Notes: generated by a model from the sequence alone, not told the origin. 64,000 nucleotides of DNA from Vicinamibacterales bacterium (GCA_035463475.1 DATHTE010000133.1:97297-161296), one strand, 5' to 3'. Positions 1 to 64,000 are shown, counted from the first letter of the stretch. Translations and numbers: made by a program.

Positions 1-148
1 GAACAACGGCGGCCAGCGCCGCCAGCATGGTGAGCGTCAGTCGGGGGGCGGCCATTCGGCACCTCCACCCGGCATATCGGCAGGAACGGTGCCACGGCTG
101 ATGGGAGAAATGGTGTGAAAGTGGGCGAAACCAGCGCCTGGCGCTGTC

Positions 149-1456
149 CTATCTCCAGGGCATGAGGCGCTCGATCCACTGGACGCGCGTGAGGTCGTTG
201 TAAATGACGGTCACCATGAGCGCCATGAGCACCATGAAGCCCGCCAGCAGCAGCCGCTCCTTGGCGCGCACGCTGAAGTCGCGACGCGCGACCCCCTCGA
301 GCGCCATGATGGCGATGTGCCCCCCGTCGAGCACCGGGATCGGCATCAGGTTCAGCAGCCCGAGATTGAGCGAGATCATCGCCATGAGGTTGAGCAAGGG
401 GATCCAGCCCATTTCGGCCGCGCCCCCCGAGAGCTCCGCAATCCCGACGGGGCCCATCAACTGCCTCACCGAGGTCTCGCGCGTGAACAGGCCGGCGAGC
501 GTCGTGAAGATCAGACGCGTCCACTCCCAGTTCCGCTGGAAGCTCAGGCCGATGGCTTGAAAGAACGACGGTTCGATCGTGCGCAGCTCGAACGGGCTCA
601 GGTCCGCCCCGATGCGCCTGTTCACGGGAGTGACTGACACGTCCCGTACCTGCCCGTCGCGCCGGATCGTGAAGATGATCGGCTTTCCGTCGCGCGAGCG
701 GATGTGCCGGATCAGCTCGTCGTTCTGAAGTTCCTTCCGCCCGTCGGCGGCGAGGATGACGTCACCCTTCCGCAGCCCCGCGTTCGCCGCCGGTTCGCCG
801 GGCCTCACCGACATGATCTGCGGGAGCACGCGCGGCTGAACGCCGATGTCGCCGACTTCGTACTTGGTCTGGCCGATCGGCGTCACGTGAAAGCGGTGGC
901 GCCGGCCGTCGCGGACCGCGATGATCTCGACCTCCCGGCCCGCCTTCGGCAGGATCGCGAGGCTGTAGGCCTCCCAGTCCGGGACCTCGCGATCGTCGAT
1001 CTCGACAATCTGATCGCCGGGTCGCAGGCCGGCCGCTTCGGCGGGGGATTTCGGCAGGACCTTTCCGATGACGACCGGTTCGCTCTCGAACGCCGGAACG
1101 TCCGCGCCCTGGTAGAGCACGAACGCCATCACGACGACCGCGAGCACGAGGTTCATCGCGGGGCCCATGATGTAGACCAGGAACCGTTCCCACTTGCTCC
1201 GGGACAGGAACTCGTCGGGACGGCCGGTCAGCGACTCGTCCGGGTTTTCTCCCGCCATCTTCACGTATCCGCCGAGCGGGATGGCGCTGACCGCGTACTC
1301 GGTGTCACCCCGCCGAAACTTCAGCAGCTTCGGGCCGAAGCCGAGGGAAAACGTCAGCACACGCACGCCGATGCGGCGCGCCATCAGGAAATGTCCCAGC
1401 TCGTGCACGAAGACGAGCACTCCCAGGACCAGCAGAAACGCCCAGATAGTGGTCAT
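149..1456 (-). CDS. rseP: RIP zinc metalloprotease RseP (M50 site-2 protease with PDZ domain)
   Basis: 435-aa ORF; HELGHF (HExxH) in first TM helix, PDZ-like middle region, NLMPIPVLDGGH second motif; last gene of the conserved uppS-cdsA-dxr-rseP cluster. Confidence 0.92.
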   Translation of the reverse strand: MTTIWAFLLVLGVLVFVHELGHFLMARRIGVRVLTFSLGFGPKLLKFRRGDTEYAVSAIPLGGYVKMAGENPDESLTGRPDEFLSRSKWERFLVYIMGPAMNLVLAVVVMAFVLYQGADVPAFESEPVVIGKVLPKSPAEAAGLRPGDQIVEIDDREVPDWEAYSLAILPKAGREVEIIAVRDGRRHRFHVTPIGQTKYEVGDIGVQPRVLPQIMSVRPGEPAANAGLRKGDVILAADGRKELQNDELIRHIRSRDGKPIIFTIRRDGQVRDVSVTPVNRRIGADLSPFELRTIEPSFFQAIGLSFQRNWEWTRLIFTTLAGLFTRETSVRQLMGPVGIAELSGGAAEMGWIPLLNLMAMISLNLGLLNLMPIPVLDGGHIAIMALEGVARRDFSVRAKERLLLAGFMVLMALMVTVIYNDLTRVQWIERLMPWR

Positions 1457-1471
1457 AACCCTCGATCAATT

Positions 1472-2674
1472 CTAGCAAGCCTCGGGACGCCCGCCGGTCT
1501 GGGCCTCTGCGAGGAGCTCTTCGGCCCGGGCGCGGGCCCAGGCATCGGCCTCGCGGACGTCGGTCAGGGATTTGACGTCCACGGCGGGCCGGCGTTCCGC
1601 GTCTTCGATCGCGCGCTCGATCAGGCGCGGAATTCCGGTAAACGGCAGGCGATGCGCCAGAAACGCCCTGGCGGCCACCTCGTTGGCGGCGTTCAGCACG
1701 ATGGGCAGCGCACCGCCGTCGCGCAGCGCGCGGAACGCCAGCGCGAGGCACGGGAAGCGGTGCGGATCCGGGGGCAGAAAGTCCAGTCGCCCGGCCCGTG
1801 TGAGGTCGAGACGTTCGAGTGTGCCGTCCCAGCGCTCGGGATACGAAAACGCATACTGGATGGGCAGCCGCATGTCCGTCACGCCGAGCTGCGCGAGCAC
1901 GGATCCGTCTTTCAGCTCGACCATCGAGTGCACGATCGACTGCGGGTGCACGACCACATCAATCCGCCCCGCCGGCACGTCGAACAGCCAGTGCGCCTCG
2001 ATCACCTCGAGCCCTTTGTTCATCAGGGTCGCCGAATCGACCGTGATCTTGGGCCCCATCCGCCACGTCGGGTGGCGCAGCGCGTCCTCCGGCGTCACGC
2101 GCTCGAGCTCCTGGTCGGAGAGCGTGCGGAACGGCCCGCCGGAAGCCGTCAGGATCAGCCGTTCGACGTCGCGTGGGTCGCGGCCGTGCAGGCACTGGTG
2201 GATGGCGTTGTGTTCGCTGTCAACCGGGAGGATCCGCACGTCGCGCCGTCGCGCCGCCTCGGTCACGACGAAACCCGCCATGACCAGCACTTCCTTGTTG
2301 GCCAGCGCAACGGTCTTCCCAGCTTCGATCGCGGCGAGCACCGCGTCGAGACCAGCGGTGCCCGAGGACGCGAAGAGAACGATGTCCACGTCGGGGTGCG
2401 TCGCGACGGCCACCAGTCCCTCGGCGCCGTGCGCCGTGACGTCGAAGCGGGCGCCGGCGGGCATCCCGTTTCGCGCTTCGGCGAGGGCCGCGCGGCTGGC
2501 CATCGCGATGGCCCGCGGGTGGAAGCGCTGAACCTGCGAGACGAACAGCGGCGCATTCACGCCGGCCGCGAGCCCCACCACCTCGACGCGATCGGGATAC
2601 GCCTCGGCGACCGCCAGCGCGCTGCGGCCGATCGATCCGGTCGAGCCGAGAATCGCGACGCGCTTCCGTGTCAT
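1472..2674 (-). CDS. dxr: 1-deoxy-D-xylulose 5-phosphate reductoisomerase
   Basis: C-terminal 400 codons of the 685-aa track ORF; start set at ATG 2674 (MTRKRVAILGSTGSIGRS), overlapping the cdsA stop as ATGA; GSTGSIG NADPH motif, DSEHNA and HPTWRMG motifs; upstream part of the track ORF is Arg/Pro-rich GC artefact overlapping cdsA. Confidence 0.93.
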   Translation of the reverse strand: MTRKRVAILGSTGSIGRSALAVAEAYPDRVEVVGLAAGVNAPLFVSQVQRFHPRAIAMASRAALAEARNGMPAGARFDVTAHGAEGLVAVATHPDVDIVLFASSGTAGLDAVLAAIEAGKTVALANKEVLVMAGFVVTEAARRRDVRILPVDSEHNAIHQCLHGRDPRDVERLILTASGGPFRTLSDQELERVTPEDALRHPTWRMGPKITVDSATLMNKGLEVIEAHWLFDVPAGRIDVVVHPQSIVHSMVELKDGSVLAQLGVTDMRLPIQYAFSYPERWDGTLERLDLTRAGRLDFLPPDPHRFPCLALAFRALRDGGALPIVLNAANEVAARAFLAHRLPFTGIPRLIERAIEDAERRPAVDVKSLTDVREADAWARARAEELLAEAQTGGRPEAC

Positions 2675-3465
2675 GCGCGCATCACCGCGTACCTGAGGAA
2701 CACGTAATAGACGGGCGCGGCGAAGAGCCAGCTGTCGATGCGGTCCAGCAGACCGCCGTGCCCGGGAATCAGCCCGGAACTGTCTTTCACGCCGGCGCTG
2801 CGCTTCAGCAGCGACTCGAACAGATCGCCGACGATGCCGAGCGCCACGAGCGCGGCGCCGAGCAGCGCGAGCGAGAGCGGCGCGATGCCCGGCAGCCAGT
2901 AAAGTCCGAGCGCCACCGACGCCGCGGTGCCCGCGACCAGCCCGCCGATCGCCCCTTCCACCGTCTTCTTCGGGCTGATCGACGGCGACAGCAGCCGCCG
3001 GCCGAGCGCGCGACCGGCATAGTACTGCCCCGTGTCGCTGATGACGATGATCGCGATGAGCACGAGGACCGCCTCGCGGCTCACCGACGCCCGCACGGCG
3101 ACGAGCGCGCCGATCGGCACGCCCAGGTAGATCAGCGGGAACAGGCTCGCCGCCGCTTCCCGCAGCCGCGCCGCGTCGGGCTGACCCGAGCCGACCGTCA
3201 GCCCTCCGACGACGATCAGCGCCGAAATGAAGACGACGTCGAGCGGCGAGCCGGGCGTGGCCATCGCGATGGCCGTGGCCGCGGTCGCCACGAGCGAAAC
3301 GAGGAGGTACACCGGAGCGCCGAGGCGCGCCGCGAGGTCGGCGTACTCGAAGAAGGCGACCACGAGCGCCGCGAGCGCGAGGAGCAGCGTCGCTATCGGA
3401 GGTAGGAACCAGATGGTGCCGAGGACGATCGGCAGCAGGACGAGCGCGCTCAGAACGCGGACCAT
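2671..3465 (-). CDS. cdsA: phosphatidate cytidylyltransferase
   Basis: 264-aa polytopic membrane ORF; C-terminal signature SLLKRSAGVKDSSGLIPGHGGLLDRIDS; position between uppS and dxr. Confidence 0.9.
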   Translation of the reverse strand: MVRVLSALVLLPIVLGTIWFLPPIATLLLALAALVVAFFEYADLAARLGAPVYLLVSLVATAATAIAMATPGSPLDVVFISALIVVGGLTVGSGQPDAARLREAAASLFPLIYLGVPIGALVAVRASVSREAVLVLIAIIVISDTGQYYAGRALGRRLLSPSISPKKTVEGAIGGLVAGTAASVALGLYWLPGIAPLSLALLGAALVALGIVGDLFESLLKRSAGVKDSSGLIPGHGGLLDRIDSWLFAAPVYYVFLRYAVMRA

Positions 3466-3491
3466 CGTCAGGAGGGGGCAGATCCGACCCC

Positions 3492-4316
3492 CTATCGCCC
3501 GGCCACCACGGGCTGCGGGATGCCGCCATACCGGCGCTCGCGCTTCTGATAGGCGAGGATCGCCTCCAGCAGGTGACGCTTGCGGAAGTCCGGCCAGAGC
3601 GTCTCGGTGACCCAGATCTCCGAGTACGCGATCTGCCAGAGCAGGAAGTTGCTGACGCGCATCTCGCCGCTCGTGCGGATGAGCAGGTCCGGATCCGGCT
3701 GGCCGGAGGTGTAGAGCAGGCTCGAGATCCGCGGCTCGTCGATCTCGTCGGCGCGGAGTCCGTCCGCGATCGCGCGCTTCACGGCGTCCACGATCTCCGC
3801 GCGCCCGCCGTAGTTGAGCGCGATGTTGAAGAGCATGCCCGTGCAGGCGGCGGTCTTCTGCTGCCCGCTTTCGAGCTCGGCGCGCACGTCCGGCGCGAGA
3901 TCCTCGGGGCGGCCGATCACGTTGAACCGGATGTTGTTGCGCAGCAGCGTGTTCAGCTCGAGCCGGAGATACCGCTTGAGCAGCATCATCAGCGTTGACA
4001 CTTCCGTCGCGGGGCGCTTCCAGTTCTCGACCGAGAACGCATACAGCGTCAGGACGCGGACACCGAGGCGCGCCGACGACTCGACCACGTCACGGACCGA
4101 GTCGATGCCCGCGCGGTGCCCTTCGACCCGCGGCAGGTGGCGCTGGGCCGCCCAGCGACCGTTCCCGTCCATGATGATCGCGACATGTCGGGGAAGCCGG
4201 TCGAAGTTGACCTGCCGCACCAGCGCCTCCTCGGCTGAGCCGGGAGGGCAGACGGACAGGATGTCATCAAAGGACATGAGGCGGTTTCGAGACGCTAAAT
4301 ATTGATCATACCGCAC
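3492..4316 (-). CDS. uppS: isoprenyl transferase (undecaprenyl diphosphate synthase)
   Basis: HVAIIMDGNGRWA motif and RTSGE..SNFLLWQ motif; alternative start at ATG 4277 (MSFDDIL) possible. Confidence 0.9.
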   Translation of the reverse strand: MRYDQYLASRNRLMSFDDILSVCPPGSAEEALVRQVNFDRLPRHVAIIMDGNGRWAAQRHLPRVEGHRAGIDSVRDVVESSARLGVRVLTLYAFSVENWKRPATEVSTLMMLLKRYLRLELNTLLRNNIRFNVIGRPEDLAPDVRAELESGQQKTAACTGMLFNIALNYGGRAEIVDAVKRAIADGLRADEIDEPRISSLLYTSGQPDPDLLIRTSGEMRVSNFLLWQIAYSEIWVTETLWPDFRKRHLLEAILAYQKRERRYGGIPQPVVAGR

Positions 4317-4364
4317 TTAGCGGCGTGCGATCCCTCATACTTTGCACGACAAAGTGCCTGCGCG

Positions 4365-5099
4365 TCAATAGTCGACCGAAACGAGGAAAAGCCCGCGCGC
4401 CGGTGCCGTAGGCCCCGCCCGCGAACGGTCGCGCGAGGCGAGAACGTCGATCACCCATTCGGGGCGTGCGCGTCCCGCACCCACTTCCACCAGCGTCCCC
4501 ACGATCGCGCGCGCCATGTGACGCAGGAACCCGTCGGCGGTCGCGACGACGGAGAGGCGCGGCTCGCTGAAGCTGACGTCAAGCACCGACAGGTCGCGCT
4601 CCGTCGCCCTGACGTCGCTGCCCGCGGCCCGGAATGCCGCGAAATCGTGGCGCCCCACGAGCGCGCGCGCGGCCGCCCGCATCGCGGGCACGTCGAGCGG
4701 CTGCGGCACGTGCCAGGCATAGCGGTGCTCGAACGCCGAGACGAACGGCGCGTTCACGATGCGGTACTCGTAGGTCTTGGACCGCGCGGAGAAGCGCGCG
4801 TGGAACGTGTCTGCGACGCGGCGGGCATCGACGACGCGCACCTCCGGCGGCAAGGCCGCGTTCAGCGCGCGCTGCAGCGTCTGGTCGTCGAGGGAGGTGG
4901 TCAGCGCCACGCTGGCGACCTGCCCGAGCGCATGGACGCCCGCATCCGTGCGCCCGGCGCCGATGACGGTGACCGGCGCTCCTTCGATCGGTTCGAGCGC
5001 CTGTTCGATCAGTCCCTGGATCGACGTCCCGGCCGCCTGGCGCTGCCAGCCGACGTAACTCGTTCCGTCATACTGAAGAGTGAGTTTGACGGTTGGCAC
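4365..5099 (-). CDS. truA: tRNA pseudouridine(38-40) synthase
   Basis: 244 aa; YDGTSYVGWQRQ and GAGRTDAGVHA catalytic-Asp motif. Confidence 0.9.
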   Translation of the reverse strand: MPTVKLTLQYDGTSYVGWQRQAAGTSIQGLIEQALEPIEGAPVTVIGAGRTDAGVHALGQVASVALTTSLDDQTLQRALNAALPPEVRVVDARRVADTFHARFSARSKTYEYRIVNAPFVSAFEHRYAWHVPQPLDVPAMRAAARALVGRHDFAAFRAAGSDVRATERDLSVLDVSFSEPRLSVVATADGFLRHMARAIVGTLVEVGAGRARPEWVIDVLASRDRSRAGPTAPARGLFLVSVDY

Positions 5100-5100
5100 G

Positions 5101-5667
5101 TCAGGCGCGGGATCCCGGCTTCACGACGGGTTCGCCGGCGGCGCACAGCGGACAGGCTTCCGGCTGGTGCGTGGGAAGGACGTACTCGACCAGCGCGACG
5201 AACGGCACGTCGAGGCCGTGCCCATGGCTGCGGTTGATGATCGCGGCGGCCCCGGTCACGCGCGCACCGGCCGCGCGCGCGACGTCCATGGTTTCGCGGG
5301 TCGAGAGTCCCGTCGTGAACACGTCTTCGACGACGAGCACGCGTTCGCCGGGACCGAGCGCGAAGCCTCGGCGCAGCGTCATCGCGCCTTCCTGCCGCTC
5401 GGCGAAGATCGCGCGCACGCCCAGCGCGCGGGCCACCTCGTGGCCGATGACGATGCCGCCCATCGCGGGCGACAGCACCGCCTCGATGTCCAGGTGCCGG
5501 ACTTTGTCCGCCAGCGCCCGCCCGAGCGCTTCAGCGGCAGGCGGGTCCTGCAGCACCAGCGCGCACTGCAGGTACCCCGGGCTGTGCAGCCCCGACGAGA
5601 GCCGGAAATGCCCCTCGAGCAGCGCGCCCGACCGGCGGAACAGATTCAGGACCTCGTCGGGATGCAT
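5101..5667 (-). CDS. pyrE: orotate phosphoribosyltransferase
   Basis: 188 aa; GHFRLSSGLHS N-terminus and PRPP-binding VLVVEDVFTTGLST motif. Confidence 0.85.
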   Translation of the reverse strand: MHPDEVLNLFRRSGALLEGHFRLSSGLHSPGYLQCALVLQDPPAAEALGRALADKVRHLDIEAVLSPAMGGIVIGHEVARALGVRAIFAERQEGAMTLRRGFALGPGERVLVVEDVFTTGLSTRETMDVARAAGARVTGAAAIINRSHGHGLDVPFVALVEYVLPTHQPEACPLCAAGEPVVKPGSRA

Positions 5668-5669
5668 GG

Positions 5670-5717
5670 CCTTCTGCCTTCTACCTTCTGCCTTCTACCT
5701 TCTGCCCTCTATTCTCC
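5670..5717. repeat. tandem heptamer array (CCTTCTG/CCTTCTA) x6-7; minus-strand reading CAGAAGG/TAGAAGG
   Basis: Read directly: ccttctg ccttcta ccttctg ccttcta ccttctg ccctcta ttctcc; spans the peptidase stop codon (5695-5697) and ends 2 nt before the pyrE ATG. Confidence 0.9.
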
Positions 5718-8196
5718 TCAGGTTCTTCTCGAACAGGTTGAGGATCCGCTTGTATTCGTCCGCCCAGCTGGTGGCTTCCGTGAAGCCATGATTCTCGACG
5801 GGATACACCGCCAGTTCCCAGTTCTCCTTGCGCAGTTCGATCAGCCGCTGCGCGAGCCGCACCGAGTCCTGGAAGAACACGTTGGTGTCCACCATGCCGT
5901 GGCAGATGAGCAGCGCGCCCCTCAGCCCCTCGGCGAAATAGATCGGCGAGCTGCGCTTGTACGCCTCGGCGTCTTCCTGCGGCAGGTTGAGGATGTTGGC
6001 CGTGTAGCCGTGGGCGTAGTGCGCCCAATCGGTCACCGGCCGCAGTGCGGCGCCGGCGGCGAACACGTCCGGCGTCGTGAACATCGCCATCAGCGTGATG
6101 AAGCCGCCGTAGCTGCCGCCATACAGCCCGATGCGGCGCGGGTTCACACCCTGACGCGCGGCGAGGTACTTCGCGCCGTCCACGATGTCGTCGAGGTCCT
6201 TGCCTCCCATGTGCCGGTAGATGGCCGTACGCCAGTCGCGTCCGTAGCCCGCGCTGGCGCGGTAGTCGACGTCGAGCACGACGTAGCCTCGCGAGGCGAG
6301 CAGGTTGTGGAACATGTACTCGCGGTAGTACGTGGACCAGTACTTGTGCGCGTTCTGCAGGTAGCCGGCGCCGTGCACGAACACCACGCCCGGGCGGGCG
6401 GGATCCGGCTTCGCGCCGATCATCTCCGGCCGATACAGCCGCGCGTACACCTCCGCGCCGTCGCGCGCCGTGAACGTGACCAGCTGAGGATCGATCCATT
6501 TGAACGCCCGCCACTCCGGCGCGGGTGTGGTCGTGACCTGCGTAGCAGTGGCGCCGGCCCGGTTCGGCATCAGGAACACTTCCGGCGGGCGTGTCGCAGA
6601 CGAGTGGAGGACGGCGAGCGTCGATCCGTCGGGCGACACCTCCGCATGGTTCGCGCCCGTCATGGTCGTGATCCGCGTCCGGCGTCCGCCGTCGATCGGC
6701 ACCGAGTACACGTGACGCTCCCCCGGGTGCTGCTCGGTCGAGGTGAGGTAGAAGGTCGTCCCGTCCGCCGAGAGCGAGACGTTCTCGACCTCGAACTTGC
6801 CCTCGGTGATCTGCACCGCGCGCGGCGTGGGCGCCGTTACGTCGAGCGTGAACAAGTGCATCCAGCCGTCGCGCTCGGAGAGGAAGGAGAGCCGCCGCCC
6901 GTCCTCCAGGAACTGCGCGGTGGGCGCCGTAGATCGGAAGCCTCCTCCCCCGTCGCGGATCCAGGCCGGATCGTGGGCATGCTCCAGCACACGCGCCTTG
7001 CCCGTCCCAGGGTCCACCTCGACGATCCAGCGGTCCTTGTTGTCGGTCGCGCGCGCCGACGCGACCGCGTGCCCGCCGTCGGACGAGACGTCGGGCATCG
7101 TCCAGCGCACCTCGCGAGCCGCCGCCTTGCTCTTTTCCGCGGCGCGATCGGACGGCTGCGGCTGGCTCGGACCGCGCGACGTTCCCGGCTCGGACGTGGT
7201 GTCCTGTTTCCCCGCCGCCGCAAACGATGCGTCGGCCCAGACGCTCTTTCCCGACTTGAGGTTCAGCACCGCGAGGGAGCGCTTCTCCTGAGCGTCACCC
7301 ACGTTCGTGCGACCCGGAATCATCTCGGTGTACGAAGACTCGGTGACGTAGGCCGGGATCTCTTCACGCTTCGCGCCCTGCGGGCGTTCCGAGACGAGGA
7401 TGAAGACGTGCTCGTCGTCCGGGGACAGCAACAGGTCGATCGCGCTCTGCCCGTCGCGCAACTCGAATTTCGGCAGCGCCGCCCGCTCGTCCCGCTCCTC
7501 CGTCTTCTTTCTCTGTTCCGCTTCTTCACGAACGTGCTCGATCAGCTTCTGTTCCTCGTCGCGGAGGTACTTCTGGCTGTCGGTCACGCGCGGCTCCGCC
7601 TTGCGCGGCGCGACGTCGGTCAGCTGCACGAGCAAGCCGCCGCTCTGGTTCGCCGACGCCGGTACGATGAAGAGGTTCCCGCCGCGCGTGAACGTGACGT
7701 GGGTCTCCTTCCGGGCCCAGCGCGGGTTCGACTCGGCATCCGTCGTCCGGGTCATTTGCGTTCGCGTGCCGGCGATGGTGTCCACGAGCACGACGTCGCC
7801 TCGATCGATGAACAGCACCCGTCGGCGCTCGCGGTCCCAGCGGCCGCCCGACGCGGGAGGCGCGAGCTTTCGCCCGTCGTCGGTCAGCTTCGCCAGCCCC
7901 GCACCGTCGCTCCCGACCACCCAGGTCGAATACTCGTCTTCACCTGGAAGCCGGCGCTCGAAGTACACGCGCCTCGAGTCTCCCGACCACCTCAGGCCGA
8001 TCGGCGGGTATCCCACGAGCTCCGGACCACGCATGATGCTGTCGATCGTGAGATTGAGCGCAGGCACGCGGACCGGGGCAGCAGCCTGGGGCGGCACCCG
8101 CTCCGAGGGTCCCCGTGCCGCGGGCGCCGAGGAGAGCGCGAGGGCCAGCGCGGGCGCAAGTGCATATCGGTGAAGGAGCTGGCGGGATCGAACCAT
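5695..8196 (-). CDS. S9 family serine peptidase (prolyl oligopeptidase / DPP-like, beta-propeller + alpha/beta hydrolase)
   Basis: 833 aa with signal-peptide-like N-terminus; GGSYGG nucleophile elbow, C-terminal hydrolase fold motifs (HGMVDTNV). Confidence 0.85.
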   Translation of the reverse strand: MVRSRQLLHRYALAPALALALSSAPAARGPSERVPPQAAAPVRVPALNLTIDSIMRGPELVGYPPIGLRWSGDSRRVYFERRLPGEDEYSTWVVGSDGAGLAKLTDDGRKLAPPASGGRWDRERRRVLFIDRGDVVLVDTIAGTRTQMTRTTDAESNPRWARKETHVTFTRGGNLFIVPASANQSGGLLVQLTDVAPRKAEPRVTDSQKYLRDEEQKLIEHVREEAEQRKKTEERDERAALPKFELRDGQSAIDLLLSPDDEHVFILVSERPQGAKREEIPAYVTESSYTEMIPGRTNVGDAQEKRSLAVLNLKSGKSVWADASFAAAGKQDTTSEPGTSRGPSQPQPSDRAAEKSKAAAREVRWTMPDVSSDGGHAVASARATDNKDRWIVEVDPGTGKARVLEHAHDPAWIRDGGGGFRSTAPTAQFLEDGRRLSFLSERDGWMHLFTLDVTAPTPRAVQITEGKFEVENVSLSADGTTFYLTSTEQHPGERHVYSVPIDGGRRTRITTMTGANHAEVSPDGSTLAVLHSSATRPPEVFLMPNRAGATATQVTTTPAPEWRAFKWIDPQLVTFTARDGAEVYARLYRPEMIGAKPDPARPGVVFVHGAGYLQNAHKYWSTYYREYMFHNLLASRGYVVLDVDYRASAGYGRDWRTAIYRHMGGKDLDDIVDGAKYLAARQGVNPRRIGLYGGSYGGFITLMAMFTTPDVFAAGAALRPVTDWAHYAHGYTANILNLPQEDAEAYKRSSPIYFAEGLRGALLICHGMVDTNVFFQDSVRLAQRLIELRKENWELAVYPVENHGFTEATSWADEYKRILNLFEKNLRRIEGRR

Positions 8197-8319
8197 GGCG
8201 GGAAGTATACAATCGGGAAACTCTGGCGGTCGCCAATCCGTCTTTACTTGGCGGGGCTGGATCTTTGCTTCGATCGCGGTCGAAGGGTTCCTTCCGCAAT
8301 TTCCCTGGAGAGAGGCACG

Positions 8320-9993
8320 ATGAGTTTTATCCGCAGTTTTTCGGGCCGCGCTCGTCTTGCGGCGGCGGGCGTGGCGTTCGGGGCGCTGTTCGCTTCAGGA
8401 ACGGCGCTGTCTGAAGCCGGACAGGCGGCGCCGGCGCAGCCCGCCGGGCAGCCGGTGGCGCAGACGCCGACGAGCCCGGAGACCGGCCCGGTTCGACGCT
8501 TCAGCGTGGACGAGGCCGTCACCATGGCGCTGGAGCACAACCTGAACCTCCGAGCCGAGCGGCTCAACCCGCAGATCCAGGACCTCGGCATCGCGCAGGC
8601 GAGGGCCGCCTTCACGCCGAGCTTCTTCACGACCATTCGCACGAGCAGCGACGAGTCGCCGCCGGAGAGCTTCCTTTCGGGAAGCGGCAACACGATCACG
8701 GACGAGCGGTTCTCGTCCAACCTTGGCGTCCGCCAGCAGCTCCCCTGGGGAGGCGGCAGCTACCAGGTGAGCTGGGCGGGATCGCGGCGGGAAACCACGG
8801 GCTTCACCAGCTTCAACCCGCAGCTTGGGTCGAATCTCGACGCCCAGATCACGCAGCCGCTGCTGCGGAACTTCAGGATCGACTCGCTGCGGCAGCAGCT
8901 CCTGCTGAACACCAAGCAGCGTGAAATCGCCGACGTGCAGCTCCGGGAGGCCGTGGCGCAGACGACGCGGACGGTGCGCAACGCGTACTGGGACCTCGTC
9001 GCCGCCGTCGCGAACCACCAGGTGCAGCTCCAGTCGCTCGAGCTCGCGCGTGAGTCGCTGCGCAACAACCGCACGCGCGTCGAGGTCGGCACGATGGCGC
9101 CGATCGACATCGTCGAGGCGGAGGCGGAAGTCGCGCGCAACGAAGAAGCAGTGATCGTGTCCGAGGCGAACATCCGGTCGTTCGAGGACCGGTTGCGCGC
9201 GCTCATCGCCGACCCGACGCAGCCGGACTTCTGGTCGATGCGGATCGAGCCGACGGACCAGCCGGTGATGACGCCGCCGAAGCCCATCGACCTGGACGCC
9301 GCCGTGAGGAACGCGCTGGACAACCGTACGGACATCATCCAGACGCGCAAGCAGCTGGAGAGCGCCGACATCAACATCCGCTACTTCACCAACCAGCGGC
9401 TGCCGGACGTGAACCTCGAGGCCGCGTACGGGCTGACGGGCCTCGGCGGCACGGAGTACGAGTTCGATCGGACCGGAGGGTTCCCACCGCCAATCATCGG
9501 GCGGACGAACCGCAGCTTCCAGTCGGTGTTGAGCGACGTGTTCCGCAACCAGTTCCCCTCGTGGACCCTGGGCGTGTCGGTCGGCTATCCGATCGGGCGC
9601 AGCCAGGCCGAGGCGGGGCTCGCGCGCGCGCGGCTCGAGAACACCCGGGCGCGAACGTCGCTGGCGAACCTGCAGCTGCAGGTGACGACGTCGGTGCGCG
9701 AGGCGGCGCGGCAGGTGAACACGAACCTGAAGCGCGTGCAGGCGACGCAGGTGGCGCGGGGACTCGCCGAGCAGCGTCTCGCCGCCGAGCAGAAGAAGTT
9801 CAACGTCGGCATGTCCACGACGTTCATCGTCTTCCAGGCGCAGCGCGAGCTGACGAACGCGCGCAACAACGAGCTGCGCGCGATCATCGACTACAACCGC
9901 TCGATCGTTGATTTCGAGGCGATCCAGCAGATACCGCTGGGCGGGAGCGCGTCGGTGAACGTGGCGAGTACTGGAACCGCGGGCGTGCGGTAA
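8320..9993 (+). CDS. TolC-family outer membrane efflux protein
   Basis: Last 557 codons of the 1637-aa track ORF; start at ATG 8320 (MSFIRSFSGRARLAAAGVAFGALFASG signal peptide) preceded by GGAGAGAGG; two repeated coiled-coil/beta-barrel halves typical of OEP family. Confidence 0.85.
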   Translation: MSFIRSFSGRARLAAAGVAFGALFASGTALSEAGQAAPAQPAGQPVAQTPTSPETGPVRRFSVDEAVTMALEHNLNLRAERLNPQIQDLGIAQARAAFTPSFFTTIRTSSDESPPESFLSGSGNTITDERFSSNLGVRQQLPWGGGSYQVSWAGSRRETTGFTSFNPQLGSNLDAQITQPLLRNFRIDSLRQQLLLNTKQREIADVQLREAVAQTTRTVRNAYWDLVAAVANHQVQLQSLELARESLRNNRTRVEVGTMAPIDIVEAEAEVARNEEAVIVSEANIRSFEDRLRALIADPTQPDFWSMRIEPTDQPVMTPPKPIDLDAAVRNALDNRTDIIQTRKQLESADINIRYFTNQRLPDVNLEAAYGLTGLGGTEYEFDRTGGFPPPIIGRTNRSFQSVLSDVFRNQFPSWTLGVSVGYPIGRSQAEAGLARARLENTRARTSLANLQLQVTTSVREAARQVNTNLKRVQATQVARGLAEQRLAAEQKKFNVGMSTTFIVFQAQRELTNARNNELRAIIDYNRSIVDFEAIQQIPLGGSASVNVASTGTAGVR

Positions 9994-10300
9994 GCCGCAG
10001 AGGACGCCTGGGAGGTGCACGGGACGCGGGCACGGCGCGCTGGTGACGCGCGGACCACGATGCTCAGACATAGACGAAACGGGTGTACAGGGCGGCGTCC
10101 ACGCCGGCCGTGATCCCTAAATAGCTGAGCGATAAGGGATTCTGCGCATTCTCCGCGCTGCTCGTTTGCAACCATAGGGGCAGGCCGCGTGAGCCGCCCG
10201 TCAGCCACCACGTCCGCACCAAGCGAACGGTCAGCTGGACGACGAAGTCCAAAGCCTTCATCCAGTCGATGACCTGTGCGCGACAATCGGGTTCTCCGCC

Positions 10301-11146
10301 GTGACTTGGTATAGTCCACTCGTGCCGAAGCTCTCGGTCACGATCATCACGAAGAACGAGGCTGGGAACATCGCCGCGGCGATCGGGTCGGTCGCCTGGG
10401 CCAACGACGTGCTCGTGGTGGACTGCGGCAGCACCGACGCCACCGTCGAGATCGCGCGCGCGCGTGGCGCCCGCGTACTGCACCGGGCGTGGCAGGGGTT
10501 CGCGGAACAGAAGAACTACGCCGCCGGGCAGGCGGCCTACGACTGGATCCTCTCGCTCGACGCCGACGAGCGCGTAACGCCCGCGCTCGCCGACGAGATC
10601 CGCGCCCTCATGGCGGCGGATCCGCCGCCGCATCCCGGCTACCGCATCCCGCGTGTGAGCTGGTACCTGGGCCGATGGATCCGCACCACCGACTGGTATC
10701 CGGATCGCCAGCTGCGGCTGTACGATCGGCGCCGCGGGAGCTGGCAGAATCGGCGTGTGCACGAGTCAGTCACGGTGCAAGGCGCCGCGGGCCGGCTCAC
10801 GCACGAGATCCAGCACCGGCCGTATCGCGACCTCGCCCATCACCTCACCACGATGAACCGCTACACGACCCTCGCGGCCGAGGAGATGTACGAGCAGGGC
10901 CAGCGGTCCGGGCTGGGCTCGATCCTGTTCCTGCCCGTCGCAGCCTTCATCCGAAACTACCTCCTGCGGCGCGGGTTCATGCAGGGCACGAGGGGCCTGA
11001 TTATCTCGCACCTCAACAGCTACTACGTCCTGCTGAAGTTTCTGAAACTCTGGGAGCTTCAGACCACGGGAACGGCGGCGGATCCCGGAGCGCCGGATCC
11101 GCACGTCCGCACGCCGGAGCCCGGCGCGCGCGAAGCGGCGGGGTGA
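10301..11146 (+). CDS. glycosyltransferase family 2
   Basis: LSVTIITKNEAGNI...VVDCGSTDATVEIA...SLDADE motifs (GT-A DxD); codon 10301 is GTG; in-frame GTG 10322 is an alternative start. Confidence 0.85.
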   Translation: MTWYSPLVPKLSVTIITKNEAGNIAAAIGSVAWANDVLVVDCGSTDATVEIARARGARVLHRAWQGFAEQKNYAAGQAAYDWILSLDADERVTPALADEIRALMAADPPPHPGYRIPRVSWYLGRWIRTTDWYPDRQLRLYDRRRGSWQNRRVHESVTVQGAAGRLTHEIQHRPYRDLAHHLTTMNRYTTLAAEEMYEQGQRSGLGSILFLPVAAFIRNYLLRRGFMQGTRGLIISHLNSYYVLLKFLKLWELQTTGTAADPGAPDPHVRTPEPGAREAAG

Positions 11147-12267
11147 TGTTTTCGCTCCACATCGACACCGCGAGGAGCTGGCGTGGCGGTCAGGCGCAGG
11201 TGCTGATGACGGCGCTCGGCCTGCGCGAGCGGGGCCACCGCGCCGCGCTCGTCGTGCACCCCGAGGGGGTGCTCCGCCAGCGGTTGAGCGAAAGTCACGA
11301 CGTGATACCGCTGGCGCCGCGCAGCGAAATGGACCTGGGCGCCGCGTGGAAGCTGTCGCGCGTCATCCGGCAGCTCGCCCCTGACGTCGTCCACGCGCAC
11401 GACTCGCATGCGGTGGCGATGGCCTCCTCCGCGCTCGCGATGGCGGCGCCCACGCCGCGCCCGCCGCTCGTCATGTCGCGACGCGTCGATTTCCACGTCC
11501 GCAAGAACGCGCTCTCGCGATGGAAGTACAACCAGGTGGACTGCTTCGTCTGCGCGTCCGACGCGATCCGCCGGATGCTGGTCGCGGACGGCATCCCCGA
11601 GGAGCGCGCGGTCGTGGTCTACGACGGCGTCGACGTCGGCAAGCTCGACGCGGTCCCGTCCGCGAGCATTCACGAGGCGTTCTGGCTTCCGCACCAGGCG
11701 CCCGTCGTCGTCAACGTGGCCGCGCTGGTGCCGCACAAGGGCCAGCGCCATCTCGTCGAGGCGGCGGCGATGGTGCTCCGGCAGGTGCCGGACGCGCGGT
11801 TCGTGATCTTCGGCGAGGGCGAGCTGCGCGACGCGCTGGAACGGCAGATCCGCTCGCGCGACCTCGCGAAGCACGCCCTGCTCGCGGGCTTTCGGGCCGA
11901 CGTGCTCGCGCTCTGCAAGACCGCCGACCTGTTCGCGATGAGCTCCGTCGCCGAAGGACTCGGCAGCGCGCTGCTCGACGCGATGGCGTGCGGCAAGGCG
12001 GTGGCAGGGACGACGGCCGGCGGCATCCCCGAGGCGGTCGTCCACGGCGAGACGGGCCTGCTCGTCCCGCCACGCGACGACGAGGCGCTGGCGGACGCGA
12101 TCGTGAGGCTGCTGCGCGACGCCGGGCTCCTGGAGCGCTTCGGGCGGGCGGGGCGCGCACGCGTCGAGGAGCACTTCAGCGCCGAGCGGATGGTGACTGG
12201 CGTGCTGAACGCGTACGCGCTGGCCATCTCGCGCCCGGCGATCGCTTCGGCCGACACACGCCCTTGA
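11146..12267 (+). CDS. glycosyltransferase family 1 (GT4-type)
   Basis: Start ATG 11146 overlaps the preceding TGA (TGATG); MFSLHIDTARSWRGGQAQV; C-terminal EGLGSALLDAMACGKAVAGTTAGGIPEAVVHGETGLLVPP GT-B motif. Confidence 0.85.
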   Translation: MFSLHIDTARSWRGGQAQVLMTALGLRERGHRAALVVHPEGVLRQRLSESHDVIPLAPRSEMDLGAAWKLSRVIRQLAPDVVHAHDSHAVAMASSALAMAAPTPRPPLVMSRRVDFHVRKNALSRWKYNQVDCFVCASDAIRRMLVADGIPEERAVVVYDGVDVGKLDAVPSASIHEAFWLPHQAPVVVNVAALVPHKGQRHLVEAAAMVLRQVPDARFVIFGEGELRDALERQIRSRDLAKHALLAGFRADVLALCKTADLFAMSSVAEGLGSALLDAMACGKAVAGTTAGGIPEAVVHGETGLLVPPRDDEALADAIVRLLRDAGLLERFGRAGRARVEEHFSAERMVTGVLNAYALAISRPAIASADTRP

Positions 12268-13093
12268 GCGGGCAGTCCCGGTTTCCCCTCCTCGTCCCGT
12301 AGCCGCACATCCCCGCCATGCCGATGTGACACAGCGAAAAGTCGTAGCGCACGGGATCCTCCGGCGAGAGTGCGCGCAAGCCCTCAGTGATCTCGACGGC
12401 CATCTTCCAGCCCGGCGTGGACCGCCGCGTCAGGCCGAGGCAGCGCCCCAGCCGGATCACGTGCGTGTCGAGCGGAACGACCAGCCTGGCGGCCCGCACG
12501 CGGCTCCAGACGCCGAGATCGACGGCATCGCGCCGAACCATCCAGCGGAGGAACAGGTTCAGGCGCTTGCAGGCGCTGCCGGCGGAGGGGCGCGGAAAGA
12601 AATGGCAGATGCCGATCCTCGCGCGGCGCGTGCCGTAGATTGCCGTCAGGTCGAATGCGAGCGCGCGGCGGCAGAAGCTGTCGAGCGCCGGGCCGATGTC
12701 CGCGTGTCCGTCCGGGTCCTCCTCGAGGAAGAACGACTCGAGCGAGCCGGACTGCTCCAGCATGCGCCGCAGTACGAGGAGCAGCGCCGCGAGGTCCTTG
12801 CCGGTGACCCAGCGGTGCACCAGCGGGCGCAACTCCGGATGGCGCGGGGGATCGAATGCGCGGACGAAGGCGTGCGGCGACGGGCCGAGGACCGCGAACA
12901 GCCGCTCGATGGAATGGAGCACGCTCGCGACGCGCCCGAACGCGAGCGCCGCGGCGCAGAACCCGGCAACCTCCAGGTCGCGCGGGTCGGAGAAGCGGCG
13001 AACGAGATGGACGGGGTCCGCGGCGGAATCCTCGCGGTTGAAGGCGTCGTACTGCGCGTCGAGGACGTCGCGGTACGCGGCGAGCGCTACCAC
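12176..13093 (-). CDS. TIGR02757/DUF2400 family protein (HhH-GPD-related, function unknown)
   Basis: Recognised from LVRRFSDPRDLEVAGFCAAALAFGRV, CKRLNLFLRWMVR, PLDTHV and terminal CxxxxxC motifs; start set at GTG 13093 because the upstream part of the track ORF overlaps the preceding gene. Confidence 0.65.
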   Translation of the reverse strand: MVALAAYRDVLDAQYDAFNREDSAADPVHLVRRFSDPRDLEVAGFCAAALAFGRVASVLHSIERLFAVLGPSPHAFVRAFDPPRHPELRPLVHRWVTGKDLAALLLVLRRMLEQSGSLESFFLEEDPDGHADIGPALDSFCRRALAFDLTAIYGTRRARIGICHFFPRPSAGSACKRLNLFLRWMVRRDAVDLGVWSRVRAARLVVPLDTHVIRLGRCLGLTRRSTPGWKMAVEITEGLRALSPEDPVRYDFSLCHIGMAGMCGYGTRRGNRDCPLKGVCRPKRSPGARWPARTRSARQSPSARR

Positions 13094-13713
13094 GTGGTGA
13101 TCGGCGTGCCCTGCGCGCACATCGGGCACGAGTCGATCGTGTAGTTGCGCGCGGACTCGTACGCGGCGAGCGCGAAGTTCGGCACGCCGACGTCCACCAC
13201 CGACTCGCCGCGGTCGTAAATCTCGACGGTCGCCACGAGCTCGCCTCCCGCCTGCCGCACGAGTTCGGCACACCGTTCGAACGTCTTCCCCGTGTTTCGC
13301 ACGTCGTCGGCGAGGAGCACGCGTTTGCCGGAGATGTGGCGGGCGTAGAACGGCCGGAGCACGAAATGCCCGGGCTGCTCCTGCGTGAACGGCGCGAACT
13401 GCGAGCGCGGCAGCGTGAGGGGACGGCGCCCGTCGAGCAGTCCGGCGAGCGTGTGCGCGAGGAGCGCGCCGCCCGTGACCGGACCGGCCACCACCTCCGT
13501 TTGCTGAAGCACGTGGCTGGGGATGACGTCGAGCAGGTCCTGCGCGAGCTGCCAGATGGTCGACGGATGCCGGAACAGCTGGTGCGGGTTCAGGTAGACG
13601 CGGCCGTGATAGCCGTTGCCGTAATCGAAGTGCCCGTTGACCATGAGCACCTCGAAATCCTGCAGCTTTTTGAGCGCCTGCAGCCGCACCTCATCGCGCC
13701 GCGACACGCACAT
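13087..13713 (-). CDS. phosphoribosyltransferase-domain protein (second PyrE-like PRTase inside the pyr operon)
   Basis: PRPP loop VLLADDVRNTGKTF; start ATG 13713 overlaps pyrC by 23 nt, alternative GTG 13689 lies 1 nt after the pyrC stop. Confidence 0.7.
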   Translation of the reverse strand: MCVSRRDEVRLQALKKLQDFEVLMVNGHFDYGNGYHGRVYLNPHQLFRHPSTIWQLAQDLLDVIPSHVLQQTEVVAGPVTGGALLAHTLAGLLDGRRPLTLPRSQFAPFTQEQPGHFVLRPFYARHISGKRVLLADDVRNTGKTFERCAELVRQAGGELVATVEIYDRGESVVDVGVPNFALAAYESARNYTIDSCPMCAQGTPITTW

Positions 13714-15022
13714 CCTCCAGGGTGGCCGCGCCGGGCGCGTCCGGGTTGACGTACACGATCCGCCCGGCGACGAGCGTCGCCCCCACGCCGCCGCGCAGCG
13801 TCCAGCCGTCGAACGGCGTGTTCTTCGACCTGGATCGCAGCAGCGCCGCCGCAACCGTCGTCCGCATGTCGGGGACGAGCAGCGTCACGTCCGCGGCGGA
13901 ACCTTCCGCGAGCGTGCCCCCCGGGACGTTCAGGATCCTCGCCGGGTTCGAGGACAGCAGCTCGACGAGCCGCGGCAGCGTGATGCGGCCGGCATGCACC
14001 AGGCGATCGAACACGAGCGGGACCGCCGTCTCGAGGCCGACGATGCCGAACGGCGCGCGATCGAACTCGACGAGCTTCTCGTCGTAGTGATGCGGCGCGT
14101 GGTCCGTCGCGATCGCGTCGATCGACCCGTCGGCGAGCCCCTCGATGAGCGCGTCGCGGTCCGCCTCCTCGCGCAGCGGCGGGTTCATCTTGACGTTCGT
14201 GTCGTAGCCCTTCAACGCCGCGTCGGTGAGCACCAGGTGGTGCGGCGTCACCTCGCACGTCACGCGCACGCCGCGCGCCTTGCCGTCGCGGACCGCGCGG
14301 AGCGACCCGCGCACGCTCATGTGCGCGATGTGGACCCGCGCGTTCGCGAGCGCGGCGAGCGTCACGTCGCGGGCCACCATGATCTCCTCCGCGGCGGCGG
14401 GAATCCCGCGCAGGCCGAGCGCGGACGCCTCGTAGCCCTCGTGGGCGACGCCGTCCGCCTTGAGCGACGGATCTTCGCAGTGGTCGATCACCGGCATGCC
14501 GAACATGCCGGCATACTCCAGCGCGCGCCGCATGAGCAGCGCCGTCGCGACCGGCTTGCCATCGTCGGAAACAGCCACGCAGCCCGCCCGCCGCAGCTCC
14601 GCGATGTCCGCGAGCTGCTCCCCCTTCGATCCGCGCGAGACGGCGCCGACCGGGTACACGCGCGCCTGCCTCGCCTCGGCCGCCTTGCGCAGGATCAACT
14701 CGGTGATGGCGGCGTGGTCGTTGACCGGGTCCGTGTTCGGCATGCACGCGACGGCGGTGAACCCACCCGCGACCGCCGCGGCGGTGCCGGTCGCGACCGT
14801 TTCCTTGTGCTCCTGGCCCGGCTCGCGCAGGTGCACGTGCATGTCGATCAGCCCCGGCGTGACGATCCACCCCCGAGGCACCTCGAGGACGGCGGCGTCT
14901 CCGACGGGCAGGTCCTTGCCGATCCGCGCGATGCGCTCTCCTTCGATGAGCACGTCGGCTGGCCCGTTCAGGCCCTGCCGCGGATCGATGACGTGCCCGC
15001 CCTTCAGCATGCGCCTCGTCAT
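13691..15022 (-). CDS. pyrC: dihydroorotase
   Basis: 443 aa; [10 protein letters not shown] metal-binding motif, amidohydrolase fold; overlaps pyrB stop. Confidence 0.92.
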
Positions 15023-15983
15023 GATGTCGCCTGCGCCTCCGCACCCCCGCCGAGCAGGTAGAGCACCGCCATCCGGACCGCGACGCCGTTGGCCACCTGC
15101 TCGAGGATCACCGAGAAGGGCCCGTCCGCGACCGCGGAATCGATCTCCACGCCGCGGTTCATCGGGCCGGGGTGCATGATGATTGCGTCGGCTTTCGCGA
15201 GCTTCGCGCGCGCGGGGGTGAGGCCGAACTCTTCGAAGTACTCGCGCGTGGTCGGGAAGAAATGGCCGTGCATCCGCTCCTGCTGGATGCGCAGCATCAT
15301 CACGACGTCCGCGTCATCGACGGCTTCTTCGATCCGCGTCGTCGCGGCAACGCCGAACCGTTCGACATCGGGCGGCAGCAGCGTCGCGGGGGCACAGACC
15401 TGCACGTGCGCCCCGACCTTGTTCAGGAGGATGGCGTTCGACCTGAACACGCGGCTGTGGAACAGGTCGCCGACGATTGCGACCTTCAGTCCCTCGAGCC
15501 GTCCCTTGCGCTCGCGGATCGTGAACGCGTCGAGCAGCGCCTGCGTGGGATGTTCGTGCAGGCCGTCCCCCGCGTTCACGACGTGCGAGCGGCAGATGCG
15601 CGCGAGCAGGTGGCAGGCGCCCGACGAGGAGTGCCGCATGACGATGATGTCCGGCGCCATCGCCTCCAGGTTGCGGACCGTGTCCACGAGCGTCTCCCCC
15701 TTGACGACGCTGGACACGGCGGTGGCGATGCTCAGCGTGTCGGCGCTCAGGCGCTTCTCCGCGACTTCGAACGACGTGCGCGTCCGCGTGCTGGGCTCGA
15801 AAAAGAGGTTGACGACGGTCCGGCCGCGCAGCGCCGGCACCTTCTTGATCGGGCGCGAGCCGATCTCCTTCATCGCCTCGGCCGTGTCGAGCACGAGGAG
15901 GATCTCGTCCTTCGAGAGGTCTTCGATCCCCAGCAGGTGCCGGCCGCGGAGCGACGTCCGCCCGACGATCGCCGTCTCGGGGC

Positions 15984-15987
<4 letters not shown>
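15019..15987 (-). CDS. pyrB: aspartate carbamoyltransferase catalytic subunit
   Basis: 322 aa; FFEPSTRTR and HPTQ, HPGP motifs. Confidence 0.93.
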
Positions 15988-16526
<539 letters not shown>

Positions 16527-16557
16527 GATGCAGGTGGAGGAGCAGGAGGTGTCACGG

Positions 16558-16592
16558 CAGACCTCTTCGCGGCCTCGCTGGACCGCGGTTAA
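16558..16592 (-). promoter_or_regulatory. candidate PyrR-binding RNA hairpin in the pyrR leader
   Basis: Minus-strand RNA reads UUAACCGCGGUCCAGCGAGGCCGCGAAGAGGUCUG: stem CGCGG/CCGCG enclosing UCCAGCGAGG, followed by GAAGAGG; resembles the remembered PyrR binding-loop core (approximately UCCAGAGAGGCU...GAAGG); 32 nt upstream of the pyrR ATG. Confidence 0.6.
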
Positions 16593-16620
16593 AGAGCGAG
16601 GGGGAGTGTATCACACACGT

Positions 16621-16842
16621 CGATCGGGTAACCGGTCATCGCGGAATCGGGGAATCGCACGATCGGGGAATCGGGTAATCGGCAATCGGGTAAATTGGAC
16701 CGGGGAATCGGGGAATCGGGTCATCGTGGGCGCCATAATGCGAGGCGACGGCACGATTACCGATCCCATGGCCCGATTGCCCGCTTACCCGATTACCGAT
16801 CGTGCCATCACCCGATTTACCCGATTATCATTTACCGATCGG
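16621..16842. repeat. about 220-bp dyad-symmetric array of 7-8 nt units (AATCGGG-type on the left arm, CCCGATT-type on the right arm)
   Basis: Read directly: left arm gaatcgg ggaatcg ... ggtaatc ggcaatc gggtaa...; right arm cgattac..cccgattgc..acccgattac..cccgatttacccgatt; ends cgatcgggtaa / ttaccgatcgg are inverted; fills the whole spacer between the AlkP-family gene stop (16843) and the pyrR leader. Confidence 0.9.
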
Positions 16843-18630
16843 CTAGCGTCCGGCCATCAGCGTCTCATACGACCTGATGAACACAATCGGCCTGCTGTCC
16901 GAGAACTCCTTCACGAACAGGTCCGTGCGCGCGAAGCCGTCCATGTCGCGGCCGACGGGGAGCCCGAGGTAATAGAGAATCGTCGGCGCGACGTCCACCA
17001 CCGCGCCGCGCTGGAGCTTGCCGGAACGCACGCGCGCGCCGTACGCGAGCAGAAACCCATCGGGCGCGCGCTCGTGCGTGCCGCTCATCCGCACGTCCCC
17101 GAGCAGCTGCGCCAGCAGGCGCTTCGGCACCGTCATCGGCTCCATGCCGAAGCCCGACACCACGAGCAGGAGATCGTCGGGACCGAGCGTCGCGATCTGG
17201 GCGCCAATCTCGGCGTCGAGAAACGCGTAGTACCGATCGAGCACCGCGCCGTGGCGCCGAACGTCCGCCTCCGAGACGTTGCCGAACGCCCGCGGCATCG
17301 CGTAGCGGAGATACGTGTGCCCGACCGCGTCGATGCCGGCATAGCGGACGGCCAGCAGCCCCGGGCGAATCGACGCCGACAGCTCGCGCGCGAGTCGGCC
17401 GTAGATGCGGTCCCACCGCGCCGGCTGCTCCTGCAGCGGTTCGAGGCCGCTGGCAGAGGCATTGACCGGCACCGGCGCGATCTCCGGGGCCTGCGGCGCG
17501 TCGAAGAACGCGTCACGCGCGGCGGGCAGGACCTCGGCTGGATATGCGACCGTCTCGTCAACCAGCCGCAGCAGCGAACGCGACACCAGGTGCAGGCGAT
17601 CGGAGATCAGGAACCCGCGGATCGGTTGCGCCGGGTACGTCACCGGCCAGCGGACGACGCCGCTCGAGATCCCGCGCGTGGCCAGCAGGCTCCAGAGCGG
17701 ACGCGCGCGCCATGAGGAGGACGAGTGCGGCGCGGCCTGCACGAGGCCGAAGCGGACGAGCGCGTGCGCCAGGCAGTAGTCCGGCAGCAGCTGCACGGCG
17801 TGGGTGCGCGAACGGACGTAATAGAGCGCGCTGCTCGGCACGCCGTTGCGCGGCGGGTACTTGCCGGTGGCGACGGCGGCCCACACCGGCTCCGGCTGCG
17901 TCGGGCGCAGCGTCGCGAGGTCCATCGCCGCGCCACGGTCGAGGATGCGCCCGAAGTTCGGAAACCGGCCCTCCACCGCCCGCGGCCACAAGTAGTCGAG
18001 CGAGGCCCCCTCGAGCAGCACCAGCACGACGCGACCGGCACTGGCCTCCGTGTCCCCCCCGCTCGTGGCGGCCGTGGCGGGCGCCGTGAACGGCTGCGCC
18101 GCAGGTGGCCGCAGCTCACCGAACCCTCGCGCCGCCAGCGGCAACGCCAGCGACGCGCCGAGCGCGAGGCTGAGGATCGCGGCCGCCGCGCGGCTGCCCC
18201 GCCAGCCGATCGAGTACGACGCGATCGCGATCGACAGCAGCACCGCCGCGACGCCGGTCGCGCCGATGGCTCCCGCGGCCATCCCCCGCGCCGCGTCCTC
18301 GCCGATCGCCACCGAGAAGGCGCGCAGGTTCAGCCACATCAGCAGCGCCGCGCCGCCGCAGAGCAACGTGCCGAACCACGCCTGCAGCCGCACGCTGACC
18401 CATGCCGGTCCGCGCACCGGCACGCCGATCACCTCGAGCAGCAGCATCGCCCCGTAGCAGCCCACCGCGAGGTGCACACCATAGAGCGCCGAGAGCGCAG
18501 CGTACCACTCGATCACGACCCGATCGAACACTGGAAGGTGCGGATTCAACTGCAGCAGCAGAATCGTGAGGTACGCGGCGCCGACGAGCCCGGCGATCAA
18601 CGCGTTGGAGAGCAGTCGAAGGTACCGCAC
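16843..18630 (-). CDS. membrane-anchored alkaline-phosphatase-superfamily protein (type I phosphodiesterase/nucleotide pyrophosphatase-like)
   Basis: 595 aa; about 5 N-terminal TM helices, then VVLVLLEGASLDYLWP...TLRPTQPEPVWAAVATGKYPPRNG and DAVGHTY metal-site-like motifs; start codon is GTG. Confidence 0.7.
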   Translation of the reverse strand: MRYLRLLSNALIAGLVGAAYLTILLLQLNPHLPVFDRVVIEWYAALSALYGVHLAVGCYGAMLLLEVIGVPVRGPAWVSVRLQAWFGTLLCGGAALLMWLNLRAFSVAIGEDAARGMAAGAIGATGVAAVLLSIAIASYSIGWRGSRAAAAILSLALGASLALPLAARGFGELRPPAAQPFTAPATAATSGGDTEASAGRVVLVLLEGASLDYLWPRAVEGRFPNFGRILDRGAAMDLATLRPTQPEPVWAAVATGKYPPRNGVPSSALYYVRSRTHAVQLLPDYCLAHALVRFGLVQAAPHSSSSWRARPLWSLLATRGISSGVVRWPVTYPAQPIRGFLISDRLHLVSRSLLRLVDETVAYPAEVLPAARDAFFDAPQAPEIAPVPVNASASGLEPLQEQPARWDRIYGRLARELSASIRPGLLAVRYAGIDAVGHTYLRYAMPRAFGNVSEADVRRHGAVLDRYYAFLDAEIGAQIATLGPDDLLLVVSGFGMEPMTVPKRLLAQLLGDVRMSGTHERAPDGFLLAYGARVRSGKLQRGAVVDVAPTILYYLGLPVGRDMDGFARTDLFVKEFSDSRPIVFIRSYETLMAGR

Positions 18631-18650
18631 GAAGGTTATACTGCTCCCAT

Positions 18651-19460
18651 ATGCCCATCGACGTCGAGGCTGCCGTGCTGTCGAGCACGCGGCTGTCCGA
18701 CGACTACAACGTCCTCGCGCTCGCGGCGCCCGATCTGGCGGCGGCCGCGCGGCCCGGCCAGTTCGTCATGGTGAAGGCCAATTCGGGCACCGACCCGCTG
18801 CTGCGCCGGCCGTTCTCGATCTTCCAGGTGCTCCGCGACGCGGGAGGCCGCGCCACAGGGTTCACGCTGCTCAACAAGCGCGTCGGTCGCGGAACCACGC
18901 TGCTGTTCCAGGCGCCGGCGGGCACGCGCCTGTGCTGCCTGGGCCCGCTGGGGCGTCCTTTTCACACGATTGATCCGCCGGCGGAGGCCTGGATGGTCGC
19001 TGGTGGTGTCGGGCTCGCGCCGTTCGCCACGCTGGCCGAGGCGCTGCGGGATCGCGGCACACCGATGACCCTGTTCTATGGCGCGAGGAGCGCGGCCGAG
19101 TTGTTCTTCGCCGATGAGTTCGCCCGGCTGGGGGCCCGGCTCGTGCTCGCCACCGAAGACGGAAGCCGCGGGGAACGCGGCCTCGTTACTGCGCCGCTCG
19201 AGCGCGCGCTCCGCGACGGCGCCGCCGCCGCGCACCTCTTCGCGTGCGGGCCCACGGCGATGATGAAGGCGGTGGCCGCCCTCGCCGCGGCGCATCGCCG
19301 CCCGTGCCACGTGTCGCTCGAGCAGGTGATGGGCTGCGGACTCGGCGGCTGCTACAGCTGTGTCGTCAGCGTCCGTGACGAGCGGGGGAGGCCGCATTTC
19401 GTTCGATCCTGCGTCAACGGCCCGGTGTTCGACGCGCAACACATCCTGTGGGACGCGTGA
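18651..19460 (+). CDS. pyrK: dihydroorotate dehydrogenase electron-transfer subunit
   Basis: 269 aa; RRPFSIF FAD motif and C-terminal [11 protein letters not shown] 2Fe-2S motif. Confidence 0.9.
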
Positions 19461-20398
19461 TGGACTTCGTCACACCGCTCGGACCGCTCACGCTGAAGAA
19501 TCCGCTCATCGCGGCGAGCGGCTGCTTCGGTTACGGCGTCGAATACGCGGAGGTCGTCGATCTGTCCACGCTTGGTGCTGTCGCCGTGAAGGGGCTCTTC
19601 CTCGCCGAGCGCGAGGGGCACCGACCGCCGCGCATCGTGGAAACCCCCTCCGGCATGCTCAACGCCATCGGGCTCCAGGGGATTGGCGTCCACCGGTTCG
19701 TCCGCGAAATGATGCCCGAACTGCGGCGGCTGCGCGCGACGGTCATCGTGAACGTATGCGGGACGACACTGGAGGAGTACGTCGAGGTGGCGCGCGTCCT
19801 CTCGGACTGCGAAGGCGTGGCCGCGCTGGAGCTGAACATCTCCTGCCCGAACATCAAGGAAGGCGGGATCCAGTTCGGCTGCAGCCTCCCGGGCACTCGG
19901 CAGGTGGTCGCCGCGGTTCGGAAGGCCACGCCGCTGCCGATCATCCCCAAGCTGACGCCGAACGTCACCGACGTCGCCTCGTTCGCGCGCGCGTCGGAAG
20001 AAGCCGGGGCGGATGCGGTATCGCTCGTCAACACGTTTCTCGCGATGGCGATCGACGTGAACACGCGGCGCCCGAAGCTCTCCAACATCGTCGGCGGGCT
20101 GAGCGGGCCCGCGATCCGGCCGATCGCCGTCCGCATGGTCTACGAGTGCCGCCAGGCAGTGAAGATCCCGATCATCGGCATCGGAGGGATCGCGTCGGCG
20201 GAGGACGTGGCGGAGTTCATGATCGCAGGCGCAAACGCGGTCCAGGTCGGCACCGCGAACTTCGTGGACCCGTTCATCTGGCCGAAGCTGCTCGCCGGGC
20301 TCGAGTCGTTCATGCAGCGTCACGGCCTCGCGCGGCTCGCCGACATCGTCGGCACCGTGGACACCAGCAGGCAGGACCAGGTGTGGATCAGCTCATAG
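19448..20398 (+). CDS. pyrD: dihydroorotate dehydrogenase (class 1B catalytic subunit)
   Basis: 316 aa; [28 protein letters not shown] motifs; overlaps pyrK end. Confidence 0.92.
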
Positions 20399-21096
20399 TC
20401 GCCCTGGATGTCGACTCGGCATCGCGGGCGCGGGAGCTGGCGGACGCGCTCCGGGGCACGGTGGGCGCGTTCAAGATCGGCAGCCGGCTGTTCACCGCAG
20501 AGGGGCCGCGGTTCGTGCGGGAGCTCGCGGAACGCGGCGACCGTGTGTTTCTCGACCTCAAGTTCCACGACATCCCGAACACGGTTGCGGGGGCCGTCGA
20601 TGCCGCGACGCGGCTGGGCGTGTGGATGGTCAACGTGCACGCGGCCGGCGGCCGCGACATGATGCGCGCGGCGAGGGAGGCGGCGGCGCGCGCCGCCGCG
20701 CACACCGGCGTCCCGCGGCCGCTCGTGATCGCGGTCACGGTGCTGACGAGCCTGTCGCGCGAGGACCTGGAGGAAACCGGCATTCCGCGGGAGCCGATCG
20801 CGCAGGTCGAGGCGCTGGCGCGGCTCACGAAGGCATCGGGGCTCGACGGGGTCGTCGCGTCGCCGCTGGAGACGGCGGCGGTGCGGGCCGCGTGCGGCCC
20901 GTCGTTCGCGATTGTCACGCCGGGCATCCGCGGGGCGTCGGACGCGCCGGGAGATCAGGCGCGCACGATGGCGCCGCGCGAGGCGGTCGAGGCCGGCGCG
21001 AGCTACCTCGTTGTCGGCAGGCCGATCATCGCCGCGCCGGACCCCTTGCGGGCCGCACGCGACATGGCGCGGGAACTGGGGCGAGCGGAGATGTGA
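20383..21096 (+). CDS. pyrF: orotidine 5'-phosphate decarboxylase
   Basis: End of the 578-aa track ORF; start at in-frame GTG 20383 ([10 protein letters not shown]); [13 protein letters not shown] motif; overlaps pyrD stop. Confidence 0.88.
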
Positions 21097-21126
21097 GGAC
21101 GCCGTCACATCTCCGCAGCGGGAACG

Positions 21127-21702
21127 TTACTTGGCCGTGAAGATGAAGTGGCCGCGGCGGTTCTGGGACCAGCAGCTCTCGTTCTCTTCTTGGCAGAATG
21201 GCTGCTCTTCCCCCTTGCTGACGACCTGGACCCGATCGTTGGGCACGCCAAGGCTGACGAGATAGTCGCGCGTCGCATCGGCGCGGCGCTCGCCCAGCGC
21301 GAGGTTGTACTCGTTCGTGCCGCGCGAGTCGCAGTGCCCCTCGATCAGGATGCGCGTGCTCGCCCACCGCTTCAGCCACGCGGAGTTCTTGTCGAGGCTC
21401 GCGCGCGCCTCCTCGCCGAGCGCCGCGCTGTCGTACTCGAAGAACACGTCCGCGAGCGGCTTCTCCGCGTTGAGTTCGTCGAGCGTCTTCTTCGCGAAGA
21501 TCTCCTCCTCGCTGAGTGGCTTTGGCGCCGGCGGTGGTGGCGGTGGCGGTGGTGGCGGAGGCGGCGGTGGCGGAGCGGGCTCCGCGGGCGGTGGCGGTGG
21601 CGGCGGTGCCGTCTCCGGCTGCTTCTTGCCGCAGCCGATCGCAGCGATAAGCGCGCAGCAAAGCGTGAGGGTGGATAGAATTCGCAGCGTTCTTTCCATC
21701 AT
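21127..21702 (-). CDS. pal: peptidoglycan-associated lipoprotein (OmpA-family, Pal) with long poly-proline linker
   Basis: Start at ATG ATG 21702 (MMERTLRILSTLTLCCALIAAIGCG lipobox); about 30-residue Pro-rich tract; OmpA-like domain with GHCDSRGTNEYNLALGERRA. Confidence 0.88.
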   Translation of the reverse strand: MMERTLRILSTLTLCCALIAAIGCGKKQPETAPPPPPPPAEPAPPPPPPPPPPPPPPPAPKPLSEEEIFAKKTLDELNAEKPLADVFFEYDSAALGEEARASLDKNSAWLKRWASTRILIEGHCDSRGTNEYNLALGERRADATRDYLVSLGVPNDRVQVVSKGEEQPFCQEENESCWSQNRRGHFIFTAK

Positions 21703-21739
21703 GGCGCTGAGCTTAACGACTCGATAGGGGCGTGTCAAT

Positions 21740-22510
21740 TTGGATCGGCTCCTGGAAGCGACCGCGCGTGCCGAGCAGCAGCACTTCTGGTGGCGCGGGT
21801 TCCGCGCGTTCGTTCGCCCGGCGCTCGAGCGCGCCGCCGCCGGCCGCCGTGTGCGGATCCTGGACTGCGGGTGCGGGACGGGCGCGAACCTTCCGCTGCT
21901 GCGGCAGTTCGGGACGGCGACCGGCATCGACCTCACCTGGTCCGGCCTGTCGTTCGCGCGCGCGCGCGGGGAACGCCGCGTGGCGCAGGCACGCGCCGAC
22001 GCGCTGCCGTTCGCGGACGGGACCTTCGACCTGGTGACCTCCTTCGACATGCTGCAGTGCCTGCCCGATCCCGTCGAGCGGGCGGCGCTCGCCGAGATGC
22101 GACGCGTCCTCGGCCCGGGCGGGCACCTCGTGGTCAACGTCGCCGCGCTCGATCTGCTCTGGGGCAACCACTCCATCCTCGCGCGCGAGGTGCGGCGCTA
22201 CACGAAGCAGCAGCTGAGCGACCGGCTCGAGGCGGCCGGGTTCGCGCCGCTGCGCGTCACGTACACGAACGCCGTCCTCTTCCCGATTCTCGCGCCGCTG
22301 CGTCTGGCGCAGCGTGCGATGGGCCTGGCGACGTCGGACCTCGACGAGAAGGCGCAGCAGGAGGTCGGGATTCCGCCCGCCCCGGTCAACGCGGCGCTCA
22401 CCGCGTTGCTGCGCCTCGAGAGCGCGGCGCTTCGCCTCGTCAACATGCCGGTCGGGAGCTCGCTGCTCGGGATCGCGACCGTGGGGTCAGGTCTGGAACG
22501 CCCCGTTTAA
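21740..22510 (+). CDS. class I SAM-dependent methyltransferase
   Basis: 256 aa; RILDCGCGTGANL motif I; substrate unknown. Confidence 0.75.
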   Translation: MDRLLEATARAEQQHFWWRGFRAFVRPALERAAAGRRVRILDCGCGTGANLPLLRQFGTATGIDLTWSGLSFARARGERRVAQARADALPFADGTFDLVTSFDMLQCLPDPVERAALAEMRRVLGPGGHLVVNVAALDLLWGNHSILAREVRRYTKQQLSDRLEAAGFAPLRVTYTNAVLFPILAPLRLAQRAMGLATSDLDEKAQQEVGIPPAPVNAALTALLRLESAALRLVNMPVGSSLLGIATVGSGLERPV

Positions 22511-22583
22511 CGGACAGGAGTGACAGCGCGGCACTGCGCGTGTCGCTCCTGTTGGTTAAACGAGGCGTTCCAGACCTGACCCC
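22483..22583. repeat. about 100-nt near-perfect palindrome (outer arms 20/20 bp) acting as a probable bidirectional terminator
   Basis: ggggtcaggtctggaacgcc (22483-22502) is the exact reverse complement of ggcgttccagacctgacccc (22564-22583); inner segments cgtttaac/gttaaacg and gacaggag/ctcctgtt also pair; both convergent genes stop inside it. Confidence 0.85.
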
Positions 22584-23946
22584 ACGACCTGGCGAACACG
22601 TACAACGGCGGGGTGGTCAAGAGCTGGTGCGACGGGCTCGCCCGCAGCCTGTCGATTCGGGCGCGGACCCCTTCCGACCCGAGTGGCCACAGGTCGCCCA
22701 CTTCGCAGAGCACCACGTAGTCCGGATCCACCGCTGGGAGCAGCTCCCGGCCTGCCGCCTGGAGCCCCGTCCGATGCGGCAGGTGCGGGATCAGATTCGG
22801 TTGCGCCAGCACGAGACCCGGCCCGAGCGCGGGCAGGTTGCGGCGTACCTCCAGTCCAGCGCGCAGGTCGCGCCAAGGTCGGCGGGCGAACGTCAGCCAC
22901 AGCGGCGAGTCCACGACCGTCCACATCGTGAGCGCAAGAGCTGCAGGGGCGATGAAGCGCGGCCGCCGGGCAGCCAGCTTCGCGGCGCCGAAGACCGCCG
23001 CCACGAAAAGCCACGGGAGCACGGCCCAGAAGTAGTGGCCGAGCACAGCCGCCTGCAGTGTGTCCGATCGCGCGGCGAAGTTCAGGGCAAGCCCGGGGAC
23101 GACGACGGCGAGCCACGCGGGGGCCAGCCAGCACAGGAACGCCGTCGTCGCCGTGAGCGTGGCGATCCGGCCGAGCGAGGTGACAGAGAGGATCCGGCGC
23201 GCGGCGTCGAGGAGCGTTTCGCCAGACCCGCCCAGACGCGCTTCGATGAAGGGATTGGCGGCGCCCAGGCCATCGCGCACGCGGGCGGCCGGGATCGCCA
23301 CCTGCACCGCCACCACGAGCCATACGGCTGACACCACGACCAGCGTCAGACCGCGCCTTCGATTCCCCGTCAGCGCGAGCAGGATCCCGAATGCCGCCAG
23401 GTAGAGCGGCATGTCTTCCTTGCATCCGAGGGCAAGCACCGCCAGCGTCCAGAATACCCAGGACGAGCGTTTCGTGAGCGACACGTAGATCAGTCCCAGC
23501 ACGAGCGCAGGCTCCAGGCTCTCAACGTAGAAGTAGCTGGTCACGGCGCTGTGCGACCGGCGTGAGAAGAGGAACGCGAACAGCAGCGCGAGCCGCATCG
23601 CCCGCGGCACTTCGCGATCTGCGAGCAGGAACAGCAGCACGGCCGCGACTGCCGTCGCCAGCAGTTGCACGGCAATCAGCAGTTCAGGCCGCGGCGCAAC
23701 GACATACACGGGAAGCAGGGCCAGCAGCGTCGGCATGAAATGGTGCGACCAGAGGGTGTGGCCCATGAACGGCACCGCCCCGGCGCTACCTTGCGTGGCG
23801 CTCCACAATGCGTAATCGAACACTGACAGATCGAACGCGTTCGTTTTCAGGCTGTAATGCGCGATGAACGCGAGCGGGACGTAGATCGCGCTCCATGCGC
23901 CGATCACGATCGCCAGCTCGCGCCGGACGGTCCACGGGGCAGTCAT
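22507..23946 (-). CDS. DUF2079-like polytopic membrane protein
   Basis: 479 aa, many TM helices; N-terminal NAFDLSVFDYALWS motif recalled from DUF2079; start overlaps the upstream gene stop (ATGA). Confidence 0.6.
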   Translation of the reverse strand: MTAPWTVRRELAIVIGAWSAIYVPLAFIAHYSLKTNAFDLSVFDYALWSATQGSAGAVPFMGHTLWSHHFMPTLLALLPVYVVAPRPELLIAVQLLATAVAAVLLFLLADREVPRAMRLALLFAFLFSRRSHSAVTSYFYVESLEPALVLGLIYVSLTKRSSWVFWTLAVLALGCKEDMPLYLAAFGILLALTGNRRRGLTLVVVSAVWLVVAVQVAIPAARVRDGLGAANPFIEARLGGSGETLLDAARRILSVTSLGRIATLTATTAFLCWLAPAWLAVVVPGLALNFAARSDTLQAAVLGHYFWAVLPWLFVAAVFGAAKLAARRPRFIAPAALALTMWTVVDSPLWLTFARRPWRDLRAGLEVRRNLPALGPGLVLAQPNLIPHLPHRTGLQAAGRELLPAVDPDYVVLCEVGDLWPLGSEGVRARIDRLRASPSHQLLTTPPLYVFARSWGQVWNASFNQQERHAQCRAVTPVR

Positions 23947-25880
23947 TCCGAGGTCGACAGCGACGTGGCGTACACGACCTTGGTTCCTGCTGCCGTCACG
24001 CGTGTGAGCGGCAGCGTCCGGACGAAATCCAGCAACGGCGCCGGCGACAGGGACTCATCCACGACGACATACCCGATCGTCGAACGCTGAACGAGCGCCG
24101 TCCACTCGGCGTCGAGTCCCTGCAGTCGGACCTGCGGCAGCACCCGTCCCTCGGACAGGCTGGTGAAAACCTCGAGGACGGGGTCGGCGAGCACCCGCCG
24201 GTACACCTGGCGTGGCACCCTGGAGATGTAGCCGTTCATCAGCCGTTTCTCGTGCACGGTCTGAGACACCAGTATCCCGGTGTCCATGCGGCCGATCCCA
24301 CCCGTTCCGTCCCGCATCCCGAAGGGCACTTCCAGGACCGTGACGTCGCGCGGATCAGCCCTGACGGCGGCATAGACAGGCGACACCTCCGCGCTTGCGA
24401 GGGGGCGCGGGACGGGGAGCAGCTCGAACGCGAGTGCCGCGGCCGCGACGCCCACGGCGAGCCCGCGCCGGCCCACTCGGTCCAGCGCCCACGCGAACAG
24501 CACGGACACGCCAATCAGCATCGGGATCGCGAAGCGCGTGGGCGATCGGGCGGCGCCAAGGATGGGAACGTACCGCAGGAAGGCCCAGGGGGCTGGCACA
24601 TGGGTGTTCACCTGCGCGACGGTGACGAAGGGCCCGAGCGCAAGCAAGGCAAAGCAGACGGTCGCGATCACGAACACCGTCGGCGGCCGCAGCCTCCGGA
24701 AGCACGCGAGCGCGATCACGACAATGGCCACCCACGGCACCGAGACGACGTTCTCCGGCAGCGCGTCGGGGCGCGTCGTCAGGAAGTCGCGAATCGCGGC
24801 CGGCGCAAGCGGATGGAACGGATTGGGCAGGAAGAACGCCAGCAGGTCGGCGCCGGCCGGACTGCTCCGCCAGTACACCGTCTCCTGCAGGCGCCCTCCG
24901 GCCTGCAGCCTGCCCGCCGCCGCGACGAGAAGCGGTGAGAGAAAGAGGGCGCAGGCGAACACGCCCGCGCCGAGCTGCACGAGCGGGAGGCGATCCGCCG
25001 GTCGCTCGAGGACGAGCCTCCCGCGGCGACCGAGCGCGAGCCACCCCCGGATCGCCGCGAGAACCGTCAGGACCAGCACCGGCGTGTAGAGGGACCGCAG
25101 GCCGATCGTCCGGCCGAAAAGCGCGACCTCTGTGCCGCCGGTCAGGACGATGAAGACGATCACCGCAGCCACCAACACAGCGGGGACAGTCACCATCAGT
25201 CCCAGGTATCGGAGCGACGGTGACTGTCCCCGTTTCTCCCACCGGAGCAGACGCGCGGCCAGCACGCAGCCGAGCAGCGGCACGCAGTACAGGCCGTAAT
25301 AGGCGTCGCAGATGGCGGCCCACGCGGCGCACACACCGGCGAGGACGGCGTCGCCCAGCGAACGCCGGTCCGCCGTGCGCAGCACGAACCAGAGAAAGAA
25401 CGCGAGCGGCGCCGCGGCAACGAGACTCTGGTGCGCCGTGCTCCTCGCGATCATCGTGGGCGAGCAGGCGAACAGCGCGCCCGCGAGCCACGCCACCGCG
25501 TCGCGGTCCGTGACCCGGCGGGCGAGCAGGAACACGCCGAACCCGGACAGCGCCTGCATGAAGAGCCAGGTCACGTTGAACGCCGCGACCAGGCCGAAGG
25601 CAGGGACCAGCGGCAGCGCGATCACGTCCTGGAAGATCGTGTAGTTATGCAGCGCGAGGTCGACCCGCCGCCCGCCAGCGAACACGTGGTCCGTCGAGAG
25701 CGGCGAGACGCCGTGCCCGATCAGCTCGTGGCGGAACACCCACAGGTTCCAGACGTACACGCCGGTGTCGCCGGAGGGATGACCGGGAAGCGTCGCGCGC
25801 AGCTGGCCGGTGAGCGGCCAGGCCGCGGCGAGCACGAGCAGCGCGTACGCGCCGAACGCGAGCGCGGCTCGTCGAACCAC
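23943..25880 (-). CDS. large polytopic membrane protein of unknown function (possibly GT-C-like)
   Basis: Start set at GTG 25880, 2 nt after the larE-like stop (VVRRAALAFGAYALLVLAAAW); about 645 aa with a hydrophobic N-terminal two-thirds and soluble C-terminus; upstream part of the 885-aa track ORF overlaps the larE-like gene. Confidence 0.55.
   Translation of the reverse strand: MVRRAALAFGAYALLVLAAAWPLTGQLRATLPGHPSGDTGVYVWNLWVFRHELIGHGVSPLSTDHVFAGGRRVDLALHNYTIFQDVIALPLVPAFGLVAAFNVTWLFMQALSGFGVFLLARRVTDRDAVAWLAGALFACSPTMIARSTAHQSLVAAAPLAFFLWFVLRTADRRSLGDAVLAGVCAAWAAICDAYYGLYCVPLLGCVLAARLLRWEKRGQSPSLRYLGLMVTVPAVLVAAVIVFIVLTGGTEVALFGRTIGLRSLYTPVLVLTVLAAIRGWLALGRRGRLVLERPADRLPLVQLGAGVFACALFLSPLLVAAAGRLQAGGRLQETVYWRSSPAGADLLAFFLPNPFHPLAPAAIRDFLTTRPDALPENVVSVPWVAIVVIALACFRRLRPPTVFVIATVCFALLALGPFVTVAQVNTHVPAPWAFLRYVPILGAARSPTRFAIPMLIGVSVLFAWALDRVGRRGLAVGVAAAALAFELLPVPRPLASAEVSPVYAAVRADPRDVTVLEVPFGMRDGTGGIGRMDTGILVSQTVHEKRLMNGYISRVPRQVYRRVLADPVLEVFTSLSEGRVLPQVRLQGLDAEWTALVQRSTIGYVVVDESLSPAPLLDFVRTLPLTRVTAAGTKVVYATSLSTSE
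25181..25232. repeat. 14-bp perfect inverted repeat (cggggacagtcacc / ggtgactgtccccg) with 24-nt spacer, inside a CDS
   Basis: Read directly; encodes the hydrophilic segment ..EKRGQSPSLRYLGLMVTVP.. of the membrane protein; shares the 11-mer GGACAGTCACC with the terminator hairpin at 27778-27823. Confidence 0.85.
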
Positions 25881-25882
25881 GT

Positions 25883-26749
25883 TCAGAGGGCTTTCAGGCG
25901 TAATCCTTCGTTCAGGCTGCCGGTGCGGTAGCCGCGCAGGTCGAGCGTGACCTGTTCGTACCCGATTTCGCGCAGGTCGTGCCAGATGCGTTCGCGCATG
26001 TACGGATCGACGGCGCGCGGCAGCTCGTCGAGGCCAATCTCGAGCCGCGCCATGCTGTCGTGGTGCCGCACCCGGCAGACGCGGAAGCCCAGGTCCCGCA
26101 GGACCGCCTCCGCGCGCTCGATCATCCTGAGCTTCTCTTCCGTCACCTCGCTGAAGTGCGGAATGCGGGACGAGAGGCAGGCGGACGCGGGCTCGTCCCA
26201 CGTCGGCAGGCCGCGCAACCGCGAGAGCTCGCGGATCTCTTCCTTGCCGAGATCGACATCGTCGAGGGGGCTGCGCACGCCGAACTCGCGCGCCGCGGCG
26301 CGCCCGGGGCGGTAGTCGCCGCGGTCGTCGGCGTTGCTTCCGTCTACGACGACGGCGATGCCGCGCGCGCGCGCGGCGGCCGTGAGGTGCGTGTACAGCT
26401 CGTGCTTGCAGTAGTAGCAGCGATCGCCGGCGTTCGCGCGGTACTCCGGCCGCGCCATCTCGTCGGTCTGGATGAACTCGTGGCGCAACCCGAACTGGCG
26501 CGCCACGCGCAGCGCGATCTGGCGGTGACGATCGGGATAGCTGGGGCTCTCGGCGGTGATGCAGAGCGCGCGATCGCCGAGCACGTCGGTGGCCATGCAC
26601 GCGAGGTACGCGCTGTCGACGCCTCCGCTGAATGCGACGATCACCGACCCGTACTCGCGCAGCACGCCGGCGAGGACCTGCTGCTTATGCTGGACGGCCG
26701 GCGCCACGCGCTCCGGCGCCGCGGCCGTCGCGTGGTTCATTCTTCCCAA
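25883..26749 (-). CDS. LarE-like PP-loop ATP pyrophosphatase (TIGR00268 family)
   Basis: 288 aa; SGGVDS PP-loop, CYYCK (CxxC) and SACLSSRIP Cys motif as in LarE-type sulfur transferases; no larB/larC in the window. Confidence 0.75.
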   Translation of the reverse strand: MGRMNHATAAAPERVAPAVQHKQQVLAGVLREYGSVIVAFSGGVDSAYLACMATDVLGDRALCITAESPSYPDRHRQIALRVARQFGLRHEFIQTDEMARPEYRANAGDRCYYCKHELYTHLTAAARARGIAVVVDGSNADDRGDYRPGRAAAREFGVRSPLDDVDLGKEEIRELSRLRGLPTWDEPASACLSSRIPHFSEVTEEKLRMIERAEAVLRDLGFRVCRVRHHDSMARLEIGLDELPRAVDPYMRERIWHDLREIGYEQVTLDLRGYRTGSLNEGLRLKAL

Positions 26750-26988
26750 TCTCCTTCTTCTTCTTCGTCGTCGTCGCCGAGGTCGTCGTCCTCGTCGAAG
26801 TCCGCTTCCTCGTCGTCCTCTTCTTCCTCGTCGTCCTCTTCGTCGTCGCCCGCGAGCTCCAGCTCGAGAGGATCAACGCCCGTCACGACGAAACTCTCGC
26901 CGCACTCGGCGCAATCGACCTGGTCGCCTTCCTCGACATCCGTTTCGTCGATGTCGAGTTCGGCGTCACATTCCGGACACGTGGCCAT
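26737..26988 (-). CDS. LysW-like zinc-ribbon protein with extended poly-acidic C-terminal tail
   Basis: Start ATG 26988; MATCPECDAELDIDETDVEEGDQVDCAECGESFVVTGVDPLELE has the CPxC...CxxC ribbon and the PLxLE segment; tail DDEEDDEEEEDDEEADFDEDDDLGDDDEEEEGDWEE ends in a DW-E-E motif like the LysW EDWGE terminus; overlaps the larE-like start by 13 nt. Confidence 0.7.
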   Translation of the reverse strand: MATCPECDAELDIDETDVEEGDQVDCAECGESFVVTGVDPLELELAGDDEEDDEEEEDDEEADFDEDDDLGDDDEEEEGDWEE

Positions 26989-27063
26989 AGTCGCTCCTGG
27001 CGCCGCGCGCCTGCGCGGAGAGTTCGGATTATAGACAGAACCTGATACATTCTGCAATGCAAC

Positions 27064-27768
27064 GTGACCGCGAAAACCGTGCTGATTGCTGATGATACGG
27101 CGTTCGTTCGCGACCGGTTCGCGAATGCGCTGCTGTCCGCCGGCCACCACGCCCTGACGGTGAAGAGCGCGGCGGAACTGCTGGCGCGCGTGCGCGCGGA
27201 CCGCGAGCGGCTCGATCTGCTGCTCGTCGATTTGCGGCTCCCGCACGCGGGCGGCGTCGAGCTGATCCGGTCGATTCGGAAGCTGGATGAAGGGCGCCTC
27301 GCGATCCTGGTGTTCAGCGGCACGATCGGCAACGCCGAGGAGGTGCGCACGCTGGCGTCGCTCGGCGTCGCGGGGTACATCAACGAATACAGCGCGGTGC
27401 AGCACATTCTGCCGTCGCTCGCGCCGCACCTGTTTCCCGACAACTTCAATCGTCGCGGCAGTCCGCGCGTGGTGCTGGGAATCCCGGTAGCGTACCGCTT
27501 CGGCACCACGATCGCCGCGGCGCTCACGCTGAACCTGAGTAAGGGAGGGCTCGGCGTGCGCACGATGAGCCCCCTTGACGCCGGCATGAAGGTGCGCGCG
27601 CGCTTCCGGCTGCCCGGATCGAAGCGCGACATCGAGGCCGAGTCGCGCGTCGCGTGGAGCGATCGCCGCGTGGGAATGGGCTTCCAGTTCGAGAAGGTCT
27701 CCCCCGACGACCAGGCCGCGATCGACGCCTTCGTGGATCAGCATTTCTTCTCGAACAGGCGGAGCTGA
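27064..27768 (+). CDS. response-regulator receiver domain fused to a PilZ (c-di-GMP-binding) domain
   Basis: 234 aa, GTG start; REC domain with LLLVDLRLP acceptor Asp; C-terminal RRGSPR (RxxxR) and NLSKGG (D/NxSxxG) PilZ motifs. Confidence 0.8.
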   Translation: MTAKTVLIADDTAFVRDRFANALLSAGHHALTVKSAAELLARVRADRERLDLLLVDLRLPHAGGVELIRSIRKLDEGRLAILVFSGTIGNAEEVRTLASLGVAGYINEYSAVQHILPSLAPHLFPDNFNRRGSPRVVLGIPVAYRFGTTIAAALTLNLSKGGLGVRTMSPLDAGMKVRARFRLPGSKRDIEAESRVAWSDRRVGMGFQFEKVSPDDQAAIDAFVDQHFFSNRRS

Positions 27769-27777
27769 CGGAAACGA

Positions 27778-27823
27778 GGACAGTCACCAATTGTCCTCTT
27801 CTTGGGACAATTGGTGACTGTCC
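27778..27823. terminator. bidirectional hairpin terminator (19-bp perfect stem)
   Basis: ggacagtcaccaattgtcc (27778-27796) / ggacaattggtgactgtcc (27805-27823), 8-nt loop; lies between convergent stops at 27768 and 27833. Confidence 0.8.
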
Positions 27824-27832
27824 CCGTGCGTT

Positions 27833-29968
27833 CTACTCCGCCCGCAGCAGCCGCAGGCTGTTCGCGATGACGACGAGCGATGCGCCCATGTCGGCGACGA
27901 CGGCCATCCACAGCGTGGCCAGTCCCGCGATGGCGAGAACGAGGAACGCGGCCTTCAGCGTGAGCGAGAACACGATGTTCGCGCGCATGTTGCGGAGCGT
28001 CGCGCGGCTCAACCGCAGGGCGTAGGGAATCTTCAACAGTTCGTCCGCCATCAGCGCGACGTCCGCCGTCTCGAGCGCGGCGTCGGTGCCCGCCGCACCC
28101 ATCGCGATGCCCACGTCGGCCGCCGCGAGCGCGGGGGCGTCATTCACACCGTCGCCGACCATCGCGACGACGCCGTGCGTCGCCTTGAGACGCCGGACCA
28201 CCTCCACCTTGTTCTCCGGCAGCAGCTCGGCGCAGACCTCGTCAATCCGCAAGTCGGACGCGAGGGCGCGTGCGGTGGCCTCGTTGTCCCCCGTGAGCAG
28301 CGCCACGTGCCGGACGCCCTGTCCACGCAGCAATTCGACCGCGTCTTGCGCCGCCTCGCGCGTCTCGTCGGCGACGGCAATGATCCCCGCCACGCCGCCG
28401 TCGCGCGCGACCAACACCGCGGTGCGCGCCGCGGCGGACAGCCGCGCCACCTCGGCGTCCACCGCCGGCGAACACCATCCCCGTTCCTCGATGAGCCGGT
28501 GGCTGCCGATGAATGCCGGCGCGCCGTTCACGATCGCCTGCGCGCCCAGCCCCGGCAGCGCTTCGAACCGTTCCGCCGGCATCGCCCGGATGTTCTGCGC
28601 CGTCGCGTGCCGCACGATCGCGTCGGCGATCGGGTGCTCCGACCGACCCTCGAGCGATGCCGCGAGCGCCAGCACGTCGCGCGCCCCGGCGCCGTTGACC
28701 GGCACGACCTCCACGACGTTGACGCGCCCCCGCGTCAGCGTCCCCGTCTTGTCGAACGCGACGCATGTGACCTCTCCGGTGCGCTCCAGGTGAACGCCGC
28801 CCTTGATGAGCACGCCGCGCCGCGCCGCGCCGGCGAGCGCCGAGACAATCGACACGGGAGTCGAGATGACGAGCGCGCACGGGCACGAGATCACGAGCAG
28901 CACGAGCGCCCGGTAGAACCACTGCGCGAACGAACCGCCGCCCGCCAGCGGCGGCACAATCGCGACCAGCACGGCCAGCGCCAGCACGATGGGCGTATAG
29001 ACCCGCGCGAAGCGGTCGATGAAGGTCTGCGTGGGCGCGCGCTGCGCCTGCGCGCGCTCCACCAGGTGGATGATGCGCGCGAGCGTCGTGTCGCGCCGCG
29101 GCCGGCCGACGACGATCTCGAGCGCGCCGCGCCCGTTGATCGTCCCTGCGAACACCTCGTCGCCAGCCGACTTGTCCACCGGCAGCGATTCGCCCGTGAC
29201 GGGCGCCTGGTTGACGAAGCTGCTGCCCGCGTCCACGTGACCGTCAACCGGGATCTTCTCACCGGGCCTGACGATGACCCGGTCCCCCACCCGCACGTCG
29301 TCGGCCGAGATGCGCAGTTCGCGCCCGTCCCGCCGCACGAGCGCGTCGGCAGGCGTGAGGTCCATCAGCGCGCGGATCGCGCCGCGCGCGCGGTCCATGC
29401 TGCGGGCCTCGAGCAGTTGGGCGAGCGCGAACAGGAAGACGACCGTCGCCGCTTCGAACCACTCGCCGATGAGCACGGCGCCGGCCACCGCGACGAGCAT
29501 CAGCACGTTGATGTCGAGCACGCGGTTGCGAGCGGACGTGAAGGCCCGCCGCGCCACCGTGGCGCCGCTGGCCAGGGTCGCGGCCGCCAGCAACACGAGC
29601 TGAAGCACGGGCCAGGCGTCTGCCACATAGGCCACCCCGGCCACCGCAAGCGCGCCGCCCGAACCGAGGACGAGCCACTGCCGCCAGCGCAGCGACCCGG
29701 CGGGTACGACCGGCTCCTCGTGCTCGAGCCAGGCGCGCATGCCCGTCTGCGCCACCGCCTCGGCGATGACGGCCGCCGACACGCGCGCGGCGTCGTATTT
29801 CACGCGCATGCGCTGGGCAAGCACGTCGGCGTCGAGGGACTCGATCCCCTCCAGCCGCTTCAGCCGGCGCTGGAGGATCGCGACCTCCTCGTGACAGTCC
29901 ATGCCCTCGACCTTGAACGTCGATTCGGCGTGGACCTCGCAGATCTCGCAGGCGGCGGCGCGGGCCAT
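27833..29968 (-). CDS. heavy-metal-translocating P1B-type ATPase (Zn/Cd/Pb-type CPC pump)
   Basis: 711 aa; N-terminal HMA-like domain, SCPCALVISTP, DKTGTLT, GDGVNDAPAL motifs. Confidence 0.9.
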   Translation of the reverse strand: MARAAACEICEVHAESTFKVEGMDCHEEVAILQRRLKRLEGIESLDADVLAQRMRVKYDAARVSAAVIAEAVAQTGMRAWLEHEEPVVPAGSLRWRQWLVLGSGGALAVAGVAYVADAWPVLQLVLLAAATLASGATVARRAFTSARNRVLDINVLMLVAVAGAVLIGEWFEAATVVFLFALAQLLEARSMDRARGAIRALMDLTPADALVRRDGRELRISADDVRVGDRVIVRPGEKIPVDGHVDAGSSFVNQAPVTGESLPVDKSAGDEVFAGTINGRGALEIVVGRPRRDTTLARIIHLVERAQAQRAPTQTFIDRFARVYTPIVLALAVLVAIVPPLAGGGSFAQWFYRALVLLVISCPCALVISTPVSIVSALAGAARRGVLIKGGVHLERTGEVTCVAFDKTGTLTRGRVNVVEVVPVNGAGARDVLALAASLEGRSEHPIADAIVRHATAQNIRAMPAERFEALPGLGAQAIVNGAPAFIGSHRLIEERGWCSPAVDAEVARLSAAARTAVLVARDGGVAGIIAVADETREAAQDAVELLRGQGVRHVALLTGDNEATARALASDLRIDEVCAELLPENKVEVVRRLKATHGVVAMVGDGVNDAPALAAADVGIAMGAAGTDAALETADVALMADELLKIPYALRLSRATLRNMRANIVFSLTLKAAFLVLAIAGLATLWMAVVADMGASLVVIANSLRLLRAE

Positions 29969-30367
29969 CTACGCCCTCCGCGCCCGGCTCGCCTGCGCGC
30001 GCTCGGCCACGTGGCGGCTGGCCTGGTGGAAGAGGCTGATGATGTGGCGGTCGTCGAGCGCGTAGAAGATCATCCGACCCGCGCGGCGCGACCGAACCAG
30101 CCGCATGTTCCGCAGCAGCCGCAACTGGTGCGACACCGCCGACTCCGACAGCCCCACGAGGGCCGCCAGGTCGCAGACGCACAGTTCATCGCGCGAGAGC
30201 GCGTCGAGAATCCTCACCCGCGTCACGTCGCCGAGCACCTTGAAGGTTTCAGCCAGCTCGCCGGCGGCCTCGGGGGGTACCAGCGCGGCCCGCGCGGCCC
30301 TGACGCGCTCGGGGTTCAGGTGGGTGACGTCGCAGAGGTCTGGATCTTTAGCCACGGACACCTGCAC
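29969..30367 (-). CDS. ArsR/SmtB-family metal-sensing transcriptional repressor
   Basis: 132 aa, GTG start; ELCVCDLA metal site and wHTH SESAVSHQLRLLR; abuts the ATPase start. Confidence 0.88.
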   Translation of the reverse strand: MQVSVAKDPDLCDVTHLNPERVRAARAALVPPEAAGELAETFKVLGDVTRVRILDALSRDELCVCDLAALVGLSESAVSHQLRLLRNMRLVRSRRAGRMIFYALDDRHIISLFHQASRHVAERAQASRARRA

Positions 30368-30440
30368 ATGTGCTCATATATCCAGTATATCCGAACCCAT
30401 CTTTCTGCTACTAATTAGAGATCCACAGGGGGATTGAACG

Positions 30441-31439
30441 GTGATTGAGGTCCAGCACCTGACCAAGCGCTACGGCCCCGTGACGGCCGTGGACGACATC
30501 AGCTTCCGCGTCGAACGCGGCGAAATCCTCGGCTTCCTCGGCCCAAACGGCGCCGGCAAGACCACGACCATGCGCATCCTGACCGGCTACATACCGGCGA
30601 CCGACGGGCGCGCGACGGTGGCCGGCTATGACGTGTTCGACCAGCCGATCGAGGCCAAGCGGCGCACCGGCTACCTGCCGGAAACGCCCCCGCTCTACCC
30701 GGACATGACCGTGCGCGAGTATCTCAACTTCGTCGCGCGCATCAAGGGCGTGCCCGCCGCGCAGCGGAACACCCGCGTCGCCGCGGCGATGGAGCGCACG
30801 CGCGTGGCCGACGTGGCGGGGCGGCACTGCGCCAAGCTCTCGAAGGGCTACCGCCAGCGCGTCGGCCTGGCGCAGGCCATCATTCACAATCCCGAGGTGC
30901 TGATCCTCGACGAGCCGACCGCCGGGCTCGACCCCAAGCAGATCATCGAGACGCGCGAGCTGATCCGCAGCCTCGCCGGCGATCACACGGTGATCCTCAG
31001 CACGCACATCCTGCCGGAGGTCGCGCACACCTGCCAGCGGATCGTCATCATCAACAAGGGGCGCGTGGTCGCGGTGGACACACCCGATAACCTCACCGCG
31101 CGCCTGCGGGGGACCGAAGCGATGTACGTGCAGGTGGACGGCGGCGGCACGGACGCCGCGCGCGCGCTCGAGGTCGTGCCGGGTGTCACGCGGGTGACGC
31201 TCGCGGACCAGCGCAACGGCGTGTCGGGGTACGAAGTGGAGAGCGCAAAGGGGCAGGACGTCCGGCGCGACCTGGCGCGGACGATCGTGTCGCGCGGATG
31301 GGGCCTGCTCGAACTGCGGCCGCTCCGCATGAGCCTGGAAGAGATCTTCCTGCACCTGACCACCGAGGACGCGGCAGAGGACTCCACCGCTTCGACCGAC
31401 GCCCCGGCGCCGTCCGCTCCGGAGGTGGGGCATGCGTAA
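30441..31439 (+). CDS. ABC transporter ATP-binding protein (GldA-like, ABC-2 type)
   Basis: 332 aa, GTG start; Walker A GPNGAGKTT, signature LSKGYRQR, Walker B LILDEPT. Confidence 0.88.
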   Translation: MIEVQHLTKRYGPVTAVDDISFRVERGEILGFLGPNGAGKTTTMRILTGYIPATDGRATVAGYDVFDQPIEAKRRTGYLPETPPLYPDMTVREYLNFVARIKGVPAAQRNTRVAAAMERTRVADVAGRHCAKLSKGYRQRVGLAQAIIHNPEVLILDEPTAGLDPKQIIETRELIRSLAGDHTVILSTHILPEVAHTCQRIVIINKGRVVAVDTPDNLTARLRGTEAMYVQVDGGGTDAARALEVVPGVTRVTLADQRNGVSGYEVESAKGQDVRRDLARTIVSRGWGLLELRPLRMSLEEIFLHLTTEDAAEDSTASTDAPAPSAPEVGHA

Positions 31440-32199
31440 CACGCTCGCGATTGCCGGAAAGGAGCTGCGCTCCTACTTTGCCTCGCCGGTGGCGTACATC
31501 ATCACCGGCCTGTTCGCCATCGCGTTCGCCTTCTTCTTCGTCAACACGGTTGCGTGGTTCGTGCAGCGCAGCATGGGCATGGACCAGTTCGGGGGCGGCC
31601 AGCCCGTCAACGTCAACCAGGACGTGATCAGGTTCGTCCTGAGCCAGGCGGCCGTGCTGATGCTCTTTCTCCTGCCGATGATCACGATGCGCACGTACGC
31701 GGAGGAGAAACGCTCCGGAACGATGGAGCTGCTCCTGACCTCGCCGCTCACCGACGTGCAGATAATCCTGGGTAAGTTCCTCGGCGCGCTGGCGCTGTAC
31801 GCGGGGATGCTGTTCGTGACGGCGCTCTACATCGGCATGCTCTACAAGTTCGGGCGGCCCGAGGTGAAGCCGCTGATTGCAGCGTATCTCGGCCTGCTGC
31901 TCCTCGGCGGCGCCTTCATCTCCGTGGGGCTGTTCATCTCGAGCCTGACCAGGAACCAGATCGTGGCCGCGGTCGGCACCTTCACGCTCGCGTTGATGCT
32001 GTGGATCATCGACTGGGTCGGCGACCAGGCTGGACCGACCACGCGCGAGATCGTGTCGTATCTCTCGATCACGAAACATTTCGAGGACTTCTCGAAAGGG
32101 GTCATCGACACGAAGCACGTGGTCTATTACCTGAGCTTCATCACGTTCGGCCTCTTCCTCACGGCGAAGTCGGTCGACACGGAACGCTGGAGAGGGTGA
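31432..32199 (+). CDS. ABC-2 type transporter permease (GldF-like)
   Basis: 255 aa, six TM helices, overlaps the ATPase gene end. Confidence 0.8.
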   Translation: MRNTLAIAGKELRSYFASPVAYIITGLFAIAFAFFFVNTVAWFVQRSMGMDQFGGGQPVNVNQDVIRFVLSQAAVLMLFLLPMITMRTYAEEKRSGTMELLLTSPLTDVQIILGKFLGALALYAGMLFVTALYIGMLYKFGRPEVKPLIAAYLGLLLLGGAFISVGLFISSLTRNQIVAAVGTFTLALMLWIIDWVGDQAGPTTREIVSYLSITKHFEDFSKGVIDTKHVVYYLSFITFGLFLTAKSVDTERWRG

Positions 32200-32200
32200 C

Positions 32201-33772
32201 GTGCTCAAGCGCATTCTGAATCTGATCGGATGGCTCGGCGCGGCGCTCGTGCTGGCCGCGGTGGCGCTTTCGCTGCTCAGGCCCGAACTGGTCACCTGGC
32301 GGAAGGGGCTGGCTATCGCCGGCCTGGTTTGCACGCTGCTCTACATGCTCAGCCAGTGGCGCGAGATCGGCCGGAGCCTGGCGCGGCGGCAGGTCCGTTA
32401 CAGCGCCGTGTCGGCGGGCAGCGTCGTCGTCGTGCTGCTGATTCTCGCGGGCATCAACTACATCGCCAACCGGCAGTCCAAGCGGTGGGACCTGACGGCC
32501 GGCGGGCAGTACACACTGTCGGACCAGACGAAGAAGATCCTGGGCAGCCTCAAGCAGCCCATGAAAGTGCGCGTGTTCGCAACCTCCCAGGCGGAGGGGC
32601 CGCTGCGCGATCGCCTGACGGAGTACGCCGGCGAGACCCGAAACCTGTCGATCGAATACATCGATCCGTTGAAGCACCCGGAGCTCGCGGGACAGTACCA
32701 GGTGCAACAGGACGGCACCGTGGTGTTCGACTACAACGGGCGCGTGGAGCGGGCGACCTCGCCGAGCGAACAGGACCTGACCAACGCCATCGTCAAGGCG
32801 GTTCAGGGAGAGCAGAAGAAGGTCTACTTCGTGCAGGGCCACGGCGAGAAGGACACCGGCAGCTCGGAACGCAGCGGCTACAGTGGCGTGTCCGACGCGC
32901 TCCGCGGAGACAACTTCACGATCGAGCGGATCGTGCTCGCGCAGCAGACCTCCGTCCCCGCCGACGCGGCCGTCGTCGTCGTCGCCGGGCCGCGCACCGA
33001 TTACCTGCCCGCGGAGATCGACATGCTGCGCGCGTATCTCCGCAAGGGAGGCAAGGTCCTCCTGATGCTCGATCCGCCGGAACGGAATGACAGTCCCGCG
33101 CAGCCAAACCTCGTCGCGCTGGCGCGCGAATGGGGCGTGGAGGTCGGCAGCAACGTGGTGGTGGACCTGAGCCCCGCGGGACGGCTGCTCGGCACGGGCC
33201 CGTCGGTGCCCGTCGCGGCGAGCTATCCGTCGCACCCCATCAACGATCGCATGGAAGTGCTCACCGCGTACCCGCTCGCGCGATCGATCGCGCCCGTCTC
33301 GGGCGGCGTCAACGGCCACGTCGCGCAGGCGATCGTCGAGACGAGCGCCAACAGCTGGGCAGAGACCGACCTGAAGGGGCTGCTCACGAGCGGCGAGGCG
33401 CGGCGCGAGGAGAACACCGGCGACAAGCCTGGCCCCGTGGCGCTCGCCGCCGCCGTGTCTGCGCAGGCGCCGGAGGCCCCTGCTCCGGCTGAGGGGCAGA
33501 GCAAGCCCGAAACGAGAGTGGTGGTGTTCGGCGACTCCGACTTCGCGTCGAACGTCGCCCTCGGCGTGCAGGGCAACCGCGACTTCTTCCTGAACACCGT
33601 CAACTGGCTCGCGCAGCACGAGGACATGATCGCGATTCGCAGCAAGGAGCCCAGCGACCGGCGCCTGACAATGACCGCCGGCGAGCAGCGGGCGCTGGTC
33701 CTGCTATCGCTGCTCGTCATCCCCGGGCTCATCATCATCGCGGGCGTGCACGCCTGGTGGCGGAGGCGTTAG
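32201..33772 (+). CDS. GldG-family ABC-transport auxiliary protein
   Basis: 523 aa, N- and C-terminal TM anchors with a large periplasmic domain; order ATPase-permease-GldG-DUF4340 is the usual arrangement. Confidence 0.75.
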   Translation: MLKRILNLIGWLGAALVLAAVALSLLRPELVTWRKGLAIAGLVCTLLYMLSQWREIGRSLARRQVRYSAVSAGSVVVVLLILAGINYIANRQSKRWDLTAGGQYTLSDQTKKILGSLKQPMKVRVFATSQAEGPLRDRLTEYAGETRNLSIEYIDPLKHPELAGQYQVQQDGTVVFDYNGRVERATSPSEQDLTNAIVKAVQGEQKKVYFVQGHGEKDTGSSERSGYSGVSDALRGDNFTIERIVLAQQTSVPADAAVVVVAGPRTDYLPAEIDMLRAYLRKGGKVLLMLDPPERNDSPAQPNLVALAREWGVEVGSNVVVDLSPAGRLLGTGPSVPVAASYPSHPINDRMEVLTAYPLARSIAPVSGGVNGHVAQAIVETSANSWAETDLKGLLTSGEARREENTGDKPGPVALAAAVSAQAPEAPAPAEGQSKPETRVVVFGDSDFASNVALGVQGNRDFFLNTVNWLAQHEDMIAIRSKEPSDRRLTMTAGEQRALVLLSLLVIPGLIIIAGVHAWWRRR

Positions 33773-35125
33773 ATGCGGCGCGAGCGCTCGTTCCTGATCC
33801 TGGTGGTGCTCGGGATCGCGCTAGGCGCGTACATCTACTTCGTCGAGCGCAAGCGTCCCGCGTCTGACGAGCCCGAGCAGAAGGCGAAGGTGTTCGAAAA
33901 CGTCCAGGAGGCGGAGGTCGAAGAGATCGTCGTGACCGCGCAGGACGCCACCACCCGGCTGAAGAAGGCCGGCGACTCGTGGCAGATCGTCGAGCCGATC
34001 AAGGCCGACGCAGACCGCGAGCAGGTCAACAATCTCACGGGCAACTTCGCCACGCTGGAACGCAACGCCGTCGTGGACGAGAATCCGGCCAGCGTGAAGC
34101 AGTTCGGCCTGGATCCGCCGCGCGCCGACGTCTCGTTCCGAACCAGGGGCTCGAGCACGATGCGCCGCCTCCTGGTGGGAAACAAGGCGCCTGCCGGCGG
34201 CGACCTGTATGCGCAGGTGGGCGGCGAGAAGCGCGTCATCCTCATTTCGGGCTTCATGGACAACGTCTTCGCCAAGACGACGTTCGACCTCCGCGACAAG
34301 TCGGTCCTGCGGTTCGATCGTGACAAGACGGACGCGCTCGAGATCGTGTCGTCGGGCCGGAAGATGCGTCTCGTGCACTCGCCCACCGAGTGGCGAATGG
34401 CCGAACCGCTGCAGGTGAGGGCCGACTTCGGCACAGCCGAGGGAATCGTCGGTCGGCTGGCGACGACGCAGATGCGCTCGCTGGTGTCGAGCGAGGCGGA
34501 GCCGGCGCTGTTGAAGCAACATGGGCTGGCCGATCCGGCGCACACGGTGACGATCGTGAGCGGCAGCTCGCGGGCGTCGCTGCTGATCGGCTCGCCGGGG
34601 CCGGACGGCACGCTCTACGCGAAAGACGCGGCGCGCCCGCTCGTGTTCACCGTCGAGTCCTCCCTGGCTGACGATCTGAAGAAACCGCCGAGCGAGTTCC
34701 GCCGCAAGGACGTCTTCGACTTCCGGCCCTTCAACGCGACTCGCGTGGACATCGCCCGCGACGGCAAGACCTTCACCTTCGAGAAGGTCAAGGCGGACGA
34801 GAAGAGCGCGCCGGGCACCGTGAAGTGGCGGCAGACCGCGCCCGCCCCGCGCGATGTCGATCTCCAGAAGATGGACTCGCTCCTGTCGGCGTTCTCGAAC
34901 CTCCGGGCGGATTCGTGGGTTGACAAGGCGGCGGGGCTCGGGCTGGAACGCCCGCAGATCGCCTTCGCTGTCAGCTTCGACGACGGCAAGAAGCAGGAGC
35001 GGCTCTCGTTCGCGAAGCAGGGCGACGCCGCACACGTCGTGCGGGCGGACGAGCCTGGCGCGGCGAAGATCCCGACCACGGACTACGACGCCGCGGTGCG
35101 GGCGCTCGACGACGTGTTGAAATGA
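33773..35125 (+). CDS. DUF4340-domain protein
   Basis: 450 aa, single N-terminal TM helix, repeated beta-rich modules; conserved partner downstream of GldG-like genes. Confidence 0.65.
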   Translation: MRRERSFLILVVLGIALGAYIYFVERKRPASDEPEQKAKVFENVQEAEVEEIVVTAQDATTRLKKAGDSWQIVEPIKADADREQVNNLTGNFATLERNAVVDENPASVKQFGLDPPRADVSFRTRGSSTMRRLLVGNKAPAGGDLYAQVGGEKRVILISGFMDNVFAKTTFDLRDKSVLRFDRDKTDALEIVSSGRKMRLVHSPTEWRMAEPLQVRADFGTAEGIVGRLATTQMRSLVSSEAEPALLKQHGLADPAHTVTIVSGSSRASLLIGSPGPDGTLYAKDAARPLVFTVESSLADDLKKPPSEFRRKDVFDFRPFNATRVDIARDGKTFTFEKVKADEKSAPGTVKWRQTAPAPRDVDLQKMDSLLSAFSNLRADSWVDKAAGLGLERPQIAFAVSFDDGKKQERLSFAKQGDAAHVVRADEPGAAKIPTTDYDAAVRALDDVLK

Positions 35126-36591
35126 GCGGGGTCCGCGCGCGGCTCGCCCCGCTCGCCGCCGCCGTCCTGCTGGCGTCCGGAACGATCGGCGCGCAGCGCG
35201 CGCCCGATCGCGCGACCCTGCGCCGCGACATCGACGCCGTGATGGCGGCGCCCCTCCTGTCCCGCTCTCACTGGAGCATCCGCGTCAAGTCGCTGGATCG
35301 CGGCGACGTCATCTACGAGCAGAATCCCCGCAAGCTGGTGATGCCCGCGTCGAACATGAAGGTGTTCACGATGGCGGGTGCGGCCGAGCGTCTGGGATGG
35401 GACCACCGCTTCGAGACCACGCTCGAGACCGGCGCGCCGATCGCCGACGGCATGCTGCAGGGGGATCTCGTCGTGAGAGGCAGCGGCGATCCGACAATTG
35501 CGCTTCGAGATGATGTCGCCGTGCGGGCGTTCGATGACTGGGCGCGGCAGCTCCGCGACGCGGGCGTCTCGACGATCGCGGGCCGCATCGTGGGCAATGA
35601 CGATGCGATGGAGGATGAAGAGCTGGGGAACGGCTGGGCGTGGGACGACCTCGGCTACGGGTACGCCGCGCCGGTCACCGCGCTGGTGTTCAACGAGTCG
35701 CTCGTCCGCGTGAACGCGCGGCCCGGCACGCGCGCCGGCGACCCCGCGCTCATCGAACTCGTCCCGGCCGCGGGCCACGGGCTGACGATCGTGAACCGTG
35801 TCACGACGGGCGAGGCGACCGAGCCGGAGAGCTTCGCCGCACGCCGTGCGCGCGGATCCCCGGAGCTGGAGCTGGTGGGCCGCGTGCCGATGGCCAGCGA
35901 ACCTGTCGCGACGCTGACCGCATCGGTCGAGAACCCCACGCTGTATTTCGCGCGGTCGTTGCGCTCGGCGTTGATAGCGCGCGGCATCCGGGTCGAGGGG
36001 GACGCCGCCGACCAGGATCTGCTCCCGCCGTGGGACGCGATCCGGTCCGCCAGGCCGCTTCGCGTCCTGGCGCGCCATCGCTCAGCCCCGCTCACGGACA
36101 TCGGTCGGACGTTCATGAAAGTGAGCCAAAACCTCTACGGCGAGCTGCTCGTCAAGTCGATCGGCTCGGGCACGACCGCCGAAGGGCAACGTGCCGTCCG
36201 GGAGACGCTCGACCGGTGGGGGGTGCCGCGCGACGGCTATATCCTCGCGGACGGTTCGGGTCTGTCGCGGCTGAACTTCGTGTCCGCCGACGCGCTGGTG
36301 ACGATTCTCGAGCACCTCTACGCAGACCCGCGTCACCGCGAGCCCTTCCTGCAGGTGCTGCCGGTCGGCGGAACAGACGGGACGCTGCGCAACCGGCTCC
36401 GCGCGTCGTGGACGGCGGGGAACGTCCACGCGAAAACCGGCTCCATCACGAACGTCCGGGCACTGTCCGGGTACCTGAAGACCCGAAGTGGCGAGATGCT
36501 GGTGTTCTCGATCGTCGCGAACAACTTCAGCCTGCCGGCGTGGCGGATCGAGCGGGTGATTGATCTGATCGTGGAAATCGCTGCGCGATAG
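35122..36591 (+). CDS. dacB: D-alanyl-D-alanine carboxypeptidase/endopeptidase (PBP4, S13 family)
   Basis: 489 aa; signal peptide, PASNMK (SxxK), and HAKTGS (KTG) motifs. Confidence 0.85.
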   Translation: MSGVRARLAPLAAAVLLASGTIGAQRAPDRATLRRDIDAVMAAPLLSRSHWSIRVKSLDRGDVIYEQNPRKLVMPASNMKVFTMAGAAERLGWDHRFETTLETGAPIADGMLQGDLVVRGSGDPTIALRDDVAVRAFDDWARQLRDAGVSTIAGRIVGNDDAMEDEELGNGWAWDDLGYGYAAPVTALVFNESLVRVNARPGTRAGDPALIELVPAAGHGLTIVNRVTTGEATEPESFAARRARGSPELELVGRVPMASEPVATLTASVENPTLYFARSLRSALIARGIRVEGDAADQDLLPPWDAIRSARPLRVLARHRSAPLTDIGRTFMKVSQNLYGELLVKSIGSGTTAEGQRAVRETLDRWGVPRDGYILADGSGLSRLNFVSADALVTILEHLYADPRHREPFLQVLPVGGTDGTLRNRLRASWTAGNVHAKTGSITNVRALSGYLKTRSGEMLVFSIVANNFSLPAWRIERVIDLIVEIAAR

Positions 36592-38986
36592 GAGCCGTGG
36601 CCGACAGGGCGCGCATCGGCGCGAGCAGCAGCGCGTAAAGCGCGGCTGCGACGGCCAGGTTGGCGTCGATGCTGACCCACATCGAGACGCCAACCGCCGC
36701 GATGGCGGCGAGCACGCCGCACGCGCCGTTCACCCCCCACATCCACGCGGTCGCCTCGTCCGAGTGCCGGCCCACCAGGCGCATCCCGATAGGAAAACAG
36801 AAGCCGAGCAGCGTGGACAACGGTGCCGTGAACGCCAGCACGACGGCCGAGCGCCAGGGCAGGGCGAGCGGCGCGGCCGCGCGGAACGCGGCGGGCAGGG
36901 CGGCCAGGTCTATCGCGATGAGCGCGGCGATCGCGAGCGGCAGGACCATGTAGCGGCGGCCGGGGATCGCCAGCCGGTCAGACCACATGCTGCCCAGGCC
37001 GGCGAACAGGATCATCGAGAACAGGATGATGGCGAAGGTGTACGTCGGGTGCCCCAGCAGGACGGAGAACCGCTGCAGGAAGGCGACCTGCACGAGCATG
37101 AAGCCGCACCCGATCGCCGCGAAATAGAACAGCGCCGAGCCGAACGTGGCGCGCGGCATCGGCAGGCGTCCGCGGCGCAGCAGCGGCCACGCGATGACGA
37201 ACAGCACCCCGACGAGCGCCACGGCAAACAGCAGCACCAGTGTGCCGGTCGCACGGATGTTGCCCCAGATCACGCCTCCCCGCGGCGTGTCGAACGCGCG
37301 CGCGAACCGCGTCGGCTTGAGCATGTTGAAGAAGAACGGGCGGCGATCGAGGGGGGGCGTGTAATCGAAGTCGGGGTCGGCCGCGGCCGCGGTCAGCTCG
37401 CTGTGCGAGCGGCTGTTCGCCAGCCGTTCGAGCCGCGGGGATGCCGCCGCGTGCCAGGGGGAGACCAGCATCCTGAAGCCCTCCTCCGCCGCGAGGCGCT
37501 CGATCGCATGCCGATCCTGGTCGTCGAACGGCTGCGGGGCGACGATGAGGGTCGCGACCGAGCGGCGCGCCGCCATCACGAGGTGCGCACGCGGCGACTC
37601 GACGCCGCGGTCGATGAGGGACGCGACGCCGAGGGCGAGCAGCCGGTTGGTCTCCGAGACGTTCGACGGATTGAACCAGCGGGACACGCTGAAGACGCCC
37701 CGCGGCGTCAGCCGCGAGAGGAACAGCTGCCACGCCTCCCGCGTGTACAGGCCGTTTTCGGTGAGGCTGAACGCGCCCGCGCCGGTCGCCGCCCACGTGT
37801 CGATCAGCGACATCTGCAGCACGTCGAAGCGTTCGGTGGCGCGGGCCAGAAACGCGCGAGCCTCGTCGTGCACGAGGCGGACGCCAGGCGTGTCGGCGAG
37901 CCGCGCGAAGGTTCGATGGGAGCCCGCCAGCGTGTCCACCAGGATGCCGTTGATCTCGATCCCGGTGATCTCCGTGTTGCCGCCCCAGAGCGCCGCCAGC
38001 AGGTCGCGGCCACCCCCGACGCCGATCACCGCGGCGCGGCCGTGCCGCAGGTGATGCGGCAGCGACGTGACGTCGTGGCTCACCCAGTCGAGCTCCTCGA
38101 CCCGGCCGTCCCAGCGAGTGATCGGCGTGCCCGCTTCACCATCGATGAGCACCCACGCCAGCGTCGCCTCCCGGGCCGGCGCCCGCTTCCCTGCCCCCCA
38201 CAGGAACACGGTCCCCTTCCGCGGAGCCTGGACGATGACAAATGAGTGGCTGTTCCAGGCGGTGCTGTCCACGCCGTCGCCTTCGGTGACCAGCGGCCGG
38301 TTCTTCGCCATGATCGGCATCAGCCCGCGGTCGGCGCGCGCGTTGGCGATCGCGAGCGTGGCGCAGAGCGCGGCAAGCGTCCACGCGCCCCACGCGCGCC
38401 TGATGCCGGCGAAGCGGTGCAGGGCGACGGACCCGAGCGCCGCCGCGGTCGCGGCCGCCAGGGCCGTCGAGCTGAGGTTCGTGCCATCGAGCAGCGGCAC
38501 GACGGCGAGGCAGCCGGCGGAGGCGCCCAGCAGGTCCCACGCGTAGGTCCGCCCGATCGGCGCGCCGGTCCGCGTCAGCGCGAGGGTGACGACCACACCC
38601 GAGAGGTAGAACGGCACCGCGAGAACGAGCGTCGCGACAGCAAGCGTGGTGACCTCCATCGCAAGCTGCGCGCTGCCGATCGGGATGGGCACGCACAGGT
38701 TCACCACGTGCGAGATCGCGATCGACGCGGCGAAGAGCAGCGAGCTGCGCGCGAGTGCGCCGCGTGCTCGCGCGCCGATCATCGCGTCTCCCGCCAGGAA
38801 CACGCGAACAGCGCCCGCCGACATGCCCAGCATCGCGAGCGACACCGCGAAGAACGACAGGTGATACCAGGTCAGGACGGAGAGCAGCCTCGAGTCCAGC
38901 ACCTCGAGGACCAGCGTGGCAAAGGTGACGAGGAACAGGCCAGCGGCGAGCGAGCGCGTGCCGGCCTGCGCCGGGGTGGAAATCAT
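36527..38986 (-). CDS. polytopic membrane protein with embedded spermidine-synthase-like methyltransferase-fold domain
   Basis: 819 aa; TM bundles flank VIGVGGGRDLL...GIEINGILV...LQMSLIDTWAA (aminopropyl/methyltransferase-fold); function unknown. Confidence 0.6.
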   Translation of the reverse strand: MISTPAQAGTRSLAAGLFLVTFATLVLEVLDSRLLSVLTWYHLSFFAVSLAMLGMSAGAVRVFLAGDAMIGARARGALARSSLLFAASIAISHVVNLCVPIPIGSAQLAMEVTTLAVATLVLAVPFYLSGVVVTLALTRTGAPIGRTYAWDLLGASAGCLAVVPLLDGTNLSSTALAAATAAALGSVALHRFAGIRRAWGAWTLAALCATLAIANARADRGLMPIMAKNRPLVTEGDGVDSTAWNSHSFVIVQAPRKGTVFLWGAGKRAPAREATLAWVLIDGEAGTPITRWDGRVEELDWVSHDVTSLPHHLRHGRAAVIGVGGGRDLLAALWGGNTEITGIEINGILVDTLAGSHRTFARLADTPGVRLVHDEARAFLARATERFDVLQMSLIDTWAATGAGAFSLTENGLYTREAWQLFLSRLTPRGVFSVSRWFNPSNVSETNRLLALGVASLIDRGVESPRAHLVMAARRSVATLIVAPQPFDDQDRHAIERLAAEEGFRMLVSPWHAAASPRLERLANSRSHSELTAAAADPDFDYTPPLDRRPFFFNMLKPTRFARAFDTPRGGVIWGNIRATGTLVLLFAVALVGVLFVIAWPLLRRGRLPMPRATFGSALFYFAAIGCGFMLVQVAFLQRFSVLLGHPTYTFAIILFSMILFAGLGSMWSDRLAIPGRRYMVLPLAIAALIAIDLAALPAAFRAAAPLALPWRSAVVLAFTAPLSTLLGFCFPIGMRLVGRHSDEATAWMWGVNGACGVLAAIAAVGVSMWVSIDANLAVAAALYALLLAPMRALSATAPIAQRFPRSDQSPARSATPAG

Positions 38987-38990
38987 GCCG

Positions 38991-40196
38991 TCACGACGGC
39001 TGCGTGGATCCCGCCGCGGCGGCGATCAGCTGGCGGGCGGCCTCGAGCACCGCGCCGGGAGCGCCGTCGAGCCCGCCTGCCTGCGCCAGTTCGGGGCGTC
39101 CGCCACCGCGGCCGCCGAACTGCGCGGTCAGCGCCTTGACCGCGGCCCCGGCGTCGAACGCGACGTCGGCGCCGCGCGCGATCGCCACCAAGCCGCCGGC
39201 GGGATTGAAGAACGCCGCGACAACGTCGGGCGTCGCGGCCGCCGCGCTCGCCAGCGCTTTCAGACCGCCGGCGTCCCACTCCACGGTCTCGACGACGACG
39301 CGCCAGCGGCCGAGGCGCGCCGCGCGATCGACGCAGCCGCCGGCTTCGAACCCGGCGAGCTTCTCCTGCAGCCCGCGGATGGCGCGCTGCTGGTCGCGCG
39401 CCTCGGACTGCAGCCGCGCGATGGCGTCCGGCAGCTCGGACGGCAGCACCGAGAGCTGCCGGATGCTGCCCGCGAGCGCGTCGCGCATCGCGCCGAACGC
39501 GCGAAGGGCGCGGCCGCCGCAGACGAACTCGATACGGACGCCGCCCTTGTACTTCTCCGAGCCGCTCACCGCGATGAGGCCGATCGATCCGCTCCGCGCC
39601 ACGTGCGTGCCTCCGCACGCGGACATGTCGTAGCCCTCCACCTCCACGATGCGCAGCTTGCCCGTGCGCTTCGGTTCCTTGCGGAGCGGCAACGCGGCGG
39701 CCTCCTCGTCGCTGGCGAACCTCACCGTCACGGGACGGTTCTCCCAGACGATCCGGTTGGCCTCGCGCTCGACCCGCGCGAGCTCCGCGGCCGCCAGGTC
39801 GCGCGACAGGTCGATGGTGCTGCGCTCCGTGCCCAGGTGAAAGCTGACGGTGCGCGCCGCGAGCACCTTCTCGAACGCGGCCGAGAGCACGTGCTGGCCG
39901 GTGTGCTGCTGCATGTGATCGAAGCGGCGGTCCCAGTCGATCCGTCCCGTCACGGCACCGCCAGGGGAGACTTCCCGGTCGAGCACGTGGACGACCGCGC
40001 CGTCCTCGCGATCGATGACGTCGATCACCGCCGCGTCGCCGAGCGTTCCGGCATCGGAGGGCTGACCGCCGCTGGTCGGATAGAACGCGGTGCGATCGAG
40101 AACGGCCGCGGGACGCCCGTCGTGCGGAGAAGCGTCCACGACGGTGGCCTCGAACTCCCGCGCGTAGGCGTCCGTGTAGTAGATGCGGTGCGTCAT
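38991..40196 (-). CDS. alaX: alanyl-tRNA editing protein (AlaX-L type)
   Basis: 401 aa; HTGQHVLS and CGGTHV zinc motifs of the AlaRS editing domain plus C-terminal DHHA1-like region. Confidence 0.85.
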   Translation of the reverse strand: MTHRIYYTDAYAREFEATVVDASPHDGRPAAVLDRTAFYPTSGGQPSDAGTLGDAAVIDVIDREDGAVVHVLDREVSPGGAVTGRIDWDRRFDHMQQHTGQHVLSAAFEKVLAARTVSFHLGTERSTIDLSRDLAAAELARVEREANRIVWENRPVTVRFASDEEAAALPLRKEPKRTGKLRIVEVEGYDMSACGGTHVARSGSIGLIAVSGSEKYKGGVRIEFVCGGRALRAFGAMRDALAGSIRQLSVLPSELPDAIARLQSEARDQQRAIRGLQEKLAGFEAGGCVDRAARLGRWRVVVETVEWDAGGLKALASAAAATPDVVAAFFNPAGGLVAIARGADVAFDAGAAVKALTAQFGGRGGGRPELAQAGGLDGAPGAVLEAARQLIAAAAGSTQPS

Positions 40197-40928
40197 TCAG
40201 GCCTCGCGGCCGCGCGCGTCCGCCCCGGCGGGCGCGCTCGCGCGCAACAGCGGATCGCGCGCGCCCGCCTCGTGGAACCCGCGCGCGCGCAGACGGCAGC
40301 TGTCGCAGCGACCGCACGGCAGCCCCTCCGGGGATGGGTCGTAGCAGCTGTGGGTCAGGCCGTAATCGAGCCCGAGCGCCAGGCCGGCGCGGATGATGTC
40401 CGCCTTGCTCATGTGCAGGAGCGGCGCCTCGATCGTGATGGCGTGACCCTCCACCCCCGCCCGGGTCGCGAGCGTCGCCATCCGCTCGAACGCCCGCAGA
40501 TATTCGGGACGACAGTCCGGATACCCGGAGTAGTCGATCGCGTTCGCGCCGATGACAATGGCGCTCGCGCCGACCACTTCGGCCCACGCGAGCGCGAGCG
40601 AGAGCAGCACCGTGTTCCGCGCCGGCACGTAGGTGGAGGGGATCTCCGGAGCGTCCAGCGTCCGGTCCTTCGGAACCGCGCCGCCGCCCGTCAACGTCGA
40701 TCCGCCGACGGCGTCGAGGTTTACCGTGAGCTCGAGCCGGCGCGCGACGCCGAGGGCGCGCGCGACGCGCTCCGCCGCGCGCAGCTCCTGGGCGTGGTGC
40801 TGGCCGTACCGCACCGTGAGCGCGTACAGCTCCGCCCCGCGCGACTTGACGATCGCCGCCGCGGTGTACGAGTCGAGTCCGCCGCTGAGGAGCACAACGG
40901 CGCGTGACGCCGGCGACATCGGTTTCAT
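40197..40928 (-). CDS. queC: 7-cyano-7-deazaguanine synthase
   Basis: Start at ATG 40928 ([22 protein letters not shown]-loop); C-terminal CGRCDSC zinc cluster. Confidence 0.9.
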
Positions 40929-40957
40929 TGTAGTATGTCGCGGCCGGGAGAACCGAC

Positions 40958-41290
40958 GTGCCGAAGGCGACGTTTTACTGGAAACCGACCTGAACGACAT
41001 GCCGCAACGCCAGGAGTCTTCTGGCGCAGCAGCGCGTGGAGGTCGAAGATCGGGACATCAGCAAGGAACCGCCGACGCGCGAGTTCCTCGAACGGCACGT
41101 CGACGCCGACCGCTTCCTCGATTTTGTGAGCACCCGAAGCCCGGTCTTCAAGCAGCAGCCGCTGCCGAAATCCAAAAAGGAAGCCATCGACCTCATGATG
41201 GAGCACCCGAACCTGATCAAGCGCCCGATCCTCGTCAGGGGTTCGAAAGTGATCTTCGGGTTCGACAAGGAGAAGTACAAGGGGCTGTGA
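40958..41290 (+). CDS. ArsC/Spx-family thiol(selenol) oxidoreductase-like protein, candidate selenoprotein with in-frame UGA at 40991-40993
   Basis: Track ORF 41036-41290 lacks the family N-terminus; the same frame upstream reads GTG(40958)[27 protein letters not shown] and joins it, giving the FYxxPxCxxCRKAxxxL pattern with TGA at the first Cys position; C-terminal [12 protein letters not shown] family motif. Confidence 0.6.
41001..41033 (+). promoter_or_regulatory. SECIS-like stem-loop downstream of the in-frame UGA
   Basis: Upper stem CGCCAG (41008-41013) / CUGGCG (41021-41026), 7-nt loop GAGUCUU; lower pairs G41001-C41033, C41002-G41032, G41004-C41030, C41005-G41029; loop begins about 20 nt after the UGA. 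Confidence 0.5.
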
Positions 41291-41315
41291 CCGGCGCGCC
41301 CCTCCGCAGGGCCGC

Positions 41316-42254
41316 ATGGGCGAGATTCGGATCGGGACGTCGGGCTGGAGCTACGCGTCGGGGCAGGGCACGTGGAACGGCGTGTTCTATCCCGCCGGGC
41401 CGGCGCGCCCGCGCGGCTTCAAGGAGCTGGCGTTCTACGCGCAGCATTTCGACACGGTCGAGATCAACTCCACCTTCTACCGGCCTCCCGCCGCCTCGAG
41501 CGCGAAGAAGTGGGTCGGGCTGACGCCCCCCGGCTTCGAGTTCTCCGTGAAGCTCTATCAGAAGTTCACGCACCCGGAGATGTTCGTGAAGGCCACCGGG
41601 CAGGACCCCCACGACCTCGGACGGGCCGACGTGGACGAGTTCCGGTCCGGTATTGAGCCGCTCGCGGAGAGCGGCAAGCTGGGCGTGCTGCTCGCGCAGT
41701 TCCCGGCGAGCTTCCGAAGCGACGACAACGCCCGCGGGTACGTCGCGTGGCTGCTCGAGACGTTTCGCGAGTACCCGATGGCCGTGGAGCTGCGTCATCG
41801 CAGCTGGAGCGACAATTCCGGGGAGACGCTCGCGATCCTGGCGGCCACCGGCGCCGCCTGGGTCCAGATCGACGAGCCGAAGTTCCGGTTCTCGATCCGC
41901 CAGACCTTCCGGCCGAACACCCCGGGCCTGTTCTACATGCGGCTGCACGGCCGGAACGCGGCCAACTGGTGGACCCACAAAGCGTCGGAGGACCGCTACA
42001 ACTACCTGTACACGTCTGACGAGCTGAAGCCGGTCGCTGAGGCGGTGGAAGGTGCCGCGCGCGTCACGCGCAAGGCGTACGTCTACATGAACAACCATTA
42101 CTCCGCGAAGTCGGTCGTCAACGCGGCGGTGCTGAAGCACCAGCTGGGACTGGACGTGCCGGGCGAGTACCCACCGGAGTTCCTCGAGCGATACCCCGAG
42201 GTCGCGGGGATCGTGAAGCCTACCTCGCGCCCCCCTTCAGGTACATTCTTTTGA
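41316..42254 (+). CDS. DUF72-domain protein
   Basis: 312 aa; IRIGTSGWSY...FYAQHFDTVEINSTFYRPP family signature. Confidence 0.8.
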   Translation: MGEIRIGTSGWSYASGQGTWNGVFYPAGPARPRGFKELAFYAQHFDTVEINSTFYRPPAASSAKKWVGLTPPGFEFSVKLYQKFTHPEMFVKATGQDPHDLGRADVDEFRSGIEPLAESGKLGVLLAQFPASFRSDDNARGYVAWLLETFREYPMAVELRHRSWSDNSGETLAILAATGAAWVQIDEPKFRFSIRQTFRPNTPGLFYMRLHGRNAANWWTHKASEDRYNYLYTSDELKPVAEAVEGAARVTRKAYVYMNNHYSAKSVVNAAVLKHQLGLDVPGEYPPEFLERYPEVAGIVKPTSRPPSGTFF

Positions 42255-42819
42255 TCACGTCGCCGACCTCCGCCTGATCGACGACGTTCATCCCCGAGAG
42301 GACCTGGCCGAAGATCACGTACTTGCCGTTCAGGCTCAGAATGTTGCGCCGCAGGATGTAGAACTGGCTGTCGGCCTGCCTCGGATCGCCCGCGTGCGCC
42401 ATGCCAACCGCTCCACGAATGTTGGGGCGTCGCTTCGAGAACTCCGCGACACCCACCGGCTTGCCGCTGCCCGAGGCCGGGCCGCTCCCCCAGAGCTCCC
42501 GTTTCGTGTAGTCGCGCGTCTGCGGGTCCCCCATCTGAATGACGAAGTTCTCCTCGGAGCGATGGATCCGGAGGCCGTTGTAGAACCGGCGCCTCACGAG
42601 CGTCAGGATGTGCTCGACCGTCTTCGGCGCATCTTCCGGATACGTTTCGAACTCGATCGTCCCGCGGCTCGTTTCGATCACGATGACGGGCCCGGCACCC
42701 GGCGACGGCTTGGCCGGAGCCTCGGGCTTCGGCTGGGGCTTCGGCGCGGGTTTCTCCTGTGCCGCGGACGGAATCGCGAAGAACAACAGCGCGATGAGCA
42801 ACGTGATCCTGCGATGCAT
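42220..42819 (-). CDS. secreted peptidyl-prolyl cis-trans isomerase (cyclophilin type)
   Basis: Start at ATG 42819 (MHRRITLLIALLFFAIPSAAQ signal peptide); cyclophilin core FYNGLRIHR...FVIQMGDP. Confidence 0.85.
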   Translation of the reverse strand: MHRRITLLIALLFFAIPSAAQEKPAPKPQPKPEAPAKPSPGAGPVIVIETSRGTIEFETYPEDAPKTVEHILTLVRRRFYNGLRIHRSEENFVIQMGDPQTRDYTKRELWGSGPASGSGKPVGVAEFSKRRPNIRGAVGMAHAGDPRQADSQFYILRRNILSLNGKYVIFGQVLSGMNVVDQAEVGDVIKRMYLKGGAR

Positions 42820-42848
42820 GGCGACCTCTGGATGTGTGATGCGCCGGA

Positions 42849-43502
42849 TTATAGCGGCTTCGCGGGCTTTCCGGTTTTGGTCACCCCGACCTTCGGACAC
42901 ACATCCGCGAGGACGCACTCCGGACACAGCGGGTAGATCGGACGGCAGACGTTTTGTCCCCACGTGACCAGGTAGAGATTGATCAGCGGCCACCAGCGCC
43001 GCGACGCGACCTTGTACAGCGCGTGCTCCGTCTGCTCCGGCGTACGGGTCCGGACCCAGCCCATGCGATTGGAGATGCGATGCACGTGCGTATCGACGCA
43101 GATGTTCGCGCGACTGTTGTGCGCCAGGATGAGGACGAGGTTCGCGGTTTTGCGGCCGACGCCCGGCAGGGTGAGCAGTTCCTGCATCGTGGAGGGCACG
43201 ACACCGTCGAAGCGCGAGAGGATCTGCTTGCAGGCGGCTTTCACGTGCCGCGCCTTGTTCCGATAGAAAGACACGGGGTAAATCAGCTTGCGAATCGTGG
43301 GGACGGGCAGCCTGGCCATCGCGCGGGGCGTGCGCGCCGCGCTGAACAGCCGCGTCGATGCCGCGGCGGTCACCTCGTCCCGGGTCTGCGCGGACAGCAT
43401 CGTCGCGATGAGGACCTCGAATGGATCCTCCTGGCTGTCTTCCGCGATCTTCTCCACCGCCGGCTCGTCGAGCCCGTCAATCGCCTTCGCCAGGCGTCGC
43501 AT
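42849..43502 (-). CDS. nth: endonuclease III
   Basis: HhH-GPD LPGVGRKTANLVL, catalytic VDTHVHR, 4Fe-4S CRPIYPLCPECVLADVC; start taken at ATG 43502 (MRRLAKAI); the track start 43583 would translate a heptamer repeat array. Confidence 0.85.
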   Translation of the reverse strand: MRRLAKAIDGLDEPAVEKIAEDSQEDPFEVLIATMLSAQTRDEVTAAASTRLFSAARTPRAMARLPVPTIRKLIYPVSFYRNKARHVKAACKQILSRFDGVVPSTMQELLTLPGVGRKTANLVLILAHNSRANICVDTHVHRISNRMGWVRTRTPEQTEHALYKVASRRWWPLINLYLVTWGQNVCRPIYPLCPECVLADVCPKVGVTKTGKPAKPL

Positions 43503-43525
43503 GACGGTGCTGACCGGCGCAGCAT

Positions 43526-43574
43526 CGAATGCCGAATACCGAGTGCCGAATGCCGAACGTCGAAGAGCGAGTCG
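43526..43574. repeat. tandem heptamer array CGAATGC-type x7
   Basis: cgaatgc cgaatac cgagtgc cgaatgc cgaacgt cgaagag cgagtcg read directly. Confidence 0.85.
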
Positions 43575-43579
43575 CATGA

Positions 43580-44536
43580 TCATGTCACCGCCGTGAGCGC
43601 CGGCCGCCCGTTCAGCACCTCGATGACGTTGCGCGCCGCCAGCTCCGCCATCGCGGTGCGCGTTTCCCGGGTCGCGCTGCCGAGATGGGCCGCGAGCACC
43701 ACGTTGTTGAGCGCGAGCAGGTCGGGGTGGACCTGCGGCTCGCGCTCGTAGACGTCGAGCGCGGCACCCGCCAGCAGCCCCTCCCGGAGCGCCCAGGCAA
43801 GCGCCTCTTCGTCGACCACGGGGCCGCGCGACGTGTTCACGAGATACGCGCTCCGCTTCATGCGGGCGAGCGCCCGGCGGTCGAACAGGTGCGACGTCTC
43901 AGCCGTGAGCGGCGTGTGGATCGACACGACGTCGGAGCCGACGAGCAGCTCGTCGAAGCTCACCGAACGTGCCTTCGCCGGAGGATCGTGCGCCGGGCCC
44001 ATCCGATCGTAGTACGCGACGGACATCCCGAACGCGGGCGCGCGGGCCGCGACGGCGCGGCCGATGCGGCCGAGCCCCACGATTCCGAGCTGCTTGCCCT
44101 CGAGCTCCATCCCGAGCATGTAATCGAGGCCCCAGCCGCGCCATTGGCCGGACCGCACGACGCGGTCCGATTCCGCAATGCGCCTCGTGGCAGCCAGGAT
44201 GAGCCCCCACGTGAACTCCGCGACGGCACCGGTGAGCACGTCGGGTGTGTTGGTGACGACCACGCCGCGCTCGCGCGCGGCGGCGAGATCGACGTTGTCG
44301 TAGCCAACCGCGACGTTGGCCACGATCCGGAGGTCGCGGCCCGCCTCGAGCAGCTCGCGGTCGATCCGGTCGGTGAGCAGCGACACCAGCGCACGCTTGC
44401 CCGGCACACGCGCGACCAGCTCTTCGTGCGGCAGCGAGGCCGCGCGGGTGTTCATCTCGACGTCGCAGTGGCGCTCGAGCAGCTCGATGACCGAGGAGGG
44501 CAGCCGGCGCGTGACGAGGATGGGAGGGCGATCCAT
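43580..44536 (-). CDS. D-isomer-specific 2-hydroxyacid dehydrogenase (glyoxylate/hydroxypyruvate reductase-like)
   Basis: 318 aa; GIVGLGRIGRAVA NAD motif, catalytic R..E..H pattern (NTSRG, AALDVYE, HLGSAT). Confidence 0.85.
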   Translation of the reverse strand: MDRPPILVTRRLPSSVIELLERHCDVEMNTRAASLPHEELVARVPGKRALVSLLTDRIDRELLEAGRDLRIVANVAVGYDNVDLAAARERGVVVTNTPDVLTGAVAEFTWGLILAATRRIAESDRVVRSGQWRGWGLDYMLGMELEGKQLGIVGLGRIGRAVAARAPAFGMSVAYYDRMGPAHDPPAKARSVSFDELLVGSDVVSIHTPLTAETSHLFDRRALARMKRSAYLVNTSRGPVVDEEALAWALREGLLAGAALDVYEREPQVHPDLLALNNVVLAAHLGSATRETRTAMAELAARNVIEVLNGRPALTAVT

Positions 44537-44562
44537 GTCGAGCGACGCGCGTCAGTTCTGCG

Positions 44563-44826
44563 TCAGTGCCCGTGCGACTGGCAGTACCCGCAGTGGTTGC
44601 AGCGGACCGCGGGCTCGATGAAGCAGGGGCCGTCGCTCTCCTCGCCGCTGAGCACGTTGTGGCGTGCGTGGCTCGCGTGCCACGCGAGCGGCAGCAGACG
44701 CGGCGCCGAGTACTGGTGCGCCCGCTCCGCGGGGCCCACGGACTGGGCGCGGGCCGACCCGGGCGCGGCGCCCAGGTGCCGCGAGACGACCTCACGGACC
44801 AGCGCGCGAACCGCTTCTTCGTTCAT
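44563..44826 (-). CDS. small Cys/His-rich protein with N-terminal encapsulation-peptide-like helix (BMC-associated, function unknown)
   Basis: 87 aa; MNEEAVRALVREVVSRHLG amphipathic helix, Pro/Ala/Gly linker, C-terminal CFIEPAVRCNHCGYCQSHGH (C-x7-C-x2-C-x2-C plus His); start overlaps the BMC-P stop as ATGA. Confidence 0.6.
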   Translation of the reverse strand: MNEEAVRALVREVVSRHLGAAPGSARAQSVGPAERAHQYSAPRLLPLAWHASHARHNVLSGEESDGPCFIEPAVRCNHCGYCQSHGH

Positions 44827-45101
44827 GCGTCGATTCCCACGTCCACCGCGTCGACGATCCCCACGACCGCGGCGTCGACCGGCGCGGCTTTGCGGCCAAG
44901 GGCGTCCCCCGCCGCCTTCCCCTCGAGCACGACGAGCACCTTCTCGCCCACGCCCGCGCCGACGGAATCGATCGCGAGCACGGTGTTCCCGCGCGGGGCG
45001 CCCGCGAGCGTGAGGGGCTGCACGAGCAGCAGCTTCGCGCCGTGGAGCTTGCGGTGCTTCTGCGTCGAGACCACGGTGCCGACCACGCGCGCGATCTGCA
45101 T
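44823..45101 (-). CDS. BMC-P pentameric vertex protein (EutN/CcmL family), paralog 3
   Basis: Internal start MQIARVVGTVVSTQKHRKLHGAKLLLVQP (codon 89 of the 180-aa track ORF); full EutN-like length of 92 aa. Confidence 0.85.
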   Translation of the reverse strand: MQIARVVGTVVSTQKHRKLHGAKLLLVQPLTLAGAPRGNTVLAIDSVGAGVGEKVLVVLEGKAAGDALGRKAAPVDAAVVGIVDAVDVGIDA

Positions 45102-45105
45102 GCGG

Positions 45106-45381
45106 TCACGCCTGCGGCTGATAGTCCCATTCGTCGACGATGCCGATGATCGCGGCGTCGGTCGGCGGCTCGACGGGATAGAAGGGGAACGCGGCCTCGC
45201 GGCCGCGCACGAAAAACACGCGCTCGCCGACGCCGGCGCCGACCGAGTCGGTGGCGACCAGGGTCTTGCCCACGTCCTGGCCGTCGGCGGCGATGGGTTG
45301 CAGGACCAGGAGCTTGATCGAGACGAGGTTCTCGTCCTTGCGGGTCGCCACCACGTCGCCGACAACGCGCGCGAGCTGCAT
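45106..45381 (-). CDS. BMC-P pentameric vertex protein (EutN/CcmL family), paralog 2
   Basis: 91 aa; [29 protein letters not shown]...ATDSVGAGVGERV. Confidence 0.88.
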   Translation of the reverse strand: MQLARVVGDVVATRKDENLVSIKLLVLQPIAADGQDVGKTLVATDSVGAGVGERVFFVRGREAAFPFYPVEPPTDAAIIGIVDEWDYQPQA

Positions 45382-45650
45382 CAGTCCACCACCTCGATGG
45401 TGTCGATGATGCCGACGATGGCGGCGTCCACCGGGCAGTCCTTCATGCCGGAGGCCATGCGCGCGGAGCTGCCGCTCACGATGAGCACCGTCTCGCCGAC
45501 GCCGGCATCGACGGTGTCTACCGCGACGAGGTAGTTCGCGTCGAGCTTGCCTTTCGGGTCCACGGGGCGGGCCAGCAGGAGCTTGCTGCTCACGAGGCGC
45601 TCGTCCTTCCTCGTGGCGACGACGGTGCCGACGATCTTCGCCAGGATCAC
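45381..45650 (-). CDS. BMC-P pentameric vertex protein (EutN/CcmL family), paralog 1
   Basis: 89 aa; [29 protein letters not shown]...[13 protein letters not shown]. Confidence 0.88.
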
Positions 45651-45973
45651 GCCTTCGCCGTGTTCGCCTTGCCGATCGGCAGCGCGTCCTCGAGGTTGGC
45701 GTGCGGGCGCGGAATGACGTGCACCGACACGAGCTCGCCGACGCGGCGGGCGGCTGCCGCGCCCGCGTCGGTCGCGGCTTTCACGGCGGCGACGTCGCCG
45801 CGGACGATCGCGGTCACGTAGCCGGCGCCGATCTTCTCCCAGCCGACCAGCGTCACCTTGGCGGCCTTGACCATCGCATCGGCCGCTTCGATCATCGCGA
45901 CCAGGCCTTTGGTCTCGATCATCCCCAGCGCTTCACCCATCAGAGCCTCCAGATCGTGCGCACGCGCCCTCAC
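45647..45973 (-). CDS. BMC-H hexameric shell protein (PF00936-type, PduA/EutM/CcmK-like)
   Basis: [58 protein letters not shown]; ATG 45973 overlaps the aldolase stop (ATGA); ATG 45940 ([10 protein letters not shown]) is the more family-typical start. Confidence 0.9.
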
Positions 45974-46830
45974 TTCAGGGCGCGGATCGCATCCTCAATC
46001 AGTGCTGCCAGTTCGCCGTATGTTAGCCGAATTTCCTGATCCGCTCCTAGCGCCGCGGCGGCGGCCAGGCGCGGCCCGCCGGGCGGCACGTCGGCGGCGC
46101 GCACGACCTGGCAGGCGGCGTTCCCCTCGGCCGTGCCGGCGCGCGCGGGCACCTGGTCCGGCGGGCAGATTGGTGCCGGCGACGCGATGCCGTACGTGCC
46201 GCGGAGCCGTTGCAGGCGATCGACCTCCTCGCGCGAGAGCACGCGCTCGCGCCCGAGCAGGCGCGCCACGAGGCTGATTCTCGCGAAGTGCTCGATCGTC
46301 TCCATCTTGTAGTACGCCGCGTACAGCTCGTGCCCCACGGTCAGCGCGCCGTGGTTGGCCAGGAGCAGGCCGTCGTGTGCCTTGATGTATGCCTCGACGG
46401 CGTGCGCCAGCTCCGGCGTCGACGGCGTGCCGTACTCCGCGATGGGAATGCTGCCGAGCGTGGTCACGACCTCGGCGAGGACCGCGCGATCGAGCGGGAT
46501 GCCCGCGACGGCAAAGCCGGTGGCGATCGGCGGGTGCGCGTGCACCACGGCGCTCGCGTCCGGCCGGTTCCGGTAGACCGCCAGGTGCATCAGCAGCTCG
46601 GACGAGGGATCGCGATCGCCGGCGAGTTTCTTGCCCGACATGTCGGTGACGACCATCATGTCGGGTGTCATGAAGCCCTTGGAAACACTCTTGGGGGTCG
46701 CCAGCAGCCGCTGGCCGTCGAGGCGCACGCTGATGTTGCCGTCGTTCGAGGCGCAGTAGCCGCGCGCGTACAACCGGCGGCCGACCTCAACGATCGCCGA
46801 CCGGAGCGCGTCTTCCGGCGTCGGGGCCAT
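45970..46830 (-). CDS. class II aldolase/adducin-family protein with C-terminal encapsulation-peptide-like extension
   Basis: 286 aa; FucA/AraD-like core with Zn ligands (VVHAHP, LANHG); about 70-aa extension ending in the amphipathic helix [20 protein letters not shown] after a Pro/Ala/Gly linker. Confidence 0.85.
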
Positions 46831-46833
46831 GTG

Positions 46834-47121
46834 CTAGCGGGCCGTCCGCGCCTTGCGCGCGAACTCGTCGCGGCACCGCTCGGAGCAGAAGTACCGAATG
46901 AGCGCGCCGTCACGAGCGGCGAGGGCCCGCCCCGGCACGACGTACGTGCCGCACACCGGATCGCGCGAGAGCGCCACGCCCGTGTCGAGTCTGCCCCCGG
47001 GCCGGCGCTCGTCGAGCCCAAGGCCGCGGCGCACGCCCGAGACCAGACGCCACACTGCCTGCACGACCAGCACGATGAGGATGACCGTCAGGAGGAAACG
47101 GACCATGAGCGGGCTACTCAC
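46834..47121 (-). CDS. membrane-anchored YHS/TRASH-like small protein
   Basis: 95 aa; N-terminal TM helix, then DPVCGTYV...YFCSERCRDEF pattern. Confidence 0.6.
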   Translation of the reverse strand: MSSPLMVRFLLTVILIVLVVQAVWRLVSGVRRGLGLDERRPGGRLDTGVALSRDPVCGTYVVPGRALAARDGALIRYFCSERCRDEFARKARTAR

Positions 47122-47749
47122 TGCCGCGCGAGGGCACTCCGGGCGTCGCTCCGGTCAGATCGGGGTGGGCGGACTTCACCGCCTCGAGGGCCTGCTTCGC
47201 GGCGCGACCCTCCTCGCTGTCGGGAGCGATCTTCACGACCTGCTCCCACGCCTCCGAGGCTCCTTTGAGATCCTGCTTGCCGAACGCGCGGACGATGCCG
47301 ACGTTCAGCAGCGTCTTGGCGTGGGTGGGATCGATCGACAGCGACTTGTCGAACTGCGCGAGCGCCCGGTCCGCCTGGTTGCTGTAGTAGTAGCTGACGC
47401 CCAGATCGGTGCTCACGTTGACGTTGCGGGGATCGATCTGCAGCGCCTGCTCGTACCAGCGGATCGCCTCGGTGAACTGCTCCGCGTCGAAGTACAGGTT
47501 GCCGAGTTGCACGCGCGGTTTCGCGTCGCGCGGCGCGGTCGACGCCGCGCTTTCGAGCGCGCGCACCTGCTCAGGGTCGACCGGCTTGGGCGCCGGCGCC
47601 GTTGGTGCGGGAGCCGTGGCGGCGGTCTGCGCCGCCGGCGCGGCCATCCCGGGCGCGGCCGGGCGCACCTGCTGCGTGCCCAGCACCCAGCCGACGAGAA
47701 GGCCGAAAAAGGCGCCGGAGATCGCGAAGACGATGGACTCGCGCTGCAT
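47114..47749 (-). CDS. membrane-anchored TPR-repeat protein
   Basis: 211 aa; TM helix, Ala/Pro linker, three TPR-like repeats (LGNLYFDAEQFTEAIRWYEQALQIDP...). Confidence 0.7.
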   Translation of the reverse strand: MQRESIVFAISGAFFGLLVGWVLGTQQVRPAAPGMAAPAAQTAATAPAPTAPAPKPVDPEQVRALESAASTAPRDAKPRVQLGNLYFDAEQFTEAIRWYEQALQIDPRNVNVSTDLGVSYYYSNQADRALAQFDKSLSIDPTHAKTLLNVGIVRAFGKQDLKGASEAWEQVVKIAPDSEEGRAAKQALEAVKSAHPDLTGATPGVPSRGSE

Positions 47750-47758
47750 AAGAAGAAT

Positions 47759-47845
47759 GGGGTCTGACCCTATTTTTACGAGATCCGTAAGTCGGTTCGC
47801 GCGGATAGGCGACTTACGAATCTCGTAAAAATAGGGTCAGACCCC
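47759..47845 (-). terminator. long AT-rich hairpin (about 36-bp stem) between the hydrolase stop and the TPR gene start
   Basis: ggggtctgaccctatttttacgagat (47759-47784) pairs perfectly with atctcgtaaaaatagggtcagacccc (47820-47845); inner ccgtaagtcg/cgacttacga also pair; on the minus strand it is followed by AUUCUUCUUAUG. Confidence 0.7.
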
Positions 47846-47846
47846 A

Positions 47847-48551
47847 TTATAGCGTCCGGTGAAACCACTCGACGAGCATGCGGACGAGATCGCCGGCGCG
47901 CGACAGCATCCTCGTGCCGTGCCCCGCTTCGTCCAGGACGATCTGCTCACGGCTGCCGTTCTTGTCGGCCTTGACGAGGTCGCGGAGGGTCCGCAGCGCG
48001 TAGGCGTCCTCGCGGCTCGCCACGAGCAGCATCGGCCGGGGGCTGTATTTCCGCACGTGCTGATCGATCCTGATCCCGCGATAGTCCATCGTGGGCGAGA
48101 GGAGGGCGAGTGACCGGACGGCCGGATCGCCCGCCGCGTAGGTGACCGCCACGTTGGCGCCGAGCGAGGCGCCCGCCAGGCCGATGCGATCAGCCTGCAC
48201 GTCCGGACGGCTGGCGAGGTACTGTCGCGCCGCGGCCACGTCCTTGATCAACGGCGTCAGGACACCGGAGTCGTCCGCCGACGGCGGGGACTCGCCGTGG
48301 CCGCGGAAGTCGATCGCCAGCGCCGCGATCCCGTCCGCGGCGAGGCGCCCCGCGACCGGTTCCCAGTCCCTCCGGTTCCGCGTGAGCATGTGCAGCAGGA
48401 TCACGGCGGGCGCCGGCCTGCGCGAGGGCTCGAAGAAGGTGGCGGAGATCAGGGCGCCGTCCGCGGCGCGGAACGACACGCGGTGGGTGCGTTGCGCGGC
48501 GGCCGGCAGCGCGAAGACCAGGACCAACGCGGCCGGCAGCGCGCGTCTCAC
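47847..48551 (-). CDS. secreted alpha/beta hydrolase (dienelactone-hydrolase/S9-like)
   Basis: Start at GTG 48551 overlapping the pdxJ stop (GTGA); signal peptide VRRALPAALVLVFALPAAAQ; GASLGA nucleophile elbow, HG motif. Confidence 0.75.
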   Translation of the reverse strand: MRRALPAALVLVFALPAAAQRTHRVSFRAADGALISATFFEPSRRPAPAVILLHMLTRNRRDWEPVAGRLAADGIAALAIDFRGHGESPPSADDSGVLTPLIKDVAAARQYLASRPDVQADRIGLAGASLGANVAVTYAAGDPAVRSLALLSPTMDYRGIRIDQHVRKYSPRPMLLVASREDAYALRTLRDLVKADKNGSREQIVLDEAGHGTRMLSRAGDLVRMLVEWFHRTL

Positions 48552-49282
48552 CCCAGCACCGACAAGTACTCGCGCACGACCGTGGACAGCCCCACGAACA
48601 CGGCGCGACTGATGATGGCGTGGCCGATCGATACCTCGTCGAGGTGCGGCAGCGCGCGAAACAGAACGAGGTTGTCGAGGTCGAGGTCGTGCCCCGCGTT
48701 CACGCCGAGGCCGAGCTGGTGGGCGAGCTCCGCGGTCTGGACGTAGCGCCCGAAGCTCTCGCGCGCCGCGCGCTCGTCCGCCTCGAACGCGCGCGCGTAC
48801 GGTTCGGTGTACAGCTCGACGCGATCGCCGCCCAGGTCCGCCGCCCATCGGATGGCGTCGGGTTCCGGATCGACGAACAGGCTCACGCGGATCCCGCGCC
48901 GCTTGAGCCCGTCGATGGTGCTCGCCAGAACGGCCCGCGGCGTGTCCGGTGGCCAGCCGGCCTGGCTGGTGATCTCCCCGGGCCTCACCGGCACGAGCGT
49001 GCACTGATCCGGCTGGATCTCCTCGACGAGCGCGAGCAGCTCGGGGCGCGGATCCCCCTCGATGTTGTACTCGACCCTGCCGCGCAGCGGCTTCAGGAAC
49101 GCCGCCATGGCGCGGACGTCGGCCGGCCGGATGTGCCGCTGATCCTGGCGCGGGTGTACCGTGACGCCGGGCGCGCCGGCCTCGACGCAGACACGGGCCG
49201 CCTCGAGCGGATCCGGCACCGAGCCGCCGCGCGCGTTGCGGAGCGTGGCGACCTTGTTGACGTTGACGGACAGGCGGGCCAT
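48548..49282 (-). CDS. pdxJ: pyridoxine 5'-phosphate synthase
   Basis: 244 aa; LSVNVNKVATLRNARGG, HPRQDQRHI motifs. Confidence 0.92.
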   Translation of the reverse strand: MARLSVNVNKVATLRNARGGSVPDPLEAARVCVEAGAPGVTVHPRQDQRHIRPADVRAMAAFLKPLRGRVEYNIEGDPRPELLALVEEIQPDQCTLVPVRPGEITSQAGWPPDTPRAVLASTIDGLKRRGIRVSLFVDPEPDAIRWAADLGGDRVELYTEPYARAFEADERAARESFGRYVQTAELAHQLGLGVNAGHDLDLDNLVLFRALPHLDEVSIGHAIISRAVFVGLSTVVREYLSVLG

Positions 49283-50623
49283 CTACGCGCCGATTTCGCG
49301 CCGCACCGCGTCGGCGATCTGCTGCGCCCACGCCTGGATCTCGTGCTGATCGCGCCCTTCAATCATGATGCGGAGGAGCGGCTCGGTACCCGAGTACCGC
49401 ACGAGCAGCCGTCCCTGGCCTTCGAGCGAACGCTCCACCTGCCGCACCGCGCCGGCAACCGGCGGCAATTCGCCGAGCTCGCGCTTTTCGCGCACGCGCA
49501 CGTTCACCAGCACCTGCGGGAAGGTCTTGAGATCCGAGGCGAGGTCGGCCAGCTCCCGCCCGGTCTCCGCCATCACGCGCAGCACGCGAAGCGCCGTGAC
49601 GATGCCGTCGCCGGTGAAGAGGTGATCGAGGAAGATGATGTGCCCGGACTGCTCTCCGCCGAGCCCGATGCCGCGCTGCAGCATCTCCTCCATCACGTAC
49701 TTGTCGCCGACGGCGCATCGCACCATGCCGATGCCGCGCTGTTTCAGGGCGAGCTCCAGACCGATGTTGCTCATCACCGTCGCCACGATGGCGTTGCCCG
49801 GCAACGCGCCGCTGGTCTGCATCTGGCTGGCACACATCAACAGCACGGCGTCGCCGTCCACGATCCGGCCGTCGGCGTCCACGAAGATCGCGCGGTCGCC
49901 GTCACCGTCGAACGCCACGCCGAGGCGATGTCCCCCGTCGCGCACGATCCGGCGGAGCCGATCGGGGTGCGTGGACCCGCACTCGAGGTTGATGTTGCGC
50001 CCGTCGGCGCGGTCCCCGGTGATCGTGACGTCGAAGCCATAGCCCCGAAACACCTTCGGGGCCACGCTCGTCGTGGCGCCGTTTGCCAGGTCGAGCGCGA
50101 TCCGCACCTTGCCCAGCGGGGCCGCATCCGGCAGCGCCTCGCGCGCGTGGGCGATGTACCTGTCCGTGAAGTCGCAGGGCTCGATCTCGGGCTCCGTGCC
50201 GGGATCGACCTGCCACGAATCCTCGTCGACGATTGCCTCGATCTCCCGCTCGAGCTTCTCGCTGAACTTCTCGCCCCGCCCCGAGAACACCTTGATGCCG
50301 TTGTCCTGGAACGGATTGTGTGACGCCGAGATGACGAGGCCCGCGTCGAAGCCGAGGGCTCGCGAGATGTAGGCGACGGCCGGCGTCGGGATCACCCCCG
50401 CGCTGGTCAGCGTGGCCCCCTGCGAGTGCACGCCGCGAGCGAGCGCGCGCTCGATCCACGGGCCAGACTCGCGCGTGTCGCGTCCGGCGACCAGGCGAAG
50501 CGGACGCCCCGGGTGCGGCAGCGCGCGCACGAGCGCGGCGCCGAGCCGTTCGATCGTCCGCTCGTCCAGCGGCGTTTGGCCGGCGATGCCGCGGACCCCA
50601 TCGGTGCCGAAAAGACGGGACAT
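49283..50623 (-). CDS. glmM: phosphoglucosamine mutase
   Basis: 446 aa; FGTDGVRG and SASHNP phosphoserine loop. Confidence 0.93.
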   Translation of the reverse strand: MSRLFGTDGVRGIAGQTPLDERTIERLGAALVRALPHPGRPLRLVAGRDTRESGPWIERALARGVHSQGATLTSAGVIPTPAVAYISRALGFDAGLVISASHNPFQDNGIKVFSGRGEKFSEKLEREIEAIVDEDSWQVDPGTEPEIEPCDFTDRYIAHAREALPDAAPLGKVRIALDLANGATTSVAPKVFRGYGFDVTITGDRADGRNINLECGSTHPDRLRRIVRDGGHRLGVAFDGDGDRAIFVDADGRIVDGDAVLLMCASQMQTSGALPGNAIVATVMSNIGLELALKQRGIGMVRCAVGDKYVMEEMLQRGIGLGGEQSGHIIFLDHLFTGDGIVTALRVLRVMAETGRELADLASDLKTFPQVLVNVRVREKRELGELPPVAGAVRQVERSLEGQGRLLVRYSGTEPLLRIMIEGRDQHEIQAWAQQIADAVRREIGA

Positions 50624-50641
50624 AGTATCGATTCTATCCTG

Positions 50642-50682
50642 TCAGGGTTCAGGCTTCAGCGTTCAGGATTCAGGTTCAGGGC
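50642..50682. repeat. tandem heptamer array TCAGGGT-type x6
   Basis: tcagggt tcaggct tcagcgt tcaggat tcaggt tcagggc read directly; contains the ybbR-like stop codon (50663-50665). Confidence 0.85.
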
Positions 50683-51325
50683 TGACGGGCACGATCTCGA
50701 CGACGACCCTTGCGGCCTGCGGTGTGCGGAGGCGGACGGTGGTGCGCACGACGCCGATGTTCACGGTGTCGATGACGTACGCGCTGGCGCCGCCGATGTT
50801 CACCGGCTCGGTGGTCGCCTCGGAAATCAGGCGCACGTGCTCCTCCGGTCCGACGATCTCCACGGTGGCGGGCTCGGCGCGGACGGCGCGGACGCGATAG
50901 CCCGGCGCCGGATCGCCCTCGAGCGCCGGCGCCACGGGCACGATGCGGGCGGCGGTCGGCTGCAGGTCGAGCGACAGCGTCGGCGGCTGCACCTGCACGA
51001 CGGAGATGCCGTACGGACGATTGACGGCGTCCGCCTGGATGTGGAACAGCCGCAGCCCTTTCCGCGCCGTTCGCAGGTCCATCGTCACCACGATTTCGCC
51101 GGGCTGCAGCTTGCTCAGGATGCCCGAGGATCCCCGCAGGCGCACGTCGACCGTCCCGGGAGGATCTCCCACGATCTCCATCCCTTCCGGGACGTTTCGG
51201 AACTCGAGCGGGACGCGCATGCTGCGCTCGACGACGTGCTCCCCCGCGACGACGAACCACAATCCCCCCGCGACCAGCAGCGCGAGCACCTTCAGCCCGA
51301 AGTTCTGGAAAGGGTTCAACGACAT
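50663..51325 (-). CDS. YbbR-domain protein (CdaR-like regulator of diadenylate cyclase)
   Basis: Start ATG 51325 overlapping the cdaA stop; N-terminal TM helix then YbbR-like repeats; position between cdaA and glmM. Confidence 0.8.
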   Translation of the reverse strand: MSLNPFQNFGLKVLALLVAGGLWFVVAGEHVVERSMRVPLEFRNVPEGMEIVGDPPGTVDVRLRGSSGILSKLQPGEIVVTMDLRTARKGLRLFHIQADAVNRPYGISVVQVQPPTLSLDLQPTAARIVPVAPALEGDPAPGYRVRAVRAEPATVEIVGPEEHVRLISEATTEPVNIGGASAYVIDTVNIGVVRTTVRLRTPQAARVVVEIVPVSPEPES

Positions 51326-52143
51326 CACAGCCCCATGTACGCGGTCTCGGCGGCGCGCGAACCCCCGCGGCGCGGCGCGATCAACGCCTGCAGGCGCTGC
51401 GTGAGCTGATCGGGATTGAGGCTGCGGTCGATGTCTCCCTCGAGCGCGAGCGAAATCTGGCCGCTCTCTTCCGAGACGACGATCGCGACGGCGTCGCTCT
51501 CCTCGCTGATCCCGATCGCCGCGCGGTGGCGCGTGCCGAACTCTCGGCCGATCTTCGGGTTCACCGTCAGCGGCAGGAAGCACGCAGCGGCGGCGATGCG
51601 GTTCTCCTGGATGATGACCGCGCCGTCGTGCAGCGGAGAGCCGGCCTGGAAGATCGTGACCAGCAGGTCGTACGTGAGCGTCGCGTCGAGCGGAATCCCG
51701 CTCTCGATGTAGTTCCGGAGCCCGATCTCGCGCTCCACGACGAGGATCGCCCCGGTCCGCTGCGCCGAGAGCATCTGCGCCGCGACGACGAGCTCCGCGA
51801 TCGCTTCCTCCGCCGCCTGGGACCGCGCGAAGTACCGGAAGAACGGGGCGCGACCGAGGTGCGCCAGCGCGCGACGGATGTCCGACTGGAAGATCACGAT
51901 CGCGGCAAACGCGACATAGAGGAGCATGTTCCGGATCATCCAGTTCACCGTTTGCAGCGGCAGGAGTCCGGACATGAAGAACAGGACAATGACAAGGAAG
52001 GAGCCGAGCGCCATCTGCACGGCGCGGGTGCCGCGAATCAGCTTCAGCGCCTCGTAGACAACAAAGGCGACGACCAGGATGTCCAGGACGTCCCACCAGG
52101 AGATGGGGGCACGCCTCAGGAGCGTCTGCAGATACTGGAGCAA
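51325..52143 (-). CDS. cdaA: diadenylate cyclase CdaA (DisA_N domain, membrane-anchored)
   Basis: 272 aa; three TM helices, GAILVVERE, LHDGAVII, GTRHRAA motifs. Confidence 0.9.
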   Translation of the reverse strand: MLQYLQTLLRRAPISWWDVLDILVVAFVVYEALKLIRGTRAVQMALGSFLVIVLFFMSGLLPLQTVNWMIRNMLLYVAFAAIVIFQSDIRRALAHLGRAPFFRYFARSQAAEEAIAELVVAAQMLSAQRTGAILVVEREIGLRNYIESGIPLDATLTYDLLVTIFQAGSPLHDGAVIIQENRIAAAACFLPLTVNPKIGREFGTRHRAAIGISEESDAVAIVVSEESGQISLALEGDIDRSLNPDQLTQRLQALIAPRRGGSRAAETAYMGL

Positions 52144-52158
52144 CGAGGCTAGCTTAGC

Positions 52159-52395
52159 CTATATCCCTCTGAGCTGATCATCGAGCGCCGCGAGCGCCTG
52201 CTCGAGCATCCGCCGGTGCGCGGGGTTGCTGACGCGCTCGAGGTCCGCGAGCAGACGCGCGCGCGACAGTTCGAGCGTGCGGCGCCGATCCAGCCGCTCG
52301 CGCTCCTCCGCCGAGGTCGCAGGACCTGCCGTCGTCTTTCGGGCGGCCTCTTCCTGCTGGGCCTCTACCTGTTTGCTTTCGAAGCCGCGGGCCAT
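52159..52395 (-). CDS. small charged coiled-coil protein, unknown function
   Basis: Start taken at ATG 52395 (MARGFESKQVEAQQEEA); the longer track start 52428 would run into the repeat array. Confidence 0.45.
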   Translation of the reverse strand: MARGFESKQVEAQQEEAARKTTAGPATSAEERERLDRRRTLELSRARLLADLERVSNPAHRRMLEQALAALDDQLRGI

Positions 52396-52414
52396 ACCAG
52401 GCGATTCTAGTCCA

Positions 52415-52496
52415 TCGGTAATTGGCAATCGGGGTCATCGGGTAATCGCACGATCGGGTAATCGGGGAATCGGCAATCGGGTAGTGGGATTACCAG
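52415..52496. repeat. AATCGGG-type heptamer array, second copy of the element at 16621-16842 (left-arm homolog)
   Basis: ggtcatcgggtaatcgcacgatcgggtaatcggggaatcggcaatcgggta here versus ggtcatcgcggaatcggggaatcgcacgatcggggaatcgggtaatcggcaatcgggta at 16634-16692. Confidence 0.85.
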
Positions 52497-53369
52497 TTAC
52501 TCGATGTGCGTGACCTCCCGCCGGATCCGGTCCGCGACGCGGACGACGTCCGCCATGGCTGCTACGCCGTGCACGCGGACGATGTGGGCGCCGAGGAGCA
52601 CGGCGGCGGCCACTGCGGAAGCGGTCGCCCATTCGCGCTGGTCCGGAGAGCGATCGCCGATCGCCTCGTTCAGAAACGACTTGCGCGATGCGCCGATCAG
52701 GATCGGCAGATCGAGCGCCGACAGGGCGTCGAGCCGGGCGAGCGTCGCAAAGCTGTGTTCGGGCCGCTTGGCGAAGCCGAGGCCCGGATCGACGACAATC
52801 TGCCCGCGGGCAATGCCGCAGGAGACGGCAAACGCGACCCGCTGCCCGAGTTCATCCACCACTTCCCGGACCGGATCGTGATAGACCGCGTCCCGGTACA
52901 TGTCCGCGGAGCGGCCGCGCGTGTGCATCAGCACGATGGGCATGCGTCGCCGCGCCGCAATGTCGCCCAGCGCGGGCTCGTAGACGAGCCCGCTGATGTC
53001 GTTGACGATCGAGGCCCCGGCGTCGAACGCCGCGTCCGCCACGTCCGCCTTGTAGGTATCGATCGAAATCGGCACGGAGACGCGTCGCGCGAGCGCCTCG
53101 ATGACCGGTATGACGCGGCGCTTCTCTTCCTCGGTGGACACGGGAACCGCGCCCGGGCGCGTGGACTCCCCACCGACGTCGAGCAGATCCGCCCCGGCGT
53201 CCACCATGGTCAGGCCGGCATCCACCGCCCGCGTGGCATCGAAGTGCGCGCCGCCGTCGGCAAAGGAGTCGGGGGTGATGTTCAGGATCCCCATCACGAG
53301 CGTGCGCGGGCCGAGACGCACCGCATCGCCGTTCGGCAGGGTGAGGGTGTAGGGCTTGCGGGGGAACAC
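52497..53369 (-). CDS. folP: dihydropteroate synthase
   Basis: Start at GTG 53369 (V-FPRKPYTLTLPNG); GILNITPDSFADGG and DVGGESTRPG motifs; upstream part of the 379-aa track ORF is translated repeat array. Confidence 0.88.
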   Translation of the reverse strand: MFPRKPYTLTLPNGDAVRLGPRTLVMGILNITPDSFADGGAHFDATRAVDAGLTMVDAGADLLDVGGESTRPGAVPVSTEEEKRRVIPVIEALARRVSVPISIDTYKADVADAAFDAGASIVNDISGLVYEPALGDIAARRRMPIVLMHTRGRSADMYRDAVYHDPVREVVDELGQRVAFAVSCGIARGQIVVDPGLGFAKRPEHSFATLARLDALSALDLPILIGASRKSFLNEAIGDRSPDQREWATASAVAAAVLLGAHIVRVHGVAAMADVVRVADRIRREVTHIE

Positions 53370-53374
53370 GAACG

Positions 53375-53532
53375 GGTCCGTCCGACAAGGTCCGACAAGG
53401 TTCGATCGGTTCGATCGGTTCGATAGGTTCGACAGGTTCGACAGGTTCCGGGTTCGAGTTCGCCTGAACCCTTCGAACCTATCGAACCTTTCGGACCTTT
53501 CGAACCTTTCGAACTTTTCGAACCGTTCGAAA
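53375..53532. repeat. dyad-symmetric array of 9-10 nt tandem repeats (TTCGAYMGG x about 8, then NTTCGAACC x about 7)
   Basis: Read directly: tccgacaagg x2, ttcgatcgg x2, ttcgatagg, ttcgacagg x2 ... then cttcgaacc tatcgaacc tttcggacc tttcgaacc tttcgaac ttttcgaacc gttcgaaac; fills the ftsH-folP spacer. Confidence 0.9.
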
Positions 53533-55430
<1,898 letters not shown>

Positions 55431-55434
<4 letters not shown>

Positions 55435-56825
55435 GCAAGTTCCCCCAAACGCCTGACCTTCAAGAGTAACACGGCCCCTTCCGGGCTCGTGACCCGGAAG
55501 TCCTCTGCAACGGTGTGGCCGACAATCCAGACAATCCGGTCGCGGCCATCCACGACCAGCGGGACGCGATCCCGCTCATTTCGAGGCACTTTGCGGTCAA
55601 CAAAGTAATCCTGCAGTTTTTTCCGGCCCGCCAGCCCGGCGGGCCGGAAACGGTCACCGCGCCTCCGGTTCCGCACGGCCATATTGCCGGACACGGCCGC
55701 GGCGGACACGGTAACCTGATCCGGTGTTTCGGCTCGATCAGCCGGGCCGATTACGATTTCAGCCGTGATGGCGACGCCACTCTCCCGGACGCGGGCCTCT
55801 CCAGGAATAGACAACGGATACGTGAAAATGTTCGATTCCGGGGCATTCTGCGCCCCCCGGCCCCTTCCCGGCCCCAGCGCGAGCGTCTTCCCGTCCACCT
55901 CCGCGTGAATGCCCGGCAGGTCCAGCGCCCCGGACTCGAGCGCCAGGACCGCGTCCACGTGCTTCAGGCCGATGAAGCGTCCGGCCGCGACACCCGCCAT
56001 GGCCCGCAGGAGAACGCGCCGGGCGATGGCCGGATGCAGCGCCTTCAAGCGCGCCACGTCCAGCCGGAGCGAGCCATCCTCACTAGGTAAGACGACTGCC
56101 GGAGTCGCTTCGATTGCCTGCGCCTCGAGAAAATTCGCGTCAGCGTCGGCAATGTCGGCGGCGCGCGCGATGGCCTCCCCGGCTCCGGGCACGATGCGCT
56201 CCAGCGCGGGCAACAGCTCGTGGCGAATCCGGTTGCGCGGGATCGATAGGTCGGCGTTCGTCGCATCGGTCCGAAACGCAATCGCACGGCCTTCGAGCCA
56301 GGCGTGCAGCTCTGCCCGCCCGACGTCGAGCAGCGGGCGGACGATGGCGTGGCGCCTTCGCCGGATGCCGCTCAGGCCCCGAGGGCCCGCCCCGCGAAGC
56401 AGACGCAGCAAGAACGTCTCCGCCTGGTCGTCCCGCGTGTGCCCCACGGCGATAACGTCGGCGTTCAGTCCGGCCCGGGCGCGCTCCAGGAACTCGTAAC
56501 GCAGCCTGCGTCCCGCGTTCTCGACCGAGGTCTTCCACTCGCGCGCGGCGGCCGCCACGTCCGCACGTTCAGACACGAACTCGACGGCAAGCGAGCCGCC
56601 CAGCTCGCGGCAGAACGCTTCGTCGGCGTCCGCGTCCGCGCCGCGCAGGCCGTGGTGGAGATGGGCGAGACCCACGAGCTTCAGGCCCGCGGCCCCCTGG
56701 AGCTCCCGAAGAAGGTGCGCCATTGCGACCGAGTCCGGGCCGCCCGAGACGGCGGCGATCACACGAGATCCCTTCGGAATCAGGCTGCGGACGGTGCGGA
56801 GGACGCGCTCCGGTACAGGGTGCAT
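55431..56825 (-). CDS. tilS: tRNA(Ile)-lysidine synthase
   Basis: 464 aa; SGGPDS PP-loop, overlaps the ftsH start; tilS-ftsH-folP order is conserved. Confidence 0.9.
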
Positions 56826-56878
56826 GTCCGCCTCAGGCGGACACCAGGTAGGGCCAGCCTGCAGGCGGACCAGAAAAG

Positions 56879-56955
56879 TGGTGCCGGTGCAGGGACTTGA
56901 ACCCCGGACACTGCGGATATGAGCCGCATGCTCTAACCATCTGAGCTACACCGGC
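56879..56955 (-). tRNA. tRNA with CAU anticodon (elongator Met or lysidine-dependent Ile2; not an initiator)
   Basis: Hand-folded cloverleaf: acceptor GCCGGTG/CACCGGC, D arm GCTC..GAGC, anticodon arm TGCGG-CTCATAT-CCGCA, T arm CGGGG-TTCAAGT-CCCTG, discriminator A, encoded CCA; G1-C72 pair argues against an initiator. Confidence 0.85.
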
Positions 56956-56981
56956 AGGAACCCCTAAGTATAACAAACAAA

Positions 56982-57015
56982 TCAGGGTTCAGGGTTCGGG
57001 CTCGGGTGCGAGGAT
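56982..57015. repeat. short heptamer array TCAGGGT TCAGGGT TCGGGC TCGGGTG CGAGGAT
   Basis: Read directly between the OMP stop (57017) and the tRNA promoter region; same unit as the array at 50642-50682. Confidence 0.7.
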
Positions 57016-57016
57016 T

Positions 57017-59335
57017 CTAGAAACGGTGGAGGTACGACGCCTTGAAGAACAGGCCGCGCCGGCTCGTGTCGTACTCGCCGCGGCCGGGAATCCACTCGCC
57101 GCCGACGTAGTCGCGCCGTTCGATCAGCGACCCGTAACCGGCGTAGACGACCGTGCCCGGGCGGAGCTCGTACGACGAAAGGAAATCGGTCAGCACCCGA
57201 TAGCGCGAGCTGTCGTACTGAACGATGCCGCGGACGAAGAACTGGCGCGAGAACTGGTACGTCGTCCGGCTGTAGATGATGTCGAGGTCGTAGACCCGTT
57301 CGCCTGTCTCCGCCCGATCGAACGCCACCCGCCGGTACTCGAGTCGTTGCGAGAGGCGGCCGCCGGGCTGCAGCGTGGAGCCGACGCTGACATCCTGGAT
57401 CCGCCCCTCGAACGGCGCGATTGGATCGTAAAACACCGCCTCGCCGAACCTGTGCTGCCCGTCCAGATACAGCCAGCGAAACAACTGGACCTCGCCCTGC
57501 GTTCGCCAACCTGCACGCCCGAACCGCTGGTTGGCCCACGTTTCGAACCCGTCGAAGCGATCGAAGCGCAGGAACCCGGACCTCGTGAAACGGAGCCTGA
57601 CGGCGGACACCTGGATCAGTTCGTTGCCGCCCGCGTTGCGATCCCGCCCGCCCTGCGTGAACGAGAACGGCGATATGCGGCGCAACCAGGGATACCGGTT
57701 CTTGTCCGGATAGAAGTTGTACTCGACGAACCCCCAGCCGCTCGTGATGCCGACGCGGTTGATGAACGCGGTGTCCATCTGGAAGTCGCGGCCGTAGTGC
57801 TCTCCATAGCCGACCACGACCAGGCGGCGCGTGCTGTATTCGTAACCCGCCTGCGCGCCCAGTCCTGACCTGGACTCGGCGGCGTGCGCCGGCCGCGACG
57901 TCGAACCCAGCACGAAACCGCTGACACGCTGGCTCGAACCCACGCGCCACGAGAGATCCGCTCCGGCGACGCGGTTGAATCCACCCGCGAACTCGGAGTC
58001 GAACGCAAGGGCGCCGACGTAGTTGCTCGGGCCGAGGCTGTACTGGCCGCGAAGCACGTTGAACAGGCGGTCCTTCCCGGTGTCGGGATCGCCCGCCGGG
58101 AGATTCCGCCCCGGGCCCTGGTCGAGCGCGGTGAGCGTTCCGAAGGTGAAGCGACCAGCGCTCCCGGTCAGCTTCGCGCCGAACACCGGATCGACAATCC
58201 GCCGCGTGTGCACGGCGTACTGCAGGCTGTTGTCGCTCCCCTGGCCCGCGAGTTTGAAGAAGCCGGCCCCCTCCATGAAGAACGGCCGCTTCTCCGAAAA
58301 GAAGATCGGGAACCGCTGGTTCACTTCGACCTGGAACGCGTCGCTCTCGACCTGGCTGAAGTCGGGGTTCAGCGTCGCGTCGAGCGTGACCGTGGACGTG
58401 AGCCCGTACTTGGCGCTCACGCCGAAGTCTCCGTCGCGGTCCGCCGATCCCCAGCGATCCGGCGTCTCGCGCGACTGGTTCGTGGCATAGGTCGTGGACG
58501 GGATGATCTCGCGCGGAAGGCGCGGCTGCAGCTCGTCGAAGGCGAGCGCGGCGTGACGCTCGAAGACCCATTTGCCGGGCTCGAGCGGCGGCCACGACAC
58601 GGAGACGCCGGTGCGGCTCACACGGCGCCAGAACAGAATGCCCATGCGCACGTCCGCGCCGCCACGGAACCGGATGCTCTGCAGCGGCAGACGGATCTCG
58701 ACCGCGTATCCGAGCTCGTTGCGCCTGGCCGCGCTGTCCCACACGTAGTCGGGGGATGCGTCTTCATCGCCCGCCACGCTGTTGAGCATGTCGAGCTGCA
58801 CGCCGCTGGGGTTCACCATCAGGTGATAAGAGAGCTGCCCGGTGCCGAGCGCGTCGAGACTGAGGCCGACCCAGTCGTCCGCCCAGATGTTGTCGCGGCG
58901 GGTGATAGATGTCTTGATGGCGTCTGGTTGCGGGTCGAGGCACTGGAACGCGAAGTACAGGTATTCCTGGTCGTGCGCGATCCAGACCTTCGTTCGCTGC
59001 GGGATGCTGTCGCCGTGCAGCGGGTTGTAGGACCGCCACTCGTCGGTGTCGAGCTGGGGTCCTCGCCACGCGGCCTCATCCAGCACTCCGTCGATGTTGG
59101 GAGGCTGGGTCAGGCGCTGCGACCGCAGTTCGGGCCGCGTGTCCTGCGGCGCGAGTATCCCTGCGGATACGCGGCAGGGCGATATCCAACCCACGACCGA
59201 CAGCAGCAGGAGCGCCGCCAATGCTGGAGCTGGCAATCGGCCCACGAAGTCATTAGACGGAAATGGGCGGACCTTCGTTTGGTGGCTGGATCTGAGCGAC
59301 ACCGACGACTGAGCGCTCACTGACGCGCTCTTCAC
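57017..59335 (-). CDS. outer-membrane protein with CBM9-like N-terminal domain and DUF5916-like beta-barrel
   Basis: 772 aa; signal peptide, DGVLDEAAW...YLYFAFQC..DD.VGLSLD CBM9-like segment, long beta-strand-rich region ending ...FKASYLHRF (aromatic C-terminus). Confidence 0.65.
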   Translation of the reverse strand: MKSASVSAQSSVSLRSSHQTKVRPFPSNDFVGRLPAPALAALLLLSVVGWISPCRVSAGILAPQDTRPELRSQRLTQPPNIDGVLDEAAWRGPQLDTDEWRSYNPLHGDSIPQRTKVWIAHDQEYLYFAFQCLDPQPDAIKTSITRRDNIWADDWVGLSLDALGTGQLSYHLMVNPSGVQLDMLNSVAGDEDASPDYVWDSAARRNELGYAVEIRLPLQSIRFRGGADVRMGILFWRRVSRTGVSVSWPPLEPGKWVFERHAALAFDELQPRLPREIIPSTTYATNQSRETPDRWGSADRDGDFGVSAKYGLTSTVTLDATLNPDFSQVESDAFQVEVNQRFPIFFSEKRPFFMEGAGFFKLAGQGSDNSLQYAVHTRRIVDPVFGAKLTGSAGRFTFGTLTALDQGPGRNLPAGDPDTGKDRLFNVLRGQYSLGPSNYVGALAFDSEFAGGFNRVAGADLSWRVGSSQRVSGFVLGSTSRPAHAAESRSGLGAQAGYEYSTRRLVVVGYGEHYGRDFQMDTAFINRVGITSGWGFVEYNFYPDKNRYPWLRRISPFSFTQGGRDRNAGGNELIQVSAVRLRFTRSGFLRFDRFDGFETWANQRFGRAGWRTQGEVQLFRWLYLDGQHRFGEAVFYDPIAPFEGRIQDVSVGSTLQPGGRLSQRLEYRRVAFDRAETGERVYDLDIIYSRTTYQFSRQFFVRGIVQYDSSRYRVLTDFLSSYELRPGTVVYAGYGSLIERRDYVGGEWIPGRGEYDTSRRGLFFKASYLHRF

Positions 59336-59375
59336 ACGCCCAGGCGGAGGCCGGCCGGCAGCTGCGTTGGACCCC

Positions 59376-59409
59376 GGCGGTCTCGGCTGTCTCGGCGGTC
59401 TCAGCGGTG
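59376..59409. repeat. tandem nonamer array GGCGGTCTC GGCTGTCTC GGCGGTCTC AGCGGTG
   Basis: Read directly in the spacer between 59451 (upstream stop) and 59335 (OMP start). Confidence 0.8.
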
Positions 59410-59450
59410 AAAGCCTCGATACCGACCCAGCCGAAACGCTCCACTAAAGA

Positions 59451-60434
59451 TTAGCCCCTGTCTCGCGCGGCGTCCACGAGCGCCGCCGCGAGCAGCGGAA
59501 TCAGGATCTCGTGCGGTCCCACGAGCGAGAAGCCGCGGCCGGATCCGGCCACCGGGCGCGCGACCACGTTGGTTTCCGGGCGGTAGTGCCGCAGGAAGTC
59601 GATGTTCACCGTCGTCAGGCCAGCGAGCGCGACGCCCCGGTTCCGCGCGAGCGCGACCGCCTTGAGAAACACCTCCGGCAGGATCACGGCGGAGCCGCAG
59701 TTCAAGTACACGCCGTGTTCGAGGCGCGCGACGTTGGACACGAAGTAACGGAAGTCCCGCAGGCTCCCTTCGCCGAGCGCCGCGCCGGAGGCGGCGGGAT
59801 GCATGTGGATGATGTCCGTCCCGATCGCGACGTGCACGGTGATCGGGATGTTCAGGCGGCCGGCCGCCGCGAGGATGCTCCGGCTCGCGTGCGCAGGCGC
59901 CGACTGGTGCAGGTGCATCGCGACTGCCTGCCCCAGGCCGAAACCGGCGGCGACGCCGTCGTTGATGATCTGGTTCAGCTGCGTACCGGTCTCCTCCGCC
60001 ATCCCGAAACGTCCCGGTCCAAGGGACTCGTCCACGTCCTCAGAAGTGGCGCCGCCGAGGGCCACCTCGAAGTCGTGAATGACCCCCGCGCCGTTGGTGG
60101 CGAGGGCTGAAACGAATCCGCGTTCCATGAGATCGATCAGGATCGGCGCCAGGCCGGTCTTCACGACGTGCGCGCCGAACCCCCAGAGCACACCCGCGTC
60201 TTTTGCGCGCGCATCGAGGATCGCCGCGACCACTGCCTTGAAGTCCCCGGCGGCCTGGATCGTGGGCATGGAGTCCAGCAGCGCGCGGACAGCGCGGGGA
60301 TCGGCGAGCGGCCTCGCGAAGTCCGCCGCGTTCGCCTTGCTGCGCCGCGAGGCGAGCGGGTACGTACGGATGCCGGTCATGTCGAACGCTTCGTAGGAAA
60401 AGATCACTGAGGTGCTCCGGTTGTTCCTCACCAA
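59451..60434 (-). CDS. conserved hypothetical protein (possibly deoxyhypusine-synthase-like fold)
   Basis: 327 aa; GFGAHVVKTGLAPILIDLMERGFVSALATNGAGVIHDFEVALGGATSEDV; family assignment is from memory only; alternative start ATG 60380 (MTGIRTYPL). Confidence 0.4.
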   Translation of the reverse strand: MVRNNRSTSVIFSYEAFDMTGIRTYPLASRRSKANAADFARPLADPRAVRALLDSMPTIQAAGDFKAVVAAILDARAKDAGVLWGFGAHVVKTGLAPILIDLMERGFVSALATNGAGVIHDFEVALGGATSEDVDESLGPGRFGMAEETGTQLNQIINDGVAAGFGLGQAVAMHLHQSAPAHASRSILAAAGRLNIPITVHVAIGTDIIHMHPAASGAALGEGSLRDFRYFVSNVARLEHGVYLNCGSAVILPEVFLKAVALARNRGVALAGLTTVNIDFLRHYRPETNVVARPVAGSGRGFSLVGPHEILIPLLAAALVDAARDRG

Positions 60435-61492
60435 ATCAACATGGCGTCGCCGTAACTATAGAACCGGTAGCCCTCCTCCACAGCTTCCCTGTATGCCGCG
60501 AGCACCGCATCCCTCCCAGCGAAGGCGGAAACGAGCATGAGCAGCGTCGAGCGCGGCAGGTGGAAGTTCGTCATCAGCGCGCCGACGACCTGGAAGTGGA
60601 AGCCGGGATAGATGAAGAGATCCGCCGTCGCGTCGCCGGCGCGGACCGTCCCGCTCGCCTTCAGCGCGGCGTCCTCGAGCGCTCTCGTGGTGGTGGTCCC
60701 CACGGCGACAATCCGCCGCCGGTGCCCAAGAGCCGCGCCGATCGACCGCGCCGCAGCCTCGGAAATCGAATAATGCTCGGGGTCGACGGTGTGCTCCTCG
60801 ACCGTCTCGACGCGGACCGGCTTGAACGTGCCGTAGCCGACGTGCAGCGTGATCGACACCCGCTCGATGCCGCGTGCGTCGAGCGACCGCAGCAGCTCGT
60901 CGCTGAAGTGCAATCCCGCGGTCGGCGCCGCGACCGAGCCGCGCTCGCGCGCGTAGATGGTCTGGTAGCGTTCCCGGTCAGCCGGTGTATCGGCGCGCGT
61001 GATGTAGGGTGGCAGCGGCACGTGCCCGAGCTGCTCGATGAGGCGATCGACGCCTTCCGGGCCCTCGCTCCACAGACGGATGACGCGCCGGCCGTAGAAG
61101 CGCCGCTCCAGCACTTCGCCATGCAGGGCGGCGTTCCCCCGCTCGAACAGGACGCGCGCGCCCGGCCGGAGCTTCTGCCCCGGGTGCATCAGCGCCTCGT
61201 ACAAGACGCCCTCCGCGGGAGCGGGCGTCGCGGTCCCCTTCCCGATCAGCATGCACTCGACGGCCGCCCCCGTCGGCACGCGCCGGCCGAGCAGTCGCGC
61301 CGGGAACACCCGCGTGTCGTTCACGACGAGCAGATCGTCCGGTGCGAGCAGCGATGGCAGATCCGCCACGCCGTGGTGCGCGGTCGCGCCGCTCCGGCGA
61401 TCGAGCACCATCAGGCGCGAGGCGCCCCTGGGCGCCGGATCCTGCGCAATCAGGCGCGGCGGCAGCTCGTAGTTGAAATCCGAGACCTGCAT
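60428..61492 (-). CDS. queA: S-adenosylmethionine:tRNA ribosyltransferase-isomerase
   Basis: 354 aa; MQVSDFNYELPPRLIAQ N-terminus, GHVPLPPYI, TNFHLPRSTLLMLV motifs. Confidence 0.92.
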   Translation of the reverse strand: MQVSDFNYELPPRLIAQDPAPRGASRLMVLDRRSGATAHHGVADLPSLLAPDDLLVVNDTRVFPARLLGRRVPTGAAVECMLIGKGTATPAPAEGVLYEALMHPGQKLRPGARVLFERGNAALHGEVLERRFYGRRVIRLWSEGPEGVDRLIEQLGHVPLPPYITRADTPADRERYQTIYARERGSVAAPTAGLHFSDELLRSLDARGIERVSITLHVGYGTFKPVRVETVEEHTVDPEHYSISEAAARSIGAALGHRRRIVAVGTTTTRALEDAALKASGTVRAGDATADLFIYPGFHFQVVGALMTNFHLPRSTLLMLVSAFAGRDAVLAAYREAVEEGYRFYSYGDAMLIW

Positions 61493-61521
61493 TCTCGTGG
61501 GCTACAATCCTCAAGCGTACC

Positions 61522-62592
61522 ATGCAGGCTGCACACGTCATCGCCGCCGTCCTCGTCATCTACTTCCTGCAGTGGGCGCAGGAACTGCTGATCCCGATCG
61601 TGCTCGCGGCGCTGATCAGCTTCATCCTGGCGCCGTTCGTCCGGCTGATGCGGCGCCTCTGGATCCCGCGCGTCGTGGCCGCGGCCCTCGCCATCGTGAT
61701 GTTGGCAGCGGTGATCGGCGTCGGCGTCTGGGCGGTCTCCGACGATGCGATCCAGGTGGTGGAGGGCCTGCCGGCCGCAGCTCGTCAGCTCCGCGGAAGG
61801 CTGCGCACCGCCGGCCCCGCGGAGCAGGGACCGCTCGAAAAGGTCCAGCGCGCGGCCACCGAACTGGAGAGGACCGCGGCGGCCGCGGCTCCGCCGGAGC
61901 GCGCCCTGGGCGGCGTCCAGCGCGTCGAGGTCGTCGAACCCGCTTTTCGCGCGCGCGACTATCTCTGGTGGGGCGGCATGGGCCTCGTCGGTTTCGCCGG
62001 CCAGCTCGTGATGATCCTGTTTCTCAGCTATTTCCTGCTCGCGAGCGGCGACCTGTACAAGCGCAAGTTCGTCAGGCTGGCCGGTCCGAGGCTCGCGCAC
62101 CGGCGCATCACGACGCAGATCATCGACGACGTCTCCGAGCAGGTCGGACGTTTCCTGCTCACGCTGCTGGGGACGAGCCTGATCGTGGCGGCCGCGACCG
62201 GCTTCGCGCTGTGGTGGTACGGCCTCGAGAGCTGGTTGTTCTGGGGCATTGCCTCCGGTGTGCTCAACACGATCCCCTACTTCGGCCCGATCATCGTCAG
62301 TGCCGCGCTCGCGGTTGTCAGCCTGCTCCAGTTCGGAACCTTGACGGCGGTGGCGTCGGTCTTCGGGATCGCGTTCACGATTACGGCGATCGAGGGGTGG
62401 CTGCTCACGCCCACGCTGATGGGGCGCGCGGCCAGCATGAACCCGGTGGCAGTATTCATCGGCCTGCTGTTCTGGGGCTGGGTCTGGGGACTATGGGGAG
62501 TCGTGCTCGCCGTCCCGTTGATGATGCTGGTGAACGCGTTCTGCCAGCGCGTCGAGGACCTGCAGTGGGTTTGCGAGCTCCTGGGCGAGTGA
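61522..62592 (+). CDS. AI-2E family transporter (UPF0118/PerM-like)
   Basis: 356 aa, 7-8 TM helices, IPYFGPII and GWVWGLWGVVLAVPL motifs. Confidence 0.8.
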   Translation: MQAAHVIAAVLVIYFLQWAQELLIPIVLAALISFILAPFVRLMRRLWIPRVVAAALAIVMLAAVIGVGVWAVSDDAIQVVEGLPAAARQLRGRLRTAGPAEQGPLEKVQRAATELERTAAAAAPPERALGGVQRVEVVEPAFRARDYLWWGGMGLVGFAGQLVMILFLSYFLLASGDLYKRKFVRLAGPRLAHRRITTQIIDDVSEQVGRFLLTLLGTSLIVAAATGFALWWYGLESWLFWGIASGVLNTIPYFGPIIVSAALAVVSLLQFGTLTAVASVFGIAFTITAIEGWLLTPTLMGRAASMNPVAVFIGLLFWGWVWGLWGVVLAVPLMMLVNAFCQRVEDLQWVCELLGE

Positions 62593-62601
62593 CGCGCGCG
62601 G

Positions 62602-63060
62602 TCAGACCAGCTGCCGGCCGATCCAGATGACGACAAGCACCGGCAGCGCGGCGAGCGCCAGCGCGACGACGATGGCGGCGCCCACGAACAGCCAGTCCGC
62701 CCTCGTCGCGCCTCGACGCTCGAAACTGTGCTGCTCGAGCAGACGCACGTTCGCCTGGTTCGCTTTCCAGACGATGTCCACGGCGTCGCCGAGGAACGGG
62801 ACCAGGCCGAGCGTCGCGTCGATCCCCGCGTTGAACAGCATCCGCGCGATGACGACCTTAGGCACGCGTAGCTTCCACGCGTGCGCGATCACGAGGATGC
62901 TGAAGATCGGCCCGACGAAATCGCCCAGGCCCGGCACCAGCCCGATGATCGGATCGAGGCCGAAGCGGACGTTCGTGCCCGGCACGCGGAACTGGCTGTC
63001 GAGCAGCCTCGCCCAGCGGCGGATGGTCTCGAGGTCGCCGGGCGATGTGGCCTGTCTCAC
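62602..63060 (-). CDS. DUF4112-domain membrane protein
   Basis: LLDSQFRVPGTNVRFGLDPIIGLVPGLGDFVG family signature; start set at GTG 63060, because the track ATG 63174 would overlap the neighbouring fragment ORF. Confidence 0.65.
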   Translation of the reverse strand: MRQATSPGDLETIRRWARLLDSQFRVPGTNVRFGLDPIIGLVPGLGDFVGPIFSILVIAHAWKLRVPKVVIARMLFNAGIDATLGLVPFLGDAVDIVWKANQANVRLLEQHSFERRGATRADWLFVGAAIVVALALAALPVLVVIWIGRQLV

Positions 63061-63070
63061 GCGCGCCCCG

Positions 63071-63211
63071 TTACGACGGGGATCCCGCCTTCTCGTCGTG
63101 GGCTGACTGGAACGCCCGATTGGTGACGTCCTCACCGGCCTGCGCGGCCATCCCGAAGCCTTCCTGGCTGTCACGACTGGTCTGGATCAGGTTGGTCAGC
63201 GTGGCAACCAT
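63071..63211 (-). pseudogene. truncated DUF2383 (PA2169-like four-helix-bundle) remnant
   Basis: MVATLTNLIQTSRDSQEGFGMAAQAGEDVTNRAFQ matches only the first helix pair of the roughly 150-aa family as I remember it; ORF stops after 46 codons. Confidence 0.35.
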
Positions 63212-63322
63212 CCTCACTCCCATGCGGCTGAGTGGAGCAAGGAGCACGCCAGCCGGGCGCCGCGGCCGGGCCACGCCGTTTGCGCGGGGCTTGCGGGCAT
63301 GTTACAGGTGGAGGTTGCCGAC

Positions 63323-64000
63323 ATGAGGGTCTGGCCCGGAACGCCCTACCCGCTCGGCGCCACCTGGGACGGCGTCGGCGTCAACTTCGCTCTCTTTTCG
63401 GAGCACGCCACGCGCGTTGAGCTGTGCCTGTTCGAGTCGGCGGCCGACCCGAGCGAATGTCTGACCATCTCGCTTCCCGAGCACACCGACCGCGTGTGGC
63501 ACGGCTACCTTCCGGACGTCCGGCCCGGGCAACTCTACGGGTACCGGTTGCACGGGCCTTTCCAGCCGGGCGCGGGTCATCGATTCAACCCCAACAAACT
63601 GCTGTTCGATCCGTACACGAAGGTCGTCGGCCGACCGGCGCGTTGGCACGAGTCGCTGTACGGCTACACGTTGGGAGACGCCGACAAAGACCTGTCGTTC
63701 GACTGGCGCGACAGTGCTCCGTACGCCCCCCTCGCCATGGTCGCCGACGGCGCGTTCACGTGGGGAGACGATCGCCCGCCCCGCACACCCTGGCACGAGA
63801 CCATCATCTACGAGCTGCATGTGAAAGGGATGACGCGGCTTCATCCGAGGATTCCCGAAACGCTGCGCGGCACGTTCCTCGGGCTCGCGTCGGAACCGGC
63901 GCTGCGTCATCTGCTGGATCTCGGCGTCACGGCCGTGGAGCTGATGCCGACGCACTACCACTTGGACGAGCCGCACCTCGTGCGCCGCGGGCTGACGAAC
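63323..64000 (+). CDS. glgX: glycogen debranching enzyme GlgX (partial, continues past window end)
   Basis: Hand translation from ATG 63323: MRVWPGTPYPLGATWDGVGVNFALFSEHATRVELCLF...GYRLHGPFQPGAGHRFNPNKLLFDPY; not in the track because no stop is reached; the 224-aa minus-strand track ORF is its shadow. Confidence 0.88.
   Translation, partial: MRVWPGTPYPLGATWDGVGVNFALFSEHATRVELCLFESAADPSECLTISLPEHTDRVWHGYLPDVRPGQLYGYRLHGPFQPGAGHRFNPNKLLFDPYTKVVGRPARWHESLYGYTLGDADKDLSFDWRDSAPYAPLAMVADGAFTWGDDRPPRTPWHETIIYELHVKGMTRLHPRIPETLRGTFLGLASEPALRHLLDLGVTAVELMPTHYHLDEPHLVRRGLTN

What the first reader, a model, noticed from the sequence alone, without database searches (positions are those of the whole stretch)
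53375..53532. 158-bp dyad of 9-nt repeats filling the ftsH-folP spacer
The left arm holds about eight units of TTCGAYMGG (the first two are 10-mers, TCCGACAAGG). The centre is TTCGCCTGAA. The right arm holds about seven units of NTTCGAACC, roughly the reverse complement of the left units. Each unit contains the TTCGAA or TTCGA core. The transcript can fold into a roughly 70-bp periodically mismatched hairpin between two essential genes of one operon. In the ORF track it masquerades as protein (FERFEKFERFERSERFDRF..., SNLSNLSNRSNRSNL). A long double-stranded RNA stem at this position would be a natural RNase III processing site or a differential-stability element separating ftsH from folP expression.
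Basis: partly seen in the sequence, partly recalled or inferred. Interest (0 to 1): 0.55.

Follow-up and report, generated by a model that had tools for sequence, protein, structure and literature searches.

The report
Tandem-repeat hairpin between ftsH and folP
The spacer between two essential genes of a soil acidobacterium is filled by two opposed runs of a 9-base repeat that fold into one long RNA hairpin, and related species carry the same kind of hairpin at the same gene junction, built from quite different repeat units.

Summary
Window 53370-53532 is the whole 163-nt ftsH-folP spacer, with both genes on the minus strand. It holds two opposed arrays of 9-nt repeats that fold into a hairpin of about 62 bp (dG -92.8 kcal/mol, z -6.4).

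It is not a one-off. The source is a Vicinamibacterales (Acidobacteriota) genome whose intercistronic spacers are commonly filled by 7-9-nt simple-sequence arrays. At least six other arrays lie in this window, including a second dyad at 16527-16842.

Of 68 non-redundant relatives, 25 carry a repeat dyad at the same junction, built from about 15 unrelated unit sequences, and 19 have a spacer under 30 nt. The G-rich arm comes first on the mRNA in 24 of 25 dyads. The hairpin spans the spacer, so the ftsH stop, preceded by an SD-like CAGGAG, sits next to the folP start.

Best reading: a repeat hairpin of the cyanobacterial-STRR / Xanthomonas-heptamer kind grew inside an originally short, translationally coupled junction and is looped out in the mRNA. 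RNase III processing is plausible by precedent but untested.

I score it a new member of a known, functionally unexplained class, of moderate interest.

The parts
53533..55434 (-). ftsH (633 aa). It ends ...ACG CAG GAG TAG. The SD-like AGGAG is at 53540-53536 and the stop codon at 53535-53533.
   Evidence: Pfam Peptidase_M41, AAA and FtsH_ext. ORF coordinates. Tail sequence.
53466..53531 (-). 5' arm on the mRNA: 7.3 tandem copies of a 9-nt unit (TTCGAAAGG on the transcript strand). G-rich. It starts 1-3 nt after the ftsH stop codon.
   Evidence: TRF row 53466-53531, period 9, 85% matches, score 97. Unit list.
53449..53465 (-). Centre (apical loop) of the dyad, containing TTCGCCTGAA on the plus strand.
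   Evidence: Sequence. Apical region of the MFE structure.
53398..53448 (-). 3' arm on the mRNA: 5.7 tandem copies of a 9-nt unit (GAACCTGTC / GAACCGATC on the transcript strand). C-rich. It is the imperfect complement of the 5' arm.
   Evidence: TRF row 53398-53448, period 9, 92% matches. Inverted-repeat pairs I1-I9.
53380..53399 (-). Two 10-nt units (CTTGTCGGAC on the transcript). They lie outside the main stem and form a small side hairpin.
   Evidence: TRF row 53380-53405. Direct-repeat family D6. Structure.
53369..53378 (-). Closing helix partner (CCCGTTCG plus the first base of the start codon). It pairs with 53520-53529 just after the ftsH stop, which places stop and start side by side.
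   Evidence: Inverted repeat I21, 10 nt and 90% complementary. The MFE has 3 unpaired nt after the stop, and the last pair reaches into the start codon.
52497..53369 (-). folP (290 aa, GTG start at 53369-53367).
   Evidence: Pfam Pterin_bind, 8.5e-79. A 290-aa gene call on the identical ENA contig. The N-terminus aligns with relatives.
52413..52483 (-). Same class, single orientation: an 8-nt array (ACCCGATT on the transcript) filling the folP to 78-aa-ORF spacer.
   Evidence: TRF rows. Sequence. Not a hairpin, z +0.4.
50642..50681 (-). Same class: a 7-nt array (ACCCTGA on the transcript). It overlaps the ybbR stop and fills the 39-nt ybbR-glmM spacer.
   Evidence: TRF. Sequence. Gene calls.
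16527..16842 (-). Second dyad of the same class: 8-nt units (TAATCGGG arm first on the transcript, then TCCCCGAT arm) between a phosphodiesterase-family gene and the hypoxanthine phosphoribosyltransferase gene.
   Evidence: TRF rows 16623-16726 and 16772-16827. Sequence. Fold -139.1 kcal/mol, z -4.6, with the stem starting next to the stop codon.

Best explanation
The element is a pair of opposed long-unit simple-sequence-repeat arrays with 9-nt units. This is the same kind of sequence as cyanobacterial STRR and Xanthomonas/Nostoc heptamer repeats.

Shown:
- It fills the whole ftsH-folP spacer.
- The transcript strand is predicted to fold into one hairpin of about 62 bp.
- The same architecture recurs at the orthologous junction across Vicinamibacterales, with unrelated unit sequences.
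- The G-rich arm comes first on the mRNA.

Inferred:
- The arrays arose and turn over by replication slippage inside a junction that was originally only 0-12 nt long and translationally coupled.
- A self-complementary insertion is tolerated there because it loops out in the polycistronic mRNA.
- The base of the stem puts the ftsH stop codon, and the SD-like CAGGAG formed by the last ftsH codons, next to the folP GTG, which is itself paired.
- A ribosome finishing ftsH therefore melts the stem base and hands over to folP, so coupling is kept despite 163 extra nucleotides.
- The long duplex may additionally be cut by RNase III or block 3' exonucleases, and repeat number may tune folP output.
For: - Repeat and dyad anatomy.
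- Fold: dG -92.8 kcal/mol, z -6.4.
- Operon context without promoter or terminator motifs.
- The only spacers in this operon longer than 15 nt (163, 101 and 39 nt) are the three that hold repeat arrays.
- Orthologous junction in 68 non-redundant relatives: 25 repeat dyads, 19 spacers under 30 nt, 8 single or weak arrays.
- About 15 different unit families occur, for example GGAATTN, GGGAAAA, AGAAGTC, GGTTCCG, GAGTTGT and GGTCGTT. Arm complementarity is kept while the sequence is replaced.
- Within the GGAATTN family, 6 of 25 consensus pairs show compensatory double changes.
- Dyads are favoured at this junction over the next one: 25 dyad to 8 single here, against 5 to 11 at folP-cdaA. Fisher p = 0.005, or 0.0009 after collapsing near-identical strains.
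- In most dyads the stem leaves 0-8 nt after the stop and -3 to 7 nt before the start. Nearly all relatives end ftsH with CAGGAG or CAGGAA plus a stop. The SD-to-start distance, ignoring the hairpin, is 1-12 nt in 20 of the 25 dyads, like the real 3-15 nt in most short-spacer lineages.
- Slippage dynamics: near-identical strains differ in copy number. L143, L131 and L144 have 94, 80 and 73 nt at the folP-cdaA dyad, and L149 versus L159 have 5 versus 6 units.
- Polarity: the 5' arm has G>C in 24 of 25 dyads. Over all co-directional spacers, arrays nearer the stop are G-rich (27:9) and arrays nearer the start are C-rich (13:32), p = 5e-5. Without the ftsH-folP spacers p = 0.016.
- This is the same positional rule published for Xanthomonas/Nostoc heptamers (PMC4692102).
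- STRR hairpins between hupS and hupL have been proposed to act in transcript stability or translational coupling (PMC2670836).
Against: - No expression, end-mapping or translation data exist for this organism.
- The stop-start juxtaposition is also the automatic result of a repeat growing in place inside a short spacer. It shows tolerance, not function.
- The test for the selected strand was inconclusive. Sense and antisense folds are about equally stable here (-86.9 versus -89.1 kcal/mol), and G.U pairs favour the sense strand in some families and the antisense strand in others.
- Counts are not phylogenetically corrected, and many GGAATTN cases are related.
- folP start codons in relatives were assigned by alignment plus the nearest in-frame start codon.
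- Five dyads (L007, L019, L105, L109, L115) leave 18-52 nt between the SD-like motif and the start.
- The second dyad in the window (16527-16842) ends about 90 nt before the next start codon. Juxtaposition is therefore not a general property of the class.
Confidence: 0.5

Rival explanations
1. RNase III processing site or differential-stability element. The long duplex is cleaved, or it blocks 3'-to-5' exonucleases. That would uncouple ftsH and folP mRNA levels, as REP/BIME hairpins do in E. coli operons.
For: - A predicted hairpin of about 62 bp with a 17-bp perfect core.
- Hairpin potential is conserved at the junction in 25 of 68 relatives.
- Experimental precedent: a transcribed heptamer-repeat hairpin is processed by RNase III, and this changes expression in H. 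influenzae (PMC12721329).
- Transcript stability has been proposed for STRR hairpins (PMC2670836).
- This reading is compatible with the main explanation rather than exclusive of it.
Against: - It is untestable with sequence alone.
- 19 of 68 relatives have a spacer under 30 nt (0-2 nt in eleven of them), which argues for tight co-expression rather than uncoupling as the ancestral state.
- It does not explain the G-first polarity or why the stem base abuts the stop and start codons.
- Periodic internal loops shorten the continuous duplex.
Confidence: 0.2
2. Functionless by-product of mutation. Polymerase slippage on 7-9-nt units, plus hairpin-templated strand switching (quasi-palindrome correction), creates inverted arrays and keeps them complementary at the DNA level. 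They persist only because spacers are permissive.
For: - Copy number differs between near-identical strains.
- Unit sequences turn over completely between species.
- Many arrays are single-orientation and unstructured.
- Both strands fold equally well.
- Nested mirrored unit families in L105 and L100 look like copying of one arm from the other.
- A slippage origin has been proposed for heptamer excess, and no function was found in Xanthomonas/Nostoc (PMC4692102).
Against: - Dyads are enriched at this junction relative to the neighbouring one.
- There is a consistent transcription-oriented G-then-C polarity.
- Arrays stop within a few nucleotides of stop and start codons.
- These features suggest constraints beyond neutrality, although strand-biased mutation could produce the polarity.
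Confidence: 0.25
3. The arrays are an array of binding sites for a sequence-specific factor, or a non-B DNA/RNA element. Candidates are Rho loading on the C-rich arm, ribosomal protein S1/Csp/CsrA-type binding as proposed for TAACTGA repeats, or G-quadruplexes as proposed for GGGAATC repeats.
For: - Within one genome the same unit recurs at different spacers: L001 GGTGAATT at two dyads, L010 AATTCCT at four arrays, and in this window GGGNAATC at two loci and ACCCTGA at two loci.
- C-rich, G-poor arrays lie just upstream of start codons.
- The published proposals are in PMC4679880 and PMC4692102.
Against: - The 9-nt unit of this dyad occurs nowhere else in the 64-kb window.
- It has only GG runs, so a stable G-quadruplex is unlikely.
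- In a dyad both arms would be sequestered in the duplex.
- No candidate factor was identified.
Confidence: 0.05

Closest known systems
[quoted passage not shown]
   Same: Both are tandem short units in intergenic spacers of operons. Inverted arrays form a long intercistronic hairpin. Function is unknown, with proposed roles in transcript stability or translational coupling (PMC2670836).
   Different: The phylum differs (Acidobacteriota, order Vicinamibacterales). The unit here is 9 nt rather than 7, although 7 nt dominates in relatives. Here the dyad recurs at one orthologous junction across an order with unit turnover, and it spans the spacer from stop to start. I found neither point described for STRR.
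GGGAATC / GGGGA(C/T)T heptamer repeats of Xanthomonas and Nostoc (Rehm et al. 2015, PMC4692102)
   Same: - Both are abundant in non-coding DNA, preferentially between co-directional ORFs.
[quoted passage not shown] That is the same G-then-C polarity found here.
- Both are transcribed, vary in copy number and have no function identified.
- Inverted copies may form stem-loops.
- The 8-mers GGGNAATC at 16527-16842 and 52413-52483 in this window are almost the same motif.
   Different: The ftsH-folP unit (TTCGAAAGG) has no G3 tract, so the quadruplex idea does not apply. The dyad, not the single array, is the recurrent form at this junction.
TAACTGA intergenic direct repeats of marine Beggiatoaceae (MacGregor 2015, PMC4679880)
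   Same: Both are heptamer arrays ending a few nucleotides before start codons of genes without a recognisable Shine-Dalgarno sequence, including essential genes. A role in translation initiation has been proposed.
   Different: TAACTGA is one unit sequence genome-wide and almost always direct: 169 direct sets against one indirect. Here there are many unit families and an inverted arrangement.
Haemophilus influenzae hmw 5'-UTR (ATCTTTC)n hairpin processed by RNase III (PMC12721329)
   Same: Both are transcribed long-unit repeats forming one arm of a long RNA hairpin. Experimentally, RNase III cleaves that hairpin, and the hairpin is needed for expression and for copy-number change.
   Different: It is in a 5'-UTR of a phase-variable adhesin, not an intercistronic spacer of housekeeping genes. 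Only one arm is repetitive, and the polarity is reversed (pyrimidine-rich repeat arm first, G-rich arm second).
REP/BIME/REPIN elements and mycobacterial MIRU (from my own knowledge, not checked here)
   Same: Both are intergenic, often intercistronic, elements in operons. REP hairpins stabilise upstream mRNA. MIRUs are tandem repeats arranged so that stop and start codons of flanking genes are coupled.
   Different: REPs are dispersed 20-40-nt palindromes with hundreds of near-identical copies and an associated transposase. MIRUs have 40-100-nt units carrying small ORFs. Neither is a dyad of 7-9-nt units, and the unit here is unique to this locus within 64 kb.

Membership tests
Long-unit simple sequence repeats of prokaryotic intergenic regions (units of about 5-11 nt; class surveyed by Mrazek et al. 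2007 as cited in PMC4692102) | Head-to-tail tandem copies of a short unit, three or more copies, with no spacers between copies | tested here: met
   7.3 and 5.7 copies of 9-nt units plus 2.6 copies of a 10-nt unit.
Long-unit simple sequence repeats of prokaryotic intergenic regions | Non-coding location, preferentially between co-directional ORFs and close to the stop or start codon | tested here: met
   Fills the 163-nt spacer between ftsH and folP, both on the minus strand. In relatives, 82 of 92 intergenic arrays lie between co-directional genes.
Long-unit simple sequence repeats of prokaryotic intergenic regions | Strand rule reported for Xanthomonas/Nostoc: G-rich on the coding strand after the stop, C-rich on the coding strand before the start | tested here: met
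   The 5' arm has G>C by 13 here, and G>C holds in 24 of 25 dyads. Over all spacers the split is 27:9 against 13:32, p = 5e-5.
Long-unit simple sequence repeats of prokaryotic intergenic regions | Copy-number variation between close strains (slippage) | tested here: inconclusive
   No close relative of this genome was found: best folP identity was 66-67% in both collections. Variation is seen in related lineages: L143, L131 and L144, and L149 versus L159.
Cyanobacterial STRR | Heptanucleotide unit | tested here: not met
   The unit here is 9 nt (10 nt for two outer copies). Heptamers dominate in relatives, 55 of 82 arrays.
Cyanobacterial STRR | Occurrence in filamentous, heterocyst-forming cyanobacteria | tested here: not met
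   The nearest relatives are Vicinamibacterales / Acidobacteriota MAGs.
REP / BIME / REPIN | A conserved 20-40-nt imperfect palindrome dispersed in many copies through the genome | tested here: not met
   The unit is 9 nt, and a two-unit probe matches only this locus, apart from one 3-mismatch hit, in 64 kb. Units differ completely between orthologous spacers.
Intrinsic (Rho-independent) terminator | Short G+C-rich stem-loop followed by a U tract | tested here: not met
   No terminator-like site in 52300-53700 on either strand. The 3' arm is followed by ...GGACCCGTTC GTG, with no T run.
CRISPR array | Direct repeats of 24-48 nt separated by unique spacers of similar length | tested here: not met
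   The units are 9 nt and contiguous, with start-to-start spacing of 9.
Any curated RNA family (Rfam 15) | Covariance-model match at or above the gathering score | tested here: not met
   Only a tRNA in the whole window. In 53300-53600 the only matches are chance hits to miRNA hairpin models, 17-20 bits against thresholds of 61-82.
RNase III-processed repeat hairpin (H. influenzae hmw type) | Transcribed repeat forms a long duplex | tested here: met
   Prediction only: about 62 bp, dG -92.8 kcal/mol, z -6.4.
RNase III-processed repeat hairpin (H. influenzae hmw type) | Cleavage by RNase III with an effect on expression | not testable with these tools
   Needs end mapping or in vitro cleavage.
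G-quadruplex-forming GGGNATC repeats | Four or more consecutive tracts of three or more G | tested here: not met
   The units TTCGAAAGG and GAACCTGTC carry at most GG, with one GGG. The 8-mer arrays at 16527-16842 and 52413-52483 do carry GGG or GGGG tracts.

The most novel reading that the evidence does not exclude
Repeat dyads in Vicinamibacterales may be selected coupling devices rather than tolerated junk. In this reading the hairpin sequesters the start codon of an SD-less downstream gene, and only a ribosome terminating on the upstream gene opens it. Slippage in either arm would then give heritable, reversible tuning of the ftsH:folP ratio. The genome-specific unit families shared between unlinked spacers would point to an unknown spreading or recognition mechanism. 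The orthologous-junction series found here would be the first comparative handle on what STRR-like repeats do, a question open since 1990.
Probability: 0.2. Interest if true: 0.7.

Novelty: new member of a known kind. Interest (0 to 1): 0.5.

Why it matters
Short tandem repeats of 7-9 nt that crowd bacterial intergenic spacers have been known for decades in cyanobacteria (STRR), Xanthomonas and Beggiatoa, without an accepted function.

This locus extends the phenomenon to Vicinamibacterales, a group of soil Acidobacteriota represented here almost entirely by uncultured metagenome genomes. My full-text searches found no description of it there.

It also offers a natural experiment. One conserved junction between two essential genes exists in three states across the order: no spacer, repeat hairpin, and other. 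About 15 independent repeat sequences all keep the same fold, the same G-then-C polarity and the same stop-to-start geometry.

That makes specific hypotheses testable with reporters and metatranscriptomes: translational coupling through a looped-out hairpin, RNase III processing, or pure mutational by-product.

Practically, 9-nt periods keep reading frames open. They create spurious ORFs, here a false 379-aa 'extended folP' (52497-53636), and they are assembly hazards.

Tried and rejected
- Strand test. I asked whether stem imperfections are G.U on the sense strand (RNA selection) rather than on the antisense strand. The result was mixed across families, and the two strands are equal in the window, so it is inconclusive.
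- Close relatives for micro-evolution of this exact dyad. The exact-protein look-up returned only the source metagenome contig, which is identical.
- Coding readings. The folP frame is open through the spacer back to an ATG at 53636 inside ftsH, but there is no ATG, GTG or TTG in frame within the spacer. The ftsH frame hits a second stop after 17 codons. Most relatives use 7-nt units that cannot stay in frame. Rejected.
- Intrinsic terminator or promoter: none found.
- Rfam: nothing real.
- REP/MITE-type dispersed element: the unit is not found elsewhere in the window.
- G-quadruplex: no G3 tracts in this unit.
- My first two GC3-based gene callers mis-called genes around repeats. I replaced them with tblastn-anchored boundaries and a refined caller used only for the polarity census.
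- Literature searches combining Vicinamibacter or Acidobacteria with tandem, intergenic or hairpin terms returned nothing.

Full report
**What is in the sequence**

Window 53370-53532 is the complete 163-nt spacer between ftsH (55434-53533) and folP (53369-52497, GTG start). Both genes are on the minus strand.

The folP start matches the 290-aa gene call on an ENA metagenome contig (ERZ27272645 k141_777275). That contig is base-for-base identical over the spacer.

Tandem Repeats Finder reports three arrays:
- 2.6 copies of a 10-mer at 53380-53405
- 5.7 copies of a 9-mer at 53398-53448 (92% matches)
- 7.3 copies of a 9-mer at 53466-53531 (85% matches)

The repeat finder shows that the two 9-mer arrays are inverted copies: 55-nt arms, 80% complementary, 11 nt apart. 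On the transcript strand the order is:
- ftsH stop
- seven TTCGAAAGG-type units
- a 17-nt centre
- six GAACC(T/G)(G/A)TC units
- two CTTGTCGGAC units
- CCCGTTC
- GTG

A two-unit probe finds 12 matches here and one elsewhere in 64 kb, against 0.37 expected.

The transcript strand folds at -92.8 kcal/mol, with z -6.4 against dinucleotide shuffles. The other strand folds equally well. The exact spacer forms 62 pairs. Two small corrections apply: the gene strand, and stem length (62 bp, not about 70).

**Context: not a singular element**

The gene order on the minus strand is tRNA-Met, tilS, ftsH, folP, a 78-aa ORF, cdaA, ybbR, glmM, pdxJ. Most neighbours overlap or are at most 15 nt apart.

The three longer spacers are exactly the three that hold short-period arrays:
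- 163 nt: this dyad
- 101 nt: 8-mers ACCCGATT, 52413-52483
- 39 nt: 7-mers ACCCTGA, 50642-50681

Elsewhere the window has:
- 7-mers at 5669-5711, 43526-43557 and 56982-57010
- a second dyad of 8-mers at 16527-16842

The second dyad folds at -139 kcal/mol (z -4.6), starting next to the upstream stop codon.

No Rfam family, promoter motif or terminator motif accounts for the ftsH-folP element.

**Organism and relatives**

FolP's nearest relatives are Vicinamibacterales / Acidobacteriota MAGs at no more than 67% identity. JGI soil metagenome contigs reach no more than 66%. No close relative was available.

I anchored ftsH ends and folP starts by tblastn. I then classified 68 non-redundant spacers from this clade:

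| Class | Count |
|---|---|
| Repeat dyads (a 6-12-nt tandem array plus fold z <= -4) | 25 |
| Spacers under 30 nt (0-2 nt in eleven) | 19 |
| Single or weak arrays | 8 |
| Hairpins without repeats | 2 |
| Other | 14 |

The dyads use about 15 unrelated unit families:
- GGAATTN / NAATTCC
- GGGAAAA / TTTTCCC
- ACAATTT / GAATTGT
- AGAAGTC / GACTTCT
- GGTTCCG / CGGAACC
- GAGTTGT
- GGTCGTT
- GTCGTCA
- TGGTGAA
- AAGGGGY
- nested two-family dyads in L105 and L100

Outgroup phyla in the same scan have overlapping genes, plain hairpins or ordinary terminators at this junction. Array density is 2.8 per 10 kb in the clade against 0.8 elsewhere.

So the architecture is conserved while the sequence is replaced. 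Within the GGAATTN family, 6 of 25 consensus pairs show compensatory double changes. Repeat alignments are register-ambiguous, so I treat this as modest support.

**Regularities that constrain the mechanism**

1. Polarity.
   - The 5' arm on the mRNA has G>C in 24 of 25 dyads, about 14 of 15 unit families (sign test p = 0.001).
   - Over all arrays between co-directional genes in these loci, those nearer the stop are G-rich (27:9). Those nearer the start are C-rich (13:32). Fisher p = 5e-5, or p = 0.016 without the ftsH-folP spacers.
   - This is the positional rule published for Xanthomonas/Nostoc heptamers (PMC4692102).

2. Position-specific form.
   - At ftsH-folP, dyads outnumber single arrays 25:8.
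   - At the next junction (folP-cdaA) the ratio is 5:11, p = 0.005.

3. Geometry.
   - In most dyads the stem leaves 0-8 nt after the stop and -3 to 7 nt before the start.
   - In the window, 53520-53529 pairs with 53369-53378, so the GTG is in the closing helix.
   - With flanks included, the last ftsH codons (CACGCAGGAG) pair with the folP start region.

4. SD-like tail.
   - Nearly all relatives end ftsH with CAGGAG or CAGGAA plus a stop.
   - In most short-spacer lineages this motif lies 3-15 nt before the folP start.
   - In 20 of the 25 dyad lineages the same distance, skipping the hairpin, is 1-12 nt. The sequence just before folP has no good SD of its own.

5. Dynamics.
   - Near-identical strains differ by whole units.
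   - Units are shared between unlinked spacers of one genome: L001, L010 and this window.
   - Heptamers dominate, 55 of 82 arrays.

**Interpretation**

Shown: this is a transcription-oriented, expansion-prone inverted pair of long-unit simple sequence repeats. It is predicted to form one long hairpin, and it is one of many such arrays in this lineage.

Inferred, and my best explanation at about 0.5:
- The ancestral junction was short and translationally coupled.
- Repeats grew in place by slippage.
- The self-complementary form is what survives here because it loops out. That keeps the ftsH stop and SD-like tail next to a sequestered folP start, so a terminating ribosome opens the stem base and hands over to folP.

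The geometry is also what in-place growth would give automatically. It therefore demonstrates tolerance more firmly than function.

It is untested here, and it explains neither the polarity nor the many lineages with a very short spacer.

A purely mutational by-product (about 0.25) fits several points:
- the copy-number polymorphism
- the equal stability of both strands
- the mirrored nested units
- the lack of any function found in Xanthomonas/Nostoc

It has to invoke strand-biased mutation for the polarity, and it leaves the junction-specific dyad excess unexplained.

Protein-binding, Rho or G-quadruplex readings are weak for this unit (about 0.05).

**Comparison with known systems**

It works like cyanobacterial STRR hairpins such as hupS-hupL (PMC2670836). 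It follows the placement rule of Xanthomonas/Nostoc GGGAATC repeats (PMC4692102). It shares the 'repeat instead of SD' situation of Beggiatoaceae TAACTGA repeats (PMC4679880).

It is not an STRR by definition (9-nt unit, non-cyanobacterial). It is also not a REP/REPIN, CRISPR array, terminator or Rfam family. Each of these was tested and not met.

I therefore file it as a new member of the known class of intergenic long-unit repeat arrays. Full-text searches found no report of the class in Vicinamibacteria or Acidobacteria. Those searches cover only open-access papers and bioRxiv.

**Limits**

- There are no expression data.
- The counts are not phylogenetically corrected.
- Start codons in relatives are inferred.
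- The sequence is a metagenome assembly, so exact copy number is uncertain.
- There is no close relative for this particular 9-mer dyad.

Noticed in passing
window 16527-16842 (minus-strand spacer between the gene ending at 16843 and hpt starting at 16526): A second, larger dyad built from 8-nt units GGGNAATC / GATTNCCC (about 11 and 7 copies). It is almost the motif of the Xanthomonas GGGAATC quadruplex-forming heptamers and carries G3-G4 tracts. It folds at -139 kcal/mol (z -4.6), G-rich arm first on the transcript. About 90 nt of ordinary sequence follow before the ATG.
   Followed up: partly
window 52413-52483, and L001 8462-8495: The same GGGNAATC-type 8-mer (ACCCGATT on the transcript) fills the folP to 78-aa-ORF spacer in single orientation and does not fold (z +0.4). 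An ATCGGGTA array also occurs in a different species (L001). Some unit families are therefore shared across genomes as well as within them.
   Followed up: partly
window 50642-50681 and 56982-57010: Heptamer ACCCTGA (on the transcript strand) occurs at two unlinked places. One overlaps the ybbR stop, just before glmM. The other lies between a DUF5916-family gene and tRNA-Met. In relatives, many units just upstream of start codons contain CTGA, TGA or TAA (GCCCTGA, CGACTGA, AATCTGA, GCCCTAA), which puts stop codons in all three frames.
   Followed up: no
window 5669-5711: (AGAAGGY)n on the transcript strand overlaps the stop codon of the upstream gene (5695-5697) and ends 1 nt before the ATG of the downstream gene (5667). 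It is a run of SD-like GAAGG motifs in a 27-nt junction.
   Followed up: no
window 47756-47848 (also L081 6214-6300): A 39-nt inverted repeat, 97% complementary, with a 15-nt loop (AATGGGGTCTGACCCTATTTTTACGAGATCCGTAAGTCG...). It is not made of tandem repeats. L011 has a different long palindrome beginning GGGGTCACG upstream of folP. This may be a separate REP- or MITE-like hairpin family in these genomes.
   Followed up: partly
window 27774-27827: A 23-nt inverted repeat, 96% complementary, with an 8-nt loop (ACGAGGACAGTCACCAATTGTCC...) at the end of a plus-strand gene. It may be a terminator-like hairpin without a clear T tract.
   Followed up: no
window 52497-53636 (minus): Because the repeat period is 9, the folP frame stays open through the whole spacer back to an ATG inside ftsH. 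This gives a spurious 379-aa ORF. Naive ORF- or GC3-based gene callers mis-place the folP start here.
   Followed up: yes
window about 44560-46830 (L081 7229-9496): A bacterial microcompartment cluster: class II aldolase, one BMC-domain shell protein, three EutN/CcmL vertex proteins and a small unknown ORF. It lies downstream of the glmM-pdxJ operon.
   Followed up: no
window 52159-52395 (minus): A 78-aa ORF with no Pfam match (MARGFESKQVEAQQEE..., Arg/Glu/Leu-rich) lies between folP and cdaA. It is called as a gene on the ENA contig. tblastn found it in no other locus, where cdaA usually follows folP directly.
   Followed up: partly
L143 1739-1833, L131 3148-3227, L144 1738-1810 (folP-cdaA spacer): Three contigs with identical ftsH-folP spacers differ at the next spacer's TGGCTGA / GCCATCA dyad (94, 80 and 73 nt). 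This is direct evidence of unit gain and loss between very close strains.
   Followed up: partly
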